The notes below the pieces were generated by a model. It saw only the letters and a program-made list of their open reading frames with translations, was not told where the DNA came from and did not search any database. The position numbers and the translations under genes were made by a program. Source: a virus. From it: a stretch of 64,000 nucleotides of DNA. Below are positions 1 to 64,000 of the stretch, piece by piece (position 1 is the stretch's first letter; each line of letters opens with the position of its first letter). The stretch lies in IMG/VR virus record IMGVR_UViG_3300040960_001746. One strand, 5' to 3'.

Positions 1-143
1 ACAAAGGAATACTTGTCTGTTTCATAACAACACTCCTCTGAGAATGTTAAATTCATTTCTTCTGATTCTAGGTGATCCAATGGATCCGTTATGGCATCTT
101 CTCTAACATACCATACTCCGTTTATTTCTATTCTATTTTCCAT
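1..143 (-). CDS. Hypothetical protein, partial (runs off left edge)
   Basis: Not in ORF track; ATG at 141-143 overlaps the end of the upstream gene and reads MENRIEINGVWYVREDAITD... with no stop before base 1. Confidence 0.7.
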   Translation of the reverse strand, partial: MENRIEINGVWYVREDAITDPLDHLESEEMNLTFSEECCYETDKYSF

Positions 144-399
144 CTTTTTTAATTACTCTTTTTTCTAATAAATTAATCAATGCTTGCACCTCACCAAATT
201 CAGTAAATCTGATTGCTGGTTCTGTATTGAAAATTTCAACATACCAATGATTATCATCTTTAACCTCATCAGATACGTTTGAGATAAACCCTAACCCCAT
301 AGCAATTTTATATGAATAGTAGTGATACTTATCCCAATCGCCACCACCGTTATCATATTTTTTTTCAAACCCTAATAATTGTATTTCCTTTTCCGTCAT
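133..399 (-). CDS. Hypothetical phage protein
   Basis: 88-aa ORF tightly packed in the minus-strand operon. Confidence 0.75.
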   Translation of the reverse strand: MTEKEIQLLGFEKKYDNGGGDWDKYHYYSYKIAMGLGFISNVSDEVKDDNHWYVEIFNTEPAIRFTEFGEVQALINLLEKRVIKKDGK

Positions 400-410
400 A
401 CTTTATAAAT

Positions 411-797
411 TTAATTATCACTCAATAAATCTTGTGATTGTAATTTAAACATTTCTTCTGTTATCTCATCAGGATTTAACCAACCAATAACATCAATATT
501 ACCATAACCATCATCATAACCCAATTCAAAGGTTTTAACACCATCACCATAAAGTCCATTGGCACCACCAACAACTGATGCGAATTGTCCATTATCAAAT
601 TTTAAAAACGCGTGTACACCTTCACCCAACCTATGAGGTTTAAATCTTAAATCTTCAAATGTTTTTAAATCTTCAGGATAAACCTTTTTTATGAAATCAA
701 AATCATGATCCATCAATAAAAGGTTATTAAACTTTTCATAATTAGGTTTATCTTTAAATTCTTCTTTTATTTTTGATATGTACTTATCTAACTCCAT
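411..797 (-). CDS. Hypothetical phage protein
   Basis: 128-aa ORF directly downstream of a Bacteroidota-type promoter. Confidence 0.75.
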   Translation of the reverse strand: MELDKYISKIKEEFKDKPNYEKFNNLLLMDHDFDFIKKVYPEDLKTFEDLRFKPHRLGEGVHAFLKFDNGQFASVVGGANGLYGDGVKTFELGYDDGYGNIDVIGWLNPDEITEEMFKLQSQDLLSDN

Positions 798-813
798 ATT
801 ATTTTAATATAGA

Positions 814-845
814 CAAATATAGAAATTTTTTTTTAATAAAACAAA
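814..845 (-). promoter_or_regulatory. Bacteroidota sigma70-type promoter (TTTG-N20-TATATTTG)
   Basis: + strand caaatata 814-821 and caaa 842-845; matches the -33 TTTG / -7 TAnnTTTG consensus. Confidence 0.7.
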
Positions 846-850
846 TAAAT

Positions 851-1063
851 TTAAATAAAACCGTTTTCTTTTAGTTCATGGTTAGACGGATACCCAATTT
901 GTTTTTCACAAACAAGACAAATTTTAACAACCCTTTTGTCTTTTTCTTTAAAAATTAGTTTATGTTCTTTGTGATCACAAGATGACTGTATCTCTTCGAT
1001 ATCTTCCTTTAAGGACTTAATTTTCATTTTTATATCTTCAACCTTTTTATCATTATTTTCCAA
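851..1063 (-). CDS. Small coiled-coil and Zn-ribbon-like protein
   Basis: N-terminal heptads, then CDH...CLVC. Confidence 0.6.
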   Translation of the reverse strand: MENNDKKVEDIKMKIKSLKEDIEEIQSSCDHKEHKLIFKEKDKRVVKICLVCEKQIGYPSNHELKENGFI

Positions 1064-1163
1064 AATATTGTTTTTAATGACTACTTAGTTTACTAAAAAT
1101 GAAACAAATACTAACTAAGCATTTATTGTTTCGTATATAATAAATATCTAACTTTTAATAAAA

Positions 1164-2078
1164 CTACTGATTTCTCTCTTTGTAGAGTCTCATCATTCTA
1201 TCTCTAGCATATTCACAATAGTCTTCCACTAAGTCAATTCCGATGTATTGTCTTCCCATTTTAGAAGATGCGTATGGTGTAGTACCTGTACCTGAGAAGT
1301 TATCTAAAACAATATCATTCGGTTCTGAATAAAGATCGATAAAGTATTTCGCAAACTCTGAAGAGAATGTCGCCTCATGTCCTTCAACCTTACCATCATT
1401 ATTTCTCGCCTCAATGAAATTATAGTATGTTCTAAAGTATCTTTGTCCTGTTTTAGATATTGATGAAACAGTTTTATTGGCTTTAAAATCAGGGTTCTTT
1501 GCAAATATATAAACCATTTCAACAATTCTAGTCATTCTGTTTGGATGTCCGCTCAATGGTACACAAGATTTCTTCTTCCAAGATGCAGTATCATATATTT
1601 GTAAACCAGTGTTCTCAAATACCTCATTAATTAATATATAAGGTAATGATGGGTTAAATGTCGTATAACTATAATTAAATACAATAACACCATCATCAGA
1701 TAATATTCTTTCGTATTCTTTAAATACATCTACCAACCAACTTAGATATTCTTTAACTGGTTGGTTATCTTTAATAATATCTTTCGCACCAGGATATTTG
1801 TGATTGTCTTTTCTTAATGATGCAAGATATGGTGGAGATGTTAAAATAAGATTAATCGATTTATCATTAATCTTTTTCATTGTCTCAACAGTATCCCCAC
1901 AATATATTTCATTTGTAATTAATCCTACGTCTGTGGGATTTGTCTCATCAAAAATTTCCTCTAAATCATCGAATACGTCATCTTCAAATAAAACTTCTTC
2001 TGTTGATCCAGTTGTAAATTCTTCGACATCAAACAATAAAATTTGACTGTCTATTTTTCTTTTCGGTCTTTTTGCCAT
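1164..2078 (-). CDS. DNA methyltransferase, beta class (N4-cytosine or N6-adenine)
   Basis: Catalytic TSPPY precedes SAM-binding VLDNFSGTGTT and YIGID; SPPY favours m4C; basic then acidic N-terminal extension. Confidence 0.9.
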   Translation of the reverse strand: MAKRPKRKIDSQILLFDVEEFTTGSTEEVLFEDDVFDDLEEIFDETNPTDVGLITNEIYCGDTVETMKKINDKSINLILTSPPYLASLRKDNHKYPGAKDIIKDNQPVKEYLSWLVDVFKEYERILSDDGVIVFNYSYTTFNPSLPYILINEVFENTGLQIYDTASWKKKSCVPLSGHPNRMTRIVEMVYIFAKNPDFKANKTVSSISKTGQRYFRTYYNFIEARNNDGKVEGHEATFSSEFAKYFIDLYSEPNDIVLDNFSGTGTTPYASSKMGRQYIGIDLVEDYCEYARDRMMRLYKERNQ

Positions 2079-2080
2079 AA

Positions 2081-2989
2081 TTATAAAAATGAATGTTTAA
2101 ACATATCTAATTGTTCTCCGTATACAGGTAATACATTAGGATTTTCACCATAATTCATTATAAGTAATTCTTCACCCATATTTTGTTTTTTACCACTTCT
2201 AGCTGCGGCAGCTTTTGCAAATTCTTTCATCTCCCAAACATATTCGTGTTTAGGAAACCATTCTTTTAACAAAGGAAAGTCATAATAACTTAATGAAAAC
2301 TTACCTTTCATATTTTTTAATGACTCCGCTAGTCTTTCATGATCGTTTCTATCGAAGTCGTGATTAGAATAATAGTTTTCTGTTTTCCAATAAGGTGGAT
2401 CCACATAAAAGTATGTAGTTTCAGAATCATATTTCTCAATCACTTCTTGAAAATCCATATTTTCGACAAAAGTAATTTTATCAAAATGTTTTCTATATTC
2501 TGGATTCTTTAACTTATCCATAAAGATAAGAACTTTACATCTGTATTTCCCTTTGTAATCCATATATGAAGATGTCTCTGGTTTTGATCCTGAGAAAATC
2601 TGAGTCAAAACATAAACATACTTTGCGGCAATCTCATATTTATTTTCTTGTGTAATAGTAACCCCACTATGAAATACCTGTTGTTGGTATTCGTTAAACA
2701 TATCTTCATACTCTGATGGTGTATCTGTAACACCTAATTGTTGACAAGGGTATTTAGATAGTTCATCCCATAACCTATCATAATCATTACAACAATCAAA
2801 TAGGTTTGCATTCAAACCATTAAAATCATTATATACTACAGTCTTAAGATTCGGATACTTACTTAAATCCATTTTAAAGAATACCCAAAACATACCACCA
2901 AATGTTTCTACATAAGTTTCAATGTCTCTAGGGATAAATGGTACAATCCATTTAGATATTCTCGCTTTACCACCAATATAACTTATCAT
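2081..2989 (-). CDS. Dam-like (D12 class) DNA adenine methyltransferase
   Basis: YIGGK, YVETFGG (motif I), VYND, FYVDPPY (motif IV), EELLIMNY. Confidence 0.9.
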   Translation of the reverse strand: MISYIGGKARISKWIVPFIPRDIETYVETFGGMFWVFFKMDLSKYPNLKTVVYNDFNGLNANLFDCCNDYDRLWDELSKYPCQQLGVTDTPSEYEDMFNEYQQQVFHSGVTITQENKYEIAAKYVYVLTQIFSGSKPETSSYMDYKGKYRCKVLIFMDKLKNPEYRKHFDKITFVENMDFQEVIEKYDSETTYFYVDPPYWKTENYYSNHDFDRNDHERLAESLKNMKGKFSLSYYDFPLLKEWFPKHEYVWEMKEFAKAAAARSGKKQNMGEELLIMNYGENPNVLPVYGEQLDMFKHSFL

Positions 2990-3007
2990 CTGTTCTTTTT
3001 AATAAAG

Positions 3008-3658
3008 TTAATACGTAATACCCAATTTGTCAAGTATTGTTTTGACAAATATAAGTATTTTATTTTTAATAGTCAATTTTTGTTTTAACCTAAACACAAT
3101 TGTTAACCTATGATAGTTTTCAAATATAGGTGCGTATTCACCTTTATTGATAACCCACTTAAATTCTAATTCAGAATAAGGGATAAAACCGTCTCTAGTA
3201 TATAAACCACTATTTGATTTATAAATATTTTCTAATATAATTTTATTATATTTTTTCCACCATTTAGTTTTAGTCATTCTATATATAAAATCATTATACT
3301 CATTACAATCTTTAAAGTTATCATAATATGGATTGCCTTCACCCCATTTACTTCTACAAGGGGAAACTTTAATTATAGGTTCTGAGTAAAGTCTAAATTT
3401 GTTAAGATCTCGTTTATAGTATTTTTTAATCTCGTAAAGAACACCATTAACATCTTTTGCGTCCGCCTTAACAAATTTAGACTCTTCAATGATTGGTTTA
3501 AATAGTTCGGGATCTTTATTTAAGGACATTAATCTCTCAACATTATTTCTACCAACACCACTCCATTTAATTCTAGGTGCTTTAATATAACGCTCAAAGT
3601 TTTCTTTCTCCCTAACTTCTCTTTCAAAAGAGTAACCTGAAATTGCACGTATCTGCAT
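3008..3658 (-). CDS. Putative PD-(D/E)XK nuclease
   Basis: GYSFEREV helix...KADAKD...YEIKKY gives an E/D/ExK arrangement; adjacent to two MTases. Confidence 0.45.
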   Translation of the reverse strand: MQIRAISGYSFEREVREKENFERYIKAPRIKWSGVGRNNVERLMSLNKDPELFKPIIEESKFVKADAKDVNGVLYEIKKYYKRDLNKFRLYSEPIIKVSPCRSKWGEGNPYYDNFKDCNEYNDFIYRMTKTKWWKKYNKIILENIYKSNSGLYTRDGFIPYSELEFKWVINKGEYAPIFENYHRLTIVFRLKQKLTIKNKILIFVKTILDKLGITY

Positions 3659-3683
3659 AACTACGTAGTGTGTAACTACTTTA

Positions 3684-3878
3684 TTATTGGTTTATTGATA
3701 GTGCCTGTGCTCTCATTTGTGTTTTAATACCCTCCACTTTACTAAGGAGGAATTCCATATCTTCTTCAGATAATTCTTTTGTTTCGGACCATTTCATACC
3801 CAAAACACTCATAAGTTCCCAACACTTATCTTGTTCTGTTAAGTTGGGATCTGTTGCAGTTTTATTAATTTGACTCAT
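3684..3878 (-). CDS. Hypothetical protein
   Basis: 64-aa ORF in operon. Confidence 0.6.
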   Translation of the reverse strand: MSQINKTATDPNLTEQDKCWELMSVLGMKWSETKELSEEDMEFLLSKVEGIKTQMRAQALSINQ

Positions 3879-3901
3879 AACTTTCTATTTTATTTAATCT
3901 A

Positions 3902-4327
3902 TTATTTTTTTGCGTCTTCTTCGATTTTCTTTTGTTCTAACAATGTTACCATACTTTCTTTAATTGAAAGGTAGGTATCAATATCATAATGTCTCAATAC
4001 ACCACTGAAAGTTGTAATGTCGTGTGACACAATACTAATCTTATCTTTGTCAATGTCATATACAATCTGAGCCAACAAATCTTTAACAACATATTCTTTT
4101 TGGTTATCTTCTAACTGATCGAAAATAGGTTCGTTAACTTGAATTACAATATCGTAATCAGTCATAAATTTAACGATGTCACTTGTTTTAGATACCTTCC
4201 CAAACTCTTTCTTAATACCCTCATTAGAAAGGATTTTAAATTTTACCAATCTAGGTATTTGTGATTGTTCAATGTGTTTTTGGAATAACTCCAATGTGTC
4301 TTCATAGACTTCTTCAAACTTTGCCAT
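3902..4327 (-). CDS. Phage metallopeptidase-like protein, probably inactive
   Basis: YDIVIQVNE..FDQL...Q...V and HDITTFSGVLRHY match the family, but the HELxH position reads KDLLAQ. Confidence 0.55.
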   Translation of the reverse strand: MAKFEEVYEDTLELFQKHIEQSQIPRLVKFKILSNEGIKKEFGKVSKTSDIVKFMTDYDIVIQVNEPIFDQLEDNQKEYVVKDLLAQIVYDIDKDKISIVSHDITTFSGVLRHYDIDTYLSIKESMVTLLEQKKIEEDAKK

Positions 4328-4461
4328 TTTTTAACTTTTTGTTTAATAATAACCACTTCCTTATTAAAGATGGGTAAGATAGTGGTACGAATTTACTATT
4401 TGGTTTTGTTTTTCCCATCTTTTTTAATTTTGTTTAAGTATAAAGATTATATTTTAAAAAA

Positions 4462-5481
4462 TCAAACAGATAGTGAATTAATTTTTTCTTCATCTTCTTT
4501 TGAGACTTCTTTAGGTATATCTAACCATACTTCTAATAACATATCACCAGTCTCATTCCCTCTAACAAATCCTTTTGTTGGTATTCTTAACATTGTACCT
4601 ACATCGGTACCTTTTTTGATTTTAAATTTTATCTTACCATCCATTGTGTCTATTTGTACATTATCGTTACCCAACACAAGATCCTTATATGTTAACTTTA
4701 TTGTTTGGTGTATGTCGTTACCTACTCTTCTAAACTTTTCGTGTGGTATCTCAACAAAATTAATAATCAAGTCTCCATCGATACCATTCTTAATCGCATT
4801 ACCCATTGCATTAACACGCAACATCTCTCCCTCCATCAAACCTCTAGGAATGTCAAATTCATATTCCACCTCCCCTAATTTAACACCATTACCACCACAA
4901 CTATTACAAGGTTTAATCAACATCTCACCAGAACCTTGACAGTTAGAACACATTACAGTGTTTTGAATCCTACCAAAAGGAGTATTCTGTACCTGATTAA
5001 CTACACCTTGTCCATTACAAGATGTACATTTAGATGTTTCACCACCTGTATTATTACAATCAGAACATTTGTTATTTTTACGATACTTTATTTTTTTATG
5101 TACACCGTTAAATAAATCTTCTAGAGATACTTTAATGTTAATTCTTATATCGTTACCCTTCCTTCTTCTATTTTGTTTTTGTCTCCCCCCAAATGGATTC
5201 CCACCACCAAAGAAAGAAGAAAATATATCATCCATATCCATACCACCAAATGGATTACCCCTACCATCTGCACTACCAAACCTATCGTAGTTACTTCTTT
5301 TTTCTGGATCAGACAGAACAGAATATGCTTCAGCAATATCCTTAAACTTTTCTTCCGCTTCTTTATTATTCGGATTTAAGTCTGGGTGATATTGTTTAGA
5401 TAATTTCCTGTAAGATTTTTTAATTTCAGATTCATTCGCATCTTTATTAACACCTAATATACTATAGTAATCTTTACTCAT
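4462..5481 (-). CDS. dnaJ: Chaperone DnaJ (class A)
   Basis: J domain with HPD, G/F-rich linker, four CxxCxGxG-type repeats, C-terminal substrate-binding domain. Confidence 0.95.
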
Positions 5482-5541
5482 CTTTGTTTGCCTTAATATT
5501 TATTTATTAGTAATAATAAGTATTTTTATTAAAAAAATAAA

Positions 5542-6195
5542 GTGATGCGTTATAAAATTATAATAACCAAAGACGGTAAAAAGAAAAAAGTCCTTTATGA
5601 AGGGCCCAATGAAAACATCGCAAAAGAAAAATATTATAATACAAAGGATAACAATAAAGTGTTATTCCCCAAAGAAAATAACGCATACAAAAAAGTAAAA
5701 CCTGTTAATTATGAAATAATGTTTCTTAAAGAAAAGGAAGATAGTGACACACCTTTTTATGTTAGGGATGAATTAGGTAGAACAAAACCTGTGGATATTA
5801 ATAGTGATCAATGGAGTTTAGTACATAAAGATGATTACTACTATGAAGAGAAGTTTACTGTGTTTGGATACGACAAAAGATTAGAAACTAAAGAAATAAT
5901 AAAATATATCTTATTAAGAAAGAATAAAGTAGATAAGATAAAACAAGTTAATTATGTAATTAATAAGGTTTTAATATATCAGAATGGTGACTTTGATATT
6001 ATAGTTTGTAAAAATAACTCTGACGCCAAAAGATTATATAAAACTTTAAAGGAATTTTCTGAAACTAATAAAGTGAATAATATAATGTTTACTGGTTTGG
6101 TTGGTAAAAGAAATAGAACTAAACTTTATAAAAGAATTGTAGAAAAAACAGGATGGACAATTAACAAAACTTATCGATCGTCCACCCGTCCTTAA
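5542..6195 (+). CDS. Hypothetical basic protein
   Basis: 217-aa Lys-rich ORF preceded by ATATTTAT at 5496-5503. Confidence 0.75.
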   Translation: MMRYKIIITKDGKKKKVLYEGPNENIAKEKYYNTKDNNKVLFPKENNAYKKVKPVNYEIMFLKEKEDSDTPFYVRDELGRTKPVDINSDQWSLVHKDDYYYEEKFTVFGYDKRLETKEIIKYILLRKNKVDKIKQVNYVINKVLIYQNGDFDIIVCKNNSDAKRLYKTLKEFSETNKVNNIMFTGLVGKRNRTKLYKRIVEKTGWTINKTYRSSTRP

Positions 6196-6197
6196 CC

Positions 6198-6674
6198 TTA
6201 TTCCTCTACACCAACTTGAAACTTATTAGTTAAGTCTTCAATAAGATCATTAAGTTTATCAAACTCATTTTGATCTTCAATGTAAACAGGATTCACACAC
6301 ACAATCTTTTCTTGTTCTTCAGTAGGTAAAAAGAATAACCTAACATCATCTCCCCTATTTTCCAAATATTGTTTTACATTCTCACCATAGGTTGCAATCA
6401 TTTCTCTATTAGTGAATAAATCTTTTTGTAAATAAAATACTAAAATAAGTGGTGAGTATGTTCTATTTTGAACTCTGAACTTTTCTAATGAAACAAAATT
6501 TATATTATCGGTATTAATATCATGTGTTTCACTTAATTCATTTTCTTTATTTAGTCTTTCTTCTTCACCAAACACTTCAAAACATTCTAAAGCGTTCCCA
6601 TTATCATCCATAAGATATACCAAATATCCTCTTACTCCTTTTTCTAATGAATGATTTTTAGTAACTATTTTCAT
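6198..6674 (-). CDS. Hypothetical protein
   Basis: 158-aa ORF convergent with the previous gene. Confidence 0.75.
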   Translation of the reverse strand: MKIVTKNHSLEKGVRGYLVYLMDDNGNALECFEVFGEEERLNKENELSETHDINTDNINFVSLEKFRVQNRTYSPLILVFYLQKDLFTNREMIATYGENVKQYLENRGDDVRLFFLPTEEQEKIVCVNPVYIEDQNEFDKLNDLIEDLTNKFQVGVEE

Positions 6675-6745
6675 AATTTATATTTATCCTTTTATTATTA
6701 ATATAATATTACCGAAAATTTTTGACATAGTAAACAGTTTAAAAT

Positions 6746-6780
6746 AAAAAAGGGAAAGTATTTTATTACTCTCCCTTTTT
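6746..6780 (-). terminator. Intrinsic terminator closing the vWA/ncRNA unit
   Basis: aaaaaaggga-a-agta-ttttat-tact-c-tcccttttt hairpin with A/T tails. Confidence 0.75.
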
Positions 6781-6789
6781 CAATTTTTT

Positions 6790-7089
6790 GGTGTCGGAAT
6801 GGTGATTCGACTTTTATTTAACGTGATGATCGTCCCCACGGTAGATTTTTAACTCAGCCCCACTGAGTGTCTTATTTTTACTTGTGACAAATCCAAGAGG
6901 GGTGTTTTACAACCTAAAGGATGGGACTATCCCATTTTAAACCTCACCTATGGTTGCCCCCTTTATAACTTTTGGGTAAAGGGAGAATAAAACCTCTGAC
7001 CTACATTCTAGTTTTTGAGAAAAGTTTGCAGAAACCATTCGTTTGTCGGATCTTAAAGGGGTATCGTTCTACCCCAAATCCAGTACACC
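6790..7089 (-). ncRNA. Candidate structured ncRNA A (~300 nt), putative partner of the Ro-like protein
   Basis: No credible ORF; 41% GC by hand count (6791-7090). Long-range pairs ggtgt 6790-94/acacc 7085-89 and gaatggt 6797-6803/accattc 7034-40. Internal hairpins actcag/ctgagt, atggga/tcccat, cccttta/taaaggg, ggggta/tacccc. Confidence 0.65.
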
Positions 7090-7096
7090 TTAATAC

Positions 7097-7260
7097 TTTG
7101 TGATATCGGAATCGTTTAGTCACTTTCCCTAACTCTGAGTGGTCCCCCGACTAATCGGTTTACACCCTTGTGGTTAGGTGGGTTAACCAAGCCCTTCTCC
7201 ATTTGTAGCTTGAATTTAAAGTTAAAAAATTTGCTGCAATTATTCCTTAACTATCACAAA
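7097..7260 (-). ncRNA. Candidate structured ncRNA B (~164 nt)
   Basis: 9-bp closing stem tttgtgata 7097-7105/tatcacaaa 7252-60; inner ggaat/attcc; hairpins ccga/tcgg and tggtta/taacca; shares terminal motifs with RNA A. Confidence 0.6.
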
Positions 7261-7280
7261 ATATCTTTTCAAAGAACGTT

Positions 7281-8699
7281 CTATACAGTTACTACACTGT
7301 ATCTTTCGTCATTCACAGTATCCATCAATATGGATTCTGGTGTCATATCCTTTCCACCCAAAATGGACTTCAGAATAGACGGACTAAAACCTGATACCAA
7401 TGCCGTACCATTTTTGTCAAACTCCACTGGGAAATTACCCCCTTTGGCGTTTAGGTTCCAATAAATGATATCTGGTTTAGTGTATCCCATTTCTTCGTAC
7501 ATCGCCTCAATCATAGACTGTGCAGAGAATTCATCTCTTCTTGTCGCTTGATTGAACTGCATATCCGATAAAATTAGGATCTTAGTCGGCATATTATCTT
7601 CAGGTACGTTGTTAATTTTCGCCTGATTCAAAATAAGGTTAAACACCGCCTCTAAATCAGTAGACATTCCCCAATCCGCTCTTCTTAACTGATATAATCT
7701 ATCTCTTAGAGATCCAGTTAAGTATTGTAACTGAGGGTTGTTTGAGAAAGTGATGAATGCATCTTTAAAGTTACCTTCATTTCTCTCCGAAATATAAATA
7801 CCCAAAGATATTGCCACATCCATACAAGATAGGTTAGGGTTTCCACCTACTTCAACACCCATAGATCCTGACACATCTACTACAGGTAGGATTCTTTCAA
7901 CAGAACCTTCCATCCAATTCGGTAGGGATTCCCATTGTTTGTTGTTCACAATGTCATCTCCCCCTTGATTCATAGACTTAATTATGTCATATGGGTATAC
8001 TGCCCCAGCGTTAACCTTCGCAGTTCCATCCAGTAAGGATTGTTTATACTCGTTGTATCTTTCTTTATCGTTTCTATTAAACGTCTTCTGATATCTAGAT
8101 GACGCAAGAGATGGTAGTTTTGAATAATCAATTGACTCCCAATCTCCCGCACACATCTTAGATTCCACAACGTCAGTTAGATCTACCAACATCTTTCTGT
8201 ATTGTTTAGGTGTGGTTCTAAACATTTTACGTAGTTTGTTGGCTACGACACCTTTTCTCGGCATCCACTTTGCACATAATCCGTCACCGTTTGATAATGC
8301 GGTTTTAATAAGTGAGAACATATCGTCCTCTAACTCTGTACCAAGTAGACCTAAAACATCGTCCCATCTTCCAAACTCTGGAATAAGTCCAATGTTCTTT
8401 CTAACCGTTTGTGGAGAATTAGTGGTTAGGTATGAGATAACATCTCTGAACACTTTGCGTTCACCTGCACCACCTCTAACATCTCTAACCCAAAATAGGA
8501 TTTTCGATGCAACTAATGGATTTTCATTGTACGCCTCACTGAAGAGTTTTACAACTTTATCCTTTGACTTACCTCTCATTGACCCAATGGAGAAAAACAA
8601 ATCTACACACTTATTAAGTGAAGTAGGATTTGTAACCATCCCGTTATCTGTTAAAGTAACATTCTGATTTTCCACCATATTAGTTTGAGAGTTGTTCAT
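7281..8699 (-). CDS. DUF2828-type Ro60/TROVE-related helical protein with C-terminal vWA domain
   Basis: TDNG, RDVRGGAGER, GRWDD, CAKWMPR, vWA MIDAS DVSGS, SDMQF, YWNL, VSGFSP. Confidence 0.85.
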   Translation of the reverse strand: MNNSQTNMVENQNVTLTDNGMVTNPTSLNKCVDLFFSIGSMRGKSKDKVVKLFSEAYNENPLVASKILFWVRDVRGGAGERKVFRDVISYLTTNSPQTVRKNIGLIPEFGRWDDVLGLLGTELEDDMFSLIKTALSNGDGLCAKWMPRKGVVANKLRKMFRTTPKQYRKMLVDLTDVVESKMCAGDWESIDYSKLPSLASSRYQKTFNRNDKERYNEYKQSLLDGTAKVNAGAVYPYDIIKSMNQGGDDIVNNKQWESLPNWMEGSVERILPVVDVSGSMGVEVGGNPNLSCMDVAISLGIYISERNEGNFKDAFITFSNNPQLQYLTGSLRDRLYQLRRADWGMSTDLEAVFNLILNQAKINNVPEDNMPTKILILSDMQFNQATRRDEFSAQSMIEAMYEEMGYTKPDIIYWNLNAKGGNFPVEFDKNGTALVSGFSPSILKSILGGKDMTPESILMDTVNDERYSVVTV

Positions 8700-8736
8700 A
8701 ATATATTTTTTAAGTCGTTTTTAATGTTTGTGAGTA

Positions 8737-8768
8737 CAAATATAGTAACTAATTATTGAAAAGTCAAA
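8737..8768 (-). promoter_or_regulatory. Bacteroidota sigma70-type promoter for the vWA/ncRNA unit
   Basis: caaatata 8737-44 and caaa 8765-68, 20-nt spacer. Confidence 0.7.
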
Positions 8769-8798
8769 TTTTTTTTAATTTTTTTTTAATTTTTTTAG

Positions 8799-8807
8799 AT
8801 ATTTATA
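8799..8807 (+). promoter_or_regulatory. Recurrent phage motif ATATTTATA (putative late promoter)
   Basis: Same sense-strand motif precedes about 15 genes in the window. Confidence 0.5.
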
Positions 8808-8813
8808 TTTTAT

Positions 8814-9230
8814 ATGGTATTAAGAGACATAATTAAAAAGAATTTATTATTAGAAAAGCGGATTGCACAAATATCTGCCAAAGCAGAAATTGTATTCGGT
8901 TTTGACGTTATTAAAACTAAACACACCACAGAAAGAATGAAAGTTTCGTCCAGAAATTTAACCAATAACAGAACAAATGATATGAGTAATAGTGAACTTT
9001 CAGAATTTGTTAAATTATTCACTAGAGAAATTGCGGAGGGTATTGTAAGTGATGAGGTTAATGATGGGGAACCTTTTATAATAAAAAGTAGATCTTGGGG
9101 TATTAGTATGGTTATTCTTCCTGATAATGTAAGTGGTAGTTATTGGAAATTAATTATCAAAACTGTTTTTCCTGAATCAATTCACAACTCACTTAGGGTT
9201 GGGAGATATCAAATTGTTTATGAAAAATAA
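8814..9230 (+). CDS. Hypothetical protein with leader motif (MVLRDIIKKNLLLE)
   Basis: 138-aa ORF; an H...R..R...IIKTV pattern is weakly reminiscent of RelE/BECR-like folds. Confidence 0.65.
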   Translation: MVLRDIIKKNLLLEKRIAQISAKAEIVFGFDVIKTKHTTERMKVSSRNLTNNRTNDMSNSELSEFVKLFTREIAEGIVSDEVNDGEPFIIKSRSWGISMVILPDNVSGSYWKLIIKTVFPESIHNSLRVGRYQIVYEK

Positions 9231-9304
9231 AAAGAGGGGTTTGTATCTAAATCGTTACCCACCCCCTTTAAAATGACTTGTATCTAAATCGTTGCCCATC
9301 ACTT
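9229..9304 (-). ncRNA. Candidate twin-hairpin small RNA with two near-identical 20-nt loops
   Basis: AAGUGAU-[GGGCAACGAUUUAGAUACAA]-GUCAUUU-U-AAAGGGGGU-[GGGUAACGAUUUAGAUACAA]-ACCCCUCUUUUU; own promoter upstream; G-U pairs work only on the minus strand. Confidence 0.6.
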
Positions 9305-9310
9305 ATAATA

Positions 9311-9342
9311 CAAATATACAACAAATAATTTAAACTACCAAA
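9311..9342 (-). promoter_or_regulatory. Bacteroidota sigma70-type promoter driving the twin-loop RNA
   Basis: caaatata 9311-18 and caaa 9339-42, 20-nt spacer; no sizeable ORF downstream. Confidence 0.65.
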
Positions 9343-9358
9343 TAAAATTTAATTTTTT

Positions 9359-9988
9359 TTAGTTATCGAACCAAAAAACTATTCTAACATCCTCAGGATC
9401 ACCGAGTTCTAATAATGAATTTACAACATCTCTAAAGAAATAAGTTCCAACACCTATGGTGTGTAACTCCTCATCTGACATTTTATGGTAATTACTATCT
9501 AACAATTCTTTAACTGTGAAATAATTATGTGAATGCCCATCAATACCCCAATCATCACTTAATCTACATATTGTATCGGATACATCATCAGGTAACCCTT
9601 TAACCCACCCAGATATTAAATCCATATTTGAGTTTCTAACACCCGCAAGTGCACCAAATAAATCATAATTTCTTCCCGTATACGGTTGATCAGTATATGG
9701 TGAAGGGAATTTAGAACTATCTGACCACCAAGGAAAATTAGGGTCATCAGTAATACTTTTTTCTATATGATTATATATATAACTTTCCCATTTGTTTTTG
9801 GGTTTAACTCCTTTAAAATAATTTAATATGATAGTATCAGATTCATCTTTAGTTAAACCGAACTGATTTGTGACTATTCCTTTTATATGTTTTAACGTAA
9901 GATGATTAATAAATACATCACCTAGTTTCTCCCATCTACCAGTGTTAGGATTTTTTTTCTCTACAAACATATGAACATCGCATCCGAT
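9359..9988 (-). CDS. Conserved phage protein of the MGCDIH...FWFDN type; probable non-canonical ATC start (track start 9970)
   Basis: In-frame ATC-GGA-TGC-GAT-GTT-CAT precedes the ATG; RNYDLFGALAGVRN, GLPDDVS, DGHSH, VRIVFWFDN. Confidence 0.7.
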   Translation of the reverse strand: MGCDVHMFVEKKNPNTGRWEKLGDVFINHLTLKHIKGIVTNQFGLTKDESDTIILNYFKGVKPKNKWESYIYNHIEKSITDDPNFPWWSDSSKFPSPYTDQPYTGRNYDLFGALAGVRNSNMDLISGWVKGLPDDVSDTICRLSDDWGIDGHSHNYFTVKELLDSNYHKMSDEELHTIGVGTYFFRDVVNSLLELGDPEDVRIVFWFDN

Positions 9989-9990
9989 AA

Positions 9991-10650
9991 CTACTTCCCT
10001 CCTTTCTTTTTATAATAATTTATTAAATCAATATATTTTTCATGTTTTCTTTCTAAAAATATTGTAGAGTCTTTATACATCCATTCTAAAATACTTAGTA
10101 TTGATTTATTACCTTTTTTACTAATTCTATGAATTGATTTCATTTCATAAACTTTTAAGTTTACATCAACATACTTACTAATTAAATATCTTACACCCTC
10201 AATTAAATCATAATTACCTACTATTGAATAATTATACCTTCTATAATTAGGGCTATTTTTTGCCATTGTATAATTTAAACTACCATCCCCATCATATAAA
10301 CCCCTTATAAAGTGTCTATACATATCATTTTTTAAAACAGGTAATTTCACCTTTTTACTCTTATTAGGTACTACACCGTACCTATTTAAATTTTCAACAA
10401 TTTTCACAACAGAACAATCAAACATATAAATATTGCCATAACCTAAATCTCTACTTTGTATAGGCTTATCTTTATTAGGGTAAATTAGATGTGACAATTT
10501 TTCTAAATGATTATTATCCTTAATATCTACTCTAAGTCTTTTATTTTTATAATTATGTCCGTCTGCCATAATAAATCCAAGCCAATATGCCTCTTCTTCT
10601 GTTTTTATATCAGAAAAGACTTTATCATTATATAAATATTTTTTTTTCAC
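9991..10650 (-). CDS. Free-standing two-motif LAGLIDADG homing endonuclease
   Basis: AYWLGFIMADG and HFIRGLYDGDG motifs, C-terminal LERKH. Confidence 0.85.
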   Translation of the reverse strand: MKKKYLYNDKVFSDIKTEEEAYWLGFIMADGHNYKNKRLRVDIKDNNHLEKLSHLIYPNKDKPIQSRDLGYGNIYMFDCSVVKIVENLNRYGVVPNKSKKVKLPVLKNDMYRHFIRGLYDGDGSLNYTMAKNSPNYRRYNYSIVGNYDLIEGVRYLISKYVDVNLKVYEMKSIHRISKKGNKSILSILEWMYKDSTIFLERKHEKYIDLINYYKKKGGK

Positions 10651-10690
10651 TTATACAATTGTTTTTTTTTATAAATATAAATATTTTATT

Positions 10691-12559
10691 TTAAAATACA
10701 AATTTTCCAGTATCAAAAAAGTTTTCTATTATATTATCTAATTTACTTTTTGTTTCGTAAATTCGTTTTTCTTTAGTTGGTATGTTTGGTTTTTTCTTAA
10801 GTGGGTATAGTATACCATCATCACCTATTTTATAAAAATTCCCCCAATTACTTTTATTAATGTGATACCTAACTGCGATTCTTAATTGTTTTTCTGGGTT
10901 AGAGCGCCCAACATTAGATAAATAAAATTCTATATTTTTGTCTTTGTTAGGTATGTAAATATTATTAGATATTATTATACCTTCTAAATCATTTTTAATT
11001 TTCTCTTTGATGTCGTCTTCCCATTTATTCTTTAAATGGTTATAGACTTTACCAATAACATCATTATACCTTTTTAAATATATAGGGTTATTTCTTATTC
11101 CATACTCTGTTTTTTTAACTGGTGAAGCTAAAAATTCCGATAAGTAACTATCTTGTTTATTTATATCTTTTACTTCTACTTTACCATCTTTAGGTATTAT
11201 CACATTACCACCTTCATCTTTTATATCTCTATTTGCTAATATATCATATTTAGTAATACCGCTGATTTCTAAATAATTTTCAATATTTTTAATTATAAAT
11301 TTAGAAATTTCATCTACATCAAAATCATCTGATTTTATTTTTTCAGGAAAACTAAACCCTACTTTATCTAAATCATGTATTCTGGATTCAACACTCTTAG
11401 ACTCTTTTTTAAACCCTTTGTTTAAGAAACTATTTTCATACGTTTTACCAAAAAAGTCCATAACCTTTTCTATATCAGAACTAGATAATTTACAATTGTC
11501 GTTGAATATATAACAATATTCTTTTTCTTTTATTTTATTAAAATATATTTTTAGACTTTTCATATATTTTTGGACTTTACTTAAACCTTCCTTAATTACT
11601 TCATCAGGAATTTTATTTTTAGTTATAATTTCATTAATACCTTTAGAGTATTTCACAAATGTTTCCCAGTTAGACCTCTTCCCCTTTCTAATATTACCAC
11701 CAATATAATCTAAGTAAAACTTTACTTTTAAGTTTTCTTTAAATTCACCAATTAGGTTATCGATAATTTCTTTCTTTTGGGGAATCGCCTCATTTTTACT
11801 TTTACTATTACGTTTTAAATTAAATTTTTTTAATAAATCATCTAGCGATAAAGTAATTTCACTAAGGTTAGTTTTAGTTAAGTAATCTACTAGTTTAATA
11901 AAGTTATCACCTACCTCCTCCTGTGTTTTTGGTGGCCTCAAATTCTTTTGACCAACAACTCTTTGTCTATCTTTTTTTGTTTTTAACCAAAGTGAAATAT
12001 CTTTTTCATCCATATCAAAGTAACGCATTAATATTTCTCTTTGAGTTAAACCACCTTCTTTTTTTGGTTTTGCAATTGATGTCAATTCACGAAACCCTTT
12101 AATGTTTTTGTAATTAGTCCCTAATACAGTATTCACTTTAGCCAAAAATTCCTCAAACTTTTCTTTTGTGAAAACATCGCTATTACCTCTATTTGCTTCT
12201 TTAGAAACTATATACCTCACAACATAACCATTAATACTTGATGAATTTATCTGAGACGGATTATTATTAAAAGGTGGATTTAATAAAACATTTTTAATTT
12301 TTTCATCATTTGTTAACGACTCATATTCATTTACAATATAATCTATTTCTTTTTGTGATATATTTTCACTATCACCATCTAACTCAAAATCTAATTGGGT
12401 GTTGCTTATTTCGTCTCCATCAATTTCTATTTCTTCTTCTGATTCTACACCAAAATCTTCATTATCAACATCAAATTCAATCTCCTCCGATAACTTTAAT
12501 CTACCAGTGTCATAAAACTCCTCAACAATTCTATTTAATATGTCATCATATTTATTCAT
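10691..12559 (-). CDS. Large hypothetical protein with a repeated terminal motif; possible C-terminal PD-(D/E)XK domain
   Basis: N-terminal LNRIVEEFYDTG and C-terminal LDNIIENFFDTG; YDI...KVEVKD. Confidence 0.65.
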   Translation of the reverse strand: MNKYDDILNRIVEEFYDTGRLKLSEEIEFDVDNEDFGVESEEEIEIDGDEISNTQLDFELDGDSENISQKEIDYIVNEYESLTNDEKIKNVLLNPPFNNNPSQINSSSINGYVVRYIVSKEANRGNSDVFTKEKFEEFLAKVNTVLGTNYKNIKGFRELTSIAKPKKEGGLTQREILMRYFDMDEKDISLWLKTKKDRQRVVGQKNLRPPKTQEEVGDNFIKLVDYLTKTNLSEITLSLDDLLKKFNLKRNSKSKNEAIPQKKEIIDNLIGEFKENLKVKFYLDYIGGNIRKGKRSNWETFVKYSKGINEIITKNKIPDEVIKEGLSKVQKYMKSLKIYFNKIKEKEYCYIFNDNCKLSSSDIEKVMDFFGKTYENSFLNKGFKKESKSVESRIHDLDKVGFSFPEKIKSDDFDVDEISKFIIKNIENYLEISGITKYDILANRDIKDEGGNVIIPKDGKVEVKDINKQDSYLSEFLASPVKKTEYGIRNNPIYLKRYNDVIGKVYNHLKNKWEDDIKEKIKNDLEGIIISNNIYIPNKDKNIEFYLSNVGRSNPEKQLRIAVRYHINKSNWGNFYKIGDDGILYPLKKKPNIPTKEKRIYETKSKLDNIIENFFDTGKFVF

Positions 12560-12626
12560 ATATTATAAATATCATAATATTTTACATTTTTTAAATAATG
12601 AACATATTCATATAAAAAAAGAAATT

Positions 12627-12953
12627 ATGGAAATGGAAGAATTGTATGATCGTATGTCTGAGTTATTAGATCAGGCTAGTAATATGTGTAATGAAGTGAT
12701 GATAAGTAACCCTTATGATGCAATAGATGCGTTGACTGACTTAATGGAAGAAAGTGGGGGTTATGACACCCAAATAGGGGATCTTATAGATGATATTGCA
12801 CAAACAATGGAGGACATTGATTCTATGGAATCAGAAGAATACTTTAGAGGTGGTATGGATGAATCTAAAAAATCTAAAAAGAAAATAATTAGATTGTCTG
12901 AATCTGACTTACAACGTATCGTAAAAAGAGTTATTAGAGAAAGTAGACGTTAA
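12627..12953 (+). CDS. Acidic protein with C-terminal IIRLSESDLQRIVKRVIRE motif
   Basis: Start MEMEELYD chosen over track start 12540, which overlaps the divergent gene. Confidence 0.7.
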   Translation: MEMEELYDRMSELLDQASNMCNEVMISNPYDAIDALTDLMEESGGYDTQIGDLIDDIAQTMEDIDSMESEEYFRGGMDESKKSKKKIIRLSESDLQRIVKRVIRESRR

Positions 12954-13963
12954 TCCTTATAAAACTGTTTAAGGTATTCAATATTGTTTTTCAATACATC
13001 TTTACCTAAAAACCTTTCTGTAAAGTTATCTTCTCTATAATACAAGTTTACCCCATTACAATTTGGGGTTTCTCCCGCAAATATATCTATATATCTGTAT
13101 TGTGGTTTTTCAGTACTTCTTTTCGCAGTATATGATTTACTTTTAACTTGTACCAAATAGATGTTACCATCTTTTTCTGTAATTAGATCAACACCATACT
13201 TCATATCGATAAAGTCTCCATTACCACCCTCATATAATGTGGTATACCCATCATCTTCTAACAATACTTTAGTTAATGTTTCTACATAGTCACCCATCTT
13301 AGTATTGGTTTTAGTATTATAAGTAAAGTCTCTATATTCATCAATAGTAAAATATTTTTTTAATAATCCTATCATAGTTTTACCTTTTAATGGTAATAAG
13401 AAATTTTTTATTTCAGTACTATTCATTTTGGATAACTTCTCTATCTGCCCACCTTTAAGGAATAAAGTTGTTAGTAGTTCTGATAAGTCACTATAGTTAG
13501 AATTTAATTTATTCACATAATCCCATTCACCATTCTCATCTTTAACCAAACAACAATTATTTAATTTGGGTGTATAATAAGAACCATCAGATTTTTTAAT
13601 GATATCATCTATCTTACCTGTCCTATATAGATACTCTAATGGTTTTTGGTATTTTGAGTTCATATCTTCACATTCTCTGACTTCATCTAATATGGGATTT
13701 ATTACATCAATCATACCTAACCCGTCTCTATTAGATATCCAAGAACCCAACTTCTTAATATTATCACAGACAAGTTTTTCATTACCATAGAAACGATCAC
13801 AACAATAGTAATCTATTTTTCTTTCTTCAATAATCTTATCCGCCTCCCTTCTTTCTTTTTCTTCTGATTCAACACTAGGATGTGATAAACCATTATCATA
13901 AACTTTTCTATCATCATTTAATAGAAAATCCATTATATCTTTATTCGTATCTTTTTGTCCCAT
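12950..13963 (-). CDS. Protein with C-terminal restriction-endonuclease-fold (PD-(D/E)XK) domain
   Basis: GDYVETL...GVDLITEKDGNIYLVQVKS. Confidence 0.6.
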   Translation of the reverse strand: MGQKDTNKDIMDFLLNDDRKVYDNGLSHPSVESEEKERREADKIIEERKIDYYCCDRFYGNEKLVCDNIKKLGSWISNRDGLGMIDVINPILDEVRECEDMNSKYQKPLEYLYRTGKIDDIIKKSDGSYYTPKLNNCCLVKDENGEWDYVNKLNSNYSDLSELLTTLFLKGGQIEKLSKMNSTEIKNFLLPLKGKTMIGLLKKYFTIDEYRDFTYNTKTNTKMGDYVETLTKVLLEDDGYTTLYEGGNGDFIDMKYGVDLITEKDGNIYLVQVKSKSYTAKRSTEKPQYRYIDIFAGETPNCNGVNLYYREDNFTERFLGKDVLKNNIEYLKQFYKD

Positions 13964-13999
13964 ATTCCAATAATAAAGATTATTTAACGGAATGTCAAA

Positions 14000-14221
14000 T
14001 TATTCTATTTCAAAGACAAATGTTACTCCCGCAATATTTATCTCAATAAGTTCATTGTGTACAAAGTTTGTGAGATTATTGTTTGTATTATAAAACAATT
14101 CTTCATCTAATTTCTTATGTGTGTCACGATCAAGTTTATACATTAGTGTTAACCCCTCAATAGGTATATTCTCATTTTCAACACATTCATTCGCTATCTC
14201 TAAAACTTTTTCTAAATTCAT
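14000..14221 (-). CDS. Hypothetical protein
   Basis: 73-aa ORF in operon. Confidence 0.7.
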   Translation of the reverse strand: MNLEKVLEIANECVENENIPIEGLTLMYKLDRDTHKKLDEELFYNTNNNLTNFVHNELIEINIAGVTFVFEIE

Positions 14222-14222
14222 C

Positions 14223-14414
14223 CTAAAAAACTTTCATTAATTTTTCCCAAAATTTTTTCCATTTAGATTTTTTAATTTTGGTAACTTTACCACCATTACT
14301 TCTGATGTGTTCACCCAAACCACCTTTTATCTTTCTGATAAACTGTTCTTTCTTCAACTGGGTTTTTTCTTTCTCTGCCTCCATATCGGCATTAATTTTT
14401 CTAAACTCATCCAT
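14223..14414 (-). CDS. Small basic hypothetical protein
   Basis: Start MDEFRKIN removes the overlap with the NUDIX gene. Confidence 0.65.
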   Translation of the reverse strand: MDEFRKINADMEAEKEKTQLKKEQFIRKIKGGLGEHIRSNGGKVTKIKKSKWKKFWEKLMKVF

Positions 14415-14428
14415 AATAATAAGTATAA

Positions 14429-14809
14429 CTAAAAAATACGAGTAAGTGAAGCAAATAGGGTAGGAAATAATGGTTTTGGTAAATCTTTTAAGTCGAACCA
14501 ACCCCAATCTTGATTCTCATCATTTAACTTACATTCATATTCTTCATTACAATAACCTAAATAGAAATGATATGGATAACCCATATCCCATTGTTCCTCA
14601 AAAGGTATATATCTTATATTGTCAGATTCTATTTCAGTCTCCTCAAATAATTCTCTTTTAATACCTTCTAAAATAGACTCACCTTCTTCTATCTTACCAC
14701 CAAATAAAGACCAACAATTAGGGAATGATCCATCTTTACCTCTTTGTCCGAGTAAAAACTTTTCACCACATATTAATAAAACTCCTCCGTATAACTTTCC
14801 TTTTTTCAT
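14429..14809 (-). CDS. NUDIX hydrolase
   Basis: Nudix box GGKIEEGESILEGIKRELFEETEI. Confidence 0.9.
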   Translation of the reverse strand: MKKGKLYGGVLLICGEKFLLGQRGKDGSFPNCWSLFGGKIEEGESILEGIKRELFEETEIESDNIRYIPFEEQWDMGYPYHFYLGYCNEEYECKLNDENQDWGWFDLKDLPKPLFPTLFASLTRIF

Positions 14810-15132
14810 AAATTATTTAAAATTTTTTCTAACTCAGATTTAATCCATTTATGTCCTTTACTATTTAAATGTATTTTATCTTTACTGAAATTATCTTCAC
14901 CTAAACTATTTGCATTTATTTTATAATCAGGTAAATTACTATTCATACTATGTTTAGCTATTAGTTCATTAGAAGGATATTTTTTCGGCCCACTATAAAA
15001 GTTTTTTGTTGGGTTGCTGATTGCGATTAACTTTGACTCTGAATTGTTTTTAACATAATTATACATACTATCTAAATTAGTTTGTGCAGTCTCAATCGTA
15101 TTTTTGAAGATTATTTTTTTCAATAATATCAA
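14806..15132 (-). pseudogene. C-terminal half of an SGNH/GDSL hydrolase (orphan fragment)
   Basis: TNLDSMYNYV...LIAISNP...DKIHLNSKGH (block V DxxH); GDS and GxND blocks absent; start lies inside the upstream gene. Confidence 0.5.
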
Positions 15133-16000
15133 TTAAAGTTTTGTCATATGTAGATTTAGTAGCGTACCCCGCTTTCTTCAAACCCTTAGCCCAACCTTTA
15201 TAATCTGTTATATCTAAATCAAATAATTTATTGTATCTACTATTATTTTTTAAAAAATTAGAATGATCCTCAAATGAATCTTCAATTTCATCATAATTTC
15301 TAAAACACTCATCAGGTCTATCATCATCATGATATGATTTATCTCCTGTCCATCCATGACATTTTATACCGAAATGATTTTTTCCATTTCTAGCCAACTT
15401 TGAATTTCCATTTCCCGACTCTAAAACTGCTTGTGCAATAGTAATAGAAGCAGGTATCTTGTGTTTTTTCATTTGATCAATTGCTATGTCCTTAACTAAA
15501 TTAATGTATTCTGTTCTACTATATGTTTTATTTGGTTCATAGTCCACAACTACATCATCACCTTCTACTTCTGCAGTACTTTCATCATCTTCTATCTCTG
15601 CAGTACTTTCATCATCTTCTACTTCTGCGGTGCTTTCATCATCTTCTATTTCTTCATCACCATAATCCCAATCTAAACCAGAAAAATAATCAATGTTACC
15701 TATTTTTTCATCATCTTCAGGGGTATATTTAACCCAGTAATCTATAATATCAGAAATAGTCTTTTTTTGTTCTTCATTATATTTGTCCGCAACCAAATAT
15801 ACAATACCGTCTTCTATTTTACTCACATATGTGTTTATGTCGTATTTTATTTTCAAATTTTGACCTAAAGTACCTAAATATAATCTAATGTTAGGTGTTG
15901 CATCATATTCATCTTTAGGGTCACTGTAAACAATATATTCATTTAATTTTTGTTTAACCAATCGTTTATATTGACTTTCTGTTAATATTATTCTTTTCAT
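15092..16000 (-). CDS. GH73 glucosaminidase/muramidase (FlgJ-like) with leader and acidic linker
   Basis: IPASITIAQAVLESGNG, NHFGIKC, FRNY, LKKAGYAT. Confidence 0.9.
   Translation of the reverse strand: MKRIILTESQYKRLVKQKLNEYIVYSDPKDEYDATPNIRLYLGTLGQNLKIKYDINTYVSKIEDGIVYLVADKYNEEQKKTISDIIDYWVKYTPEDDEKIGNIDYFSGLDWDYGDEEIEDDESTAEVEDDESTAEIEDDESTAEVEGDDVVVDYEPNKTYSRTEYINLVKDIAIDQMKKHKIPASITIAQAVLESGNGNSKLARNGKNHFGIKCHGWTGDKSYHDDDRPDECFRNYDEIEDSFEDHSNFLKNNSRYNKLFDLDITDYKGWAKGLKKAGYATKSTYDKTLIDIIEKNNLQKYD
15563..15643. repeat. 3 x 27-bp tandem repeat encoding DDESTAE(V/I)E linker
   Basis: ttctacttctgcagtactttcatcatc units at 15563, 15590 and 15617. Confidence 0.9.
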
Positions 16001-16905
16001 ACTACAGTAATTAATCTCAATAATTTTCTTTTTAAGTATTCACCATTCATTTTAAATTTCCTTTCTAAGTCATTTAAAAATACATCAATAGACTTCATTT
16101 TAGGAATACCATCTTTAGAATAATAACACATCATTATTTTATATAAATGATTAACCCTATCCTTATCTAAATTATTAATCTCTTCTAAATAAATATTAGG
16201 ATCATAGTTTAACATTGTTTCTGCAAAGGTATATATCGGATTCTCTTTAAGGTAAGTCATAAATTGTGTTCTATTTTCAGGATTTCTTTTTGATATCATC
16301 GTTGCCGCTTGTTGTATGAAAGCGTTGTTCTCAAAAGAGAGTGCAACATATAACATATAACCAATTCTATCAACCGCATCTCCATATATACTACCTTCAG
16401 TATATATACTCTCACACCCCTTTATCTCTTTTGGTGATTCAAGTCCTCTACTAACCCATTCATTAAGGTGCATAAACTCATGTGATAAATGTGATGAAAA
16501 ATAATAATGTAAAGTACCCATATCAATACTACTCCTGTCTTTAGGTAATACCATAGTAACCTCTACTTCCACATCTAATATATTATAAGTACCATCCTCA
16601 TTTTCCACCATTTGTGTATAAAAAGGACTATAGTTCATATCTATTGACGCTTCATCATCTTCACTATCTACTATAATAACAGGTAATATTACACTATCTA
16701 TAGGTAATTCTTCATAAAAATCTTTACCTTTTAATTTTAAAGATAGTTTAGTTAGGAGATATACATCCTCTTCAACATCTTGTTCTATAATCTTAGGTAA
16801 TAATTCATCTGTAACATAATCTGCCCACTTTTCAACAGACTTAGAATATCCTCTACCTTCATTTATTAATTTATCGTATTGTTTTCTATTTACAATAACC
16901 TTCAT
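15997..16905 (-). CDS. Putative zincin metalloprotease with leader motif
   Basis: LSHEFMH (HExxH) and downstream ENNA glutamate. Confidence 0.6.
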   Translation of the reverse strand: MKVIVNRKQYDKLINEGRGYSKSVEKWADYVTDELLPKIIEQDVEEDVYLLTKLSLKLKGKDFYEELPIDSVILPVIIVDSEDDEASIDMNYSPFYTQMVENEDGTYNILDVEVEVTMVLPKDRSSIDMGTLHYYFSSHLSHEFMHLNEWVSRGLESPKEIKGCESIYTEGSIYGDAVDRIGYMLYVALSFENNAFIQQAATMISKRNPENRTQFMTYLKENPIYTFAETMLNYDPNIYLEEINNLDKDRVNHLYKIMMCYYSKDGIPKMKSIDVFLNDLERKFKMNGEYLKRKLLRLITVV

Positions 16906-16958
16906 TATCTTTAACTTTATATATAAATATTATAAAATTATTTAAAAAAGTAAGTATT

Positions 16959-17279
16959 ATGGAATTATTATTAATTATTTTAGTTGGTTACTCAATATCC
17001 AACATCATTGTTTACGGATCAATCTTCGAAGGAATGAGAGAAACTGCGGAAGCTTATAGTCCTAACTTCTTTGGTAAGTTAGTTAACTGTATGATGTGTA
17101 CTCCTTGGTGGGTAGGATTTTTTCTATCTTTAGGATCACAGATAACAGGATACACACAATTCTCACCATTCTATAACTATGGTTTAGAGATTAGTTATCT
17201 TTCAGTATTTTTAGATGCTTGTTTAGTATCTGGTACAACGTGGTTGATTCACACAATACAAGAAAAATTAGAGGTTTAA
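16959..17279 (+). CDS. DUF1360-like membrane protein
   Basis: Three hydrophobic segments; LVNCMMCTPWWVG CxxC motif. Confidence 0.6.
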   Translation: MELLLIILVGYSISNIIVYGSIFEGMRETAEAYSPNFFGKLVNCMMCTPWWVGFFLSLGSQITGYTQFSPFYNYGLEISYLSVFLDACLVSGTTWLIHTIQEKLEV

Positions 17280-17310
17280 AAAAAAAAGAGGAATTAAACT
17301 TCCTCTTTTT
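17278..17310. terminator. Bidirectional terminator between convergent genes
   Basis: aaaaagaggaa-ttaaac-ttcctcttttt. Confidence 0.7.
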
Positions 17311-17761
17311 CTATTACTTTTCCATTTGATTTGGTTGGTGGTAGTTCTATACCATTGTGTGTTTTGTTAGACGTTTCATTAGTTTTGATGTCTTTAAGAG
17401 TTGGTTCCTCAATAGATTCTATAACAAACTTTAACTTCTCTAGTTCTTTAAGTGACTTATCACTAAACAACATTTTTAATTCCTCTATCTTCGCCTTAAG
17501 TAATGTTAACTTATTCTCTTTCTCAATATTAAAATCTATAACATATTCAACATGATTTAAGACACTATCAATACTATCGTCTTTGTCTTTTGGGAAAACC
17601 ATAAAATAATTTTTATTATTACTACTTGGTTTATAACTAATTTGATCAGACTCAAACATATCCCAGTTTTCCATTAACACAACATCAACAACAGGTAAAT
17701 CTTTTACAAATCTAATTCCTGTTACATATGGTCTTAACTCACTTAATTTTTCTTGAAACAT
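17294..17761 (-). CDS. Hypothetical protein
   Basis: 155-aa ORF. Confidence 0.75.
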   Translation of the reverse strand: MFQEKLSELRPYVTGIRFVKDLPVVDVVLMENWDMFESDQISYKPSSNNKNYFMVFPKDKDDSIDSVLNHVEYVIDFNIEKENKLTLLKAKIEELKMLFSDKSLKELEKLKFVIESIEEPTLKDIKTNETSNKTHNGIELPPTKSNGKVIEKEEV

Positions 17762-17766
17762 ATTTT

Positions 17767-17961
17767 TTAGGTTAAAACATTTATTATTGATGTTATAAAA
17801 TAGGATATTGCTAAACCTACAGTAATCAATGCAGGATTATTGATTTTAAACTTTTCACCTAACCTAATACTTCTAACTAAGAAAAACAAATTTCTTATAA
17901 TAATCAGTGTCGAGAAGACAAAAACCAACAAATATGCGTTATTAACAATATCCTCAAACAT
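17767..17961 (-). CDS. Small two-TM membrane protein
   Basis: Two hydrophobic helices in 64 aa. Confidence 0.65.
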   Translation of the reverse strand: MFEDIVNNAYLLVFVFSTLIIIRNLFFLVRSIRLGEKFKINNPALITVGLAISYFITSIINVLT

Positions 17962-17963
17962 AT

Positions 17964-18137
17964 TTACGCATTTTTCTTATTAGACACATCAACTCTAATC
18001 TCTTGACAAAGATTTTTTATATCTTGACATCCTTTTCTTACTCTAGTTCCTGCAGCCTTATTTCCTTTTTCATAGAACTTAGTAAAGTCCTCTTCTAATC
18101 CTGCAACCAAATTCTTTAATTGTTCGTACAATTCCAT
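17964..18137 (-). CDS. Histone H1-like (Hc1-family, Bacteroidota-type) nucleoid protein, 57 aa
   Basis: Below the ORF-track cutoff; MELYEQLKNLVAGLEEDFTKFYEKGNKAAGTRVRKGCQDIKNLCQEIRVDVSNKKNA carries the KGNKAAGTRxRK signature. Confidence 0.85.
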   Translation of the reverse strand: MELYEQLKNLVAGLEEDFTKFYEKGNKAAGTRVRKGCQDIKNLCQEIRVDVSNKKNA

Positions 18138-18148
18138 AATTTTAATTT

Positions 18149-18382
18149 TTATTCGTTATTATTATTTTCTTCTGAGTCTAAAGAACCCATATACTCACTC
18201 AGCATTTGTATTTTGTTATTATTCTCACTAATTTCACCCAATATCCTATCAAAATCAATTTTTTTATGAGTAGTGGGTTGAGTGTCATCATTTAATACCC
18301 TATTTAACTCTAATTCTAAAGTATCTCTATGTGATACTAAGTCAGATAACATAATTTGTAAAAACTTAACCTTTGAGTTCAT
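18149..18382 (-). CDS. Small coiled-coil protein
   Basis: Start MNSKVKF avoids overlap with the upstream gene. Confidence 0.6.
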   Translation of the reverse strand: MNSKVKFLQIMLSDLVSHRDTLELELNRVLNDDTQPTTHKKIDFDRILGEISENNNKIQMLSEYMGSLDSEENNNNE

Positions 18383-18425
18383 ATGACAATGATATGATAA
18401 AAAATCCTTAAAATCAATAGTAAAC

Positions 18426-18887
18426 TCACTTTTTTGTCTTAAAATAAAGACTTTTTTCAAACATCTTATACAATTCTATCATAATATCTATGTCTGATCT
18501 AGACTTTATCCTATTAAAGTCAAATGAAAGTTCTGCTAACTTATCTATTTTTTCTAAAGACTTTTCACTGTCTTTGTAAAACAACTCATCATAAAAGTAA
18601 AAGAAATATTCTCTCAACTTTTCTGTATTATCAAATATAATTTTTTCTTCTTTAAAGTTTGACTTAACTTTATTAAAACACCATAAAAAATGTTCTAATA
18701 TTTGTTTTTCAGAACTTATATATTCTAATCCAAGATATGTGTCAATTAAAGTTTTATTTAAAGACTTAATAAAATCATAATATAAATTACACCTATCATA
18801 TTTTATATCGTTTGCTTTATATAATAGGTGCATTTGTTCATATCCTAAAGGATTAACCATATAATTAATAAATTCTGAATTAGACAT
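18426..18887 (-). CDS. Hypothetical protein
   Basis: 153-aa aromatic-rich helical ORF. Confidence 0.7.
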   Translation of the reverse strand: MSNSEFINYMVNPLGYEQMHLLYKANDIKYDRCNLYYDFIKSLNKTLIDTYLGLEYISSEKQILEHFLWCFNKVKSNFKEEKIIFDNTEKLREYFFYFYDELFYKDSEKSLEKIDKLAELSFDFNRIKSRSDIDIMIELYKMFEKSLYFKTKK

Positions 18888-18914
18888 AGTTAAATATAAC
18901 TATATAATATTATA

Positions 18915-19805
18915 TTATAAAGATAATAACATATCTAAAAGTTCAGGTTGTGGGAACATATCTACCTTATCTTTACGTGTATTGGTGTGTGTCCACATTC
19001 CTTTAACTTTACCATAGTATGCGTTCTCATTGAATTCGAAACCTTTAGCACCATTTTTTCTCACTTCTTCTACTAACCCTTTTCTAACATCGATATTATC
19101 TCTTTCCGCAATATAAAGAATCCATTTACGAAGAACATCGATTTGTTTATCTGAGTATCTATGCCAAGTCTTATGTCCTCTAAACGATTCAGGTAAGGTT
19201 ACAATTTGCGATTCATGTACTTTAGTCCCTGCATATGTTTTACCATCAACAACATAACCAAAGTTGTTAACTTCAATACCTACTGAATGAGTGTGCATAT
19301 ACTGTGAACCATTTTTTCCTAAGTGCCAACCATAACCACCTTCAGGAATACATTGTAGTAGTTTACCATCGTAAGTATCATCATTTCCTTTAACAGATGG
19401 CCCACCTAAAACAAATTCAGTTGCAACTGCACCTCTCTTATCTCTACCCCAATGATCTATAGTCCTATAAGGATTATGCCAACCAGCAGTGTGGTGTAAG
19501 AATAAGTATTCTTTATTAGTAGGACCTTCTTTATATTCCCCTTTAGGTAGGAAATACTGTTCTATTATTAAACCATCAGGTAGTTCAATAAATTTTTCTG
19601 AATTATCCGTTGTTGCTAGTTCATCTAACCCCATTGCTGACCATGTTTTTGGACCAACAATACCATCAACTGTTAATCTATTATCTGATTGCCAAGACAT
19701 CACTGCTGCTTCAGTCCCTTTACCGAAAATACCATCATTTCCAATATTTAAAAATTCTTGAAGTAATTTAACTTCTGATCCTCTACTACCTACTTTTAGT
19801 AACAT
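18915..19805 (-). CDS. Endolysin: peptidoglycan-binding domain plus N-acetylmuramoyl-L-alanine amidase (Amidase_2)
   Basis: LKVGSRG..VKLLQ..DGIFG..VDGIVGPKTW; LHHTAG, SVGIEV, THT, KVD. Confidence 0.9.
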   Translation of the reverse strand: MLLKVGSRGSEVKLLQEFLNIGNDGIFGKGTEAAVMSWQSDNRLTVDGIVGPKTWSAMGLDELATTDNSEKFIELPDGLIIEQYFLPKGEYKEGPTNKEYLFLHHTAGWHNPYRTIDHWGRDKRGAVATEFVLGGPSVKGNDDTYDGKLLQCIPEGGYGWHLGKNGSQYMHTHSVGIEVNNFGYVVDGKTYAGTKVHESQIVTLPESFRGHKTWHRYSDKQIDVLRKWILYIAERDNIDVRKGLVEEVRKNGAKGFEFNENAYYGKVKGMWTHTNTRKDKVDMFPQPELLDMLLSL

Positions 19806-19825
19806 TTTTTATTTTTTATTTTTTA

Positions 19826-20623
19826 TTATTGTGGTGGCTGATTTGACTCAACCCATTCCATATATTCTTCTAATATCCATATATTATTTTCAATAATGTT
19901 AGATTTAACTCTATCAATTAATTCATCAAAAAACTTTTTCAAAGAAGATTCTTTTAAATCTTTAAGTGGTGTTACTTTTAAAAAACCAGAACCTAAAATT
20001 TCTTCATAATCTGCATCGTGATTTTCTTTACCATTCCATTCCGCCAAACCTTCATCTTGTGCAATCCAATCAGTACCAAACATCCCATTTTTTTTGTTAG
20101 GTAAAAATGATGCATATACAACCGTAAATGGTATGTTGTCGCCAACACTATCTAATTCTATAGATTGGAATTCTTCTACAATGGCTTCTTCTATTGGCAT
20201 ACCCATTAAACTAAATTCCCATTCAAATCCACCGATATTAATTCTTTTATTAACGTAATTATCATTATAATATGTTAACAATATTGGTTGTATAATATCT
20301 TTGTCAGTATCATAATTAAATTCACTACCTTCCATAGAAGAATCTATATCTAAATCAATAAACAATATATCTTTATATCTTTGATAAAATTTATATACTT
20401 TAATTAGGTGATCGTAATCGTAATAATTTAAATGTTTTGCAACCTTTATTATTTTTTCACCTTCCGACAAATCCCAACTATTTGTAATCTCACCTGTTCT
20501 TTGATTTGTATAATAATTTTTTTCATCTTTAATAACATTAAAGAATTTAAGAATGCCTTTATCTAACTTAGATAAATCTAAATCGTCAATTACTGACTCT
20601 ATTAATAATTTTTTAAATTTCAT
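19826..20623 (-). CDS. Hypothetical protein with leader (MKFKKLLIES)
   Basis: 265-aa ORF preceded by ATATTTATA. Confidence 0.7.
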   Translation of the reverse strand: MKFKKLLIESVIDDLDLSKLDKGILKFFNVIKDEKNYYTNQRTGEITNSWDLSEGEKIIKVAKHLNYYDYDHLIKVYKFYQRYKDILFIDLDIDSSMEGSEFNYDTDKDIIQPILLTYYNDNYVNKRINIGGFEWEFSLMGMPIEEAIVEEFQSIELDSVGDNIPFTVVYASFLPNKKNGMFGTDWIAQDEGLAEWNGKENHDADYEEILGSGFLKVTPLKDLKESSLKKFFDELIDRVKSNIIENNIWILEEYMEWVESNQPPQ

Positions 20624-20648
20624 ACACTATATAAATATTAGTAAAAAT

Positions 20649-20676
20649 AAAAAAGGTACCCATACTGAGTACCTTT
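20649..20676 (-). terminator. Intrinsic terminator
   Basis: AAAGGUACUC-AGUAU-GGGUACCUUUUUU on the minus strand. Confidence 0.7.
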
Positions 20677-20699
20677 AAAAAAATAATTAAAAAGATAAA

Positions 20700-21536
20700 T
20701 TATAGTAAAGATTTCCCTTTAGTAGATTCAAACAACTTAGTAAATGTTTTTGTTTCTTCACCATAGTTATTTGTTTTACCCATAGAATCAGAATACTTAT
20801 AGTTGAAAAGTTTTTTCATCTTATTAGTATCTTCATTAATCATATTCTTATTTTTATAACCTAATACTGTACCTTCTTTTAAAGTATCGTCCCATCTTAC
20901 TTTGAATGTTTGGTTACCGTCAGTCATTAAGAATACGTGACCATCATACTTATAGTGTTCAGGGATTAATTTTTTCATTTCGTATTCGTTCTCAAATTCA
21001 TTTTTAAAGTTCAATCTTTTCATTTTACCTTCATTTATTGGTTTATCTGTTATCCTCACTTTTGGTGTGTAATGGTATTCATCTGGCGAATCATACTTAT
21101 GTTTAAGATATTTCTCACTATTATCTTTTAATTTGTCATAAGTTTTATCTTCTTTTTCTCCTTCACCAAAACCATCATGTGTACCAAATACTTCATCATA
21201 TTCAGAAGTATCGTTTAATGCGTCTATTCTATCCATAAACGATTTAAACACTTCAGTGTCTTCATTATCATATTTTAATCCTGACATTTTACCCGCCCCT
21301 AATGCCTCAACTTCATACGCTTCTTCGTAATCTGATCTATTTACTTTAGGTTCGATAAATTCTTCTTCCTTATCAAAATCATAATAGTTTGACATTTTTT
21401 TCTCAAAGTCTTTTAATTCATCAGTGTTAAAAGTTCCACTTTCTTTTCTTGCTTTCATAGCAGTTTTTAACCCAGCAGGTTCTTTTTGTTCTCTGATAGT
21501 AATTTTAGCTTTTTTAGTTAAAAATCTTTTTCTCAT
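20700..21536 (-). CDS. Charged hypothetical protein (putative head/internal protein)
   Basis: Multiple hydrophobic-x-E sites (TIRE, PINE, MINE); ATATTTATA upstream. Confidence 0.65.
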   Translation of the reverse strand: MRKRFLTKKAKITIREQKEPAGLKTAMKARKESGTFNTDELKDFEKKMSNYYDFDKEEEFIEPKVNRSDYEEAYEVEALGAGKMSGLKYDNEDTEVFKSFMDRIDALNDTSEYDEVFGTHDGFGEGEKEDKTYDKLKDNSEKYLKHKYDSPDEYHYTPKVRITDKPINEGKMKRLNFKNEFENEYEMKKLIPEHYKYDGHVFLMTDGNQTFKVRWDDTLKEGTVLGYKNKNMINEDTNKMKKLFNYKYSDSMGKTNNYGEETKTFTKLFESTKGKSLL

Positions 21537-21576
21537 TTTTATCTTTTTTATATAAATATCTAAAAATTAGATAATG

Positions 21577-22863
21577 TTATCTTTTTATTTTTAATTTACC
21601 TTTTTTTATTGTCTTCACCACTCTACTTTCGTTAAAATACCCATCTATTTCCATATCTGAGGTATCTGATAATGTAATAGGTGAACCACTAGGCCCACCA
21701 GATCCTTGATCACAATAAGGGTAATTCTTACATTTCTTTTTTATGTTAACAAATTTACCTCCTGGATATGCTTTCTTAACTCTATTTCTCCAATTACCCT
21801 TACCTTTCGCCCAAAACTTAGGTGTCACATATTGTCCACCAACACTACCTACAGTTGTTGCCTCATCTAACTCACCTTCCTCTTCTAAAACTTCTTTATC
21901 TTCATTGAAAGAATACAAACTACCTATAGGTTTATTAATACCCCCTTTAGGTAACCCATCTACTGATACAGGTATTTCAGACTTTTTAAATGTCCTTCTA
22001 ATAGTTTTTCCACCTAATGGTGCGACAAACGCACCTGATGAAGACGCACCAGTAGCCTCGTCTATTTCCTCTTCAGAATCTAAATCTATATATAAATCAT
22101 CAAAATTAGGTTTATCATCATTAGTCTTCCTCAACTGATCAAATTCTTTTGGGGATTCTCTCCTACTGTAATCATCTCTAAAGTCTCTTCTCATCCTTCT
22201 AGATATCCTATTAGAATCTAAATCCTCATCTACATTTTCTCTATATGATAATTTTACTCCATCTACACTAACTTCCTTACCACTATGTAGTTTTTCCATT
22301 TCTGATTTTGATATTCTAATTGTTTTTTTGTTTTCACCTTTTTTATCTTCTATGGCGATAATACCATATTCAGGATCAGTGTAATAATCTGCAAACTCCG
22401 CAATATGATCCATAGCAATTTCTTTTGCTAGTTTTTTAGAGTCAGTGTGTTCCATTTCTATTTTAGTACCCACCCTAATCTCTTTTTCAATTTCTCTTAC
22501 ATCTACATTGTGTTTATCCGCCAAATCTTTCGGTGTCATTTCATCTGCCTCACCCCCTTTAAATTCTTCCTCTTCACTAAAAACAATATTTTTTAAATCT
22601 TGCACATTACTCATCTGTGCCGCCTTATGAAATTCTTGTCCTATAGAAGAACGTTCTTCGTTCATATCTTCAGCCCTACATTTAATTCTCATTAAACCAA
22701 TTAAATTTTCTAATTTATCTAAATCTTTTTCAGGTAACTCATGTAATTTATTTAATTGATTATACATTTTAATACCTACCTTAAGTTGATCCATATTCTG
22801 GCATGAAAGAATTACCTCTCTAGTTCTTTCATAATCACCTTTCATTTTTTCACTATTCATCAT
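21577..22863 (-). CDS. DUF5661-containing modular protein
   Basis: GTKIEMEHT...AKEIAMDHIAEFADYY; start placed at the ATGA overlap with the upstream stop (track start 22899). Confidence 0.65.
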   Translation of the reverse strand: MMNSEKMKGDYERTREVILSCQNMDQLKVGIKMYNQLNKLHELPEKDLDKLENLIGLMRIKCRAEDMNEERSSIGQEFHKAAQMSNVQDLKNIVFSEEEEFKGGEADEMTPKDLADKHNVDVREIEKEIRVGTKIEMEHTDSKKLAKEIAMDHIAEFADYYTDPEYGIIAIEDKKGENKKTIRISKSEMEKLHSGKEVSVDGVKLSYRENVDEDLDSNRISRRMRRDFRDDYSRRESPKEFDQLRKTNDDKPNFDDLYIDLDSEEEIDEATGASSSGAFVAPLGGKTIRRTFKKSEIPVSVDGLPKGGINKPIGSLYSFNEDKEVLEEEGELDEATTVGSVGGQYVTPKFWAKGKGNWRNRVKKAYPGGKFVNIKKKCKNYPYCDQGSGGPSGSPITLSDTSDMEIDGYFNESRVVKTIKKGKLKIKR

Positions 22864-23120
22864 TTTATCGCACTTACCCAAAATTGTCTTCTCATCCATA
22901 ACTCTCTATAGAGTTTAACGAGAACATCTTTATTTATTTCTACTATTTCTTTTTTGAATTTACTACCTTTGAGTTCCTTTTCGATTATCTTAAGAACCTT
23001 CTTTTCAAAGTCATTACCAAACGCATCTTTGATTTCTTTACGAATCATCACACCGATTTTATTTTCATCGGTTTTCGTTAAAGCTTCTTTAATTATTTGT
23101 TTAAGACGTAAATCATCCAT
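22860..23120 (-). CDS. Small helical protein with leader (LKQIIKE)
   Basis: 86-aa ORF with ATATTTAT upstream. Confidence 0.7.
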   Translation of the reverse strand: MDDLRLKQIIKEALTKTDENKIGVMIRKEIKDAFGNDFEKKVLKIIEKELKGSKFKKEIVEINKDVLVKLYRELWMRRQFWVSAIK

Positions 23121-23161
23121 AAAATATCTTTATAAATAAATATTAAGAATTTTATAAAAAT

Positions 23162-23620
23162 CTACAATAATAAAATTAATGTTAATATAGGTAGAACTAC
23201 AGAACCAACAAACCCCAACCTTTTAAGGTTTCTTTGTTTTTTTATTTCTTTTTTTTGACCCTCTATGGTTAAATCTTTATATTCTATTTCTTTTATCTTA
23301 TTAGTAATAATATCATTAAGATTTTTTATGATTTCATCTTTGTTTTTATTCTGTAACTCTAATTTTTCTATTATACTATCTTTTAAAATAATTTTTTCAG
23401 AATTTAAACTATCCCTTTCAACATAGACATTTAATAAACTATCTGTAATTTCATATTCCAATAAATCAGATAGTATGAGTTTAGCATCAGACAAACTCAT
23501 AATTACTAACGTATCACCGTCTTTATTTACTACACTCTCAATGGTTCCGTTTGATGTAGTCTGTGAGATTGCGGGTAACACCATTAACATCCATATTGTT
23601 AACATGATCAAATACTTCAC
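23162..23620 (-). CDS. Signal peptide, coiled coil and C-terminal TM (spanin-like)
   Basis: MKYLIMLTIWMLMVLPAISQ; heptads; terminal hydrophobic helix; overlaps the upstream gene. Confidence 0.5.
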   Translation of the reverse strand: MKYLIMLTIWMLMVLPAISQTTSNGTIESVVNKDGDTLVIMSLSDAKLILSDLLEYEITDSLLNVYVERDSLNSEKIILKDSIIEKLELQNKNKDEIIKNLNDIITNKIKEIEYKDLTIEGQKKEIKKQRNLKRLGFVGSVVLPILTLILLL

Positions 23621-23930
23621 CTTTCCTCTTTTTTAATTTCTTAATCTCTTCTTCGTTTTTATTTAAAACTAAATTTACTGAATCAACACTTTGATTTAGG
23701 TTATCTATTTCTATCTGAAGATTATTATTTAATGATATGATACTATCATTTGATTTTAACAATAAAACGTTTTTCTCGTTTAGAAGGTTTATTTCTTCTT
23801 CGTAATAATTAATATCTTTAGAAGGTCTAAATAGTATCATAAAAACAACTATTAAACCTAAGACTATTATAAAAACAGTTTTAATATCTATATTAAATTT
23901 AAACATATTAGAATTCTCCTTCTCCACCAA
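23538..23930 (-). CDS. Membrane-anchored coiled coil (i-spanin-like)
   Basis: N-terminal TM followed by a long coiled coil. Confidence 0.5.
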   Translation of the reverse strand: MVEKENSNMFKFNIDIKTVFIIVLGLIVVFMILFRPSKDINYYEEEINLLNEKNVLLLKSNDSIISLNNNLQIEIDNLNQSVDSVNLVLNKNEEEIKKLKKRKGEVFDHVNNMDVNGVTRNLTDYIKRNH

Positions 23931-24426
23931 ACTCTTCTTCAGTATTTTCTTCAGTTTCTAAAGGTTCTGGACCTTCTTCTGCGTTTTCTTCATCAGTCAC
24001 ATCATTTTTATACTCTTCCGCAATTTTAGTTGCCCATTCATTTGACCATGTATCATAATACGCAACTAACTTCTGAATTTGTTCCAATGTAGACTGATTT
24101 AATTGTAATAAGTCTGCAGTAATATATACACCATTAGTATCATCTAAAGAATAAAACCATTCTAAGTTATTAGATGTAAATTTACCACTAAATTCTACGT
24201 TTTGTGCTTTAGGGTATAGTTTGAATCTATTGAATTCTACTCTAGGTGTCACAGTATCCCTAAACTTCTTTTCTTCCTCTACTAAAGCCGCAGGGTCATC
24301 TTCACCTAAATCTTTATCTTCTGTAGGTTCACTTTGTTCTCTAAGTAACCTTACATTTTTTTTATTTGTGTTAATAGATTCTCTTATTAATCCTAACATT
24401 CTTTTTGTTTCATCGTGTTGACTCAT
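23908..24426 (-). CDS. Hypothetical acidic protein with leader (KRMLGLIRES...LLREQ)
   Basis: 172-aa ORF. Confidence 0.7.
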   Translation of the reverse strand: MSQHDETKRMLGLIRESINTNKKNVRLLREQSEPTEDKDLGEDDPAALVEEEKKFRDTVTPRVEFNRFKLYPKAQNVEFSGKFTSNNLEWFYSLDDTNGVYITADLLQLNQSTLEQIQKLVAYYDTWSNEWATKIAEEYKNDVTDEENAEEGPEPLETEENTEEEFGGEGEF

Positions 24427-24437
24427 ATCTTTTTATT

Positions 24438-25634
24438 TTATGTACTTATATTATCACTATCACTTATCTCTTTAAATATATCAAAAGATTTCTTAAAGAA
24501 AGTACTCATCGAATTTAAACTATTTTTAATTTTTTCAGGACTTCTAAAATTACGTATATTACTATTATGTTTTGTTAATTCTTCTTCTGTTAAATCTTCA
24601 ACGCCCTTTGTATATATCCCTTTTTTATCTGTAAAAGTACTATCTTTTATACTTGGGTTATACCCATATTTTTTAAAATTTTCATAAACTTCACCACTAA
24701 GTTTTAAATTCCAATTTGTTTGCCAAATATCTGCATTTTTTTCTGAAACTTCCTCTAAATTAAAACCTTCTTTTTCTACTTCATCTTCATTTACATCTTT
24801 TAATAATTTAATAAACCACTCTTTATCATCAAAAGATTTTTTCATAAATGATACACCATCTTCTAAAGTATCGAAAGATGCAAATGACCTAACACCTTCC
24901 GCATCTTTAGAACAAAACATACCTGTTATTTTTTCATCTTTCCCTTCACCCCACTTACCTGAATCTGTTTGTATTCCAGAATAATTGTAATTAGGTCCAC
25001 ATATTTTATCTCCACTACCTTGTTCTTTTATCATTACTGATAGTATTGCAGATTTACCCAAAATACTTAGATCTTTAAATGTTTTTTCTATCGCCTTAGC
25101 CATATCTTTTTTACTAACACATCTTTTTCTTTTTAATACATATGATAAATCAGGATAATATTTGTCACTACGTTTTTTACATATTTCCATTCTATTAGGT
25201 GTTACACCACCCATTTTTTTATATCTTTCAATAAAATCTTCGTAATCAGTTAAAATATTAGTTATTTTAGATTCATTTTTTTCTAAAACACCCTCAAACT
25301 GATTAATATTATCATTAGATAATTCTTTAGAGTTAATAGCTGACATTAAAGCGTTTTTAGTGTCGTTACCAAAATCACCATCTACCCCATCACCATCTAT
25401 CCCATAACTTTTATTAAGTTTACCTAAAGCTACTAAAGTTTTCTGTAATAATAATATAGACTCTATTGCGTCACTAGTGTCATTTAATGGTAAATCTGGT
25501 TTAAGTTTATCAACAATTTCTTTAGATATGACACTTTCAGTATCTTCATTAATCATAGGATTTTTAGGGTCATAATTAAGTATCCTTTTAAACCTATTAA
25601 GTTCTTCTACCAATAATTTATTTTTCATCTTCAA
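24438..25634 (-). CDS. Peptidoglycan-binding domain plus lysozyme-like (GH73-related) domain
   Basis: LQKTLVALG...GVDGDFGNDTKNAL; MIKEQGSG..NYNYSGIQ..FASFDTLEDGV. Confidence 0.6.
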   Translation of the reverse strand: MKMKNKLLVEELNRFKRILNYDPKNPMINEDTESVISKEIVDKLKPDLPLNDTSDAIESILLLQKTLVALGKLNKSYGIDGDGVDGDFGNDTKNALMSAINSKELSNDNINQFEGVLEKNESKITNILTDYEDFIERYKKMGGVTPNRMEICKKRSDKYYPDLSYVLKRKRCVSKKDMAKAIEKTFKDLSILGKSAILSVMIKEQGSGDKICGPNYNYSGIQTDSGKWGEGKDEKITGMFCSKDAEGVRSFASFDTLEDGVSFMKKSFDDKEWFIKLLKDVNEDEVEKEGFNLEEVSEKNADIWQTNWNLKLSGEVYENFKKYGYNPSIKDSTFTDKKGIYTKGVEDLTEEELTKHNSNIRNFRSPEKIKNSLNSMSTFFKKSFDIFKEISDSDNIST

Positions 25635-26232
25635 TAAGTTTTTTAAACTTTTTAAAATCCCAACTAGGATTTAAATCAGTACTTTCTTTATAATAGTTAC
25701 TCCTATATACCACACCCTCAAAATATTCGACACTATCTATAAAAGTATTGTGTCCTACACATTTTTTAGGTATATTATGTAACTCACATAAGTGTTTAAC
25801 TAATTCTACAGTAGAAGTGATTTGTTTTTTGGTATATGAATCCCAGTATGTAAACCCTCGCCATCGTTTTTCGTAAACACTCTTTCTTCTCTTATAAATA
25901 TTACCAACCCAATTAAAGTACGAATCTTTTAATAAATCTTTTTCTAACCACCCTTGATTCTCTAATAATATTACAATAACTTTTTTATCTACAGACTTAC
26001 TACCTAAAAAATCTGAATACTTTGTTGAGTCATAATGTTGTACGACATCACCATTCCTAAAAACAGTGAAGGGTGAAGTTTTTTTATATTCACCCGACAT
26101 TCTTTTTTTCCAACCTTTTATATGGTTATCTTTTTCTGAAAAAGTGTTCGCTAAAACTATTTGTCTTTTCTCAAACTCAGTGGGGTAAAAATTTTTTTCA
26201 TCTAATATATATTTTTCATTATCAATTAACAT
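25618..26232 (-). CDS. Amidase_2-fold protein, Zn ligand lost (probably inactive)
   Basis: Paralog of the 18915-19805 amidase domain; IVLANT in place of LHHT; W..Y..KQI, GHN and D..P retained. Confidence 0.65.
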   Translation of the reverse strand: MLIDNEKYILDEKNFYPTEFEKRQIVLANTFSEKDNHIKGWKKRMSGEYKKTSPFTVFRNGDVVQHYDSTKYSDFLGSKSVDKKVIVILLENQGWLEKDLLKDSYFNWVGNIYKRRKSVYEKRWRGFTYWDSYTKKQITSTVELVKHLCELHNIPKKCVGHNTFIDSVEYFEGVVYRSNYYKESTDLNPSWDFKKFKKLIEDEK

Positions 26233-26234
26233 AC

Positions 26235-27224
26235 TTAATCAATTCTCTTAATATTAGTTTTACCCGATTTCATTGGTTGATTAACAGTGGTTTTGTTTTC
26301 GATTCTTTCTTTTAATTCTTTAGGTGTTACTTTTTCCATAGACTCACCTCTAGACTCTTTATATTTCTTTAATGCATTTTCTATTAATTCATTGTCTACT
26401 TTCTCCACAGTTTTACTAACTTCTTCGTTCATCTGTTTTTCTAATTCAACCTGACTATCTACTATTGGTTCTATTGTGTCAGAACTATTTTCTTCTAATT
26501 TTGTATTATCTGGTTGTTCATCAAATAACTCACTTATTTCTTCCTCAGATAAACTATTGATCATATCATTCATTACCATATCTAATGCATGATCTCCATC
26601 CCATTCTTCTTCAATCTCATTTCTATATTTTGAGTTTGCTAATGCCGTAGGTTCATCTTTAATATCTTCTTCTGTTGGTTCAGTAAGTTTACCTTCTTTT
26701 TTTAATTCTTTTACTTTTTCCCAAACTCTATCTGCCTCTTCACTTAATGGTGTTTTCTCTTCAGGTTTCTCATACTTAACAAAGAAGTGTAGTGATGTTA
26801 AAGATATGATAGGTAACAACCCACCTTCTAAAAAAGCCAACCATCTTTTCATCCCAACAACATCAGTTAATTCAGTACCCATAAGTTCCCATATTGGTCC
26901 TGTTAACTCTACCCAAGATTTAAATAACTCACCATTAGCGTCAATCTCTTTATATGAAAAAAATATGTTACCTACCATCTGAATGAAGGTGACAATACCA
27001 AACATAAACCATATACCTCCTTTGATTTTATTTGTCGCAGCAACTAATGCAGTGATTGCCGCAAACTCAATGGCAATAGAAAGATATATCGCCCAATTAA
27101 TTGGGTTTGCCATATCATACCAAGTAACAACGTGAGATATTGATATGCCTGCCACTAATAAAATAGGGACTAAGAACATCGCCCTGTTAGGGTTATTTTT
27201 TAACCAATTCCAAATCTGTTTCAT
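26235..27224 (-). CDS. Multi-pass membrane protein with acidic C-terminal tail
   Basis: About four TM helices in the first 150 aa, then Glu/Lys-rich. Confidence 0.7.
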   Translation of the reverse strand: MKQIWNWLKNNPNRAMFLVPILLVAGISISHVVTWYDMANPINWAIYLSIAIEFAAITALVAATNKIKGGIWFMFGIVTFIQMVGNIFFSYKEIDANGELFKSWVELTGPIWELMGTELTDVVGMKRWLAFLEGGLLPIISLTSLHFFVKYEKPEEKTPLSEEADRVWEKVKELKKEGKLTEPTEEDIKDEPTALANSKYRNEIEEEWDGDHALDMVMNDMINSLSEEEISELFDEQPDNTKLEENSSDTIEPIVDSQVELEKQMNEEVSKTVEKVDNELIENALKKYKESRGESMEKVTPKELKERIENKTTVNQPMKSGKTNIKRID

Positions 27225-27388
27225 AATTCAAATCCTAAATTTAGTATGATAAATCTAAACTTACTACATCCTTTATTATCACAAGGACATACTTTTATTT
27301 CAAATAAAGTTAACGTACCTAACCTTAGAGTTATACTATATTTGTTTTTTTTATTTCCACTTTTCCAAGAGTTTATCCAATTAATCAT
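27221..27388 (-). CDS. Small protein, 55 aa
   Basis: Not in track; MINWINSWKSG...VCPCDNKGCSKFRFIILNLGFEL; ATGA overlap with the next gene. Confidence 0.65.
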   Translation of the reverse strand: MINWINSWKSGNKKNKYSITLRLGTLTLFEIKVCPCDNKGCSKFRFIILNLGFEL

Positions 27389-27399
27389 AATTTTATATT

Positions 27400-27564
27400 T
27401 TACATTATATCTTGTTGATCCTTTAGATGGTTTTCTAAATTCACTATTATTTTTACTAAATCTTTATAGTCTTGACTTTCTTTACCGCCAGACCTAAGTT
27501 CGAGTAAAAGTTCTTCTGCTTTATATAATAATGCGAGTAACTGATGTTCTTTTTTATTCCCCAT
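27400..27564 (-). CDS. Small helical protein, 54 aa
   Basis: Not in track; MGNKKEHQLLALLYKAEELLLEL...; TAATG overlap with the upstream stop. Confidence 0.65.
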   Translation of the reverse strand: MGNKKEHQLLALLYKAEELLLELRSGGKESQDYKDLVKIIVNLENHLKDQQDIM

Positions 27565-27893
27565 TATTTTTGTAAGTCTTTTATATTAGTTTTTACTATT
27601 TGGTGTAATTCCATTAGTTGTTGTCCTCTGTCTTTCGATGAAATCCAACTATCGTAGTCTAAATGAATATTAATCTTTTCTACTCTAATTATTTCAGGAA
27701 TACTATCTAATTTATTATTTAGACTACCTATTTTATTATGTAGACTATCTATTTCTTTCTTTTGTGTTTCAGTTATTTTCCCCAATCTTTTAATATCTCT
27801 TGACTTACCACAAGATTTAAAAAAGAAAAACAATAATAATACACTTAATATGTAAATTTTGTATTTTTTTAATAGTTCAATAAATTTTTCCAT
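27564..27893 (-). CDS. Membrane-anchored or lipoprotein coiled-coil protein
   Basis: Hydrophobic stretch ending FFKSC, followed by heptads. Confidence 0.6.
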   Translation of the reverse strand: MEKFIELLKKYKIYILSVLLLFFFFKSCGKSRDIKRLGKITETQKKEIDSLHNKIGSLNNKLDSIPEIIRVEKINIHLDYDSWISSKDRGQQLMELHQIVKTNIKDLQK

Positions 27894-27943
27894 AATATCT
27901 ATTTTTATATAAATATAAAGATTTTAACAAATATAATCAATAG

Positions 27944-27973
27944 AAAAAAAAGGGGAAGTTTTACCTCCCCCTT
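27944..27973 (-). terminator. Intrinsic terminator after the sigma gene
   Basis: GGGGAGG-UAAAA-CUUCCCC-U8 on the minus strand. Confidence 0.75.
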
Positions 27974-27993
27974 AAATTAATATTTTTATTTAA

Positions 27994-28788
27994 TTATATA
28001 TCAAAAATACCACCTAAATTATTCCTAACTTTTCTTATTGCAGATTCTTTTATTTGTCTCACCCTCTCTTTAGTCAATCCTACTTCTTCTCCTATCATTT
28101 CTAATGTCATAGGTTCCCCATCAATACCAAAATAGTTATTTAGTATTTTTATCTCTCTATCACTTAAATTTTTCATCGCCCTTTTCATTTCATTATTCCT
28201 AAGAGTTTCTTCTTCTTCATCTAAAATATCGGGACTATTAAACATATTATCTTCTAAGATATTAACTAACTCATCACCATCATCATTTATCATCGCATTC
28301 AATGACCCACAAGACGGTACTACAATTTGTTCAACCTCATCCTCATTAGGGGTACGATGAAACTCTTTTTCGAAGGCTTCTATCTCTTTTTTAATTTGCG
28401 CTAGTTTTGTAATTATATTACCAGGTAATCTAACAGTTCTAGAATTTTCATTTAGACATTGTAGAATGGATTGTTTAATCCACCATATCGCATAAGATAT
28501 AAATTTAAAACCTTTTGTATGATCAAATTTAGTTGCTGCAACAGTAAGTCCGTAATTACCCTCATTAATCAAATCCGCCACAGGAATTCCTTGGTTCTGA
28601 TACTTTTTAGCAATTTTAATTACAAACCTAAGATTTGATGTTACTAACTCATCTAACGCTTTCTTATCACCCTCTTGTATCCTTTTTGCTAGTTCTACTT
28701 CCCTTTCTGCGGTTATTGGGTCACACTTCCTTACTTCTCTCATATAAAAAGATAGAGAATCTTCTTTTAAATTTAAATAATTTGTCAT
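27994..28788 (-). CDS. RNA polymerase sigma-70 factor, Bacteroidota RpoD-like (no region 1.1)
   Basis: NLRFVIKIAKKY, DLINEGN, GFKFISYAIWWIKQSI, RTVRLP, TLEMIG..LTKERVRQI. Confidence 0.92.
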   Translation of the reverse strand: MTNYLNLKEDSLSFYMREVRKCDPITAEREVELAKRIQEGDKKALDELVTSNLRFVIKIAKKYQNQGIPVADLINEGNYGLTVAATKFDHTKGFKFISYAIWWIKQSILQCLNENSRTVRLPGNIITKLAQIKKEIEAFEKEFHRTPNEDEVEQIVVPSCGSLNAMINDDGDELVNILEDNMFNSPDILDEEEETLRNNEMKRAMKNLSDREIKILNNYFGIDGEPMTLEMIGEEVGLTKERVRQIKESAIRKVRNNLGGIFDI

Positions 28789-28791
28789 ATA

Positions 28792-29280
28792 TTAATCTTT
28801 ACTGTTTAATTTATCTCTTAACTTAGCTGCGGTTTCATAATCCTCATTATCTATCGCCTCTTGTAATAATTCTTCAATACTCTTTTTATTTTCTTTAACC
28901 TCCAATATGTCCTTTTCATGTTCAGGTGTGAAGAAAAGTCCTTCTCTTACTTTTTTAATCGCTTCCAACATCATATTATATGACGTATTACTACTAGAAA
29001 TGTCACCCCCAAACAATGCGTTTTGGAATTCTTTGTTTTCTATATTGGCAGAATAGAACCCCATTGTCATTTCAAAAATGATATAAGAACGATTACTCAT
29101 ATTAAGTAATTCTTCTATCTCAGGTAATACAAACGCACTTTCAAAAGTCGCAATAATCAACCCTTCACCACTTACAAAATTTACACTAGTTTCTGATATC
29201 ACAGTTAGATCTTCTTTTAGTTCTTCTGTATTACCTAACCCAATGATACAGAACTTTCTAATAAAATTAGGATTATCCAT
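28792..29280 (-). CDS. Protein with C-terminal UVR (UvrB/UvrC) motif
   Basis: LLQEAIDNEDYETAAKLRDKL. Confidence 0.75.
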   Translation of the reverse strand: MDNPNFIRKFCIIGLGNTEELKEDLTVISETSVNFVSGEGLIIATFESAFVLPEIEELLNMSNRSYIIFEMTMGFYSANIENKEFQNALFGGDISSSNTSYNMMLEAIKKVREGLFFTPEHEKDILEVKENKKSIEELLQEAIDNEDYETAAKLRDKLNSKD

Positions 29281-29332
29281 AGTTTTTATTTAATAAATAT
29301 TAACAAAAATCATACATTTAGATGATTTATGA

Positions 29333-29363
29333 CAAATATACATAAAATTAGTTAATCTGCAAA
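29333..29363 (-). promoter_or_regulatory. Bacteroidota sigma70-type promoter
   Basis: caaatata 29333-40 and caaa 29360-63, 19-nt spacer. Confidence 0.6.
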
Positions 29364-31723
29364 GAAGAAATGTCATTATTTTTCTCAATTGTGATAATTT
29401 TGTCTGCCCAATCTTGTACAATAGGGTTGTGACTAATTAAAAATATGATTTCATACATCTTCTTAATCTTATCAAAAAATATCTTAACTTGATCCAAATT
29501 AATATTAGCAACTTTTCCTAAAACTTCATCAAATACAATAGTATTAGGTTTTGGTAATGTAGATACCCTACCCAAAACACTTCTTAACGCCAATGACGCT
29601 AATGTTGTCTCTAAACCAGAACCACTTTTTAATTTTTTAACAACATCATTTTTAATAAGGAGAAAGTCTACTTCATTTTTATCGTTCATCTCCAATTGAA
29701 TCTCAAAGTCACATACCTCATCCAATAATCTATTTAGTTCATGATTAATTATAGGTATTACCGAAGATAAAACCAACTTAGAGATACCATTTTTACCTAT
29801 CATACGATTATATACATCAAATATCTTTAATACTTCCTCTTCTCTCTTAATTTGTTCAATCAGATTAGTATTCTCAGTAATTTTTTCTTCTTTATTGGTA
29901 GTATCATTATTAATATTCTGAATTTCAGTTTTAATATTGTCTTTTTCAGTTTCTAATGTTTCAATTAACTGATTATATCCTAATATTTTACTTTCTAACT
30001 TACGATTTTCATCAATAAAGGTAGAATTCCTTTCATAATCTTTAAGTAAAGATGTTTTCTCTCTATAATCAACTCTCATTCTGTCGATTTCAATCTCAGT
30101 CTTATCTTTACTCAAACCTAACTTATCATATAAATCAGAATTCTTTTTCTGTTCAGATATCTTAGTGAGTTTGTCACAAATTTTGTCAATATTTGTTACA
30201 ATTTTCTTAAGTTCTTTTTGTTTTTCTTTTAATAATTTTTCATTATCTTTTATTTCAGAACTATGATCAACCTCATCTAATGCCCTTTTACATGTAGGAC
30301 ATATTTCACCTTCTTTTAAATCTTTAATTAGTTTCTCAATAGTAGTTATGGATGATTCAATACCATTCTTTTCTACTAAAAGATTCTTTTCTTCAGTACG
30401 ATATTCTTCGTGTACATCTTCATCATATGAAAACTTAGGAATGTCTTTTATCTGAGATGTAATTTCTTCTAACTTCTCTTTTAACTCTACACCCGTATTA
30501 GTTAAATCCTCAATCTCTTTTTTTAGTGTGACAGGATTAACTTTTTTGATTTCTTCATCAATACTATACCTCTTACCTAATAAGTCTTCTTTCTTTTCTT
30601 GAGCCTCTTTTATTTTTTGTATCTTTTCATTTAATATTTTATCGTTTTCCTTATTGGTGATTCTATTTTCACTTATGGTATTTTTAAAGTCTTCGATTTC
30701 TAATTCTAATTCTTTTGTATTATATACATTAGACTTCATCTTACTTTTAAAGTCAGACATTAACGATTTATTAATCTCTTCTTTTTTCTCAATAACCTCT
30801 AACCCTATAAATTTAGTTAATAACCTACCCCTATGTGTAGGTTTTGTTTCCATTAAATCTTCTAAGTTTTTAGATGTTGCAACAATAGTTAACATAAAAT
30901 CATCGTAAGAACCTATAGTATCCGCAATTAATTTATCTGTTTCTCTTCTTTGTTCACCTTCCAAATTTTCTTCAGTACCATCCGCAAGAATTCTATAGAA
31001 CTCTAATTTAGAAGTGACTTTGTAATCACCATTTTTAGATTGTTTTCTATTTAACTTACGTTCTATAATATATTCGTCACCATCAATCTCAATATGTCCA
31101 CCAACCAGTACTTCATCTTTATTTGTAAAAGTATTAAAAATTTCAGAATTTGTTTCAGTTTTAGTTGTTTTTCCAAAAAATAAGAATAATAAAGAGTCTA
31201 TAGTAAAAATAGTTTTACCACCTTGATTCGCAGGTAATGAATTTACTACTGATAAACCATTTAAGTTTTTATACTCTATCTCATTATTTTCACCAAAAGA
31301 TAAAAAGTTATTTAACCAAAGTTTTTTAATACTCCATCTTCTATATCTGATATCCTCTTCTTCCCTATCAATTAATATTTCATTAATTTTATCATCTAAT
31401 CTACATAATCTTTCATAATCTATTGTGACATCATTTAACTTTAACCATTCTCTAAATAACCCTCTTTGGTATGCAGTATCCATAATATTATCTATGATAC
31501 CATCACTTAAGTCAATTACTTTACCCGCATTATTTTTGAGGATTGGTATAAAGTTAATTTTTATTGATGTCTTAGGTACACCATATTTATCAGAGAAGTA
31601 TGTCTTAACTCTATTAACACTATCAATTGTTCTGTTCTCAGGGTAATCCTGCCAATCAACTCTTATCTGAGCTTTAGATGGTACGTCAACCAACTTAGTT
31701 TTTTTATCAATAACCTTTTCCAT
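29348..31723 (-). CDS. SbcC/Rad50 (gp46-like) ATPase with ~125-aa N-terminal extension
   Basis: NNFLSFG, Walker A-like PANQGGKT, hook CPTC, signature-like GSGLE, Walker B IVFDE, LISH, coiled coils. Confidence 0.9.
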   Translation of the reverse strand: MEKVIDKKTKLVDVPSKAQIRVDWQDYPENRTIDSVNRVKTYFSDKYGVPKTSIKINFIPILKNNAGKVIDLSDGIIDNIMDTAYQRGLFREWLKLNDVTIDYERLCRLDDKINEILIDREEEDIRYRRWSIKKLWLNNFLSFGENNEIEYKNLNGLSVVNSLPANQGGKTIFTIDSLLFLFFGKTTKTETNSEIFNTFTNKDEVLVGGHIEIDGDEYIIERKLNRKQSKNGDYKVTSKLEFYRILADGTEENLEGEQRRETDKLIADTIGSYDDFMLTIVATSKNLEDLMETKPTHRGRLLTKFIGLEVIEKKEEINKSLMSDFKSKMKSNVYNTKELELEIEDFKNTISENRITNKENDKILNEKIQKIKEAQEKKEDLLGKRYSIDEEIKKVNPVTLKKEIEDLTNTGVELKEKLEEITSQIKDIPKFSYDEDVHEEYRTEEKNLLVEKNGIESSITTIEKLIKDLKEGEICPTCKRALDEVDHSSEIKDNEKLLKEKQKELKKIVTNIDKICDKLTKISEQKKNSDLYDKLGLSKDKTEIEIDRMRVDYREKTSLLKDYERNSTFIDENRKLESKILGYNQLIETLETEKDNIKTEIQNINNDTTNKEEKITENTNLIEQIKREEEVLKIFDVYNRMIGKNGISKLVLSSVIPIINHELNRLLDEVCDFEIQLEMNDKNEVDFLLIKNDVVKKLKSGSGLETTLASLALRSVLGRVSTLPKPNTIVFDEVLGKVANINLDQVKIFFDKIKKMYEIIFLISHNPIVQDWADKIITIEKNNDISSLQIN

Positions 31724-32310
31724 TATTTTCTATTTAATAAATTAGATCCGAACCAACCACCCCTTCGTTCATCATCATATATGTCTTTATTATTCTTTTT
31801 ATTTTCTTCTTCTAATTTGGTAATCTTTCCATTAAGTTCATCTATTTCAACTTTTTTCTCACCCAAATCACCTTCTAATTGTAAAATTTTATTATTTAAA
31901 TCGGAAATTTTCCGATTAAGTGTATCTATCTCACCATCTTTTTCATTTATTTCATTAACTTTTTCTCTTAACCCCTTTAAGTGTACACTTTCATTTTTCT
32001 TAACAGACTCTAATTCTTTAGTTAATTTTTCTACTTCTTTATCATCAGTGATATAAACTTCTTTCTCTACTATCTTTTCAACAGGAATTTCTTTGATTAC
32101 TTCAATAGTCTTTTCTACAGGTACTTCTTTAATAACCTCAACCACTTTTTCTACTTCTTTAACTTCACCAGTACCCAATGGTGTTGCGCCAAATTTTTCA
32201 ACAGTATAACCCTGTCGAACCATCTTAATAATAAAATCTTCTATATTAGATATATCATTTAAACGACAATATTCCCATATTTCGTCTTTTAACTTTTTAG
32301 GGATTTCCAT
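31723..32310 (-). CDS. Coiled-coil protein with VEK/VPVEK repeats
   Basis: EVEKVVEVIKEVPVEKTIEVIKEIPVEKIVEKEV followed by heptads. Confidence 0.7.
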   Translation of the reverse strand: MEIPKKLKDEIWEYCRLNDISNIEDFIIKMVRQGYTVEKFGATPLGTGEVKEVEKVVEVIKEVPVEKTIEVIKEIPVEKIVEKEVYITDDKEVEKLTKELESVKKNESVHLKGLREKVNEINEKDGEIDTLNRKISDLNNKILQLEGDLGEKKVEIDELNGKITKLEEENKKNNKDIYDDERRGGWFGSNLLNRK

Positions 32311-33131
32311 TATGCGTTTGTTAAGTACTCTCTTTGGTTGTCGATATCCTCCAAAGAGTTTATTTTGAATACGTAGTATCCATAGTCAGTAACAATATTA
32401 TGTTCAGTATAATCTAAATGTTCTACATCCCATATAAGATATCCATGCCCATTTACTCTTTCACCAAAGTCTTGTTGTATAAAACTACCACAATATGTAA
32501 TGTTCACACCTTTCCTCACAAAGTTTTGTCTATGATGAATATCACCCATCAATACCGCATCACACCCATCAAATTGTTCTAATTCAGCATGTTCTTCAAA
32601 CTCAAACCCGACAGATGTTATTGCCCCATTAACAGGTGCGTGAAATAAACCTATATATTTTTTATCTTTACCATATTTTTCTCTCGCCTCCTTAATATTA
32701 GGTTTTAGGTTTTCTTCAAAAATAGAATAAACACACCAAACAATATTATCATCCAAATAACACTTACTTTCTTTAAAGTAAGATACCTTATCTGAAAAAG
32801 TCCTCTTTTCTATCACAGGTGTGAGAGAATCTATCCTATCTTTATTATTTTCCAATAGATCGTGATTACCTGCAATTATTATTACAGGACATATCTTAGT
32901 ACAATCATCTAAAAAATTACTAACTAATACAGATAACTCATTAGAAATAGTTATCTTCTGGTGTACTATATCACCCGCAATAACAATTCTAACTTCATCA
33001 TAATTAAGATTATTTTCTTCTACATAGTTAGTTACTTCCTCAATAAACTTTTGGCAGACAATTTCAGACTCATCTAATCTTTTATATGTTCTGAAATGTA
33101 AGTCCGCAATGTGAAACAACTTTTTTACCAT
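32310..33131 (-). CDS. SbcD/Mre11 (gp47-like) metallophosphoesterase nuclease
   Basis: HIADLH, AGD, AGNHD, FHA, MGDIH, YCGS..Q.DFGE. Confidence 0.9.
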   Translation of the reverse strand: MVKKLFHIADLHFRTYKRLDESEIVCQKFIEEVTNYVEENNLNYDEVRIVIAGDIVHQKITISNELSVLVSNFLDDCTKICPVIIIAGNHDLLENNKDRIDSLTPVIEKRTFSDKVSYFKESKCYLDDNIVWCVYSIFEENLKPNIKEAREKYGKDKKYIGLFHAPVNGAITSVGFEFEEHAELEQFDGCDAVLMGDIHHRQNFVRKGVNITYCGSFIQQDFGERVNGHGYLIWDVEHLDYTEHNIVTDYGYYVFKINSLEDIDNQREYLTNA

Positions 33132-33135
33132 AATA

Positions 33136-33166
33136 CAAATATACGATTTTATTTCAAAAAGACAAA
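33136..33166 (-). promoter_or_regulatory. Bacteroidota sigma70-type promoter
   Basis: caaatata 33136-43 and caaa 33163-66, 19-nt spacer. Confidence 0.65.
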
Positions 33167-33167
33167 T

Positions 33168-34082
33168 TTATTTTACTAATTGACTTCTTTCGTTCAATAA
33201 TAGTTCAAACATAGACTTAACGTAATGACTATAATCTTCACAGTTAATTACTTTATAATTATCATTTTCTTCATTAAACCATACTAAATGACAACTACCC
33301 AATTTTAAATTGGTATTTCTTTCAATTATTTCTTTATATATAGACAACTGTAGTGAGTAAGTGTTGAATTCACAGTCATCCATCATCCATAAGATATCTT
33401 TCATCTTATTACCAAAGTCATTCTTCATCCTTAATTTAGTATTGGTTTTCCAATCCCAAATCTGTAAACACTGATGTCTCTCATTCCAGAACAATTGATC
33501 AACCATCCCACACAACATCAGATCCCTATCACCAACAACCAACTCAGACTTCACAGGTATTAATTTTCCTTTTGCAACAGTATCATCATAGAAGTTATGA
33601 AAATGTCCCTTCATAATTTCATATGTTTCAGATATCTCTTCAAATTTTAAACCTTCAGGACTTTCTTTAGGTTCTGGTTTAATCTTATTGTTAAGATAGT
33701 TTTCAATATAATCGTGTAATGTAGAACCTTCATATGTTGCGTGATGGTTTTTATATAACCATTCTCGATTAACATCTTCTTCTGTAATACACTCATTCAA
33801 TGGTTTAGGTTTAGAGTAGTCTGGTCTACCATAAGGATCCCCTTCCATCGGATAAAAATTCTGTTTATGTGCATATCTATCCGCCATACTTTTGGCTTCA
33901 TAGAAATGTCCCTGTTTTTCTGCCCACTTATCGGGTTTAGAAATACCATCCTCAAAATCATTTTCAAATCTATGTATAAAACCAGTACATGATATTGTCT
34001 GAACACCATCTATATAATATTTATGTGGTTCATCATAATATTTAATATGATTAAATTTAGATAATTCTTTAATTATATCCAT
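33168..34082 (-). CDS. PD-(D/E)XK exonuclease (RecB/Cas4-like fold)
   Basis: GSTLHDYIE, SE, GMVD, IWDWKT, YSLQLSIY. Confidence 0.85.
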   Translation of the reverse strand: MDIIKELSKFNHIKYYDEPHKYYIDGVQTISCTGFIHRFENDFEDGISKPDKWAEKQGHFYEAKSMADRYAHKQNFYPMEGDPYGRPDYSKPKPLNECITEEDVNREWLYKNHHATYEGSTLHDYIENYLNNKIKPEPKESPEGLKFEEISETYEIMKGHFHNFYDDTVAKGKLIPVKSELVVGDRDLMLCGMVDQLFWNERHQCLQIWDWKTNTKLRMKNDFGNKMKDILWMMDDCEFNTYSLQLSIYKEIIERNTNLKLGSCHLVWFNEENDNYKVINCEDYSHYVKSMFELLLNERSQLVK

Positions 34083-34133
34083 TTATGCAATATTTATAAT
34101 AATAATAAACATTTTTATTTAAAAAAACAAATT

Positions 34134-34589
34134 ATGACAGAATTAAATGTTAATAAAAAATATATTTTAAAAGTTTGTCAGTTATTATATTCACAGTTTA
34201 TCCATAATAATAAAGTTCATATAGGGGATTTATATCATGACTCCCATACATATGAAACTGTTTTCATACACATTCAAGATACTATGGGACATAAAGACGA
34301 AAATGAAGTAGATTTTATCTATGCGTGTTTTTATGAAAATGTAAATAAATGGGGGGATAAAATATTAACAATATCTCCCGAACAAATAGACTTACCCAAA
34401 TTGAAAGAGATGAGGGGTATTCGCACTTATTATGCGACTGTAAGATATGATGAATATTATTCACATAAAACATATATGCCAATAATGTTAGAATATATGG
34501 TAGAAGAATACCAAATAGATGAGGATAACATAGAAACTGATATAATAGACACTTGGGATCACGAGACAAGAATAGAAATTAAAGAATGA
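34134..34589 (+). CDS. Hypothetical protein
   Basis: 151 aa; ATATTTATA at 34090-98. Confidence 0.65.
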   Translation: MTELNVNKKYILKVCQLLYSQFIHNNKVHIGDLYHDSHTYETVFIHIQDTMGHKDENEVDFIYACFYENVNKWGDKILTISPEQIDLPKLKEMRGIRTYYATVRYDEYYSHKTYMPIMLEYMVEEYQIDEDNIETDIIDTWDHETRIEIKE

Positions 34590-35212
34590 AAAATTTAATT
34601 AGGAGAATATTAAGGGAAGATTTAGAGTATTGGGGTGTGTCTAATGCTTCACCTAATAGTGGTGAATATGAAATGGGTATTGTAGAAGATGTCCCTATTT
34701 ACAAATATCATAACTTAGGCAAGAAAATGTATGAAAGGTTAAGAAAGTCTTTCCCTATGACACCCGAATACGTTCTTAAAGATTTTTTCTACAATAATAT
34801 TGTTAATGAATTTGAGACTATAGAAAAAGAATATTATGGGGATCCATTGTTGATGACAAGAGGTTATTGGGGTGAATTTTTAAAAGGTCCTTGGAAATTA
34901 GAAATTTTAAATGTAAATCCAGAAGACTTCGATGATAGGACAGTAAATGCGTTTTTAGAAAGAGACTTCGGTAATATAGATGCATATCAAGTACCTGATG
35001 ACGAAGAAAGAACACAAACACAAAGAAGGCTCGCCAAATCTACTGGTATGAACGAACCTATCATTGTGGAGAAAAAACCTAATGGTAAATATGAATTGAT
35101 TGAAGGTTGGCATCGTACAATGTCCATATTACTATTAGGTGATAACGGTGAGGATTTAAAAAATTGGGATAAGGTTAAAATCCGAGCTTTCGTCAGAGAC
35201 TTATCTAAATAG
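34586..35212 (+). CDS. ParB/Srx-like domain protein with leader (MKNLIRRILRE)
   Basis: EPIIV...YELIEGWHR. Confidence 0.7.
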   Translation: MKNLIRRILREDLEYWGVSNASPNSGEYEMGIVEDVPIYKYHNLGKKMYERLRKSFPMTPEYVLKDFFYNNIVNEFETIEKEYYGDPLLMTRGYWGEFLKGPWKLEILNVNPEDFDDRTVNAFLERDFGNIDAYQVPDDEERTQTQRRLAKSTGMNEPIIVEKKPNGKYELIEGWHRTMSILLLGDNGEDLKNWDKVKIRAFVRDLSK

Positions 35213-35512
35213 ACTACCGAAATACTCTTCCACTTTCCATTTAGGTTTCGAATCTCCGTACATTTTATAAACGTAACTATTCTCCGCCCAATCTCTGTTG
35301 TGATCCGACTGAATCTTATCTTTATATTTAACCGCCTCAGTTCTCTTATCGAAAATCATCGGTCTTAGTCTATTCTTTTCTTCTTCACTTAATTTATATG
35401 GACAATGTGTTTCCCATATTTCATTTAACCCTGTAGTATCCTCATTTAAAAAATCAAATGAATCCCACTTTCGATTTCTTTCTACTACAATATATTTTTT
35501 CGTATTATTCAT
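35201..35512 (-). CDS. Hypothetical protein
   Basis: 103-aa ORF. Confidence 0.65.
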   Translation of the reverse strand: MNNTKKYIVVERNRKWDSFDFLNEDTTGLNEIWETHCPYKLSEEEKNRLRPMIFDKRTEAVKYKDKIQSDHNRDWAENSYVYKMYGDSKPKWKVEEYFGSLFR

Positions 35513-35672
35513 TTATCTTCGTTTCACTATTATCACATTTACATTGATTTAATGCTAATTGTTGGTAAGCTACCGCCAAGTTGTCAATTTTTTCTAATAA
35601 ATCGTCTATACGATTATCTTTTTGTCGAATAACTTCATTCAACCTACCAATTTCTTTTTCTAATTCATTCAT
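35505..35672 (-). CDS. Small coiled-coil protein, 55 aa
   Basis: Not in track; MNELEKEIGRLNEVIRQKDNRIDDLLEK...; directly after a promoter. Confidence 0.65.
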   Translation of the reverse strand: MNELEKEIGRLNEVIRQKDNRIDDLLEKIDNLAVAYQQLALNQCKCDNSETKINE

Positions 35673-35676
35673 AAAA

Positions 35677-35708
35677 CAAATATATAAAAAATATTTTAAC
35701 CTACCAAA
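35677..35708 (-). promoter_or_regulatory. Bacteroidota sigma70-type promoter
   Basis: caaatata 35677-84 and caaa 35705-08, 20-nt spacer. Confidence 0.6.
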
Positions 35709-36079
35709 TGTTTTTTAAAATTTTCCAAATAACTCTCTATATTCTTCTTCCCAACAGGATTCGCAGAATGAACGTAATAAGAAGGTATGGGTAAATCATT
35801 TTCTAAACAATATTCACATAACCATTTACACGCATCGTATCCTGTTTTTTCTTCTAAGTTTTCATAATCTATGTCACTTTGGTTTTCTTCTAAATAATGA
35901 TCGAAAGATAAGTCATGATCGTAAGATACAAATTCAGGTAATCCAAACTTAGTAATATAATTTATAAACTCATAATAATTTCTAACTATTACCCAATCTT
36001 CGTTTTTTTCATACAATGGATTTATATTTAACCTAAAAACATCATATGGAACTCTTACATCATCTAAAAATACTTTCAT
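35696..36079 (-). CDS. Cyclic-phosphate-processing receiver-like domain protein
   Basis: KVFLDDVR, VSYDHDL, TGYD..KWL, VHSANPVG. Confidence 0.8.
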   Translation of the reverse strand: MKVFLDDVRVPYDVFRLNINPLYEKNEDWVIVRNYYEFINYITKFGLPEFVSYDHDLSFDHYLEENQSDIDYENLEEKTGYDACKWLCEYCLENDLPIPSYYVHSANPVGKKNIESYLENFKKHLVG

Positions 36080-36080
36080 A

Positions 36081-36344
36081 TTATTTACATTTATTATTTA
36101 AAAAACCATCTAAATCACTACCACAAACACAGGTTCTCGTCTCAACATCAAACTTACAGTTTTTCTTAACACTTAACTTGTTTTGAATGTAAACATGTTG
36201 TTGAGCGATTATATCTGACTCATACGGATTATAATTAGTAATAGTCCTACACTTCATAGGTTTTATAGTAGTTTGTTTTTTTACAAATCCTACTTTTCTT
36301 AAACCAACCAACATTTTGTTTTTTATTGTTCTTTGACTGTACAT
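36081..36344 (-). CDS. Small basic protein with Cys-rich C-terminus
   Basis: 87 aa; C..CVC..C. Confidence 0.55.
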   Translation of the reverse strand: MYSQRTIKNKMLVGLRKVGFVKKQTTIKPMKCRTITNYNPYESDIIAQQHVYIQNKLSVKKNCKFDVETRTCVCGSDLDGFLNNKCK

Positions 36345-36349
36345 ATATA

Positions 36350-37294
36350 TTAAATTAAACTTTCTTTAATCTTTTTGGCGGAAGACAAAACACTTAACAC
36401 CCCTTTACTACCTAACTTTTGATTGACATCTGAAATATCATAACCTTTAGGTAATTTAATTATATAAACCCTATTATGTAATTTAGTAGAATTTAGTTTT
36501 TTATACAACTTAAGTGCATCTGAATAAGCGTCAGAATCTAAAAGTATTATAACTTTACACTCAGCGTTTTTAACTAACTTAGAAAATAAGTCATCACTAA
36601 TAACTTTACCCAACATAGGTATACTATTAGGTACTACTATATGGTCAAAAACACCCTCAACAATGTAGATATTAGAATCCCAATTAATCTTACCTTCATT
36701 GAAAATGATTTCTGTTTTAGGTATCTCAGGATTCTTATATTTTAGTTTAGTATACTTTTCATAACTTCTACCTAAGAAATAATTAATATCATTATGGATA
36801 TCATAAGATGGGAATACTATTCTATGTTTATAATCACCTTGTTCACAATAACCAATATTATATTTTTCAATAATATCCATACCAATGTTTCTTTTGGTTA
36901 GATACTCTAACGCTTTTTTATATTCGTAACTATCATTCTCTTCAGATAAAGGTATAAAATCTTTTGGTAAACCTTTTATCTCTTTTACTTCTTTCTTTTT
37001 TATCTCTATGTTAGGATTTACTAAACGATATCTTTTTATATCACCTTTAGTTCCATAAGACTTTATTAGTTTATATAATGTACCATGCGTATCGTGTGTT
37101 TCTGAACATGCCCAACATTTATAAACATGATATCCATAGTTGACTTCTAAATTACCTTTACCGTCACCCTTATCCAAACCCTTTATTTCGTGAGAACATA
37201 CGGGACAATCAAAAGATATCTGTCCTTTGTTTTCATAATGGTTTTTGGATTCACCCAATATCCCTTCTAATATTTCAACTATTAATTCTGACAT
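36350..37294 (-). CDS. DNA primase (Zn finger plus TOPRIM)
   Basis: CPVC...CWAC, YLTKRNI, RIVFP, KYKNP, IVEGVFD, LLDSDA. Confidence 0.9.
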   Translation of the reverse strand: MSELIVEILEGILGESKNHYENKGQISFDCPVCSHEIKGLDKGDGKGNLEVNYGYHVYKCWACSETHDTHGTLYKLIKSYGTKGDIKRYRLVNPNIEIKKKEVKEIKGLPKDFIPLSEENDSYEYKKALEYLTKRNIGMDIIEKYNIGYCEQGDYKHRIVFPSYDIHNDINYFLGRSYEKYTKLKYKNPEIPKTEIIFNEGKINWDSNIYIVEGVFDHIVVPNSIPMLGKVISDDLFSKLVKNAECKVIILLDSDAYSDALKLYKKLNSTKLHNRVYIIKLPKGYDISDVNQKLGSKGVLSVLSSAKKIKESLI

Positions 37295-37301
37295 TTAAAT
37301 A

Positions 37302-37332
37302 CAAATATACACAAGTTTTCCAAATAAACAAA
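37302..37332 (-). promoter_or_regulatory. Bacteroidota sigma70-type promoter for the primase
   Basis: caaatata 37302-09 and caaa 37329-32, 19-nt spacer. Confidence 0.65.
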
Positions 37333-37341
37333 TTTTTAGAT

Positions 37342-37374
37342 AAAAAAAAATATCGACCCTTTCAGATCGATATT
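37342..37374 (-). terminator. Intrinsic terminator (likely of the ruvC operon, now separated from it by the IS)
   Basis: AAUAUCGAUCU-GAAA-GGGUCGAUAUU followed by a U-run. Confidence 0.75.
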
Positions 37375-37396
37375 CACAATTAACAATAACATTTAC

Positions 37397-38719
37397 ATTA
37401 TGTGAGCGTAAAGCCCACTCATCGCTTCAGCGTGGGTGGGATGTAAGCGACACAAATATCTAAATTATTTTAATAAATGTAAAGAAAATTTATATTTTAT
37501 TTAAACTTTTTAATTTTTCTACATATTTATATATGATGATAAAAGCTTTTAAATATAGACTTAACCCCACTGAAGAACAAAAAGTTCTTCTGAATAAACA
37601 TATTGGGGCAAGTCGGTTTATATATAATTTGGCTTTGGAAACAAAACAAATAGCTTATGTTGGTAATAAACATAATCTTTCCTGTTTTGAATTACATTCA
37701 CAACTAAAAGAACTAAAAGAAGAACTTCCTTGGTTGAAAGAAGTTAATTCGCAATCATTGCAACAAAGTATAACTAATTTAGATAAAGCGTATACATCTT
37801 TCTTCAAAGGTTTCAATTCATTTCCTAAATATAAAAAGAAAAGTAATGGTGGTAGTTTTAATATACCACAAAGAGTTAAAGTAGAAAATGGTAAATTAGT
37901 CATACCTAAATTCACAAAGAAAAATGGTATAGATATTATCTTACATAGACCACTTAAAGGTGAAATAAGACAATCTACTATTAGTAGAACACCTACAGGT
38001 AAATACTTTGTATCTATCCTTTGTGAAACAGGTGAAACTAATAAAGCTAAATCTAAAATAAAAGAAAAAACAACAATAGGCATTGATTTAGGCATAAAAG
38101 ATTTTGTAATCACTTCTGATGGTGAAGTATTTGATAACCCTAAATACTTACGTAAATCACAAAGTAAATTAAAGTATATTCATAGAAAATACAGTAAGAA
38201 TAAAGGGAAACGAACAAAACAAAAATTAGTAAAGTTACATGAAAAGGTAACAAATAAAAGAAAAGATTATTTGCATAAAGTATCCACTAAACTGGTTCGT
38301 GAGAACCAAACAATCGGTTTAGAGAATTTAGCGGTTAGTAATATGATTAAAAATCATAACTTAGCACAAGCTATTAGTGATGTAAGTTGGTCAACATTTG
38401 TTAATATGTTAGAATATAAAGCAGAATGGTATGGAACAAATATACTTAAAATCGGTAGGTTTGAACCAAGTTCAAAAACATGTTCTAATTGTGGTTATAT
38501 TAATAAAGAACTGACTTTAAAAGATAGGGAATGGACATGCAAAGCATGTCATTCCCATCATGATAGGGATGTTAATGCGGCAATCAATATAAAGAATTTC
38601 AGTTTAAGAAATATATTGTCAGGGACTGACAGTAAAAATCATGACGAACTGCCAACGTTAGTTGGAGTGTTGACTCATGAAGCCCAACCCATCGGCTCTG
38701 TCGTGGGTGGGTAGTTCAC
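37397..38719 (+). mobile_element. Non-autonomous IS200/IS605-family element (TnpB only)
   Basis: Matching subterminal hairpins at 37414-40 and 38683-711; left guide AAAG with target TTAC (37393-96); right guide GAAG with end TCAC (38716-19), following IS608 pairing rules; no TnpA. Confidence 0.8.
37533..38714 (+). CDS. tnpB: RNA-guided endonuclease TnpB
   Basis: HTH KAFKYRLNPT; RuvC D (GIDLG), E (GLENL), D (DRDVNAA); Zn finger CSNC..CKAC. Confidence 0.92.
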   Translation: MMIKAFKYRLNPTEEQKVLLNKHIGASRFIYNLALETKQIAYVGNKHNLSCFELHSQLKELKEELPWLKEVNSQSLQQSITNLDKAYTSFFKGFNSFPKYKKKSNGGSFNIPQRVKVENGKLVIPKFTKKNGIDIILHRPLKGEIRQSTISRTPTGKYFVSILCETGETNKAKSKIKEKTTIGIDLGIKDFVITSDGEVFDNPKYLRKSQSKLKYIHRKYSKNKGKRTKQKLVKLHEKVTNKRKDYLHKVSTKLVRENQTIGLENLAVSNMIKNHNLAQAISDVSWSTFVNMLEYKAEWYGTNILKIGRFEPSSKTCSNCGYINKELTLKDREWTCKACHSHHDRDVNAAINIKNFSLRNILSGTDSKNHDELPTLVGVLTHEAQPIGSVVGG

Positions 38720-38739
38720 ATTATACCCACTTACCTTCT
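38570..38739 (+). ncRNA. Putative omegaRNA scaffold plus guide (5' boundary approximate)
   Basis: TnpB omegaRNAs overlap the 3' CDS and right end; predicted guide attatacccacttaccttct starts at 38720. Confidence 0.55.
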
Positions 38740-39353
38740 TTCCTCATCTGACCTAAAACACACGCATATGCGTCAGTCATATCATAATTTTCTTTAGTTA
38801 GTTTTTGGTGTTTGTTATATAACCATACAACTTGTGGTTCTCTTTCATTTACCTTTTCCCATATAACTTGTTTCTTATCCACATCCCAAGAATGTCCACC
38901 AAATAAAACAGGTTGTTTCTTTTCTATTTCCTTTTCACTATACGGCTCACCTTTTTTATTGAACTTTCTTATTTCCATTAATTCAGGAAATGCGTACTTT
39001 CTAGCATCATAAGATGAAATGAATTCTGGGATAATGTTTAATACCTCATACACTGACCTACAAATCATACCATTAAATCTTAATAATGTCGCCACAGTGT
39101 TTACATTATTGGATCTCACCAATGGTTCCTCAATAATAACTCTACTGATATCAATATCACTGTACTTCTCCAAAAACTCAAACTGAAATATTTGTGCCTT
39201 TTTAATTAACAATTCAATGTTATCTTGTGGTCTTGGCTTTACCTTTGGGGTGATGTGTGTTAACATCTGTAGTTTACCATTATCACCCTTGTCTTCGAAT
39301 AACGATATACCTATCGTTTTGGTTGAGACATCTAATCCCAATATTCTACTCAT
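38721..39353 (-). CDS. RuvC-like Holliday junction resolvase
   Basis: ILGLDVSTKTIG, VIIEEP, DMTDAY. Confidence 0.8.
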   Translation of the reverse strand: MSRILGLDVSTKTIGISLFEDKGDNGKLQMLTHITPKVKPRPQDNIELLIKKAQIFQFEFLEKYSDIDISRVIIEEPLVRSNNVNTVATLLRFNGMICRSVYEVLNIIPEFISSYDARKYAFPELMEIRKFNKKGEPYSEKEIEKKQPVLFGGHSWDVDKKQVIWEKVNEREPQVVWLYNKHQKLTKENYDMTDAYACVLGQMRKEGKWV

Positions 39354-39373
39354 AAAAAACTTTTTTCTTACTA

Positions 39374-40669
39374 TTATATAACAATTTGTACGTCAAAGAC
39401 TACAAAATCGTTCTTCTTTTTAACTATGTGTCTGTCTGTTTTACCAATTGCTAAAACATTACCTGCCACATCTGTAATAGCCACTTCACTAATTCTAACA
39501 TCGTCAGTAACAGTTAGAGTTTCATTTTGTGAATTGTAAAACTCACCTCTCGCCGCAATACATACAATGTTTTGAACTAAATCTTTTTGTACACTATCTA
39601 CAACACAATTATAAGTACCACTAACATAATAGTAAAGTCCTAATGAATTAATTACTGTTTTAGTTGCTGGATCACCGACAAAATCAGTTGCGACATTATT
39701 AACAATGGTTTGATCTGTAATTGCAAAAATACCTTTATCTAAATAAACCACACCCGCAATTTTGTCCGCATTTATTCCTGTAGATGAAATAGTTTGTACA
39801 TTTATTAATTCTTTGTTGTTTAAACTAAATGGTTTAAATGAATCATACCCAGTTGCCCAACTCTTAGAAGAATCATTGTTAGGTTTCTGTATATCATCAG
39901 AAACTAAATAAGAGACATTGATTTTTCTTTTAAATAATGTTTGTGGATAACTACTTCTATCAATATAATCTGAATCTAAATCTGTTTTAGGTATTGTAGT
40001 TTTAGGATATGTAGAATATAATGTATATGTAGTTAATCCAGTAGGTGTACCCCCAGTTGTGTAACCAGTATAAACAGGTATTTCCAATTTAACTGACTTA
40101 CCATCTATAATCTCACCATATTTGTCGTTGTCGATTACACCCATAAGTACATTACTCACACCTAAACCACTAAATGATGTATCTGACCACCCTCCGTTTT
40201 GTGATGTAGTACCAGTAAACACATTAACATCTGCCTTTTTTATCGGTAGAGATAAACTTTTAAAATAATTAGTATCGTCACTACTAGTGTCTGTCTTATC
40301 TAATTGTACATAAGTAAGAGAATTACCACTAACTGTGTTTTCACCTACTTTTTTAATTTCCATATTAATATTACTAGAATTACTTTCTACTAATTTTTTA
40401 GTGGTTGGTGCAACTGTGACAAATAATTTACTACCAATACCTACATTCTCAAATATGTTATCGTTAGTTGTACTATTCACACCTAAATTACCACTATTTG
40501 TAGGTATCTTCCCAGTTGTTAGTTTTTCACTTGTGTTATAATTTGCGTCAGAGTCACCCAAAATAAAATGAGTGAAGATAGTATTGTTGTTTGTCAATAT
40601 CTTCTCTCTTCCAAGATTAGTTAATCTCGCTCTGATTGTTACTGTAGTTGCACTATCTATAAATCCCAT
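39374..40669 (-). CDS. Putative tail/baseplate structural protein (tail-collar-like termini)
   Basis: ARLTNLGRE..F.LGDS..NY and ISEVAI.D..GN.LAIGK; paralog of the next gene. Confidence 0.55.
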   Translation of the reverse strand: MGFIDSATTVTIRARLTNLGREKILTNNNTIFTHFILGDSDANYNTSEKLTTGKIPTNSGNLGVNSTTNDNIFENVGIGSKLFVTVAPTTKKLVESNSSNINMEIKKVGENTVSGNSLTYVQLDKTDTSSDDTNYFKSLSLPIKKADVNVFTGTTSQNGGWSDTSFSGLGVSNVLMGVIDNDKYGEIIDGKSVKLEIPVYTGYTTGGTPTGLTTYTLYSTYPKTTIPKTDLDSDYIDRSSYPQTLFKRKINVSYLVSDDIQKPNNDSSKSWATGYDSFKPFSLNNKELINVQTISSTGINADKIAGVVYLDKGIFAITDQTIVNNVATDFVGDPATKTVINSLGLYYYVSGTYNCVVDSVQKDLVQNIVCIAARGEFYNSQNETLTVTDDVRISEVAITDVAGNVLAIGKTDRHIVKKKNDFVVFDVQIVI

Positions 40670-40679
40670 TTTTTATTAT

Positions 40680-42920
40680 TTAAAAGTCTATTGTTAATTC
40701 TATTGATGCGGTAGTAGAATCTGCCAATCTAATAGGTCTAGACAACTTACCAACCAATACTAAATTATTGTTATTATCTAACACACCTATCTCACTAACA
40801 TATCTATCTAAACCAAAGTCATATGTAGTATTACTACTAGATGCAATTGTTGCTCCATCTATGTTTATATTAAATAGTGATTTATATATTGTCGCCGCAA
40901 TATGTGTTCTTAAATTACCATAGAATAATCTTTCATCTCCAAAAGTCATCTTACCATAATATTGTGCGGTTGACATATCTAATTCCTCACCTAAATTAAA
41001 TTGTGTTCCACCAGTATATAAAGAACCTGTTAATATAAATCCTGTTGTGTTTGGATTTTGGTTCTGTAGTAATAGTGGGTTAATTGTTTCCCCACTATTT
41101 CCTGTGATGTTTGTAGATGTAAAGTCAACAACCTTCCATCCCGATGGGGAAGGTCTATTTTGTGTATCTCTATTTATTACTTGTGCTAGAACTTTAAATG
41201 AATCCGCAAAGAAACCATAACCATCATATCCAGAATCTTCTCTTTTTCTCATATATGGTAAATGATTAACGTTATCTATCCTAAACTGAACGTCTTTATC
41301 AGAACTTGTTTTGTTGTCGATAACTGTATATCTCTGACAAGGTAGTGTAGGTGTGGTAACCGTTGTCGTACCTGTTGATCCTGTACCAACATTCTCTAAC
41401 CAATAAGTCATAAACAATGTTTCACCCGCTTTTAACACTCCAGTACAATTACCATTAACTGATGTAACTAATTCTGCAGATAAGTCAGGTAGTGTATAGT
41501 TTCTGTTCGATTTGTATGACATCGCAGCAACCAACTCTTCATTATCTATAACAACAATTTTTAATTGTGGGAATATTTTACCAACTACTAATGGCATTGT
41601 AGGTGTCACCGACATACCACTATACTCAATTAAATCATAATACTCAACATCATTATTAGATGACAATGTTTTCTTAATTGTATCTGAAGTAAATCTCATA
41701 CCTAATGTAGTACCACTCGCAGTACCTACATCATTTCTTCTGTGCCACATAACAGGTATATCTAAATTCAATAATTTACCTGTTTCCTCATCGATATAGA
41801 ATTGTTCTCCGTAGAAATTCGATATACAACTATTAGAATAATGTAAAATAGATATTGATTTCTTATAAGGATCAATATAACTTATAGGTTGATCAGTACC
41901 ACATATTGATGTTGCATCATTTGTGTTACAAACTAAATTTTCATTATATCCTAAATATTGTTTAGAACCTGTAAATTGTTCTGAACCAAACAAATTATGT
42001 TCGTGATAATTAACAGGAGAATCTTTGTAAAGTCCCGCAGGGTTTTCTGTCCACACATTATTCATATTCCACACTGGAATATTTTCATTACATATATCAC
42101 AACTACTATCAAATGATAATGTACCTGTGTTCCAATACGCCGCCAATGAATTTGTCCCATAGTAATCATCTGTAGGGTTATCACCACCAGGTAAAGTATA
42201 GTATGTAATTACCGTTCCCGAATATGCGTTTAACGTTGGTAAAACTCTATCCACTTTAATTGTAGAACCACTAATAGATGTAATATTATATGTAGTATTT
42301 ATTGTCGCCGCAGTCATTGTAGTTCCTGTTTGACTACCTAATGTTGGGTTTGTAAATCTAAATATAATATAATCATTAACTTCTGTGTTAGTTAATGTAA
42401 TACCTGATAACACACCTTGTGTGAAAGTAGTAACATCTATAGAACCATCAAAATTAACTAAATCTATTGTCCCAGTTTCTTTAATGAAATCTGTTCCTGT
42501 TTGTGGTATTAATCCTGTATCTACTGTGGATCCTGAAAAGAATCCTCTGTCATCCGCTTCATTAGTAACTACACCTTTAATTAATTGTATATTACTTTGT
42601 TGATTTAGAGGAAATATGAATTGGTTACTTTGATTTAAAAGGAATGAAGAAAAGAATGGGTTATCGTCTTTTGGCCTTAATACTTTTGAGAATATTTTTT
42701 TAACTATATTACCGTCCGCCTCAGGAAACCAAAATTCTCCTGTCGTTGCACCTTCGTTGGGTACAAATTCACTCCATCCTTTAACATAATTATAGTCGAC
42801 TTCTGAATCGCCAATCATATAATTAGTAAAGGTTAATTGTCCTTTTGCTAATTGTTCTCTACCTATATCAGTTAGTTTAACTCTTACTAAGGTAGTATCT
42901 TGTTTATTAATGTAACTCAT
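40680..42920 (-). CDS. Putative tail/baseplate structural protein (tail-collar-like termini)
   Basis: VKLTDIGRE..IGDSEVDY and VSEIGVLD..NLVLVGKLSRP; Thr/Gly-rich. Confidence 0.55.
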   Translation of the reverse strand: MSYINKQDTTLVRVKLTDIGREQLAKGQLTFTNYMIGDSEVDYNYVKGWSEFVPNEGATTGEFWFPEADGNIVKKIFSKVLRPKDDNPFFSSFLLNQSNQFIFPLNQQSNIQLIKGVVTNEADDRGFFSGSTVDTGLIPQTGTDFIKETGTIDLVNFDGSIDVTTFTQGVLSGITLTNTEVNDYIIFRFTNPTLGSQTGTTMTAATINTTYNITSISGSTIKVDRVLPTLNAYSGTVITYYTLPGGDNPTDDYYGTNSLAAYWNTGTLSFDSSCDICNENIPVWNMNNVWTENPAGLYKDSPVNYHEHNLFGSEQFTGSKQYLGYNENLVCNTNDATSICGTDQPISYIDPYKKSISILHYSNSCISNFYGEQFYIDEETGKLLNLDIPVMWHRRNDVGTASGTTLGMRFTSDTIKKTLSSNNDVEYYDLIEYSGMSVTPTMPLVVGKIFPQLKIVVIDNEELVAAMSYKSNRNYTLPDLSAELVTSVNGNCTGVLKAGETLFMTYWLENVGTGSTGTTTVTTPTLPCQRYTVIDNKTSSDKDVQFRIDNVNHLPYMRKREDSGYDGYGFFADSFKVLAQVINRDTQNRPSPSGWKVVDFTSTNITGNSGETINPLLLQNQNPNTTGFILTGSLYTGGTQFNLGEELDMSTAQYYGKMTFGDERLFYGNLRTHIAATIYKSLFNINIDGATIASSSNTTYDFGLDRYVSEIGVLDNNNNLVLVGKLSRPIRLADSTTASIELTIDF

Positions 42921-42962
42921 TTCCTCTTTTATTTATTAATAAATATATCAAATATTATTATT

Positions 42963-45869
42963 TTAATATGATTGTCCACTATTAAATTGTATTTCTATTT
43001 CATTTACATCACTATAGTTTACACTATAAATAGTTTCACCAATAATAGGGGTATAAAATTTTTCATTTTTAACCCTATATATAAATTTATCACCTGCAAC
43101 CGCATTTGTCAATGTTATAGTATTACTATATGTTTTTTGTCCTATAATATAATCGACAATAAAACTGTATTCTATTGATTCAAAAAATTCGTCACTAGGA
43201 TCAGTCACTTCTATTGTAAACCTACCAAATGTTTGTGTTGGTGCATCGTTGATAGACCAACTAATTGTGGGTGTATTATTAGGTACTAACCCATTTATCG
43301 CAGCGGTGGGAACATAAAACGCTTCTATTATATCACCAACAACTAAATCATCTTCAAATATAATTCTTCTACTATCAGATATAGATAAGTAATATTCAAT
43401 ATCTTTACTTAATATTGTACCATTTAAAGATAAAACAACATCACTATTAGGAACACTAGTTAAATAAAATTCATATCTATTTTGTGTGGTATTATAAAAT
43501 ACTCTATCAGTAGATAATTGGGTACCAGTTGCACCGCTTTCTATTGTCCTAGATATTGTATATAAATCTGCCAATAAATCATTACTACCACCATTATTAA
43601 CATAAGCATATGTTAAAACTTGATTAGGTAATGGATTAAATAATAACTTAATATATGGTGTAGTAGCAGAGGTAACTGCACTATATTCAATGTTCTTAGC
43701 CAAAACAGAACCATTATATGAAACTATTGGATCAGATAATCCATTTACTATATATTCAGTAACCCCACTTTCAGTAAATCTACTTTGTACTACTAAGTTA
43801 CCAGTATCTTGTGGTTGTGGTGCAACGGAACTATTAAACAATGGTTTTTCTGATTCAAATAGAGATAAGAAATACCAATCCGTTTCAGGTACATATAAAC
43901 CATATAAGTTACCTCTTTTATAAGTATCAATACTATTTTTTATAACTTTTTGTTTCTTAGATAGTAAAGTATTAACATTGTAACTCCAATAAGTTTTTAT
44001 TAAGAATTCACCCTCACCTATATTCAATGTAGGTACGTATATAGTATTGTTAGTATTGGCAGTTAACTCTTTATAGTCTATGGTAAAGTTGGATAATGCT
44101 GATTTAGTAAACTGACTAATACTTTGATCGTACCCATATACTTCACCGAATAATGAAAGTTTTTTGGGTTCTATTACGTTATTAACATTATTTACTAAAA
44201 CGTCAAATAAGTATCCTGTCCTACTTTTAGGTACAATATATACTGACCTATCACAAGAAATAGATTTATCTGTTATCATATTAGGTAATCCCCAATATGA
44301 TGATGTACCTGTAATACCACTATTAATTAAAGATAACCCATCACTTTCAAAATTACATTGTACACCCAAACCATTAGGTCTATGTATAATGTGTAAATTA
44401 GTATTGTTATAGTCTGCAAGGTAGATTCTCTCATCTGGTGCTAATTGTAACGCCCCAAAACTCGCCCCACTAATATTACCCACCTCAATTACGTTATCTA
44501 TCATTTCAGTAGATGAAGTATAACTTAAATCAAACTGATATACTTTTTCACCCGCACCTTCACTAACATAAAACTTAGAAGAATCTGAAGAAAATTCCAA
44601 ACCATAAGGCCCAACATCAAAAGTCATTCCCGTTAGTGATATAAAATTACTTAACGTACCACCTGTGACATCAAAATCAAAAATGTCTATAATATCCTCA
44701 TCATATAGTAAAGATATTAATTTAGAACAATCGGGAGATGTTTTCATATAACCTCTCGCAGTATTGTGTGTAGAACCGATATTTGTGATTATCGGTCCAC
44801 TTAATCCCGTAGAAGATAATTTATATGTATAATATGATGTATCGCCACTTGTATGAGTTATAATCCAATAAGAGTCTTCAGATGTATTATTACACGCAGT
44901 AACTTTTTCAGTTAATGGTGAATTAATAAGTTTAATGTTTTTAGTTTCTACCTCACCCTCACCATTCTGTAATTCCATATTAACTATAGAATATTCAAAA
45001 CCATTAGGACTTCCGTTGTAATCTGTTGTAAACAAATAATACTTATTGGACTCTGGTTTAGGAACAATAACAACTGATTGCGTTGAGGTTCCTGAACTAG
45101 ATAACCCTGTACCGTTAGTCATAATTGTATTTCCACTAGTGTATACTGTTTCCCCATTTGTATAAAATAATAGTTGTCCTTCTCTGTTAGATATTGATGC
45201 AACACCTTCTTGTGATTCCATCGCCCCACTTAATATAACTGGTGTCCCACCACTTTGTATTGGGTTAAAAGATATTCCAGAATTTTTACCAAAGAACCAA
45301 TTGTAATTCATTCTATCATATGTCTCTCCTGTATATGTCACAGGACCACATAAAGTATCTGCGGTAGTTGCAGGAATCTTTCTAACACCTCTTATTGTAA
45401 CTTGTGGAAAATCAAAACTATCAAAGTCCGATCTTTCTATATGATTATATTTCGCCCTATTACTTACAGGTTCCCAACCATAGTTGTTACTTTCATTTCT
45501 ACTAGATAATAATTGATATTTTTTACCATTATCTATATAAAGTATTTCATTGTTCTCAGTAATTTCTACCTCAGAATTTGAGTCACTTACATTACCTGAA
45601 AAATTTAATGGTATTGTTTTTTCTGTTAATCTATTTCTAAATATGGATTGTCCATATTTATTAGGTTTCGATAATAAAAATATATCATCTATTCTCGATA
45701 AGTCTGTAGGTAGGAATAATGATTTTTCTGTTTTTAAAAATGTGGACGTAGAGGATGCCTGATAATTCATATCAGTACCAATATTTAAATTAATAGGTGA
45801 CTCAATTTCAGTTATTACTTCACCTCCTATCGATATTGGATTTACTATTTTACCTCTTATTCCTGCCAT
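42963..45869 (-). CDS. Putative virion protein with Bacteroidota-type beta-propeller
   Basis: NWFFG..EGVASIS..LLFYTNG..STQS..IVPKP..YYLFT..YGLEFS..ALQLAPD..GLPN; two V..NG..L.K.IEY repeats. Confidence 0.6.
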   Translation of the reverse strand: MAGIRGKIVNPISIGGEVITEIESPINLNIGTDMNYQASSTSTFLKTEKSLFLPTDLSRIDDIFLLSKPNKYGQSIFRNRLTEKTIPLNFSGNVSDSNSEVEITENNEILYIDNGKKYQLLSSRNESNNYGWEPVSNRAKYNHIERSDFDSFDFPQVTIRGVRKIPATTADTLCGPVTYTGETYDRMNYNWFFGKNSGISFNPIQSGGTPVILSGAMESQEGVASISNREGQLLFYTNGETVYTSGNTIMTNGTGLSSSGTSTQSVVIVPKPESNKYYLFTTDYNGSPNGFEYSIVNMELQNGEGEVETKNIKLINSPLTEKVTACNNTSEDSYWIITHTSGDTSYYTYKLSSTGLSGPIITNIGSTHNTARGYMKTSPDCSKLISLLYDEDIIDIFDFDVTGGTLSNFISLTGMTFDVGPYGLEFSSDSSKFYVSEGAGEKVYQFDLSYTSSTEMIDNVIEVGNISGASFGALQLAPDERIYLADYNNTNLHIIHRPNGLGVQCNFESDGLSLINSGITGTSSYWGLPNMITDKSISCDRSVYIVPKSRTGYLFDVLVNNVNNVIEPKKLSLFGEVYGYDQSISQFTKSALSNFTIDYKELTANTNNTIYVPTLNIGEGEFLIKTYWSYNVNTLLSKKQKVIKNSIDTYKRGNLYGLYVPETDWYFLSLFESEKPLFNSSVAPQPQDTGNLVVQSRFTESGVTEYIVNGLSDPIVSYNGSVLAKNIEYSAVTSATTPYIKLLFNPLPNQVLTYAYVNNGGSNDLLADLYTISRTIESGATGTQLSTDRVFYNTTQNRYEFYLTSVPNSDVVLSLNGTILSKDIEYYLSISDSRRIIFEDDLVVGDIIEAFYVPTAAINGLVPNNTPTISWSINDAPTQTFGRFTIEVTDPSDEFFESIEYSFIVDYIIGQKTYSNTITLTNAVAGDKFIYRVKNEKFYTPIIGETIYSVNYSDVNEIEIQFNSGQSY

Positions 45870-45878
45870 AGTTTAAGT

Positions 45879-47705
45879 TTAAGATGCGACAAAATTATTA
45901 CCCCCAATAATAATCCATCCAGATGTACCTCCATATAGTAATTGTACCGATTCACCAACCGAAGTTAGTGTTACTGCACTATACCCTAGAAAATCACCGC
46001 CTATAGTAGTATTCACACCCAAATTGGCATCAACATAAATCATTATTTTTTGCCCCCTACTACCATTAGGTAATGTAACATTGTTTGTTCCAGTTATTCT
46101 AACCCCAATTGTTGAGACTCCTCCTGAAATTGTTAATGTCCCATCACCATTTATTGTAGAAACACCTAACTCTCTGACTTCACCATTAATTTCTAAACTA
46201 GGGACATATACAAAATCATCTTCTGTACGTGTCAAATTACTACCACCCAAAATAGCACTATTAGTACCAGTAACAGTAGAGTTTGTGGAAAAAACAAATG
46301 ATGTCTCCCCACTCGCAACTGAAGTATCCCCACCAGCAAAACTATTCAACCCTATAGATTGACATCTATTGTTTTGTGCGTGAGAATAATCACCACTAGC
46401 AACAGATAAATTACCTTCCGCATGTGATCCTGCACCACTAGCAGTAGTAGTATTACCTTCTGCAATTGAAAAGTTACCACTTGCCGTATTTCTATTACCT
46501 AAAGATACTGAAGCATTACCGTTAGATCTATTTTGATTACCTAACGATATGGAGTATGTACCATCAGCTTGATTTTGAAAACCAAAAGCAAAGGAAGTTG
46601 TTCCAGTCGCTGATGATGTAACTGATTGTATACTATCGTTAACTGTAATTGGTGAACAACCATATAGATTGGTTACATATAGGTCTGTAATACAATCTCC
46701 TGATGTATTACCTGTGAATGTATCAGTAACACCTGTTATATTAACAAAGTTACCATCATTTCTTAATAGCGATAATGTATTTGTTGTGTCGTTAAAGGTT
46801 CCAGCGATAACAAACGTATCTGTAATTCCTGTTACATCGAATGTTCCACCACTAGTATTTGTAAATGTAATTGTATCTGTATTGTTATCAAAAGTTCCTC
46901 CTGTTACATATATATCAGAAACTGACCCGGTAGTCCCTGTAACAACATTACCACTAGAATCTAAACCTAAATTAATAAGAGGAGTACCACTCAATATAGT
47001 CCCAATGTTTAATGATCCACTAATTTTTGTATTACCACTAACATCTAAAACCTCTGTAGGTGATGTAGTACCAATACCAACCCTATTATTAGTCAAATCT
47101 ATTGTAACACCACTTGTTGAACCGAAATAAATATTACCTTCATCCAACGGATTAATGTTTAATGGAGAACAAGAATGTATGTTTGATACATATAAATCAT
47201 TCACACAATCACCAGAATTACCAATAGTTGTAACTGAAATGGTATTCGCAGTAAAATCATCTATAGTACCTGTGGATGCACTTAATCCAGGATCGAACAA
47301 CCACGTACCATTCGAATCTGTATAAATTCTAGAATCTACACCATTACTTTGCCCGTCTTCCAATGTGATTCCACCACCTATCGCAGTTAAATGTGTTCCA
47401 CTATAATTTAATACAATGTTATTATCTTTTGATTGAATTACTTCTGTGTTTATCGTTGTTGCAGAACCATTAATAATTACATTACCATTGATCGTTATTG
47501 CGGAAGTACACGCATTAACCGTATCTAATAAAAGTGGTGTACTACAAGTATAGGAACTAAATCCATTAAATAGTTGTTCAACACTACCCTTATAAGATGA
47601 CCCTGCAGGACTTTGTGATGTATCACCAGTTACCACAAAATGTAGTAAATCTGTTAGTGTTACACCACTAATTAGTTGTCTATCGGTTAGTCTTTGTTTT
47701 GGCAT
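45879..47705 (-). CDS. Tail fibre/adhesin with YadA-like head repeats
   Basis: 14-residue (S/A)xAxGxxxxAxGxx repeats; RVGIGTTSP..LDVSGN; internal GDC..DLYV.N...CSP duplication. Confidence 0.7.
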   Translation of the reverse strand: MPKQRLTDRQLISGVTLTDLLHFVVTGDTSQSPAGSSYKGSVEQLFNGFSSYTCSTPLLLDTVNACTSAITINGNVIINGSATTINTEVIQSKDNNIVLNYSGTHLTAIGGGITLEDGQSNGVDSRIYTDSNGTWLFDPGLSASTGTIDDFTANTISVTTIGNSGDCVNDLYVSNIHSCSPLNINPLDEGNIYFGSTSGVTIDLTNNRVGIGTTSPTEVLDVSGNTKISGSLNIGTILSGTPLINLGLDSSGNVVTGTTGSVSDIYVTGGTFDNNTDTITFTNTSGGTFDVTGITDTFVIAGTFNDTTNTLSLLRNDGNFVNITGVTDTFTGNTSGDCITDLYVTNLYGCSPITVNDSIQSVTSSATGTTSFAFGFQNQADGTYSISLGNQNRSNGNASVSLGNRNTASGNFSIAEGNTTTASGAGSHAEGNLSVASGDYSHAQNNRCQSIGLNSFAGGDTSVASGETSFVFSTNSTVTGTNSAILGGSNLTRTEDDFVYVPSLEINGEVRELGVSTINGDGTLTISGGVSTIGVRITGTNNVTLPNGSRGQKIMIYVDANLGVNTTIGGDFLGYSAVTLTSVGESVQLLYGGTSGWIIIGGNNFVAS

Positions 47706-47740
47706 CTTATTTCTTTTTTATTATAAATATTTCATATTAT

Positions 47741-50700
47741 TTAATTCTCACAATTATGTATTAATTCTTGGTTATAATAGAACCCAGATATCTGAGTTGG
47801 TGGTAGTGTTTTTGTAAACTCTGGCGGATCAAAATCAGGGTCACCAAATATCTCTACGTTACCCTCATATTCATTACTGTCATATATTTGTGTTATAAAC
47901 ACTGTATTATAATCACTTACTAATGTATTCGCCTTTCTAACACATTTAGTATACTTATCTCTAAGTCCCGCAATAAAGTTTCTTTGTGTTTCATATGCAG
48001 TAGTACCTTGTGTAAATCCAGATAAATTATTTTGTGCATTTATTAGGTTTTGAGTTATACCACTACAACTCATAAAGTTCATATAATAATTTTGTTGTTG
48101 TTGTAGATATTCATTTTCTAATTCATCTAATTGTGTATTTAAATCTATTAACTCTTGATTTAAATTATCTAATTCACTATTAAGTAAATCAATTTGACTT
48201 TGTTGTGCGTCTATTAAATCTTGTAAATTCGGTGTATCTAAATCTTGTAGTCTTATTGCACATAACTTACTTTGTTCTACAGAAATTTGTTTCTTAAGTA
48301 GGGCAATCTCCAACTCTTTATTTAATATGTTAGTCTTAAGTTTTGTTATCTCAGGACTTGATGGATATATAGGTTTTTGTTCTACTAATGAATGTTTAGT
48401 TTCAGAACCAATACTAAAGTCTGTTTGTGCGGATAATGGACAATCAACTTCAACATCTATGAAATTCAAACTATATCTCTTATAGTTAAACTTATTGTTA
48501 TCAAAAATAGTATTTCTATATATCTTACCAGAATTATCACATCCCTCCCATATAGTAGTTGCAGGTACAACTTGTTCTAATAAGTCTAACCAATAGTCAC
48601 CAATCTTATCCATAAACTCAAACATAGTATCGTATGTATATTTACCAGATAAGTCTTTACCACAATTACTTGCGTTTAGGTATAATTCATAGAACAACCT
48701 TAATAATGGATAATCAGTAATTGTTTGTCTACTCTTAACATCAATTAAATTAGTTTGTACTAATTGATCGAATACCGCTTTAATATTAATCTCTGATGGT
48801 TGTATATCTAAGTAATCTAATGGGTTAATACAAACACTGTAAGTATCTCCCGTTGCGAATCCATCAACACATTCTTTCTTCTGTCCACAATATTCACAAT
48901 CACCCTTACATTTATCACAATCATCTAATGGTTTCCAAGTACAAAAACAATTACTACTATCCCATTGATAATTTTTACCTAAACCTAATCCAGTTGCACC
49001 TTCACCATTTAATAAATCATTTAGTGATTCACAACATTCTTGATCTATACTTAATTTTTGGTTAAATGTTTGTGCGGTTACTCCTGTTCCTGATAACACC
49101 TCAGATAATACCCCACCACTATATGGTGTAGAACCTGTATATAGATAAGTTTCAAATAATGAAATTGTACCATCATAGTTTTCAGTAATGATACCGAATA
49201 AATTATTTAAACTACTATTATCATTTATAACTATAGTATCAGTACCACAATTGTTTTCTTGTATATAGAAATTATCTAATGATTCACCTTTTTCCAATAG
49301 TTGGTAATAAGTTGCATCTAAAGACTCAATATAATCAGAAGTCAATGCATAAAATTTATTCTTCAAACTTAACACACTTTGTGTCAATGAATCAGTGTAT
49401 GTAGAACAACTAAATGTTAATCCTGTTGTAACTATATCGTTAAATGATAATGTGTATCCACTACTTAATACTTCACCACTAAACACTACAGAATGTTCTG
49501 TAGACTGATCTTCGAATAAGTATGTATTACAATCTTGAAATAAGAAGTCGTCTTGATCTTCAAAAGTTTTAGAATCCTCCAAACATTTAGTAGGACAATT
49601 ATCACAATCGATATTTTTCCAATAATTAAATACATCACATTCTATTGCCTTCGCAGGGTCAATACTGAAAGTTGCATTTTTAACATTTAATATTAAATCA
49701 GAATGGTTAATATCGTAATCAGTATATCTATATTCTAAATCTAACCATAGTCTTTCTTGTTGTGCACCTAATTTAACAATTTCATAATTAGATGTAGAAC
49801 CAGTATTACAATCTCCATTAGGATATATTGTTTGTTTAACTACACCATCATCGTAATAAACCCAAGATTTTTTATTATCTATGACACAACTTAATTGTGG
49901 TACCATACAATCATTTATGGATAGTATTCTATTTGTTTGACAATCAGAAACATTTACTTGTATATTATCTACTAACAAACATAATGAACATTCATAATTC
50001 TCTAATTCTATAGAGAAGAAAAATTCTTTGTTAGGGTATAATCTTCTTAAATCGTCACATACACACTCAGGTATCGTAAACTTAAATGTTTGCCACGCTG
50101 GTTCAAACATCTCACCATTATATGGTACATTTAATTGTGATAGGTGGTTAAATATACCATCCTCAATTACCGCAATCTCTTGTTCTGTTCCTTCTAAAAT
50201 AACTCCAGTGTATCCATTTGTAGGATCCCACTCCCATATTGGGTTCACACTTTGTGTATATGGTAGATAAGTTAAACCTGTATCTATATTTGTCTGTGTA
50301 TCAACATTTGTATTATTAACAAATAATTTAAAATTAACTTTTAAGTCATCTAAGTATGAATCAAAATAACTATTGTTTTCTTCTTCATAAACTTCATAAT
50401 CTTCTACCAATGTGTTATACCAATTATCATAACATTCTTGAGTTTTTTGTTCAATAATAGGTATCTCTTGTTGTAGTTCTTCTAATGAATCTTGTAATAA
50501 TTGTAAGGAAACTAAATCACAACAAGTATCAATAACTTCAGGATCACCCCCACCTACAGTATTACTTGTAAATAAACATTCTCCATTTACAAAGTTATAT
50601 TGTCCTATTAATGGTAATGTATTTGAGTTACAACATTCTGAAGGTATGTCCTTTCCATTATATAACAATGCACCTGTGGGTGACTGAGTAAATAAAGACG

Positions 50701-52099
50701 GATTATTGAATTCACATCTTTTATCGTCTGTACTATCACCAACATCTACTGGAATGCAGGGTGGTGGCCAACAAGGTGGTTGTTCTGGAACGGGTGGTAA
50801 TCCTAACCCTCCTGGCCCCGATGGTAGTCGTTCAAAATTCCCTACACTTAAATCATCTGTATCCCCACCTAAACCATTTTCTGAATTAGGATCGTCAATC
50901 TCACTTCTAGTCCCAAAACACGGTCCTCTTTGGTATAAATTATTTGACACTAATTGCCAATTAGATGTAGTATAACTAGGGTCCATACTTAATGATGGGT
51001 CAGTTGTTAATGATGGATTCGTAGGTGAAGTTATTAAATATTTAAATCCATTTGCGTAATCATAGTCGTATGTACCTAAACTCCTAGCACAACCGAAAGT
51101 TAGTGGTGGTGGCGGTGGATTATCATCTTTAATACCACCTACATTTAATGCTGCCATAACAACTCCTGCCGTTTCAGGGTCTAAATAACCCTTTAACATA
51201 GAGTATAAACCTAAGATACCGATAACCCAATTTGCGATAGTGTTACCAATTTTTAATAAGTTTTGTTCTCCTTTAGTATCTGTAATTATTTTATTTTGTT
51301 TAAATTGGTTTTCAGTAAACAATGCATTTTTTTCTTCTTGTGTTGTAAATAATTTACTTATCTGTGATTTATTTTTAGTATAAATTATATTTAAAGTAAT
51401 TTTTTGTGAATCAGTTAATGTTAAATTACCAGAATCGTCTGTAATAGATTTAGTTGTCACATTTAATAACTCCGCAGTTCTATTAATCGTATTTTGTGTG
51501 TCGTTATTTTCTAACTGAGATGTTTGTACCGACTCATCAAAACTAACTGTATTATTATAATCAGTAGTTAATCTATTAATATCTTGATTAACCTCATATA
51601 ATTGTGTCTCTAATTCATTAACTAATTCAGTGTTATTTTCAAACTTTGCATTTTTTAATTCTGTTTCTATTCTATTTTTACTTCTACAATCTTCTAATAA
51701 TTGTGAGTAAATTACTTCATCTTTTTGATTTTGTAATGTTTTAGTTTTTATACAATCGTTATATTGTGATTGTTTAGTACCATCGTTTAAATTAATCCCA
51801 CCATAAACTAAATTGTTACAATATGTTGCATAATTAAATGTTCTTAATTCAGTTAGTTTATTTTCATAAACAGTACAATCTAATGGGTTATCAACGTTGG
51901 TTAGTGCTTTTTCTATAATGACATTATCAGAGTTCTTTTGATTAATAGTTTCTTCGATTGCATTAATCTCCTTAGATAAGTCACCTGCCTCAACTCTTAA
52001 CTTATCCAATTCCGACTCCATTTGCGCAGATAATCTGTTAAATAATTTTACATTATTAACTTTTTCTAACGATTTATCTGTTTTATTTTTTCTCATCAT
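47741..52099 (-). CDS. Giant Cys-rich putative virion protein with coiled coils
   Basis: 1452 aa; coiled coils, one hydrophobic helix, Pro/Cys segments, YW..LLEQVVPATTIW. Confidence 0.6.
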   Translation of the reverse strand: MMRKNKTDKSLEKVNNVKLFNRLSAQMESELDKLRVEAGDLSKEINAIEETINQKNSDNVIIEKALTNVDNPLDCTVYENKLTELRTFNYATYCNNLVYGGINLNDGTKQSQYNDCIKTKTLQNQKDEVIYSQLLEDCRSKNRIETELKNAKFENNTELVNELETQLYEVNQDINRLTTDYNNTVSFDESVQTSQLENNDTQNTINRTAELLNVTTKSITDDSGNLTLTDSQKITLNIIYTKNKSQISKLFTTQEEKNALFTENQFKQNKIITDTKGEQNLLKIGNTIANWVIGILGLYSMLKGYLDPETAGVVMAALNVGGIKDDNPPPPPLTFGCARSLGTYDYDYANGFKYLITSPTNPSLTTDPSLSMDPSYTTSNWQLVSNNLYQRGPCFGTRSEIDDPNSENGLGGDTDDLSVGNFERLPSGPGGLGLPPVPEQPPCWPPPCIPVDVGDSTDDKRCEFNNPSLFTQSPTGALLYNGKDIPSECCNSNTLPLIGQYNFVNGECLFTSNTVGGGDPEVIDTCCDLVSLQLLQDSLEELQQEIPIIEQKTQECYDNWYNTLVEDYEVYEEENNSYFDSYLDDLKVNFKLFVNNTNVDTQTNIDTGLTYLPYTQSVNPIWEWDPTNGYTGVILEGTEQEIAVIEDGIFNHLSQLNVPYNGEMFEPAWQTFKFTIPECVCDDLRRLYPNKEFFFSIELENYECSLCLLVDNIQVNVSDCQTNRILSINDCMVPQLSCVIDNKKSWVYYDDGVVKQTIYPNGDCNTGSTSNYEIVKLGAQQERLWLDLEYRYTDYDINHSDLILNVKNATFSIDPAKAIECDVFNYWKNIDCDNCPTKCLEDSKTFEDQDDFLFQDCNTYLFEDQSTEHSVVFSGEVLSSGYTLSFNDIVTTGLTFSCSTYTDSLTQSVLSLKNKFYALTSDYIESLDATYYQLLEKGESLDNFYIQENNCGTDTIVINDNSSLNNLFGIITENYDGTISLFETYLYTGSTPYSGGVLSEVLSGTGVTAQTFNQKLSIDQECCESLNDLLNGEGATGLGLGKNYQWDSSNCFCTWKPLDDCDKCKGDCEYCGQKKECVDGFATGDTYSVCINPLDYLDIQPSEINIKAVFDQLVQTNLIDVKSRQTITDYPLLRLFYELYLNASNCGKDLSGKYTYDTMFEFMDKIGDYWLDLLEQVVPATTIWEGCDNSGKIYRNTIFDNNKFNYKRYSLNFIDVEVDCPLSAQTDFSIGSETKHSLVEQKPIYPSSPEITKLKTNILNKELEIALLKKQISVEQSKLCAIRLQDLDTPNLQDLIDAQQSQIDLLNSELDNLNQELIDLNTQLDELENEYLQQQQNYYMNFMSCSGITQNLINAQNNLSGFTQGTTAYETQRNFIAGLRDKYTKCVRKANTLVSDYNTVFITQIYDSNEYEGNVEIFGDPDFDPPEFTKTLPPTQISGFYYNQELIHNCEN

Positions 52100-52107
52100 T
52101 TATTTAT

Positions 52108-55100
52108 TTAACTACATAATGAATTATATTGTCCAATAACATTCATTATCGCACTTTCTAATGTCTTATAATCTGTCAATAATTTAGACCATATACCACA
52201 TTCTAATGGAACTTCTAAATTACATACACTTTGTGTTGTTATATAATTATTATATTGTATGTCACAAGTTGGGAATAATAGAGTTAAATTAAAACATCCC
52301 GATATTTCATTCTCCACATTCGATTTAATAGTTTTATATTTTTCAATGAATTGTAATATTTCTGCAGTATTAAAGTTTAATGACGCCAATAAATCTTGTG
52401 TAGGGTTATTAAATAATTCCCCATAAGTTGTGTTTATCTGTGAAACCCAGTTTTGGTTTGCAGATGCCCATTGTGTTACAGACACAACATTTCCTCCCAT
52501 CGCATTACAACATTCTACGTTTGGTTCTAATACATTAGTGTTTTGCCAAACAATATACTCTTCTGTAACATCCTCTCTATCGTTAAAATTACCTTGTAAT
52601 GTTTGTGATTCATCTACACTATTTGTAAATGCAATGAAGTTTAAACAATTAATATTACTAATTGTGTTATCATGTATAATTGCAGGATTACAAGATATGT
52701 TATCTGCACATTGTATTAGATTATTAGCCTCATATTTTAACATATAATCAAAAGAGAAATCTATTGTACAACTACAATCTTCTAATTCAGGTAATTTAAA
52801 TCCTTGCCAGTTCTCACTTCCAAATACAACTGAAACATTATTTATAACATCACAAGATAGTCTATCTGGATCAACTGCCGCACTAAACACTACGTTAGGG
52901 TTTGTAGAATATGGATTGTCACCTGTGAATGGGATTAAAGTATTACTATTAGGGTCCACCGTAAAATAACCAAATGAATAACCATAGAATTCTGCGACTT
53001 CTTGATAAAGATCACTTAGTTGTTGATCACTATACCAATCCAAAACAAAGTTATTATCATATATAATAGGTTCAAAACTTACTCTACCATATTCATCAAT
53101 TGCTTGTACCTGCCAATTAGAAGGAATCATTAAGTCAGGATCATCTAATATTGCGTTTGGTTGTATTACAATGTTGTTACCACCGTCATTAAAAACAATT
53201 TCTTTAATTATAACCGACTCTTCAAAACAATCTGTAAAAATCTCAGTAGAGTAATAATTATAAACTCCACCAACAGGATTTTGCAAATCATAATATGAAT
53301 TGTTAACTTGTGTATCTATTACTGGAACTGTATACCCATCTAATTTAATATCTGTAGATACTAATTCAGGTGTAGTTAATTCATTACCCTTTATACAAAC
53401 TATATATTCATTTTCACCATCGTTTACTAACTGAAAGTCGTATCCATTATATGCACAACATTCAGGACTGCTTATTATTGTTGTAGATATACCACCCGAA
53501 CACTGATCATCATTTAAAAAAGTGAATATAGTCTCAAATAAAGGTGTTATACTTTGTGTTTGATTTATATAATCTACATATTCCTCATAACTATTAATAT
53601 TTTGTATTTCAGGATATTTACCATAACTTCTAAGACCATCAAAATATGCTTGTTCTTCAAATTGTGGCCTTGTTACCTGTACACATTCACCATTCCACAA
53701 TTGGAATACGTTATTAGGTAACGTATTATTTGTAAATTCCCATACTATTATCCCACTAGGTAATACCTCAATAGGTTTACCAACACAAGGTGCGGATGCG
53801 GAACAATATTCTGTTAATCTCCCAAATTCATTAACATAAGAAACATAATTTGCACCTAAACTTCTACAACACTGTGGGAATCTATCAAAACTAACTTTAT
53901 TACCATCTTCATTAGTATAATAATAAAAGGGTAAACACTCTTGTAAGGTTAAATTATCACAACTATACTCAACAGTCTCTACCTCTACCTCACTTAAACA
54001 AATCTCCAAAGTTTTATTAGTATCACAATCTTCAGTAGAGATTTCATTTAAACAATTTTTTAATGATAATTCATAATTATTTTTAATAATCTGCCATTCT
54101 GGAGAATAAACTAAATAACTATCTTTTTGTATTAACTCTAAAAATGCATTATATTCTGCTTCCGCCTCTGCAAATGCTTGTTGTAATGTCGTCTTTCCAT
54201 CATTTTGTAACGGAGTTTCAATAATAGAGTAATTAACATTCAAACAATTATCTATAGGTTGGTAATTATTTGTATTACTATTGTATGTTAATTGTGTAGT
54301 ATAGAATGTCGTTCCTGTAGGAATACCATTAAAAATACCATAATTATAATTTACAAAATAATTTTGTCTTATAGTGTCTGCAGTTATAACTACGGTAGGT
54401 TCATTATCGAAATTAGGTATATAACATCTACTAAAATATTGTAAATATTCACTTCCTCCATCATAAGGCCCAACATGTGGATTATTACCATTTAATACTG
54501 TTAATACATTACTACCATAAGTTTCTCTATACCAACCACCCGCTTTTTGGAAATACATATCTGTAATACCATTCTCTACAACTTCTCCAGTTTCGGGATC
54601 AATAAAGTTACTAATTACTAAGTCACCATTAACTGGTGGTAATGGGAACCCATCATCATCATAAGGTATATTAGACAAATCAACTTCACCAGTATAAATG
54701 TATAACAACCTTTTTATTTCTTCGATGTCTAATGGTTTATCTACAACTACAATATATTCATTAAAATTAACTAATGACTCAGGCGCACCAATAAATCTAA
54801 ATAAAAACTCAACCGCTTTCCTACTACCCTTACTTTTCCATAACCAAGCAATATTAAGTATCAATCTTCTATATAACTCAACATCAATTTGTTCTTGTGT
54901 AAGATTTGTTGATGTTCCACTAAATTGTCCGCCACCATTACTCGGTAAGTATAGTTTAGAAAATGATGTGTCACTAATAAAATTAATCGGCTCTAACCCT
55001 AACATAAATGCTAGATCCTTCACTAAAACGTCAGGTAAATTATTTCTTTTATTATATGTTACAACATGTGCAAACTTAATACCATTAATATATTTTTTAA

Positions 55101-56286
55101 CGTAATCAAATTCAACACCATATATCCTAACCAATTTAGTCGCCTTTTCACCATTTAAAGTTAAATCTTCACCGTCTGCCTTTGGTAAGGTATCAAAACT
55201 ATTTATTGCTTCAGTAGTATATTTTCTAAATATTATATCAGTATTTGTTTGATCTAACCCCTCACCCAATTTCGTCAATTTAGTAAGGTAAGCAATATAA
55301 AAGGTGTCGAAGAAATTAAGGTTATACCCATCATCCATTAAAGGGAAATCGTATACTTTTTTACTAGTTAATAATACACCATCATCAGTATAATTACTAC
55401 TGATAATCTCTGCTCTGTATATTGGAGTAATATTTCTATTTAATATTGTTCTCTGAAAATCATCTAACCCACTAAAGAACTTCTCAATTTCAGACTCATT
55501 AGGTTTTATAAAATAAGGGATAGAGGCATCTACATTGTTACTTAAAAAGCTATATTGTGGTATATAGATACCTGTAAGTTCAGGAAATGGATTACCGTCT
55601 ACAACCAAAGTTAACTCCGAATTAGTTTTTTGTGTAGCTGGTGTTATACTTTTAATATTTTTTACTATTCCATTGTGTTCTATAACATATGACCCATATT
55701 TTAAAGTAAAATTCCTTAAAGGATTTTCTTCACTATTTGTCGCAACATACTTAGAATCTTCAGTATATTTTATAGCATATGGATTATTAAAGAAATTACT
55801 ATTAACTTTAAATGTTGATTCGTCACTAGATATATCATAAACATAATCAGTAATATTATTACCTGTAACACTACCAACTTTATTATCTACGTATATTGCG
55901 GCTGGCCAATTCTCCTGTATATCTAATAAAGATGCTCTAATCATCTCGCTAGAAGAACCATACCATATATAACTCAAAGGATTTGTAATGTCTATATTAA
56001 GTTTAGCCTTAACATTACTTTGAATAGTTGATTGTGTGTCACCAGATGTACTAATATCATCTAAAGTAAAAAATTTAGATTTAGTACCTTGAGTAAATAA
56101 GACATTTGGTTTTGGATCTAAATTAACAGATATCGAAAAGTTACCATTGGTAAATAATGTAGTACCCCCCTCACTAGTAAGTTGGAATCCTACTAAATCA
56201 GGACTGAAGTTCCTATACTCAATGTTATCATTGAAGAATATTCTTTTTGCGTATCCCGCAATTTTTATTCTGTTATTATTTGCCAT
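52108..56286 (-). CDS. Giant putative baseplate wedge-like protein
   Basis: LVKDLAFMLG..YRRLILNIAWLWKSKGSRKAVEFLF resembles the wedge KG(T/S) motif; repeated ECC motifs. Confidence 0.6.
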   Translation of the reverse strand: MANNNRIKIAGYAKRIFFNDNIEYRNFSPDLVGFQLTSEGGTTLFTNGNFSISVNLDPKPNVLFTQGTKSKFFTLDDISTSGDTQSTIQSNVKAKLNIDITNPLSYIWYGSSSEMIRASLLDIQENWPAAIYVDNKVGSVTGNNITDYVYDISSDESTFKVNSNFFNNPYAIKYTEDSKYVATNSEENPLRNFTLKYGSYVIEHNGIVKNIKSITPATQKTNSELTLVVDGNPFPELTGIYIPQYSFLSNNVDASIPYFIKPNESEIEKFFSGLDDFQRTILNRNITPIYRAEIISSNYTDDGVLLTSKKVYDFPLMDDGYNLNFFDTFYIAYLTKLTKLGEGLDQTNTDIIFRKYTTEAINSFDTLPKADGEDLTLNGEKATKLVRIYGVEFDYVKKYINGIKFAHVVTYNKRNNLPDVLVKDLAFMLGLEPINFISDTSFSKLYLPSNGGGQFSGTSTNLTQEQIDVELYRRLILNIAWLWKSKGSRKAVEFLFRFIGAPESLVNFNEYIVVVDKPLDIEEIKRLLYIYTGEVDLSNIPYDDDGFPLPPVNGDLVISNFIDPETGEVVENGITDMYFQKAGGWYRETYGSNVLTVLNGNNPHVGPYDGGSEYLQYFSRCYIPNFDNEPTVVITADTIRQNYFVNYNYGIFNGIPTGTTFYTTQLTYNSNTNNYQPIDNCLNVNYSIIETPLQNDGKTTLQQAFAEAEAEYNAFLELIQKDSYLVYSPEWQIIKNNYELSLKNCLNEISTEDCDTNKTLEICLSEVEVETVEYSCDNLTLQECLPFYYYTNEDGNKVSFDRFPQCCRSLGANYVSYVNEFGRLTEYCSASAPCVGKPIEVLPSGIIVWEFTNNTLPNNVFQLWNGECVQVTRPQFEEQAYFDGLRSYGKYPEIQNINSYEEYVDYINQTQSITPLFETIFTFLNDDQCSGGISTTIISSPECCAYNGYDFQLVNDGENEYIVCIKGNELTTPELVSTDIKLDGYTVPVIDTQVNNSYYDLQNPVGGVYNYYSTEIFTDCFEESVIIKEIVFNDGGNNIVIQPNAILDDPDLMIPSNWQVQAIDEYGRVSFEPIIYDNNFVLDWYSDQQLSDLYQEVAEFYGYSFGYFTVDPNSNTLIPFTGDNPYSTNPNVVFSAAVDPDRLSCDVINNVSVVFGSENWQGFKLPELEDCSCTIDFSFDYMLKYEANNLIQCADNISCNPAIIHDNTISNINCLNFIAFTNSVDESQTLQGNFNDREDVTEEYIVWQNTNVLEPNVECCNAMGGNVVSVTQWASANQNWVSQINTTYGELFNNPTQDLLASLNFNTAEILQFIEKYKTIKSNVENEISGCFNLTLLFPTCDIQYNNYITTQSVCNLEVPLECGIWSKLLTDYKTLESAIMNVIGQYNSLCS

Positions 56287-56294
56287 TTATCTCT

Positions 56295-57197
56295 TTAAAA
56301 GTCAGTTATATCATCAAAATCTTTAGTTGGGTCAATAGTAAACTTCTGTTCCCTCACTTCAAACAATGGTTTACCAGTAAACTGATCTTTAACTTCATAT
56401 AAGTTATATTGTCTGTATATTTGGTTACCAAAGTTGTATATAGTATAAATACCATCTTCTAAAGATTTTGTTTGGTTAGAGAACAATGCATATGCTAAAG
56501 TTTCATCATCGAACTCAACCATTTCAATTTCTAACATAACAGGGTCGAAAAATGTATTTGTAATAATAACCTCTTGTTGTGGGTTACCAATGAATGGTAT
56601 CGCATTAGGTTTTATTGATGGTGCCGATGAAGGAGATACCGTACAAAAAACACTTGTGGAGTTATCATTAAATGTGTATGCAACAGATGCGTTAGAGTTT
56701 CCTTGATTTTGTGTAACTGGCAATGCCCTATTATTAGAGGTTATGATTCTAAATAAATTTTGTATTTTATCTTGTCCAGTACCAGTTTCTTCTTTAAGAT
56801 ACTCAACTCTATAACCAACTAAATTACCATTTTCAAATCTATTTTGTAAATCTAAAGGTATCTGATTTATGTCAAATACAATTCCTTTTACATCTTGATT
56901 ATCAATTAAAACACTACAGTCTTGTATTGTAGTTCTAATTTGTCTAGGTCTAATTATAATATTGAAAAATCCCTTTGCTCCAAAAACATTAGTCGGTAAT
57001 TTTAACGTATATAGCCCACCGAATATCTCATTTGTGTTGTTTGGGTTAGATGCAGGTATTAATACCTCCGCAGGATCTAAAGGCGTTAATTGTACATCTG
57101 TTATTAATTCCCTATTAGGGGTATAACTATAAAATATCTCAACATCGTTTATTGATACGTCTGCTGGTCTTATTGTTCCATAATTTCCTGTTGCCAT
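56295..57197 (-). CDS. Putative structural protein
   Basis: 300-aa beta-rich ORF within the structural module. Confidence 0.55.
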   Translation of the reverse strand: MATGNYGTIRPADVSINDVEIFYSYTPNRELITDVQLTPLDPAEVLIPASNPNNTNEIFGGLYTLKLPTNVFGAKGFFNIIIRPRQIRTTIQDCSVLIDNQDVKGIVFDINQIPLDLQNRFENGNLVGYRVEYLKEETGTGQDKIQNLFRIITSNNRALPVTQNQGNSNASVAYTFNDNSTSVFCTVSPSSAPSIKPNAIPFIGNPQQEVIITNTFFDPVMLEIEMVEFDDETLAYALFSNQTKSLEDGIYTIYNFGNQIYRQYNLYEVKDQFTGKPLFEVREQKFTIDPTKDFDDITDF

Positions 57198-57207
57198 AAC
57201 TTTTTTT

Positions 57208-58083
57208 TTAAATTCTTATAAATCCACCTCTATTTGTGTCAATATCATTAGTTGTTTTTATTTCCGACAATAATGCATGTCTCTCAAATATATCTGCAAT
57301 ACCCCTATTAATAAATACTACACTATCAACTTCTGGTTTAAAAACAACCCCTAAATATTCTTCTTTTTTTGTTGTCGCACTTAATGATGTATTAAATTCA
57401 TCCCATCCACCATTACCTGTTTCAAAAATTGTAGTTTTATAAGATGTATTTTTACCAAAATCATCAACTTTTTTAGTATATTTATTTTTAAATGTAGTGT
57501 ATTTTATTCCAGTATTATTTATATCATTAACATTTGCGCCGATTTTATATATGGTTTTTTCTATATCTTCAGAAATAACACCATTAAAAATATTTGTAGT
57601 ATCATCAGAAGTATTAAGATTAGGTACGTATATATCATCACCCGAAACATCTTTTCGATATGATTTAACTTGACTTAACAAACTGTCATCTGTATATCCC
57701 GATATATTAATATTATCTTTATAATAAAATTCTACAGGTGCACCTGCCAATCTCCCATATGTAAACGAATTAAATCCTTGTGGTTTTGTAGTTAGAGTTT
57801 CTGTTTTTGGGGTATATGGGTTATCAGTAAAAATACCCATATCGTCTATTTTTTGTGTAATAAATAGACTAACATCTATAGTATTAGGTATTTTTTGCCC
57901 AAATGCGTTTAGTTTGAAATTACCTTCTTTGTCGATTTTAAATTCAGGAATAGTACCATAATAATATTTGGGGTTACTCTCATCAATAACAGTTTTACCC
58001 TCAGAATTTTTTATAAGAACACTTTTCGGTATAGACCTAATAGTGAAATTCTCTAAATTTATTTTTTTTCTAATATATTTCAT
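57208..58083 (-). CDS. Putative structural protein
   Basis: 291 aa; TATTTATA upstream. Confidence 0.55.
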   Translation of the reverse strand: MKYIRKKINLENFTIRSIPKSVLIKNSEGKTVIDESNPKYYYGTIPEFKIDKEGNFKLNAFGQKIPNTIDVSLFITQKIDDMGIFTDNPYTPKTETLTTKPQGFNSFTYGRLAGAPVEFYYKDNINISGYTDDSLLSQVKSYRKDVSGDDIYVPNLNTSDDTTNIFNGVISEDIEKTIYKIGANVNDINNTGIKYTTFKNKYTKKVDDFGKNTSYKTTIFETGNGGWDEFNTSLSATTKKEEYLGVVFKPEVDSVVFINRGIADIFERHALLSEIKTTNDIDTNRGGFIRI

Positions 58084-58101
58084 AACTTAAATATAAATAC
58101 A

Positions 58102-58986
58102 TTAAATTGTAGTTTGCCAAAATGTTAAAGTAGGTATACCACCACCACTAGGGTTTAAATTAACTCCAGATGGTATTGAGGATTGTCTACTATTAGGTGA
58201 AAATCTATATTTATATACACCATTATCATTTCTTAAAATTATTTTTAAGTACAATATCCCATTTTCCCCTTCTAAATTACTTATTGTTATGTTATTGGGA
58301 TCAAAATCTTTTGATGGGGCTAATTCATAAACCCTACCATTAGATGCGTTGTTAAATTGTACTACACCATAAACCTCATATTCTTGATTTGGTGCATTAT
58401 CCACTAAGTCTTTGAACCAATAAATATGAAATCCTTCATGAACCTCTTCAGGTTGTCTCACAGGATCCCCCAAAATAAATGTTATAGGACATTCATCTAT
58501 CGGTAATGTAAATCCAAATTGGTTCTCTTGTTCTTCACCAACTTGCGTATAAATGTCTGAAAATGTTAGTAATTCATTTTGTCCACTATTAGGTGTATCA
58601 TATAAAGAGAAACGAATAAAACTATTTATAAATCTATTTGTTCTACAAAAAACATCATCAAATATAAAATTAATGTCTTCATATACGCCAGGCTCTGCAC
58701 CACTACCTCGATGTTGTGGGGAACCTAAATTAATACTTGCAGGTGTATAAAAATTAAGGTTAATCTTAAATTTATCTATTAGATTACCAAACTCATCTTC
58801 AGGTTTAAATATTACTTTTTTGTAATCAACAATAGGGTTTATAGATTTTTCTATCTCATCTTTTACAAATTTATCTTCTATTAATTCTGCGTTATCCACA
58901 GGAAAGAAATTCGTTTTAAGTGGGATATCTATAGTAGTGCCAGTACCAAGATTACCTATCAATATTTTTCTTCTATCAACAAACAT
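58102..58986 (-). CDS. Putative structural protein
   Basis: 294-aa ORF in module. Confidence 0.55.
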   Translation of the reverse strand: MFVDRRKILIGNLGTGTTIDIPLKTNFFPVDNAELIEDKFVKDEIEKSINPIVDYKKVIFKPEDEFGNLIDKFKINLNFYTPASINLGSPQHRGSGAEPGVYEDINFIFDDVFCRTNRFINSFIRFSLYDTPNSGQNELLTFSDIYTQVGEEQENQFGFTLPIDECPITFILGDPVRQPEEVHEGFHIYWFKDLVDNAPNQEYEVYGVVQFNNASNGRVYELAPSKDFDPNNITISNLEGENGILYLKIILRNDNGVYKYRFSPNSRQSSIPSGVNLNPSGGGIPTLTFWQTTI

Positions 58987-60988
58987 CGTCTATTTCATTT
59001 TGATCTAACGTAGAGAAATCAACACAACCACCCGCAATATCTCTCTTACCTAATTCATATTCACCACTATAATCCGCTAATGTAACTTCTAAATCTAAAT
59101 CAGATATCCCATTATAGTTTACTATGTTATATACACCATCCACACCACTACTACCAATTAATGAAGATATTTGTGGTCCACTAACAAACGTATATTTCAA
59201 AAATGTTGGGTCACTTAAAAGTTTTAAGAATTTATCCTGTTGGATATTTCCCACATCAGACGCACCTAATGTTATATCTTCTGATATTAATAAAAAATCA
59301 CATGGCGGATCTTGTCTCTCTAAGTAAAAACGTTTATCCAAATATATATAATGTGCACCACTCTCAAATGGGTAATCAACTCCACCACCACTACTATCTA
59401 CAAATCCAATATCTAATAAATCTCTCCATTTATAGACATTAGTTGCAATCTCAGTGGCATAATCAGGTATCTGAAATGATTTTCGTAATTCCACAATATC
59501 TATTGGGTTCGTAATGTTAAATTTATCAATTATTGATTGTAGATTTACTAAAGGATTTATATAGTTCGAATACTCTCTTATTTGTATTAAATTAAATGGT
59601 GTATAAATATAACCCTCATTTTTATTCTCTTTATTACTATCAATAGAATTTAAAAACTCTCTATATATAGTATTAATTCTATGATAAACAACCTCTAATC
59701 TTCTTTCTAATAATTCATTTTCATTATATTCTACAATATCACCATCAAAAAAATCATCGGATTCATCTATGTTTTCATAATATAAAGAACCGACATAGTT
59801 AGGATCTTTATATGAACGTATATTATAATTAATGTTCACATCATTTTCTAAATCATACCCACCCGATATAGGAGTCCAAAATCTTGTGTTAATTGTACTA
59901 CTTAAATTTTGTTGTTGTTCTAACCAGTACTGCGAGTTAACAGATGTTGGATCACTATCATTGTCATTTTTTATAATTGTTAGGTATAATTCACTTAATG
60001 GTCTACCTAAATTATCTACAAGGTTCTTCACATTAACATCAGTCTTAAAATTAAATGCTGCAACATCATCATTAAAATATGTTACACCATACGCCGCAGG
60101 ATATAAATCATAGTCTTTATAATCTATCGTTAAAGATTTAAATCTCCTAACATAATATTCTGATGGTTTATCTTTTACAACTCTTTTAACTGTTGATGTT
60201 CCTAAGTTAAACCCTATCTCTGAAGGATCAATATCAATGATAAAAGTTCTTAATTTTTTATTGTTAGTTTGATTACCTAACTTAAATACCCTATAAAATT
60301 TATCATCTAAATTAAGTGTGTTATTCGCAGTTAAATCAATAAAATTATTTAATTGTATCTTATCACCTTGATTTAAACCATGATTCATTGCAGTTCTAAA
60401 CCCAACATACATTCTACCATTAATCTCAATCTCAAATTGTTCAATAATAGGTATACCATCTTTTAATGTTATTCCTAAATTATTTTTAACTATTTGTATA
60501 TCCTTTTTTTCAAAAGGATAAGTAATCTTTAAAAGGTAGTTTTGTTTACCATCACTATCTAACATTCTTAATCTATCATATCCAGGATCAAAAGGGAAAA
60601 AATCACATAACGCACTTTTATTATCATTAAATTGTAACGCATCTTCATCTGGTTCATCATTATAATATCCTACCCAACCGTCCTTTTCGAAAATTCCCGC
60701 ACTTAAAATTGTTTTAGTTTTTATATTGTTTTGGTTGTCTTCGTAAATTTTAATGTTTTCATTGAATATAGGATTACTAATAACAGGTTTAATCACACCA
60801 TAAAATCTATATATTGTACTTTCTTTTCTTTCTTTTTCGAATTGTTCAAATTGACTGACAGTAGTATCAATATCATTTAGTGGTATTGGTTTATTAGTAT
60901 TCTCCAAACCTAATTGTATCTGTGTAGTCACATTAACATTGTCTGGTAACTTTACACTATTTAATAATATTTTATTTGTTTTTTCCAT
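58976..60988 (-). CDS. Putative structural protein
   Basis: 670-aa ORF in module. Confidence 0.55.
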   Translation of the reverse strand: MEKTNKILLNSVKLPDNVNVTTQIQLGLENTNKPIPLNDIDTTVSQFEQFEKERKESTIYRFYGVIKPVISNPIFNENIKIYEDNQNNIKTKTILSAGIFEKDGWVGYYNDEPDEDALQFNDNKSALCDFFPFDPGYDRLRMLDSDGKQNYLLKITYPFEKKDIQIVKNNLGITLKDGIPIIEQFEIEINGRMYVGFRTAMNHGLNQGDKIQLNNFIDLTANNTLNLDDKFYRVFKLGNQTNNKKLRTFIIDIDPSEIGFNLGTSTVKRVVKDKPSEYYVRRFKSLTIDYKDYDLYPAAYGVTYFNDDVAAFNFKTDVNVKNLVDNLGRPLSELYLTIIKNDNDSDPTSVNSQYWLEQQQNLSSTINTRFWTPISGGYDLENDVNINYNIRSYKDPNYVGSLYYENIDESDDFFDGDIVEYNENELLERRLEVVYHRINTIYREFLNSIDSNKENKNEGYIYTPFNLIQIREYSNYINPLVNLQSIIDKFNITNPIDIVELRKSFQIPDYATEIATNVYKWRDLLDIGFVDSSGGGVDYPFESGAHYIYLDKRFYLERQDPPCDFLLISEDITLGASDVGNIQQDKFLKLLSDPTFLKYTFVSGPQISSLIGSSGVDGVYNIVNYNGISDLDLEVTLADYSGEYELGKRDIAGGCVDFSTLDQNEIDDVC

Positions 60989-60992
60989 TATA

Positions 60993-63900
60993 TTACTGTA
61001 CTTTCACTTTTTTAACTAATGTTTCACCTAAGCAAGTTTTATATACTGTGAATGGATTATCAACCCCATTATTGATGTTAGGCGAATTATTAATATTTTC
61101 TTCCACAGAATCATTACTCGCACCTAAACCTTGTAAAGTAACTTCATTAATTCTATCCGCAAAGAAATTAGATACTGTTTTATGTAACGCAGTTTTACCA
61201 GGTACTAAACCAAAATATAAATAATATGGTGTCTGAGTCCTATTGAATTTAACACCTTTAATTGCCTCACTTCCGTTATTTAAATCATCATTTAATGAAT
61301 TACCATCGAAAATTTCATCTATATTATCTCCCTGTGCAGTTTGACCAAAATCAATTGTATCATTACCATTAGGGTAAGGTATAAATCCAGAAGTTTGTCC
61401 CAGCGCTAAACCATAAAAATAATCTGTATCACCATTTGACTTTGCATTCACATAACCACATCCATCACCAGGTATAAAAGAATCACCATCATTATATTCT
61501 GAATAAACAATTTCACCTCCATCTTCCGCAGGTAGTTGATAATATAAATTTGTACCATCAGATAATGTTATTTCAGGATAGGTATTATACTCATTCTCAA
61601 ACTGTATACTTCCTGGTTTTTGATGGTGGAAACTTAAATCACCCCCTTTATAACCATTAAACCTCCTACAGAAATAATTTCTTATGTCTTCATCATGATC
61701 AAATCTTAAGAAACAACTTCCTATTTCTATACCAATGTCGTTTTTATCGATAATCTCAACACCAACTTGTGATTGGTTTACTGTTGCTGCGATATTAGAA
61801 CAAACAGTACTAGTACAAGAAAACTCAACATATGCTCTTAAGTTTAGTGAAATGTTTTTTCTATCATCATATTTCTTAATAGTTTTTTTAATACCCAAAC
61901 CTTCTAACCCTGTGTATGGACTAGGTGAATTTTCGAACTTATACTTAATATCTTCATAACTAACATTAAATGTTGTCGGTGGTAATTGATCCATAATGAA
62001 TGGTACATCATCAATATCACAATAAACACTACTCCCTAACTCCATAATAGTCGTAGGTAACATTAAATTGGCTTTATATTCTACATTATTATATTTTACA
62101 TCATCATTAGGTATATAAGGCGTATAGTAAATATCACCCTCATTCCAACTTATCAAACCATGTTTTATAATACCAACATAATTATCATACTGACTTTCTG
62201 GATACACACAAGGTCTAACACCATTTGTACCACAATCAGGCGTACAATCATAAGTTTCACATTCTAAACTAGATGTTTGTTCATCCTCAGATTCTGGTTC
62301 TTCAATACCATCAAAGAAATCATCTTCTATAAATTCTTGTGGTGGGACAAATGAGGCATCAGGTACACAATCTAATGAATCTTTAAAATACTCTTTTCGT
62401 TCCACCATTCTTGTATTATCACATATATTTCTATGATGACCATGACCACCAATATTTTCCCAAGTAGAGAATCCATTAGGGTCCTCAGTCTCCACATATT
62501 CTGGTTTACCATGAATACCCTCAACATCCCTATCTTTAACAATAAATGGTATACCTTGCGAGTTAAAAGTATTTTGGAACGATGTAAAATCTTCGAAAAC
62601 AATTTTACACCCATCAAAAGATTGGTTAGTTCCATTAAATTCTAATTCTTTAACCGCCTGATCTAAATTAGGTACCTGTAAATCATTTTCAGGTGTACCA
62701 TACCAGTCAGTCACTCTTTTACCTTTAATTTTAGTAGTACAACCATCAACTGTTATAGATGGATTACTAAATATGATAGATGGTATTTTTATTCTCCATT
62801 GTTTATATGTTGGGTTACCTTGAAAATTACTATTACTTCCTCTTTCTCTACATTCAAAATCACAAAACTTATCTTTTTTTATTTGTCCGAATTTTCTTTT
62901 AGATTTTTTTAATTTATATTTTCTTTTAACTAGCGGGAAGTATAATGAACCTCCTACCCAATCATTGTAGAAATCAAATTTCAACATTCTTAAGAATACC
63001 GCAACAGGTTCCATAACACAAGAAACCCAGTCTTTAATACCAGGAGTTTGTCTACCACCACAATTTACACAACTAGCTAATTTAACAAATGTTGCATTAC
63101 ACCCTAAATCATCCCCAAATGGTGTTTTAATTAATGATAACCTATATTCTTTACCTTCATCTGCACATTTTAATGGTATTAACGGTATTTTTGCACAACA
63201 CTTAGTACAACATTCAGAATTACTCCCACATATTGAATCATTATCAGGGCAACCATAATCAGGATTAGAGCAACAACTATGTTGTTCTAATCCACAGACA
63301 TCTTTACATTTCTTACATAATAACCCACCGAAAATACATTTATTTTTTAAAGACCAACAAGCTCCAAATATTTGTAATTCTCCTGCTGCACAACTAGTAG
63401 CTAAATTACATTTAGTACAAGCGTTACCACCTGACGTAGTACTTGATGTCACAGGTACTTCATAGAATACTGCCCTATAATCACCCACTTGTAGATTGAA
63501 TCTGTCTACGTTATTTGAACCACTGTTAAAATAACACCAATTTCTAGGTACCCCACTAGGATATGGTGTACCAAATGTAGATATATCGGAACAATACTTA
63601 CCATTTACAAAACCAACTGTATTACTTGCCAAAAAATTTTCAGGTATCTGATATGGAGTTGACGCAGGCCACGAAAAAGATGAACCCGGAAAAATACCAG
63701 TTGCGGTACCAAAATATTCATTATAACAACTTCTTAAATCATTTGTACATGTACCTACTTGTGAAACATCATCACACTGGCTTTTTGCATCAAAACATAC
63801 ACCACCTGCGGAAGATAATATATCAGGATCTTCATCATCCCAACCACTACCATTCCATCTTTGACGTATATACTTTATGTTAACAATACCACCTCTTAAT

Positions 63901-64000
63901 GAATAAGCACATATACCCACAGGAAATTTAACATTACATATTGCAGTAATTAATCCATTTATTACATTTAAAATACCATTAATAAATCCTACTACAATTG
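60993..64000 (-). CDS. Large Cys-rich putative virion protein, partial (start beyond right edge)
   Basis: Frame stays open upstream of track start 63920 (IVVGFINGILNVINGLITAICNVKFP...); dense Cys cluster. Confidence 0.65.
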   Translation of the reverse strand, partial: IVVGFINGILNVINGLITAICNVKFPVGICAYSLRGGIVNIKYIRQRWNGSGWDDEDPDILSSAGGVCFDAKSQCDDVSQVGTCTNDLRSCYNEYFGTATGIFPGSSFSWPASTPYQIPENFLASNTVGFVNGKYCSDISTFGTPYPSGVPRNWCYFNSGSNNVDRFNLQVGDYRAVFYEVPVTSSTTSGGNACTKCNLATSCAAGELQIFGACWSLKNKCIFGGLLCKKCKDVCGLEQHSCCSNPDYGCPDNDSICGSNSECCTKCCAKIPLIPLKCADEGKEYRLSLIKTPFGDDLGCNATFVKLASCVNCGGRQTPGIKDWVSCVMEPVAVFLRMLKFDFYNDWVGGSLYFPLVKRKYKLKKSKRKFGQIKKDKFCDFECRERGSNSNFQGNPTYKQWRIKIPSIIFSNPSITVDGCTTKIKGKRVTDWYGTPENDLQVPNLDQAVKELEFNGTNQSFDGCKIVFEDFTSFQNTFNSQGIPFIVKDRDVEGIHGKPEYVETEDPNGFSTWENIGGHGHHRNICDNTRMVERKEYFKDSLDCVPDASFVPPQEFIEDDFFDGIEEPESEDEQTSSLECETYDCTPDCGTNGVRPCVYPESQYDNYVGIIKHGLISWNEGDIYYTPYIPNDDVKYNNVEYKANLMLPTTIMELGSSVYCDIDDVPFIMDQLPPTTFNVSYEDIKYKFENSPSPYTGLEGLGIKKTIKKYDDRKNISLNLRAYVEFSCTSTVCSNIAATVNQSQVGVEIIDKNDIGIEIGSCFLRFDHDEDIRNYFCRRFNGYKGGDLSFHHQKPGSIQFENEYNTYPEITLSDGTNLYYQLPAEDGGEIVYSEYNDGDSFIPGDGCGYVNAKSNGDTDYFYGLALGQTSGFIPYPNGNDTIDFGQTAQGDNIDEIFDGNSLNDDLNNGSEAIKGVKFNRTQTPYYLYFGLVPGKTALHKTVSNFFADRINEVTLQGLGASNDSVEENINNSPNINNGVDNPFTVYKTCLGETLVKKVKVQ

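Follow-up and report, generated by a model that had tools for sequence, protein, structure and literature searches.

In type III toxin–antitoxin systems (ToxIN, CptIN and TenpIN, and later AvcID) a protein is accompanied by a non-coding RNA in which an element is repeated in variable copy number, in a phage-related context. In ToxI it is the whole unit of ~36 nt that is repeated, differing between loci, and the RNA is encoded upstream of the toxin, co-oriented with it in one operon and set apart from it by a terminator. In the convergent class of type I systems (B. subtilis txpA/RatA; E. faecalis par RNA I/RNA II) a small RNA and an mRNA converge with a common terminator region, and the toxin is a short hydrophobic peptide. 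CsrB/RsmZ, the ANTAR dual hexaloops and guanidine-II (mini-ykkC) RNAs carry the same loop, of 4–8 nt, on several hairpins with arbitrary stems. In lambda nut/boxB, HK022 put and the LoaP leaders a promoter-proximal hairpin with a conserved loop lies upstream of a long structured operon. Amongst the proteins, T4 RegB (PF10715) is small and basic, with the RelE-like core of RelE, YoeB and HigB. It has no known RNA partner, and targets GGAG Shine–Dalgarno sequences with the help of ribosomal protein S1. RegB recognizes an 11-nt single-stranded site starting with GGA (PMC1702504), and the possibility that RegB has an opposing 'anti-RegB' factor is brought up explicitly in a review of T4 (PMC3014915).

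The window, by which we mean the whole 64-kb stretch of viral DNA that was analysed, contains a small-RNA element in the 128-bp spacer that separates convergent ORFs at 8814–9230 (plus strand) and 9359–9970 (minus strand). The features of the locus are as follows.

8814–9230, plus strand: convergent partner gene 'ORF138' (138 aa, P0001), of an uncharacterized phage family with a predicted RelE/ParE/RegB-like fold
9339–9342, minus strand: −33 promoter element TTTG of the Bacteroidota primary-sigma type, 20 nt upstream of the −7 box (from the sequence)
9311–9318, minus strand: −7 promoter element TATATTTG, consensus TAnnTTTG (read from the sequence)
9226–9304, minus strand: predicted small RNA of ~78 nt (76–80), comprising two hairpins and a U-tract, its ends placed by prediction (from the fold, promoter spacing and covariation)
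9273–9302, minus strand: hairpin 1, with stem GUGAU/GUCAU (9302–9298 with 9277–9273) and loop GGGCAACGAUUUAGAUACAA (9297–9278)
9230–9270, minus strand: hairpin 2, with the terminator stem AAAGGGGGU/ACCCCUCUUU and loop GGGUAACGAUUUAGAUACAA (9260–9241)
9223–9233, minus strand: intrinsic-terminator U-tract, overlapping the stop codon (9228–9230) and last codons of the convergent gene 8814–9230

The sequence TTGTATCTAAATCGTTRCCC occurs exactly twice on the plus strand of the 64-kb window, at 9241–9260 and 9278–9297. The two copies are 19/20 identical with a period of 37 nt, and the expectation of such a repeat in the window by chance is 0.01 matches with three mismatches allowed. A relaxed scan of the 64-kb window found no third copy; a search for more copies in the phage had been suggested in an earlier note on this DNA. 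The RNA from 9304 to 9224 is predicted to fold as exactly two hairpins with the repeats as their loops, followed by UCUUUUUAUUUU (−18.3 kcal/mol, z = −2.0). The stem of hairpin 1 requires two G·U pairs and forms on the minus strand only, and the stems of the two hairpins bear no relation to each other. The same note, made by reading the DNA, had described two hairpins with unrelated stems, 19/20 identical loops with a 37-nt period, a U-tract and a consensus promoter, all of which are confirmed, and its transcript of ~76 nt fits the predicted ~76–80 nt. That the window encodes a stand-alone phage small RNA, running from promoter to terminator as had been proposed, is strongly supported.

Metatranscriptome contigs lie over 9138–9294 and 9037–9257, at low depth, of unknown strand and with DNA carry-over possible, and span the interior of ORF138 to both loops. 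The regions 8693–8816 and 9313–9500 lack coverage by RNA-library contigs; these are of low depth only, and the gaps are uninformative. The contigs would suit a cis-antisense regulator of the type I kind, pairing with the 3′-terminal part of the ORF138 mRNA, which would traverse these hairpins on the opposite strand, and thereby controlling the stability of that mRNA, with the convergent transcription perhaps interfering directly. The genes do converge, the U-tract lies over the ORF138 stop codon, and fully complementary 20-nt loops would be expected to kiss efficiently. Nevertheless we consider this explanation quite improbable. Pairing in cis places no constraint on the sequence of the loop, yet the loop is conserved between genomes while the stems drift, and many copies have no opposing ORF138. 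There is no trans complementarity to the 5′ region of the ORF138 mRNA. Antisense action in trans on the ORF138 mRNA was rejected as a candidate, the duplex energy being −10.05 compared with −9.9 for shuffled loops. Direct repeats are part of the layout in par RNA I/RNA II as they are here, but the 138-aa α/β protein encoded by ORF138 is unlike a type I toxin. The locus thus falls outside the convergent class of type I systems, although the 3′ overlap is itself plausible.

The loop (GGNAACGAUUNAGAUACAA in the RNA sense) is found in >200 viral and metagenome contigs from freshwater, estuarine and marine samples, with different closing stems. It is invariant save at positions 3 and 11. The closing stems have a mean length of 7.4 bp, compared with 4.4 bp when the flanks are exchanged between loci. 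From one to four tandem hairpins are present per locus, and many members have a single hairpin. A TAnnTTTG box ends 13–17 nt upstream of the loop in 96/142 family hairpins, and the arrangement of TTTG, 20-nt spacing and −7 box is shared by relatives (L002, for example). In an alignment of 26 double-hairpin relatives (A2) paired cells make up 98.1% of the total, and the last hairpin leads into a U-tract. Compensatory double changes occur at 12/12 stem pairs, comprising all five pairs of hairpin 1 (columns 7–11 and 32–36) and all seven of hairpin 2 (columns 47–53 and 74–80). The real alignment was matched by 0/500 shuffles, and slid controls were paired at 67% of cells at most. Among 99 distinct stems G·U exceeds A·C by 66 to 15, and selection therefore acts on the RNA of the minus strand. 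The proposal that the loops, conserved on stems that diverge, serve to display a recognition sequence is strongly supported by the conservation of the loop in these contigs and by the covariation of the stems; it too had been made in the earlier note.

These comparisons bear on the possibility that the element is a duplicated bidirectional terminator, or else a protein-binding site in the DNA such as an operator. The genes on either side of it do converge, and its second hairpin resembles a terminator. In addition an unrelated promoter region in Firmicutes carries the 19-mer on the opposite strand just after the −10 box, an operator-like position. Yet conservation of 19 nt in hundreds of phages is not a property of terminator loops, the promoter lies at a fixed distance from the hairpin, and the G·U:A·C asymmetry and compensatory changes signify selection on the RNA of one strand. 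The Firmicutes match, like others in Prevotella, is at chance level, amplified by family size. Explanations of this kind are very unlikely to be correct.

The element has no relevant match in Rfam at E ≤ 10 (window positions 8500–10000). Scans of 27 related loci at the Rfam gathering thresholds returned tRNA, tmRNA, GOLLD and group I intron only, the hairpin never being matched, and no copy of the loop sequence was found in the literature searched. A blastn search of 8000–11000 against a phage collection gave no match, searches for a closely related locus with both flanking proteins found nothing, and the nearest record (G001) lacks this region. A scan of genome contigs gave 68 matches, with true hairpins in six contigs of Bacteroidota metagenome-assembled genomes only; most of the matches are due to chance, amplified by conserved families. 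Those rejected include the start of a Prevotella gene encoding MATIKIQQTKSRIG (which we take to be rpmD, L30), the promoter region upstream of a membrane-protein gene (presumably YhgE/Pip-like) in gut Firmicutes, with the 19-mer on the opposite strand, and coding repeats of GNDLDT. Judged by its sequences, the hairpin RNA is a large undescribed family in phages of aquatic Bacteroidota. It is widespread, has very clean covariation and is absent from Rfam.

The protein encoded by the convergent gene belongs to no family found by sequence searches of Pfam, PHROGs and the PDB, and its distant members are likewise without a Pfam match. Residues E14, H37, R41, N59, W111, T117 and Q133 are invariant in the family. 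The model of ORF138 (pLDDT 78) has helices at 2–19, 36–47 and 59–78, and strands at 29–34, 88–92, 97–107 and 110–120. The best matches in the PDB by Foldseek are YoeB, HigB and RelE, and alignment by VIA-align gave Z scores of 5.8 (RelE), 5.6 (a CdiA-CT toxin), 5.3 (colicin E5 ribonuclease domain) and 4.1 (T4 RegB). The model falls in the RelE/ParE superfamily, the α/β fold of which is an antiparallel sheet on two helices. The matches are weak (Z below 6), their scores are modest, and they constitute evidence at the level of the fold only. In a library of viral structures the best match by Foldseek is a Tenacibaculum phage protein (E = 2e-6), and a T4-like coliphage protein annotated as 'Site-specific RNA endonuclease' (E = 1.4e-4) is also near the top. 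We take this to be the product name used for RegB. The genome of Tenacibaculum phage PTm1, which encodes the best structural match, has no motif above control and no match to the ORF138 profile. The nearest named Atlas cluster is DUF4258 (score 0.81), as a lead only. None of 401 sampled Bacteroidota genomes matches the ORF138 profile, and on this sampling the family appears to be restricted to phages.

ORF138 is small and basic like RegB, and both have a RelE-like core. RegB has an additional N-terminal helix (PMC3014915), as does the ORF138 model. There is however no significant sequence similarity between the two. None of 43 ORF138 members matches PF10715 in Pfam at E ≤ 1, and the hhalign probability against RegB is 0.1%, which is not significant. 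The sole stretch aligned by hhalign places H37 and R41 of ORF138, in an H-x3-R motif, on H48 and R52 of RegB, with no clear counterpart of the second catalytic histidine H68. By sequence and by the catalytic residues His48 and His68, ORF138 is therefore not a member of the T4 RegB family. The type III toxin ToxN is absent from the structural match lists of ORF138, an absence that is compatible with a ToxN/AbiQ fold.

A convergent ORF138 homologue is present in 49/142 loci found by the motif, with its stop codon 27–110 nt past the loop. Where six homologues of 40–50% identity were selected by protein alone, four retain the pairing with the RNA. The standard motif is present at L291, L292 and L294/L295. 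Two further homologues again have a convergent double hairpin, but with the two loops altered in parallel: at L290 both are GGGCAACCUAUUAAGAUACAA, and at the more distant L304, where a convergent promoter is also present, both are GUCAGAAUAC. The change of both loops together beside a divergent protein, in the two independent variant loci L290 and L304 only, argues that the partner is phage-encoded and co-evolves with the RNA. Each component also occurs alone. In 93/142 motif loci there is no ORF138 within 4 kb, and a 385-kb phage that is 95% complete (G002) has one hairpin and no ORF138; among pattern matches taken as candidate extra copies in that genome, 2/3 are coincidences within coding sequence. 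ORF138-type proteins lacking the RNA are found at L293, L302 and LR745206. Co-location of the RNA and ORF138 might reflect shared residence in islands of RNA genes rather than a physical partnership.

We tentatively favour the explanation that the small RNA is a multivalent ligand or decoy for the ribonuclease-like ORF138 protein, acting in the manner of an antitoxin. A promoter of the Bacteroidota host type would start the ~78-nt RNA and the intrinsic terminator would end it. The RNA would present the single-stranded 19–20-nt loop sequence twice, on hairpins the stems of which are free to vary, and the loops would act as binding sites or non-productive decoy substrates for ORF138, a putative phage-specific endoribonuclease of RelE/RegB fold. 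The RNA might in this way titrate or restrain the protein, in the role of an antitoxin or of an 'anti-RegB' partner. Since the genes converge and the terminator lies over the stop codon, antisense or transcriptional coupling of the two may be added, while the single hairpins of other phages could supply the same ligand in trans. Binding of the loop by ORF138, the nuclease nature of the protein and the direction of regulation are all features that we infer. The loop starts with GG, where the RegB site starts with GGA.

The likeness to type III systems would extend, by analogy, to the binding and restraint of a ribonuclease-like protein by an RNA. The arrangement is different, however. In the window the loop alone is repeated. 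From one locus to the next the loop stays constant and the stems vary, the opposite of what is seen in ToxI, and the RNA converges on the protein gene from a promoter of its own instead of forming tandem whole-unit repeats upstream of a co-oriented toxin. The predicted fold of ORF138 is RelE/ParE/RegB-like, and ToxN is not among its matches. Compared with CsrB, ANTAR and mini-ykkC the conserved loop is longer (~19 nt), many members have just one hairpin, and the partner is different. If the RNA does restrain or direct ORF138, the logic of RNA antitoxins would be extended to the RelE fold, and the RNA would be the kind of 'anti-RegB' partner on which the T4 literature has speculated. It is possible, though rather doubtful, that there is here a new RNA–protein pair of lytic T4-like and jumbo phages, in which a ribonuclease of RegB/RelE fold would be checked by an RNA whose one to four hairpin loops bear the sequence that the enzyme recognizes, and orphan copies, lying ahead of tRNA arrays and GOLLD RNA genes, would give cross-immunity or protect stable RNAs of the phage. 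As it stands, the RNA is tied to an uncharacterized and apparently phage-specific protein family of predicted RelE/RegB-type fold.

The target might instead be a host factor unrelated to ORF138, such as a host ribonuclease or a tRNA-targeting defence nuclease, with the RNA acting as an anti-defence decoy in trans. A conserved host target would fit a loop that is nearly identical across very different phages, some of which lack ORF138. The RNA lies among phage tRNA, tmRNA and GOLLD genes, and a role against host attacks on translation is generally ascribed to islands of this kind. Its own promoter, or embedding in a tRNA polycistron, would provide an abundant stable RNA. Five Bacteroidota genomes, however, have no excess of loop-like or complementary sequences over control. 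Host targets or copies sought there with ≤3 mismatches were rejected, the counts being equal to those of a reversed-pattern control, and near-complementary sites are not enriched, leaving no support for the antisense regulator of a host RNA that had been suggested earlier. Mimicry of helix 24 of 16S rRNA (the 790 loop, GCRAACAGGAUUAGAUACCC by eye) was also rejected; local alignment to a Pedobacter rRNA operon scored 16–18, no better than shuffled loops (17.9 ± 1.9). In exact matching against one genome for each of 185,579 species there was no array-like cluster of the 19-mer, and multi-copy matches were coding repeats only. Neither a CRISPR-repeat nor an antitoxin-repeat context appeared in that scan, and the precedents of RNA anti-CRISPRs and ToxI that had been cited for this RNA were not borne out. 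A host target would also fail to account for the close linkage of the RNA to a convergent ORF138 and for the way in which the two vary together, and we regard it as unlikely. From the earlier proposal of an early anti-defence decoy the idea of a decoy survives, with a phage protein rather than a host defence as the likeliest partner.

Single hairpins also precede tRNA arrays or GOLLD RNA genes, or are located between tRNAs. A tRNA is found within 1 kb in 29/119 loci, on the same strand as the hairpin in all 29, and in single-hairpin loci with a U-tract the first tRNA is typically 265–370 nt downstream. In several relatives of the window a tRNA-Glu is encoded past the reversed ORF138, in the same direction as the RNA. 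Neither the convergence upon a conserved gene of RelE/RegB fold nor the presence of relatives in tRNA/GOLLD islands had figured in the earlier note. Such positions suggest a promoter-proximal cis element of stable-RNA operons, of the nut/boxB, put, LoaP or pR′-6S-tR′ type. A phage or host factor on the nascent loop would then decide between stopping at the U-tract and reading through into tRNA arrays, GOLLD or, in the window, antisense across ORF138. The hairpin begins only a few nucleotides from where transcription is predicted to start, as would be expected, and the consistent strand of the tRNA and GOLLD genes, the tRNA-Glu beyond ORF138 and the promoterless copies between tRNAs are all in keeping with it. 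On the other hand, the hairpin is normally separated from the genes downstream by another complete consensus promoter, and most downstream transcripts would therefore lack the element, while at L290 and L292 the hairpins are downstream of tRNAs and adjoin ORF138. Unlike those of nut, put and LoaP, the hairpins of the window are directed towards the end of a convergent gene. Concerted change of the loops with a neighbouring protein would not be expected of an element read by a host factor, and a tandem array of one to four copies is more in keeping with a sponge than with a loading site. A cis element of this type is unlikely, and a ligand of ORF138 remains our preferred reading. The hairpin offers a new way into the stable-RNA islands of large phages, in which tRNA arrays, tmRNA and GOLLD are found and which are poorly understood; in 11 loci it lies directly upstream of GOLLD RNA, on the same strand.

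The 20-nt sequence TTGTATCTAAATCGTTRCCC occurs twice on the plus strand of the window (9241-9260 and 9278-9297), the two copies having 19/20 identity and a period of 37 nt. There are no further copies in the window at three or fewer mismatches (0.01 expected by chance), and none in a looser scan. Both copies lie within a 128-bp spacer flanked by convergent ORFs, 8814-9230 on the plus strand (encoding the 138-aa protein ORF138) and 9359-9970 on the minus strand. The promoter elements are

9342-9339, minus strand: promoter -33 element, TTTG, 20 nt before the -7 element
9318-9311, minus strand: promoter -7 element, TATATTTG, read from the sequence

and at this spacing they match the -33/-7 consensus for the primary sigma factor of Bacteroidota. 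Folded alone, nucleotides 9304-9224 form two hairpins whose loops are the two repeats, followed by UCUUUUUAUUUU. The stem of the first hairpin depends upon G·U pairs, and is present on the minus strand only. The small RNA is a real feature of the window, and its structural description in the earlier note (the repeat pair, the promoter, the two hairpins and the tail after the second) is correct in every particular.

Exact-pattern scans, with both variable positions left free, locate the motif in 111 metagenome stretches and 108 viral contigs, giving 167 distinct instances once duplicates are dropped. The RNA-sense consensus is GGNAACGAUUNAGAUACAA, with any base at positions 3 and 11. Contig and record names suggest that the samples containing the family are mostly aquatic. 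The stems around the loop are genuine RNA structure, with a mean of 7.4 contiguous pairs compared with 4.4 when flanks are swapped between loci. In an alignment of 26 double-hairpin relatives both loops are invariant, each of the 12 stem pairs shows substitutions in both partners, and pairing is kept in 98.1% of cells, a value matched by 0/500 shuffles; with the partners slid the maximum is 67%. In a set of 99 distinct stems, G·U exceeds A·C by 66 to 15, so that the structure is selected in RNA of the GGNAAC...ACAA sense. Set beside this, an element that is a terminator (some units end in a U-tract) or a DNA-level site and nothing more is very improbable. A TAnnTTTG box ends 13-17 nt 5′ of the loop in 96 of 142 hairpins, and from this fixed distance the hairpin starts at or beside the transcription start. 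No Rfam family matches the hairpin, the loop sequence is not found in the literature searched and a keyword search returned nothing relevant. The window element belongs to a large and apparently undescribed RNA family, and we found no described equivalent for the family, for its linkage to a protein or for its placement ahead of tRNA arrays or GOLLD RNA.

The motif hairpin recurs in four genomic settings, A to D. In setting A, which is that of the window, a promoter precedes two motif hairpins, in some loci with an unrelated hairpin between them; a U-tract follows the second, and the unit converges on a ~138-aa gene. Locus L038 is almost identical to the window, and L002 is a diverged homologue with compensatorily altered stems. 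Setting B comprises a promoter, one hairpin, a U-tract and then a second consensus promoter; where tRNA genes were found nearby, the array typically starts 265-370 nt downstream. In setting C (11 loci) the promoter and hairpin lead into an A-tract; beyond a second promoter comes a GOLLD RNA gene in the same orientation, and phage tmRNA and tRNAs are close by. The GOLLD RNA (RF02032, 298-332 bits) comes directly after the single motif hairpin and second promoter at L143, L186, L110, L205, L051, L155, L056, L095, L008, L197 and L176, an example being

L143:3056-3468, minus strand: GOLLD RNA, on the same strand as the hairpin

Several of these loci also have a phage tmRNA gene, and L051 has a group I intron. 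Setting D is a promoterless hairpin between tRNA genes. A tRNA lies within 1 kb at 29/119 loci, always on the RNA-sense strand. A nut/put/LoaP-like cis leader of stable-RNA operons would suit such positions, and we consider it an unlikely reading; expression that is either stand-alone or tRNA-embedded suggests a stable RNA product. Three or four loop displays are present at some loci (L191, L126), and one subfamily adjoins a T4-type major capsid gene. The 14-kb locus L020 opens with one motif hairpin and has ~35 tRNA genes on a single strand (L020:760-9154), including a weak tRNA-Sec-like match. The promoter type points to Bacteroidota hosts, as do Por_Secre_tail domains encoded by adjacent genes and six Bacteroidota MAG contigs that carry the hairpin.

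When all neighbouring ORFs are clustered across 142 motif loci, an ORF138 homologue is found at 49, convergent on the RNA every time and with its stop codon 27-110 nt after the loop. The linkage is also present when loci are picked by protein alone. Among six homologues of 40-50% identity, the standard two-loop RNA is present at L291, L292 and L294/L295, and absent at L293 and in megaphage record LR745206; L290 has two hairpins, both with the same altered loop GGGCAACCUAUUAAGAUACAA. Further out, at profile E-values of 1e-7 to 1e-19, the homologue at L304 faces a convergent promoter and a pair of hairpins with a common, different loop GUCAGAAUAC, then a U-tract. Since both loops change together beside a divergent protein, the loop may be read by ORF138 or a co-evolving factor; this concerted change, seen at two variant loci only, is the main argument for such a reader. 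The distant homologues at L301 and L305 are opposed by another structured RNA of ~135 nt, also convergent (L301:1620-1748 and L305:1602-1790, minus strand). This RNA has its own promoter and several hairpins (GGGUYGAACCGAGAYUACCC...), and may constitute a second family of RNA partners for the ORF138 protein family. L302 has a plain terminator, L303 an overlapping gene, and the L300 contig stops 45 nt past the homologue's stop codon. At L306:1-1800 the homologue is reversed within a tRNA array, with other-strand tRNAs on both sides and no motif hairpin. The homologue in the 635-kb uncultured megaphage (L296, LR745206.1:315277-316060) has a plain terminator only. It converges on an ORF resembling by eye an S1 RNA-binding domain, a neighbour of note, given that ribosomal protein S1 activates T4 RegB.

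Close relatives of ORF138 number 102, and a profile search gathers 141 representative clusters; none of them carries a name. The family has no Pfam, PHROG or PDB sequence match, and its profile matches 0/401 sampled Bacteroidota genomes. Invariant residues include E14, H37, R41, N59, W111, T117 and Q133. The AlphaFold model (pLDDT 78, and >86 in the C-terminal half) starts with an N-terminal helix, and continues as a strand, helices and an antiparallel sheet. Its best matches among PDB structures are RelE, YoeB, HigB, ParE, a CdiA-CT toxin, the colicin E5 ribonuclease domain, BrnT and T4 RegB, with Z of 4-5.8; the matches here and among viral models are weak but one-sided. In the search of viral models a Tenacibaculum phage protein ranks first (E 2e-6). 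A T4-like coliphage protein named 'Site-specific RNA endonuclease', presumably the usual product name for RegB, ranks fourth (E 1.4e-4), with further proteins of T4-like phages below it. RegB of T4 is a nuclease resembling RelE and YoeB, with one additional helix at the start and with His48 and His68 as catalytic residues (PMC3014915); it targets an 11-nt single-stranded site that starts with GGA (PMC1702504). A profile comparison of ORF138 with RegB is not significant; its sole aligned segment places H37 and R41 on RegB H48 and R52. Based upon the structure matches, the traits of RegB and this segment, we assign ORF138 to the RelE/RegB fold, as a putative nuclease.

What has to be explained is a single-stranded loop conserved in many phages on stems free to vary, displayed one to four times per unit, with tight convergent linkage to and concerted variation with a RelE/RegB-fold gene, and with copies in phages lacking that gene. 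The likeliest role for the RNA involves the adjacent RelE/RegB-fold protein, and is judged likelier than a CRISPR, ToxIN or host-antisense target. As to mechanism, we tentatively infer that the RNA would act in trans as a ligand or decoy of the ORF138-family protein, in an RNA antitoxin or 'anti-RegB' arrangement; an anti-RegB partner is explicitly raised as a possibility in a T4 review (PMC3014915). With this convergent layout, and with the terminator overlapping the stop codon, the two genes would also be coupled by antisense or interference effects. A pure cis-antisense regulator could be drawn from the same layout and, set beside the copies in phages lacking the gene, is quite improbable. 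The main point left unexplained by a ligand or decoy of ORF138 is these orphan copies, among them the copy in a 385-kb phage (95% complete). A decoy for a host factor would accommodate them and, set beside the concerted variation, is doubtful.

A LAGLIDADG_3 homing-endonuclease-like ORF (9991-10650, minus strand; E 1.2e-7), two genes upstream of the small RNA, was considered as a possible reader of a 20-bp asymmetric site; it does not co-occur with the motif elsewhere. In gut Firmicutes contigs (L220, L234, L236, L238, L258, L273, L285 and others) the 19-mer is on the opposite strand, directly after a TTGACA-17-TACAAT promoter and upstream of a conserved membrane-protein gene, presumably YhgE/Pip-like; such a site is probably an operator that matches by chance, its copies multiplied by the size of the family. 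In Prevotella and relatives (L221, L226, L240-L243 and others) the 19-mer forms the first codons of a conserved gene, presumably rpmD (ribosomal protein L30), which starts ATG GCA ACG ATT AAG ATA CAA (MATIKIQQTKSRIG). The overlap is treated as a coincidence.

Assembled contigs from four RNA-library runs hold parts of the window stretch (8842-9135, 9138-9294 and 9037-9257) at depth 2-6, with strand and RNA ends unreadable and DNA carry-over possible; they weakly support transcription across the 3′ end of ORF138 and the hairpins. A further neighbour is

7281-8699, minus strand: Ro-like gene, encoding a DUF2828/DUF7788 vWA protein that may resemble Ro60

The 5′ end of this gene (8600-8690) has a depth of 357 and 73 in two metatranscriptome assemblies; that of ORF138 is 2-6.
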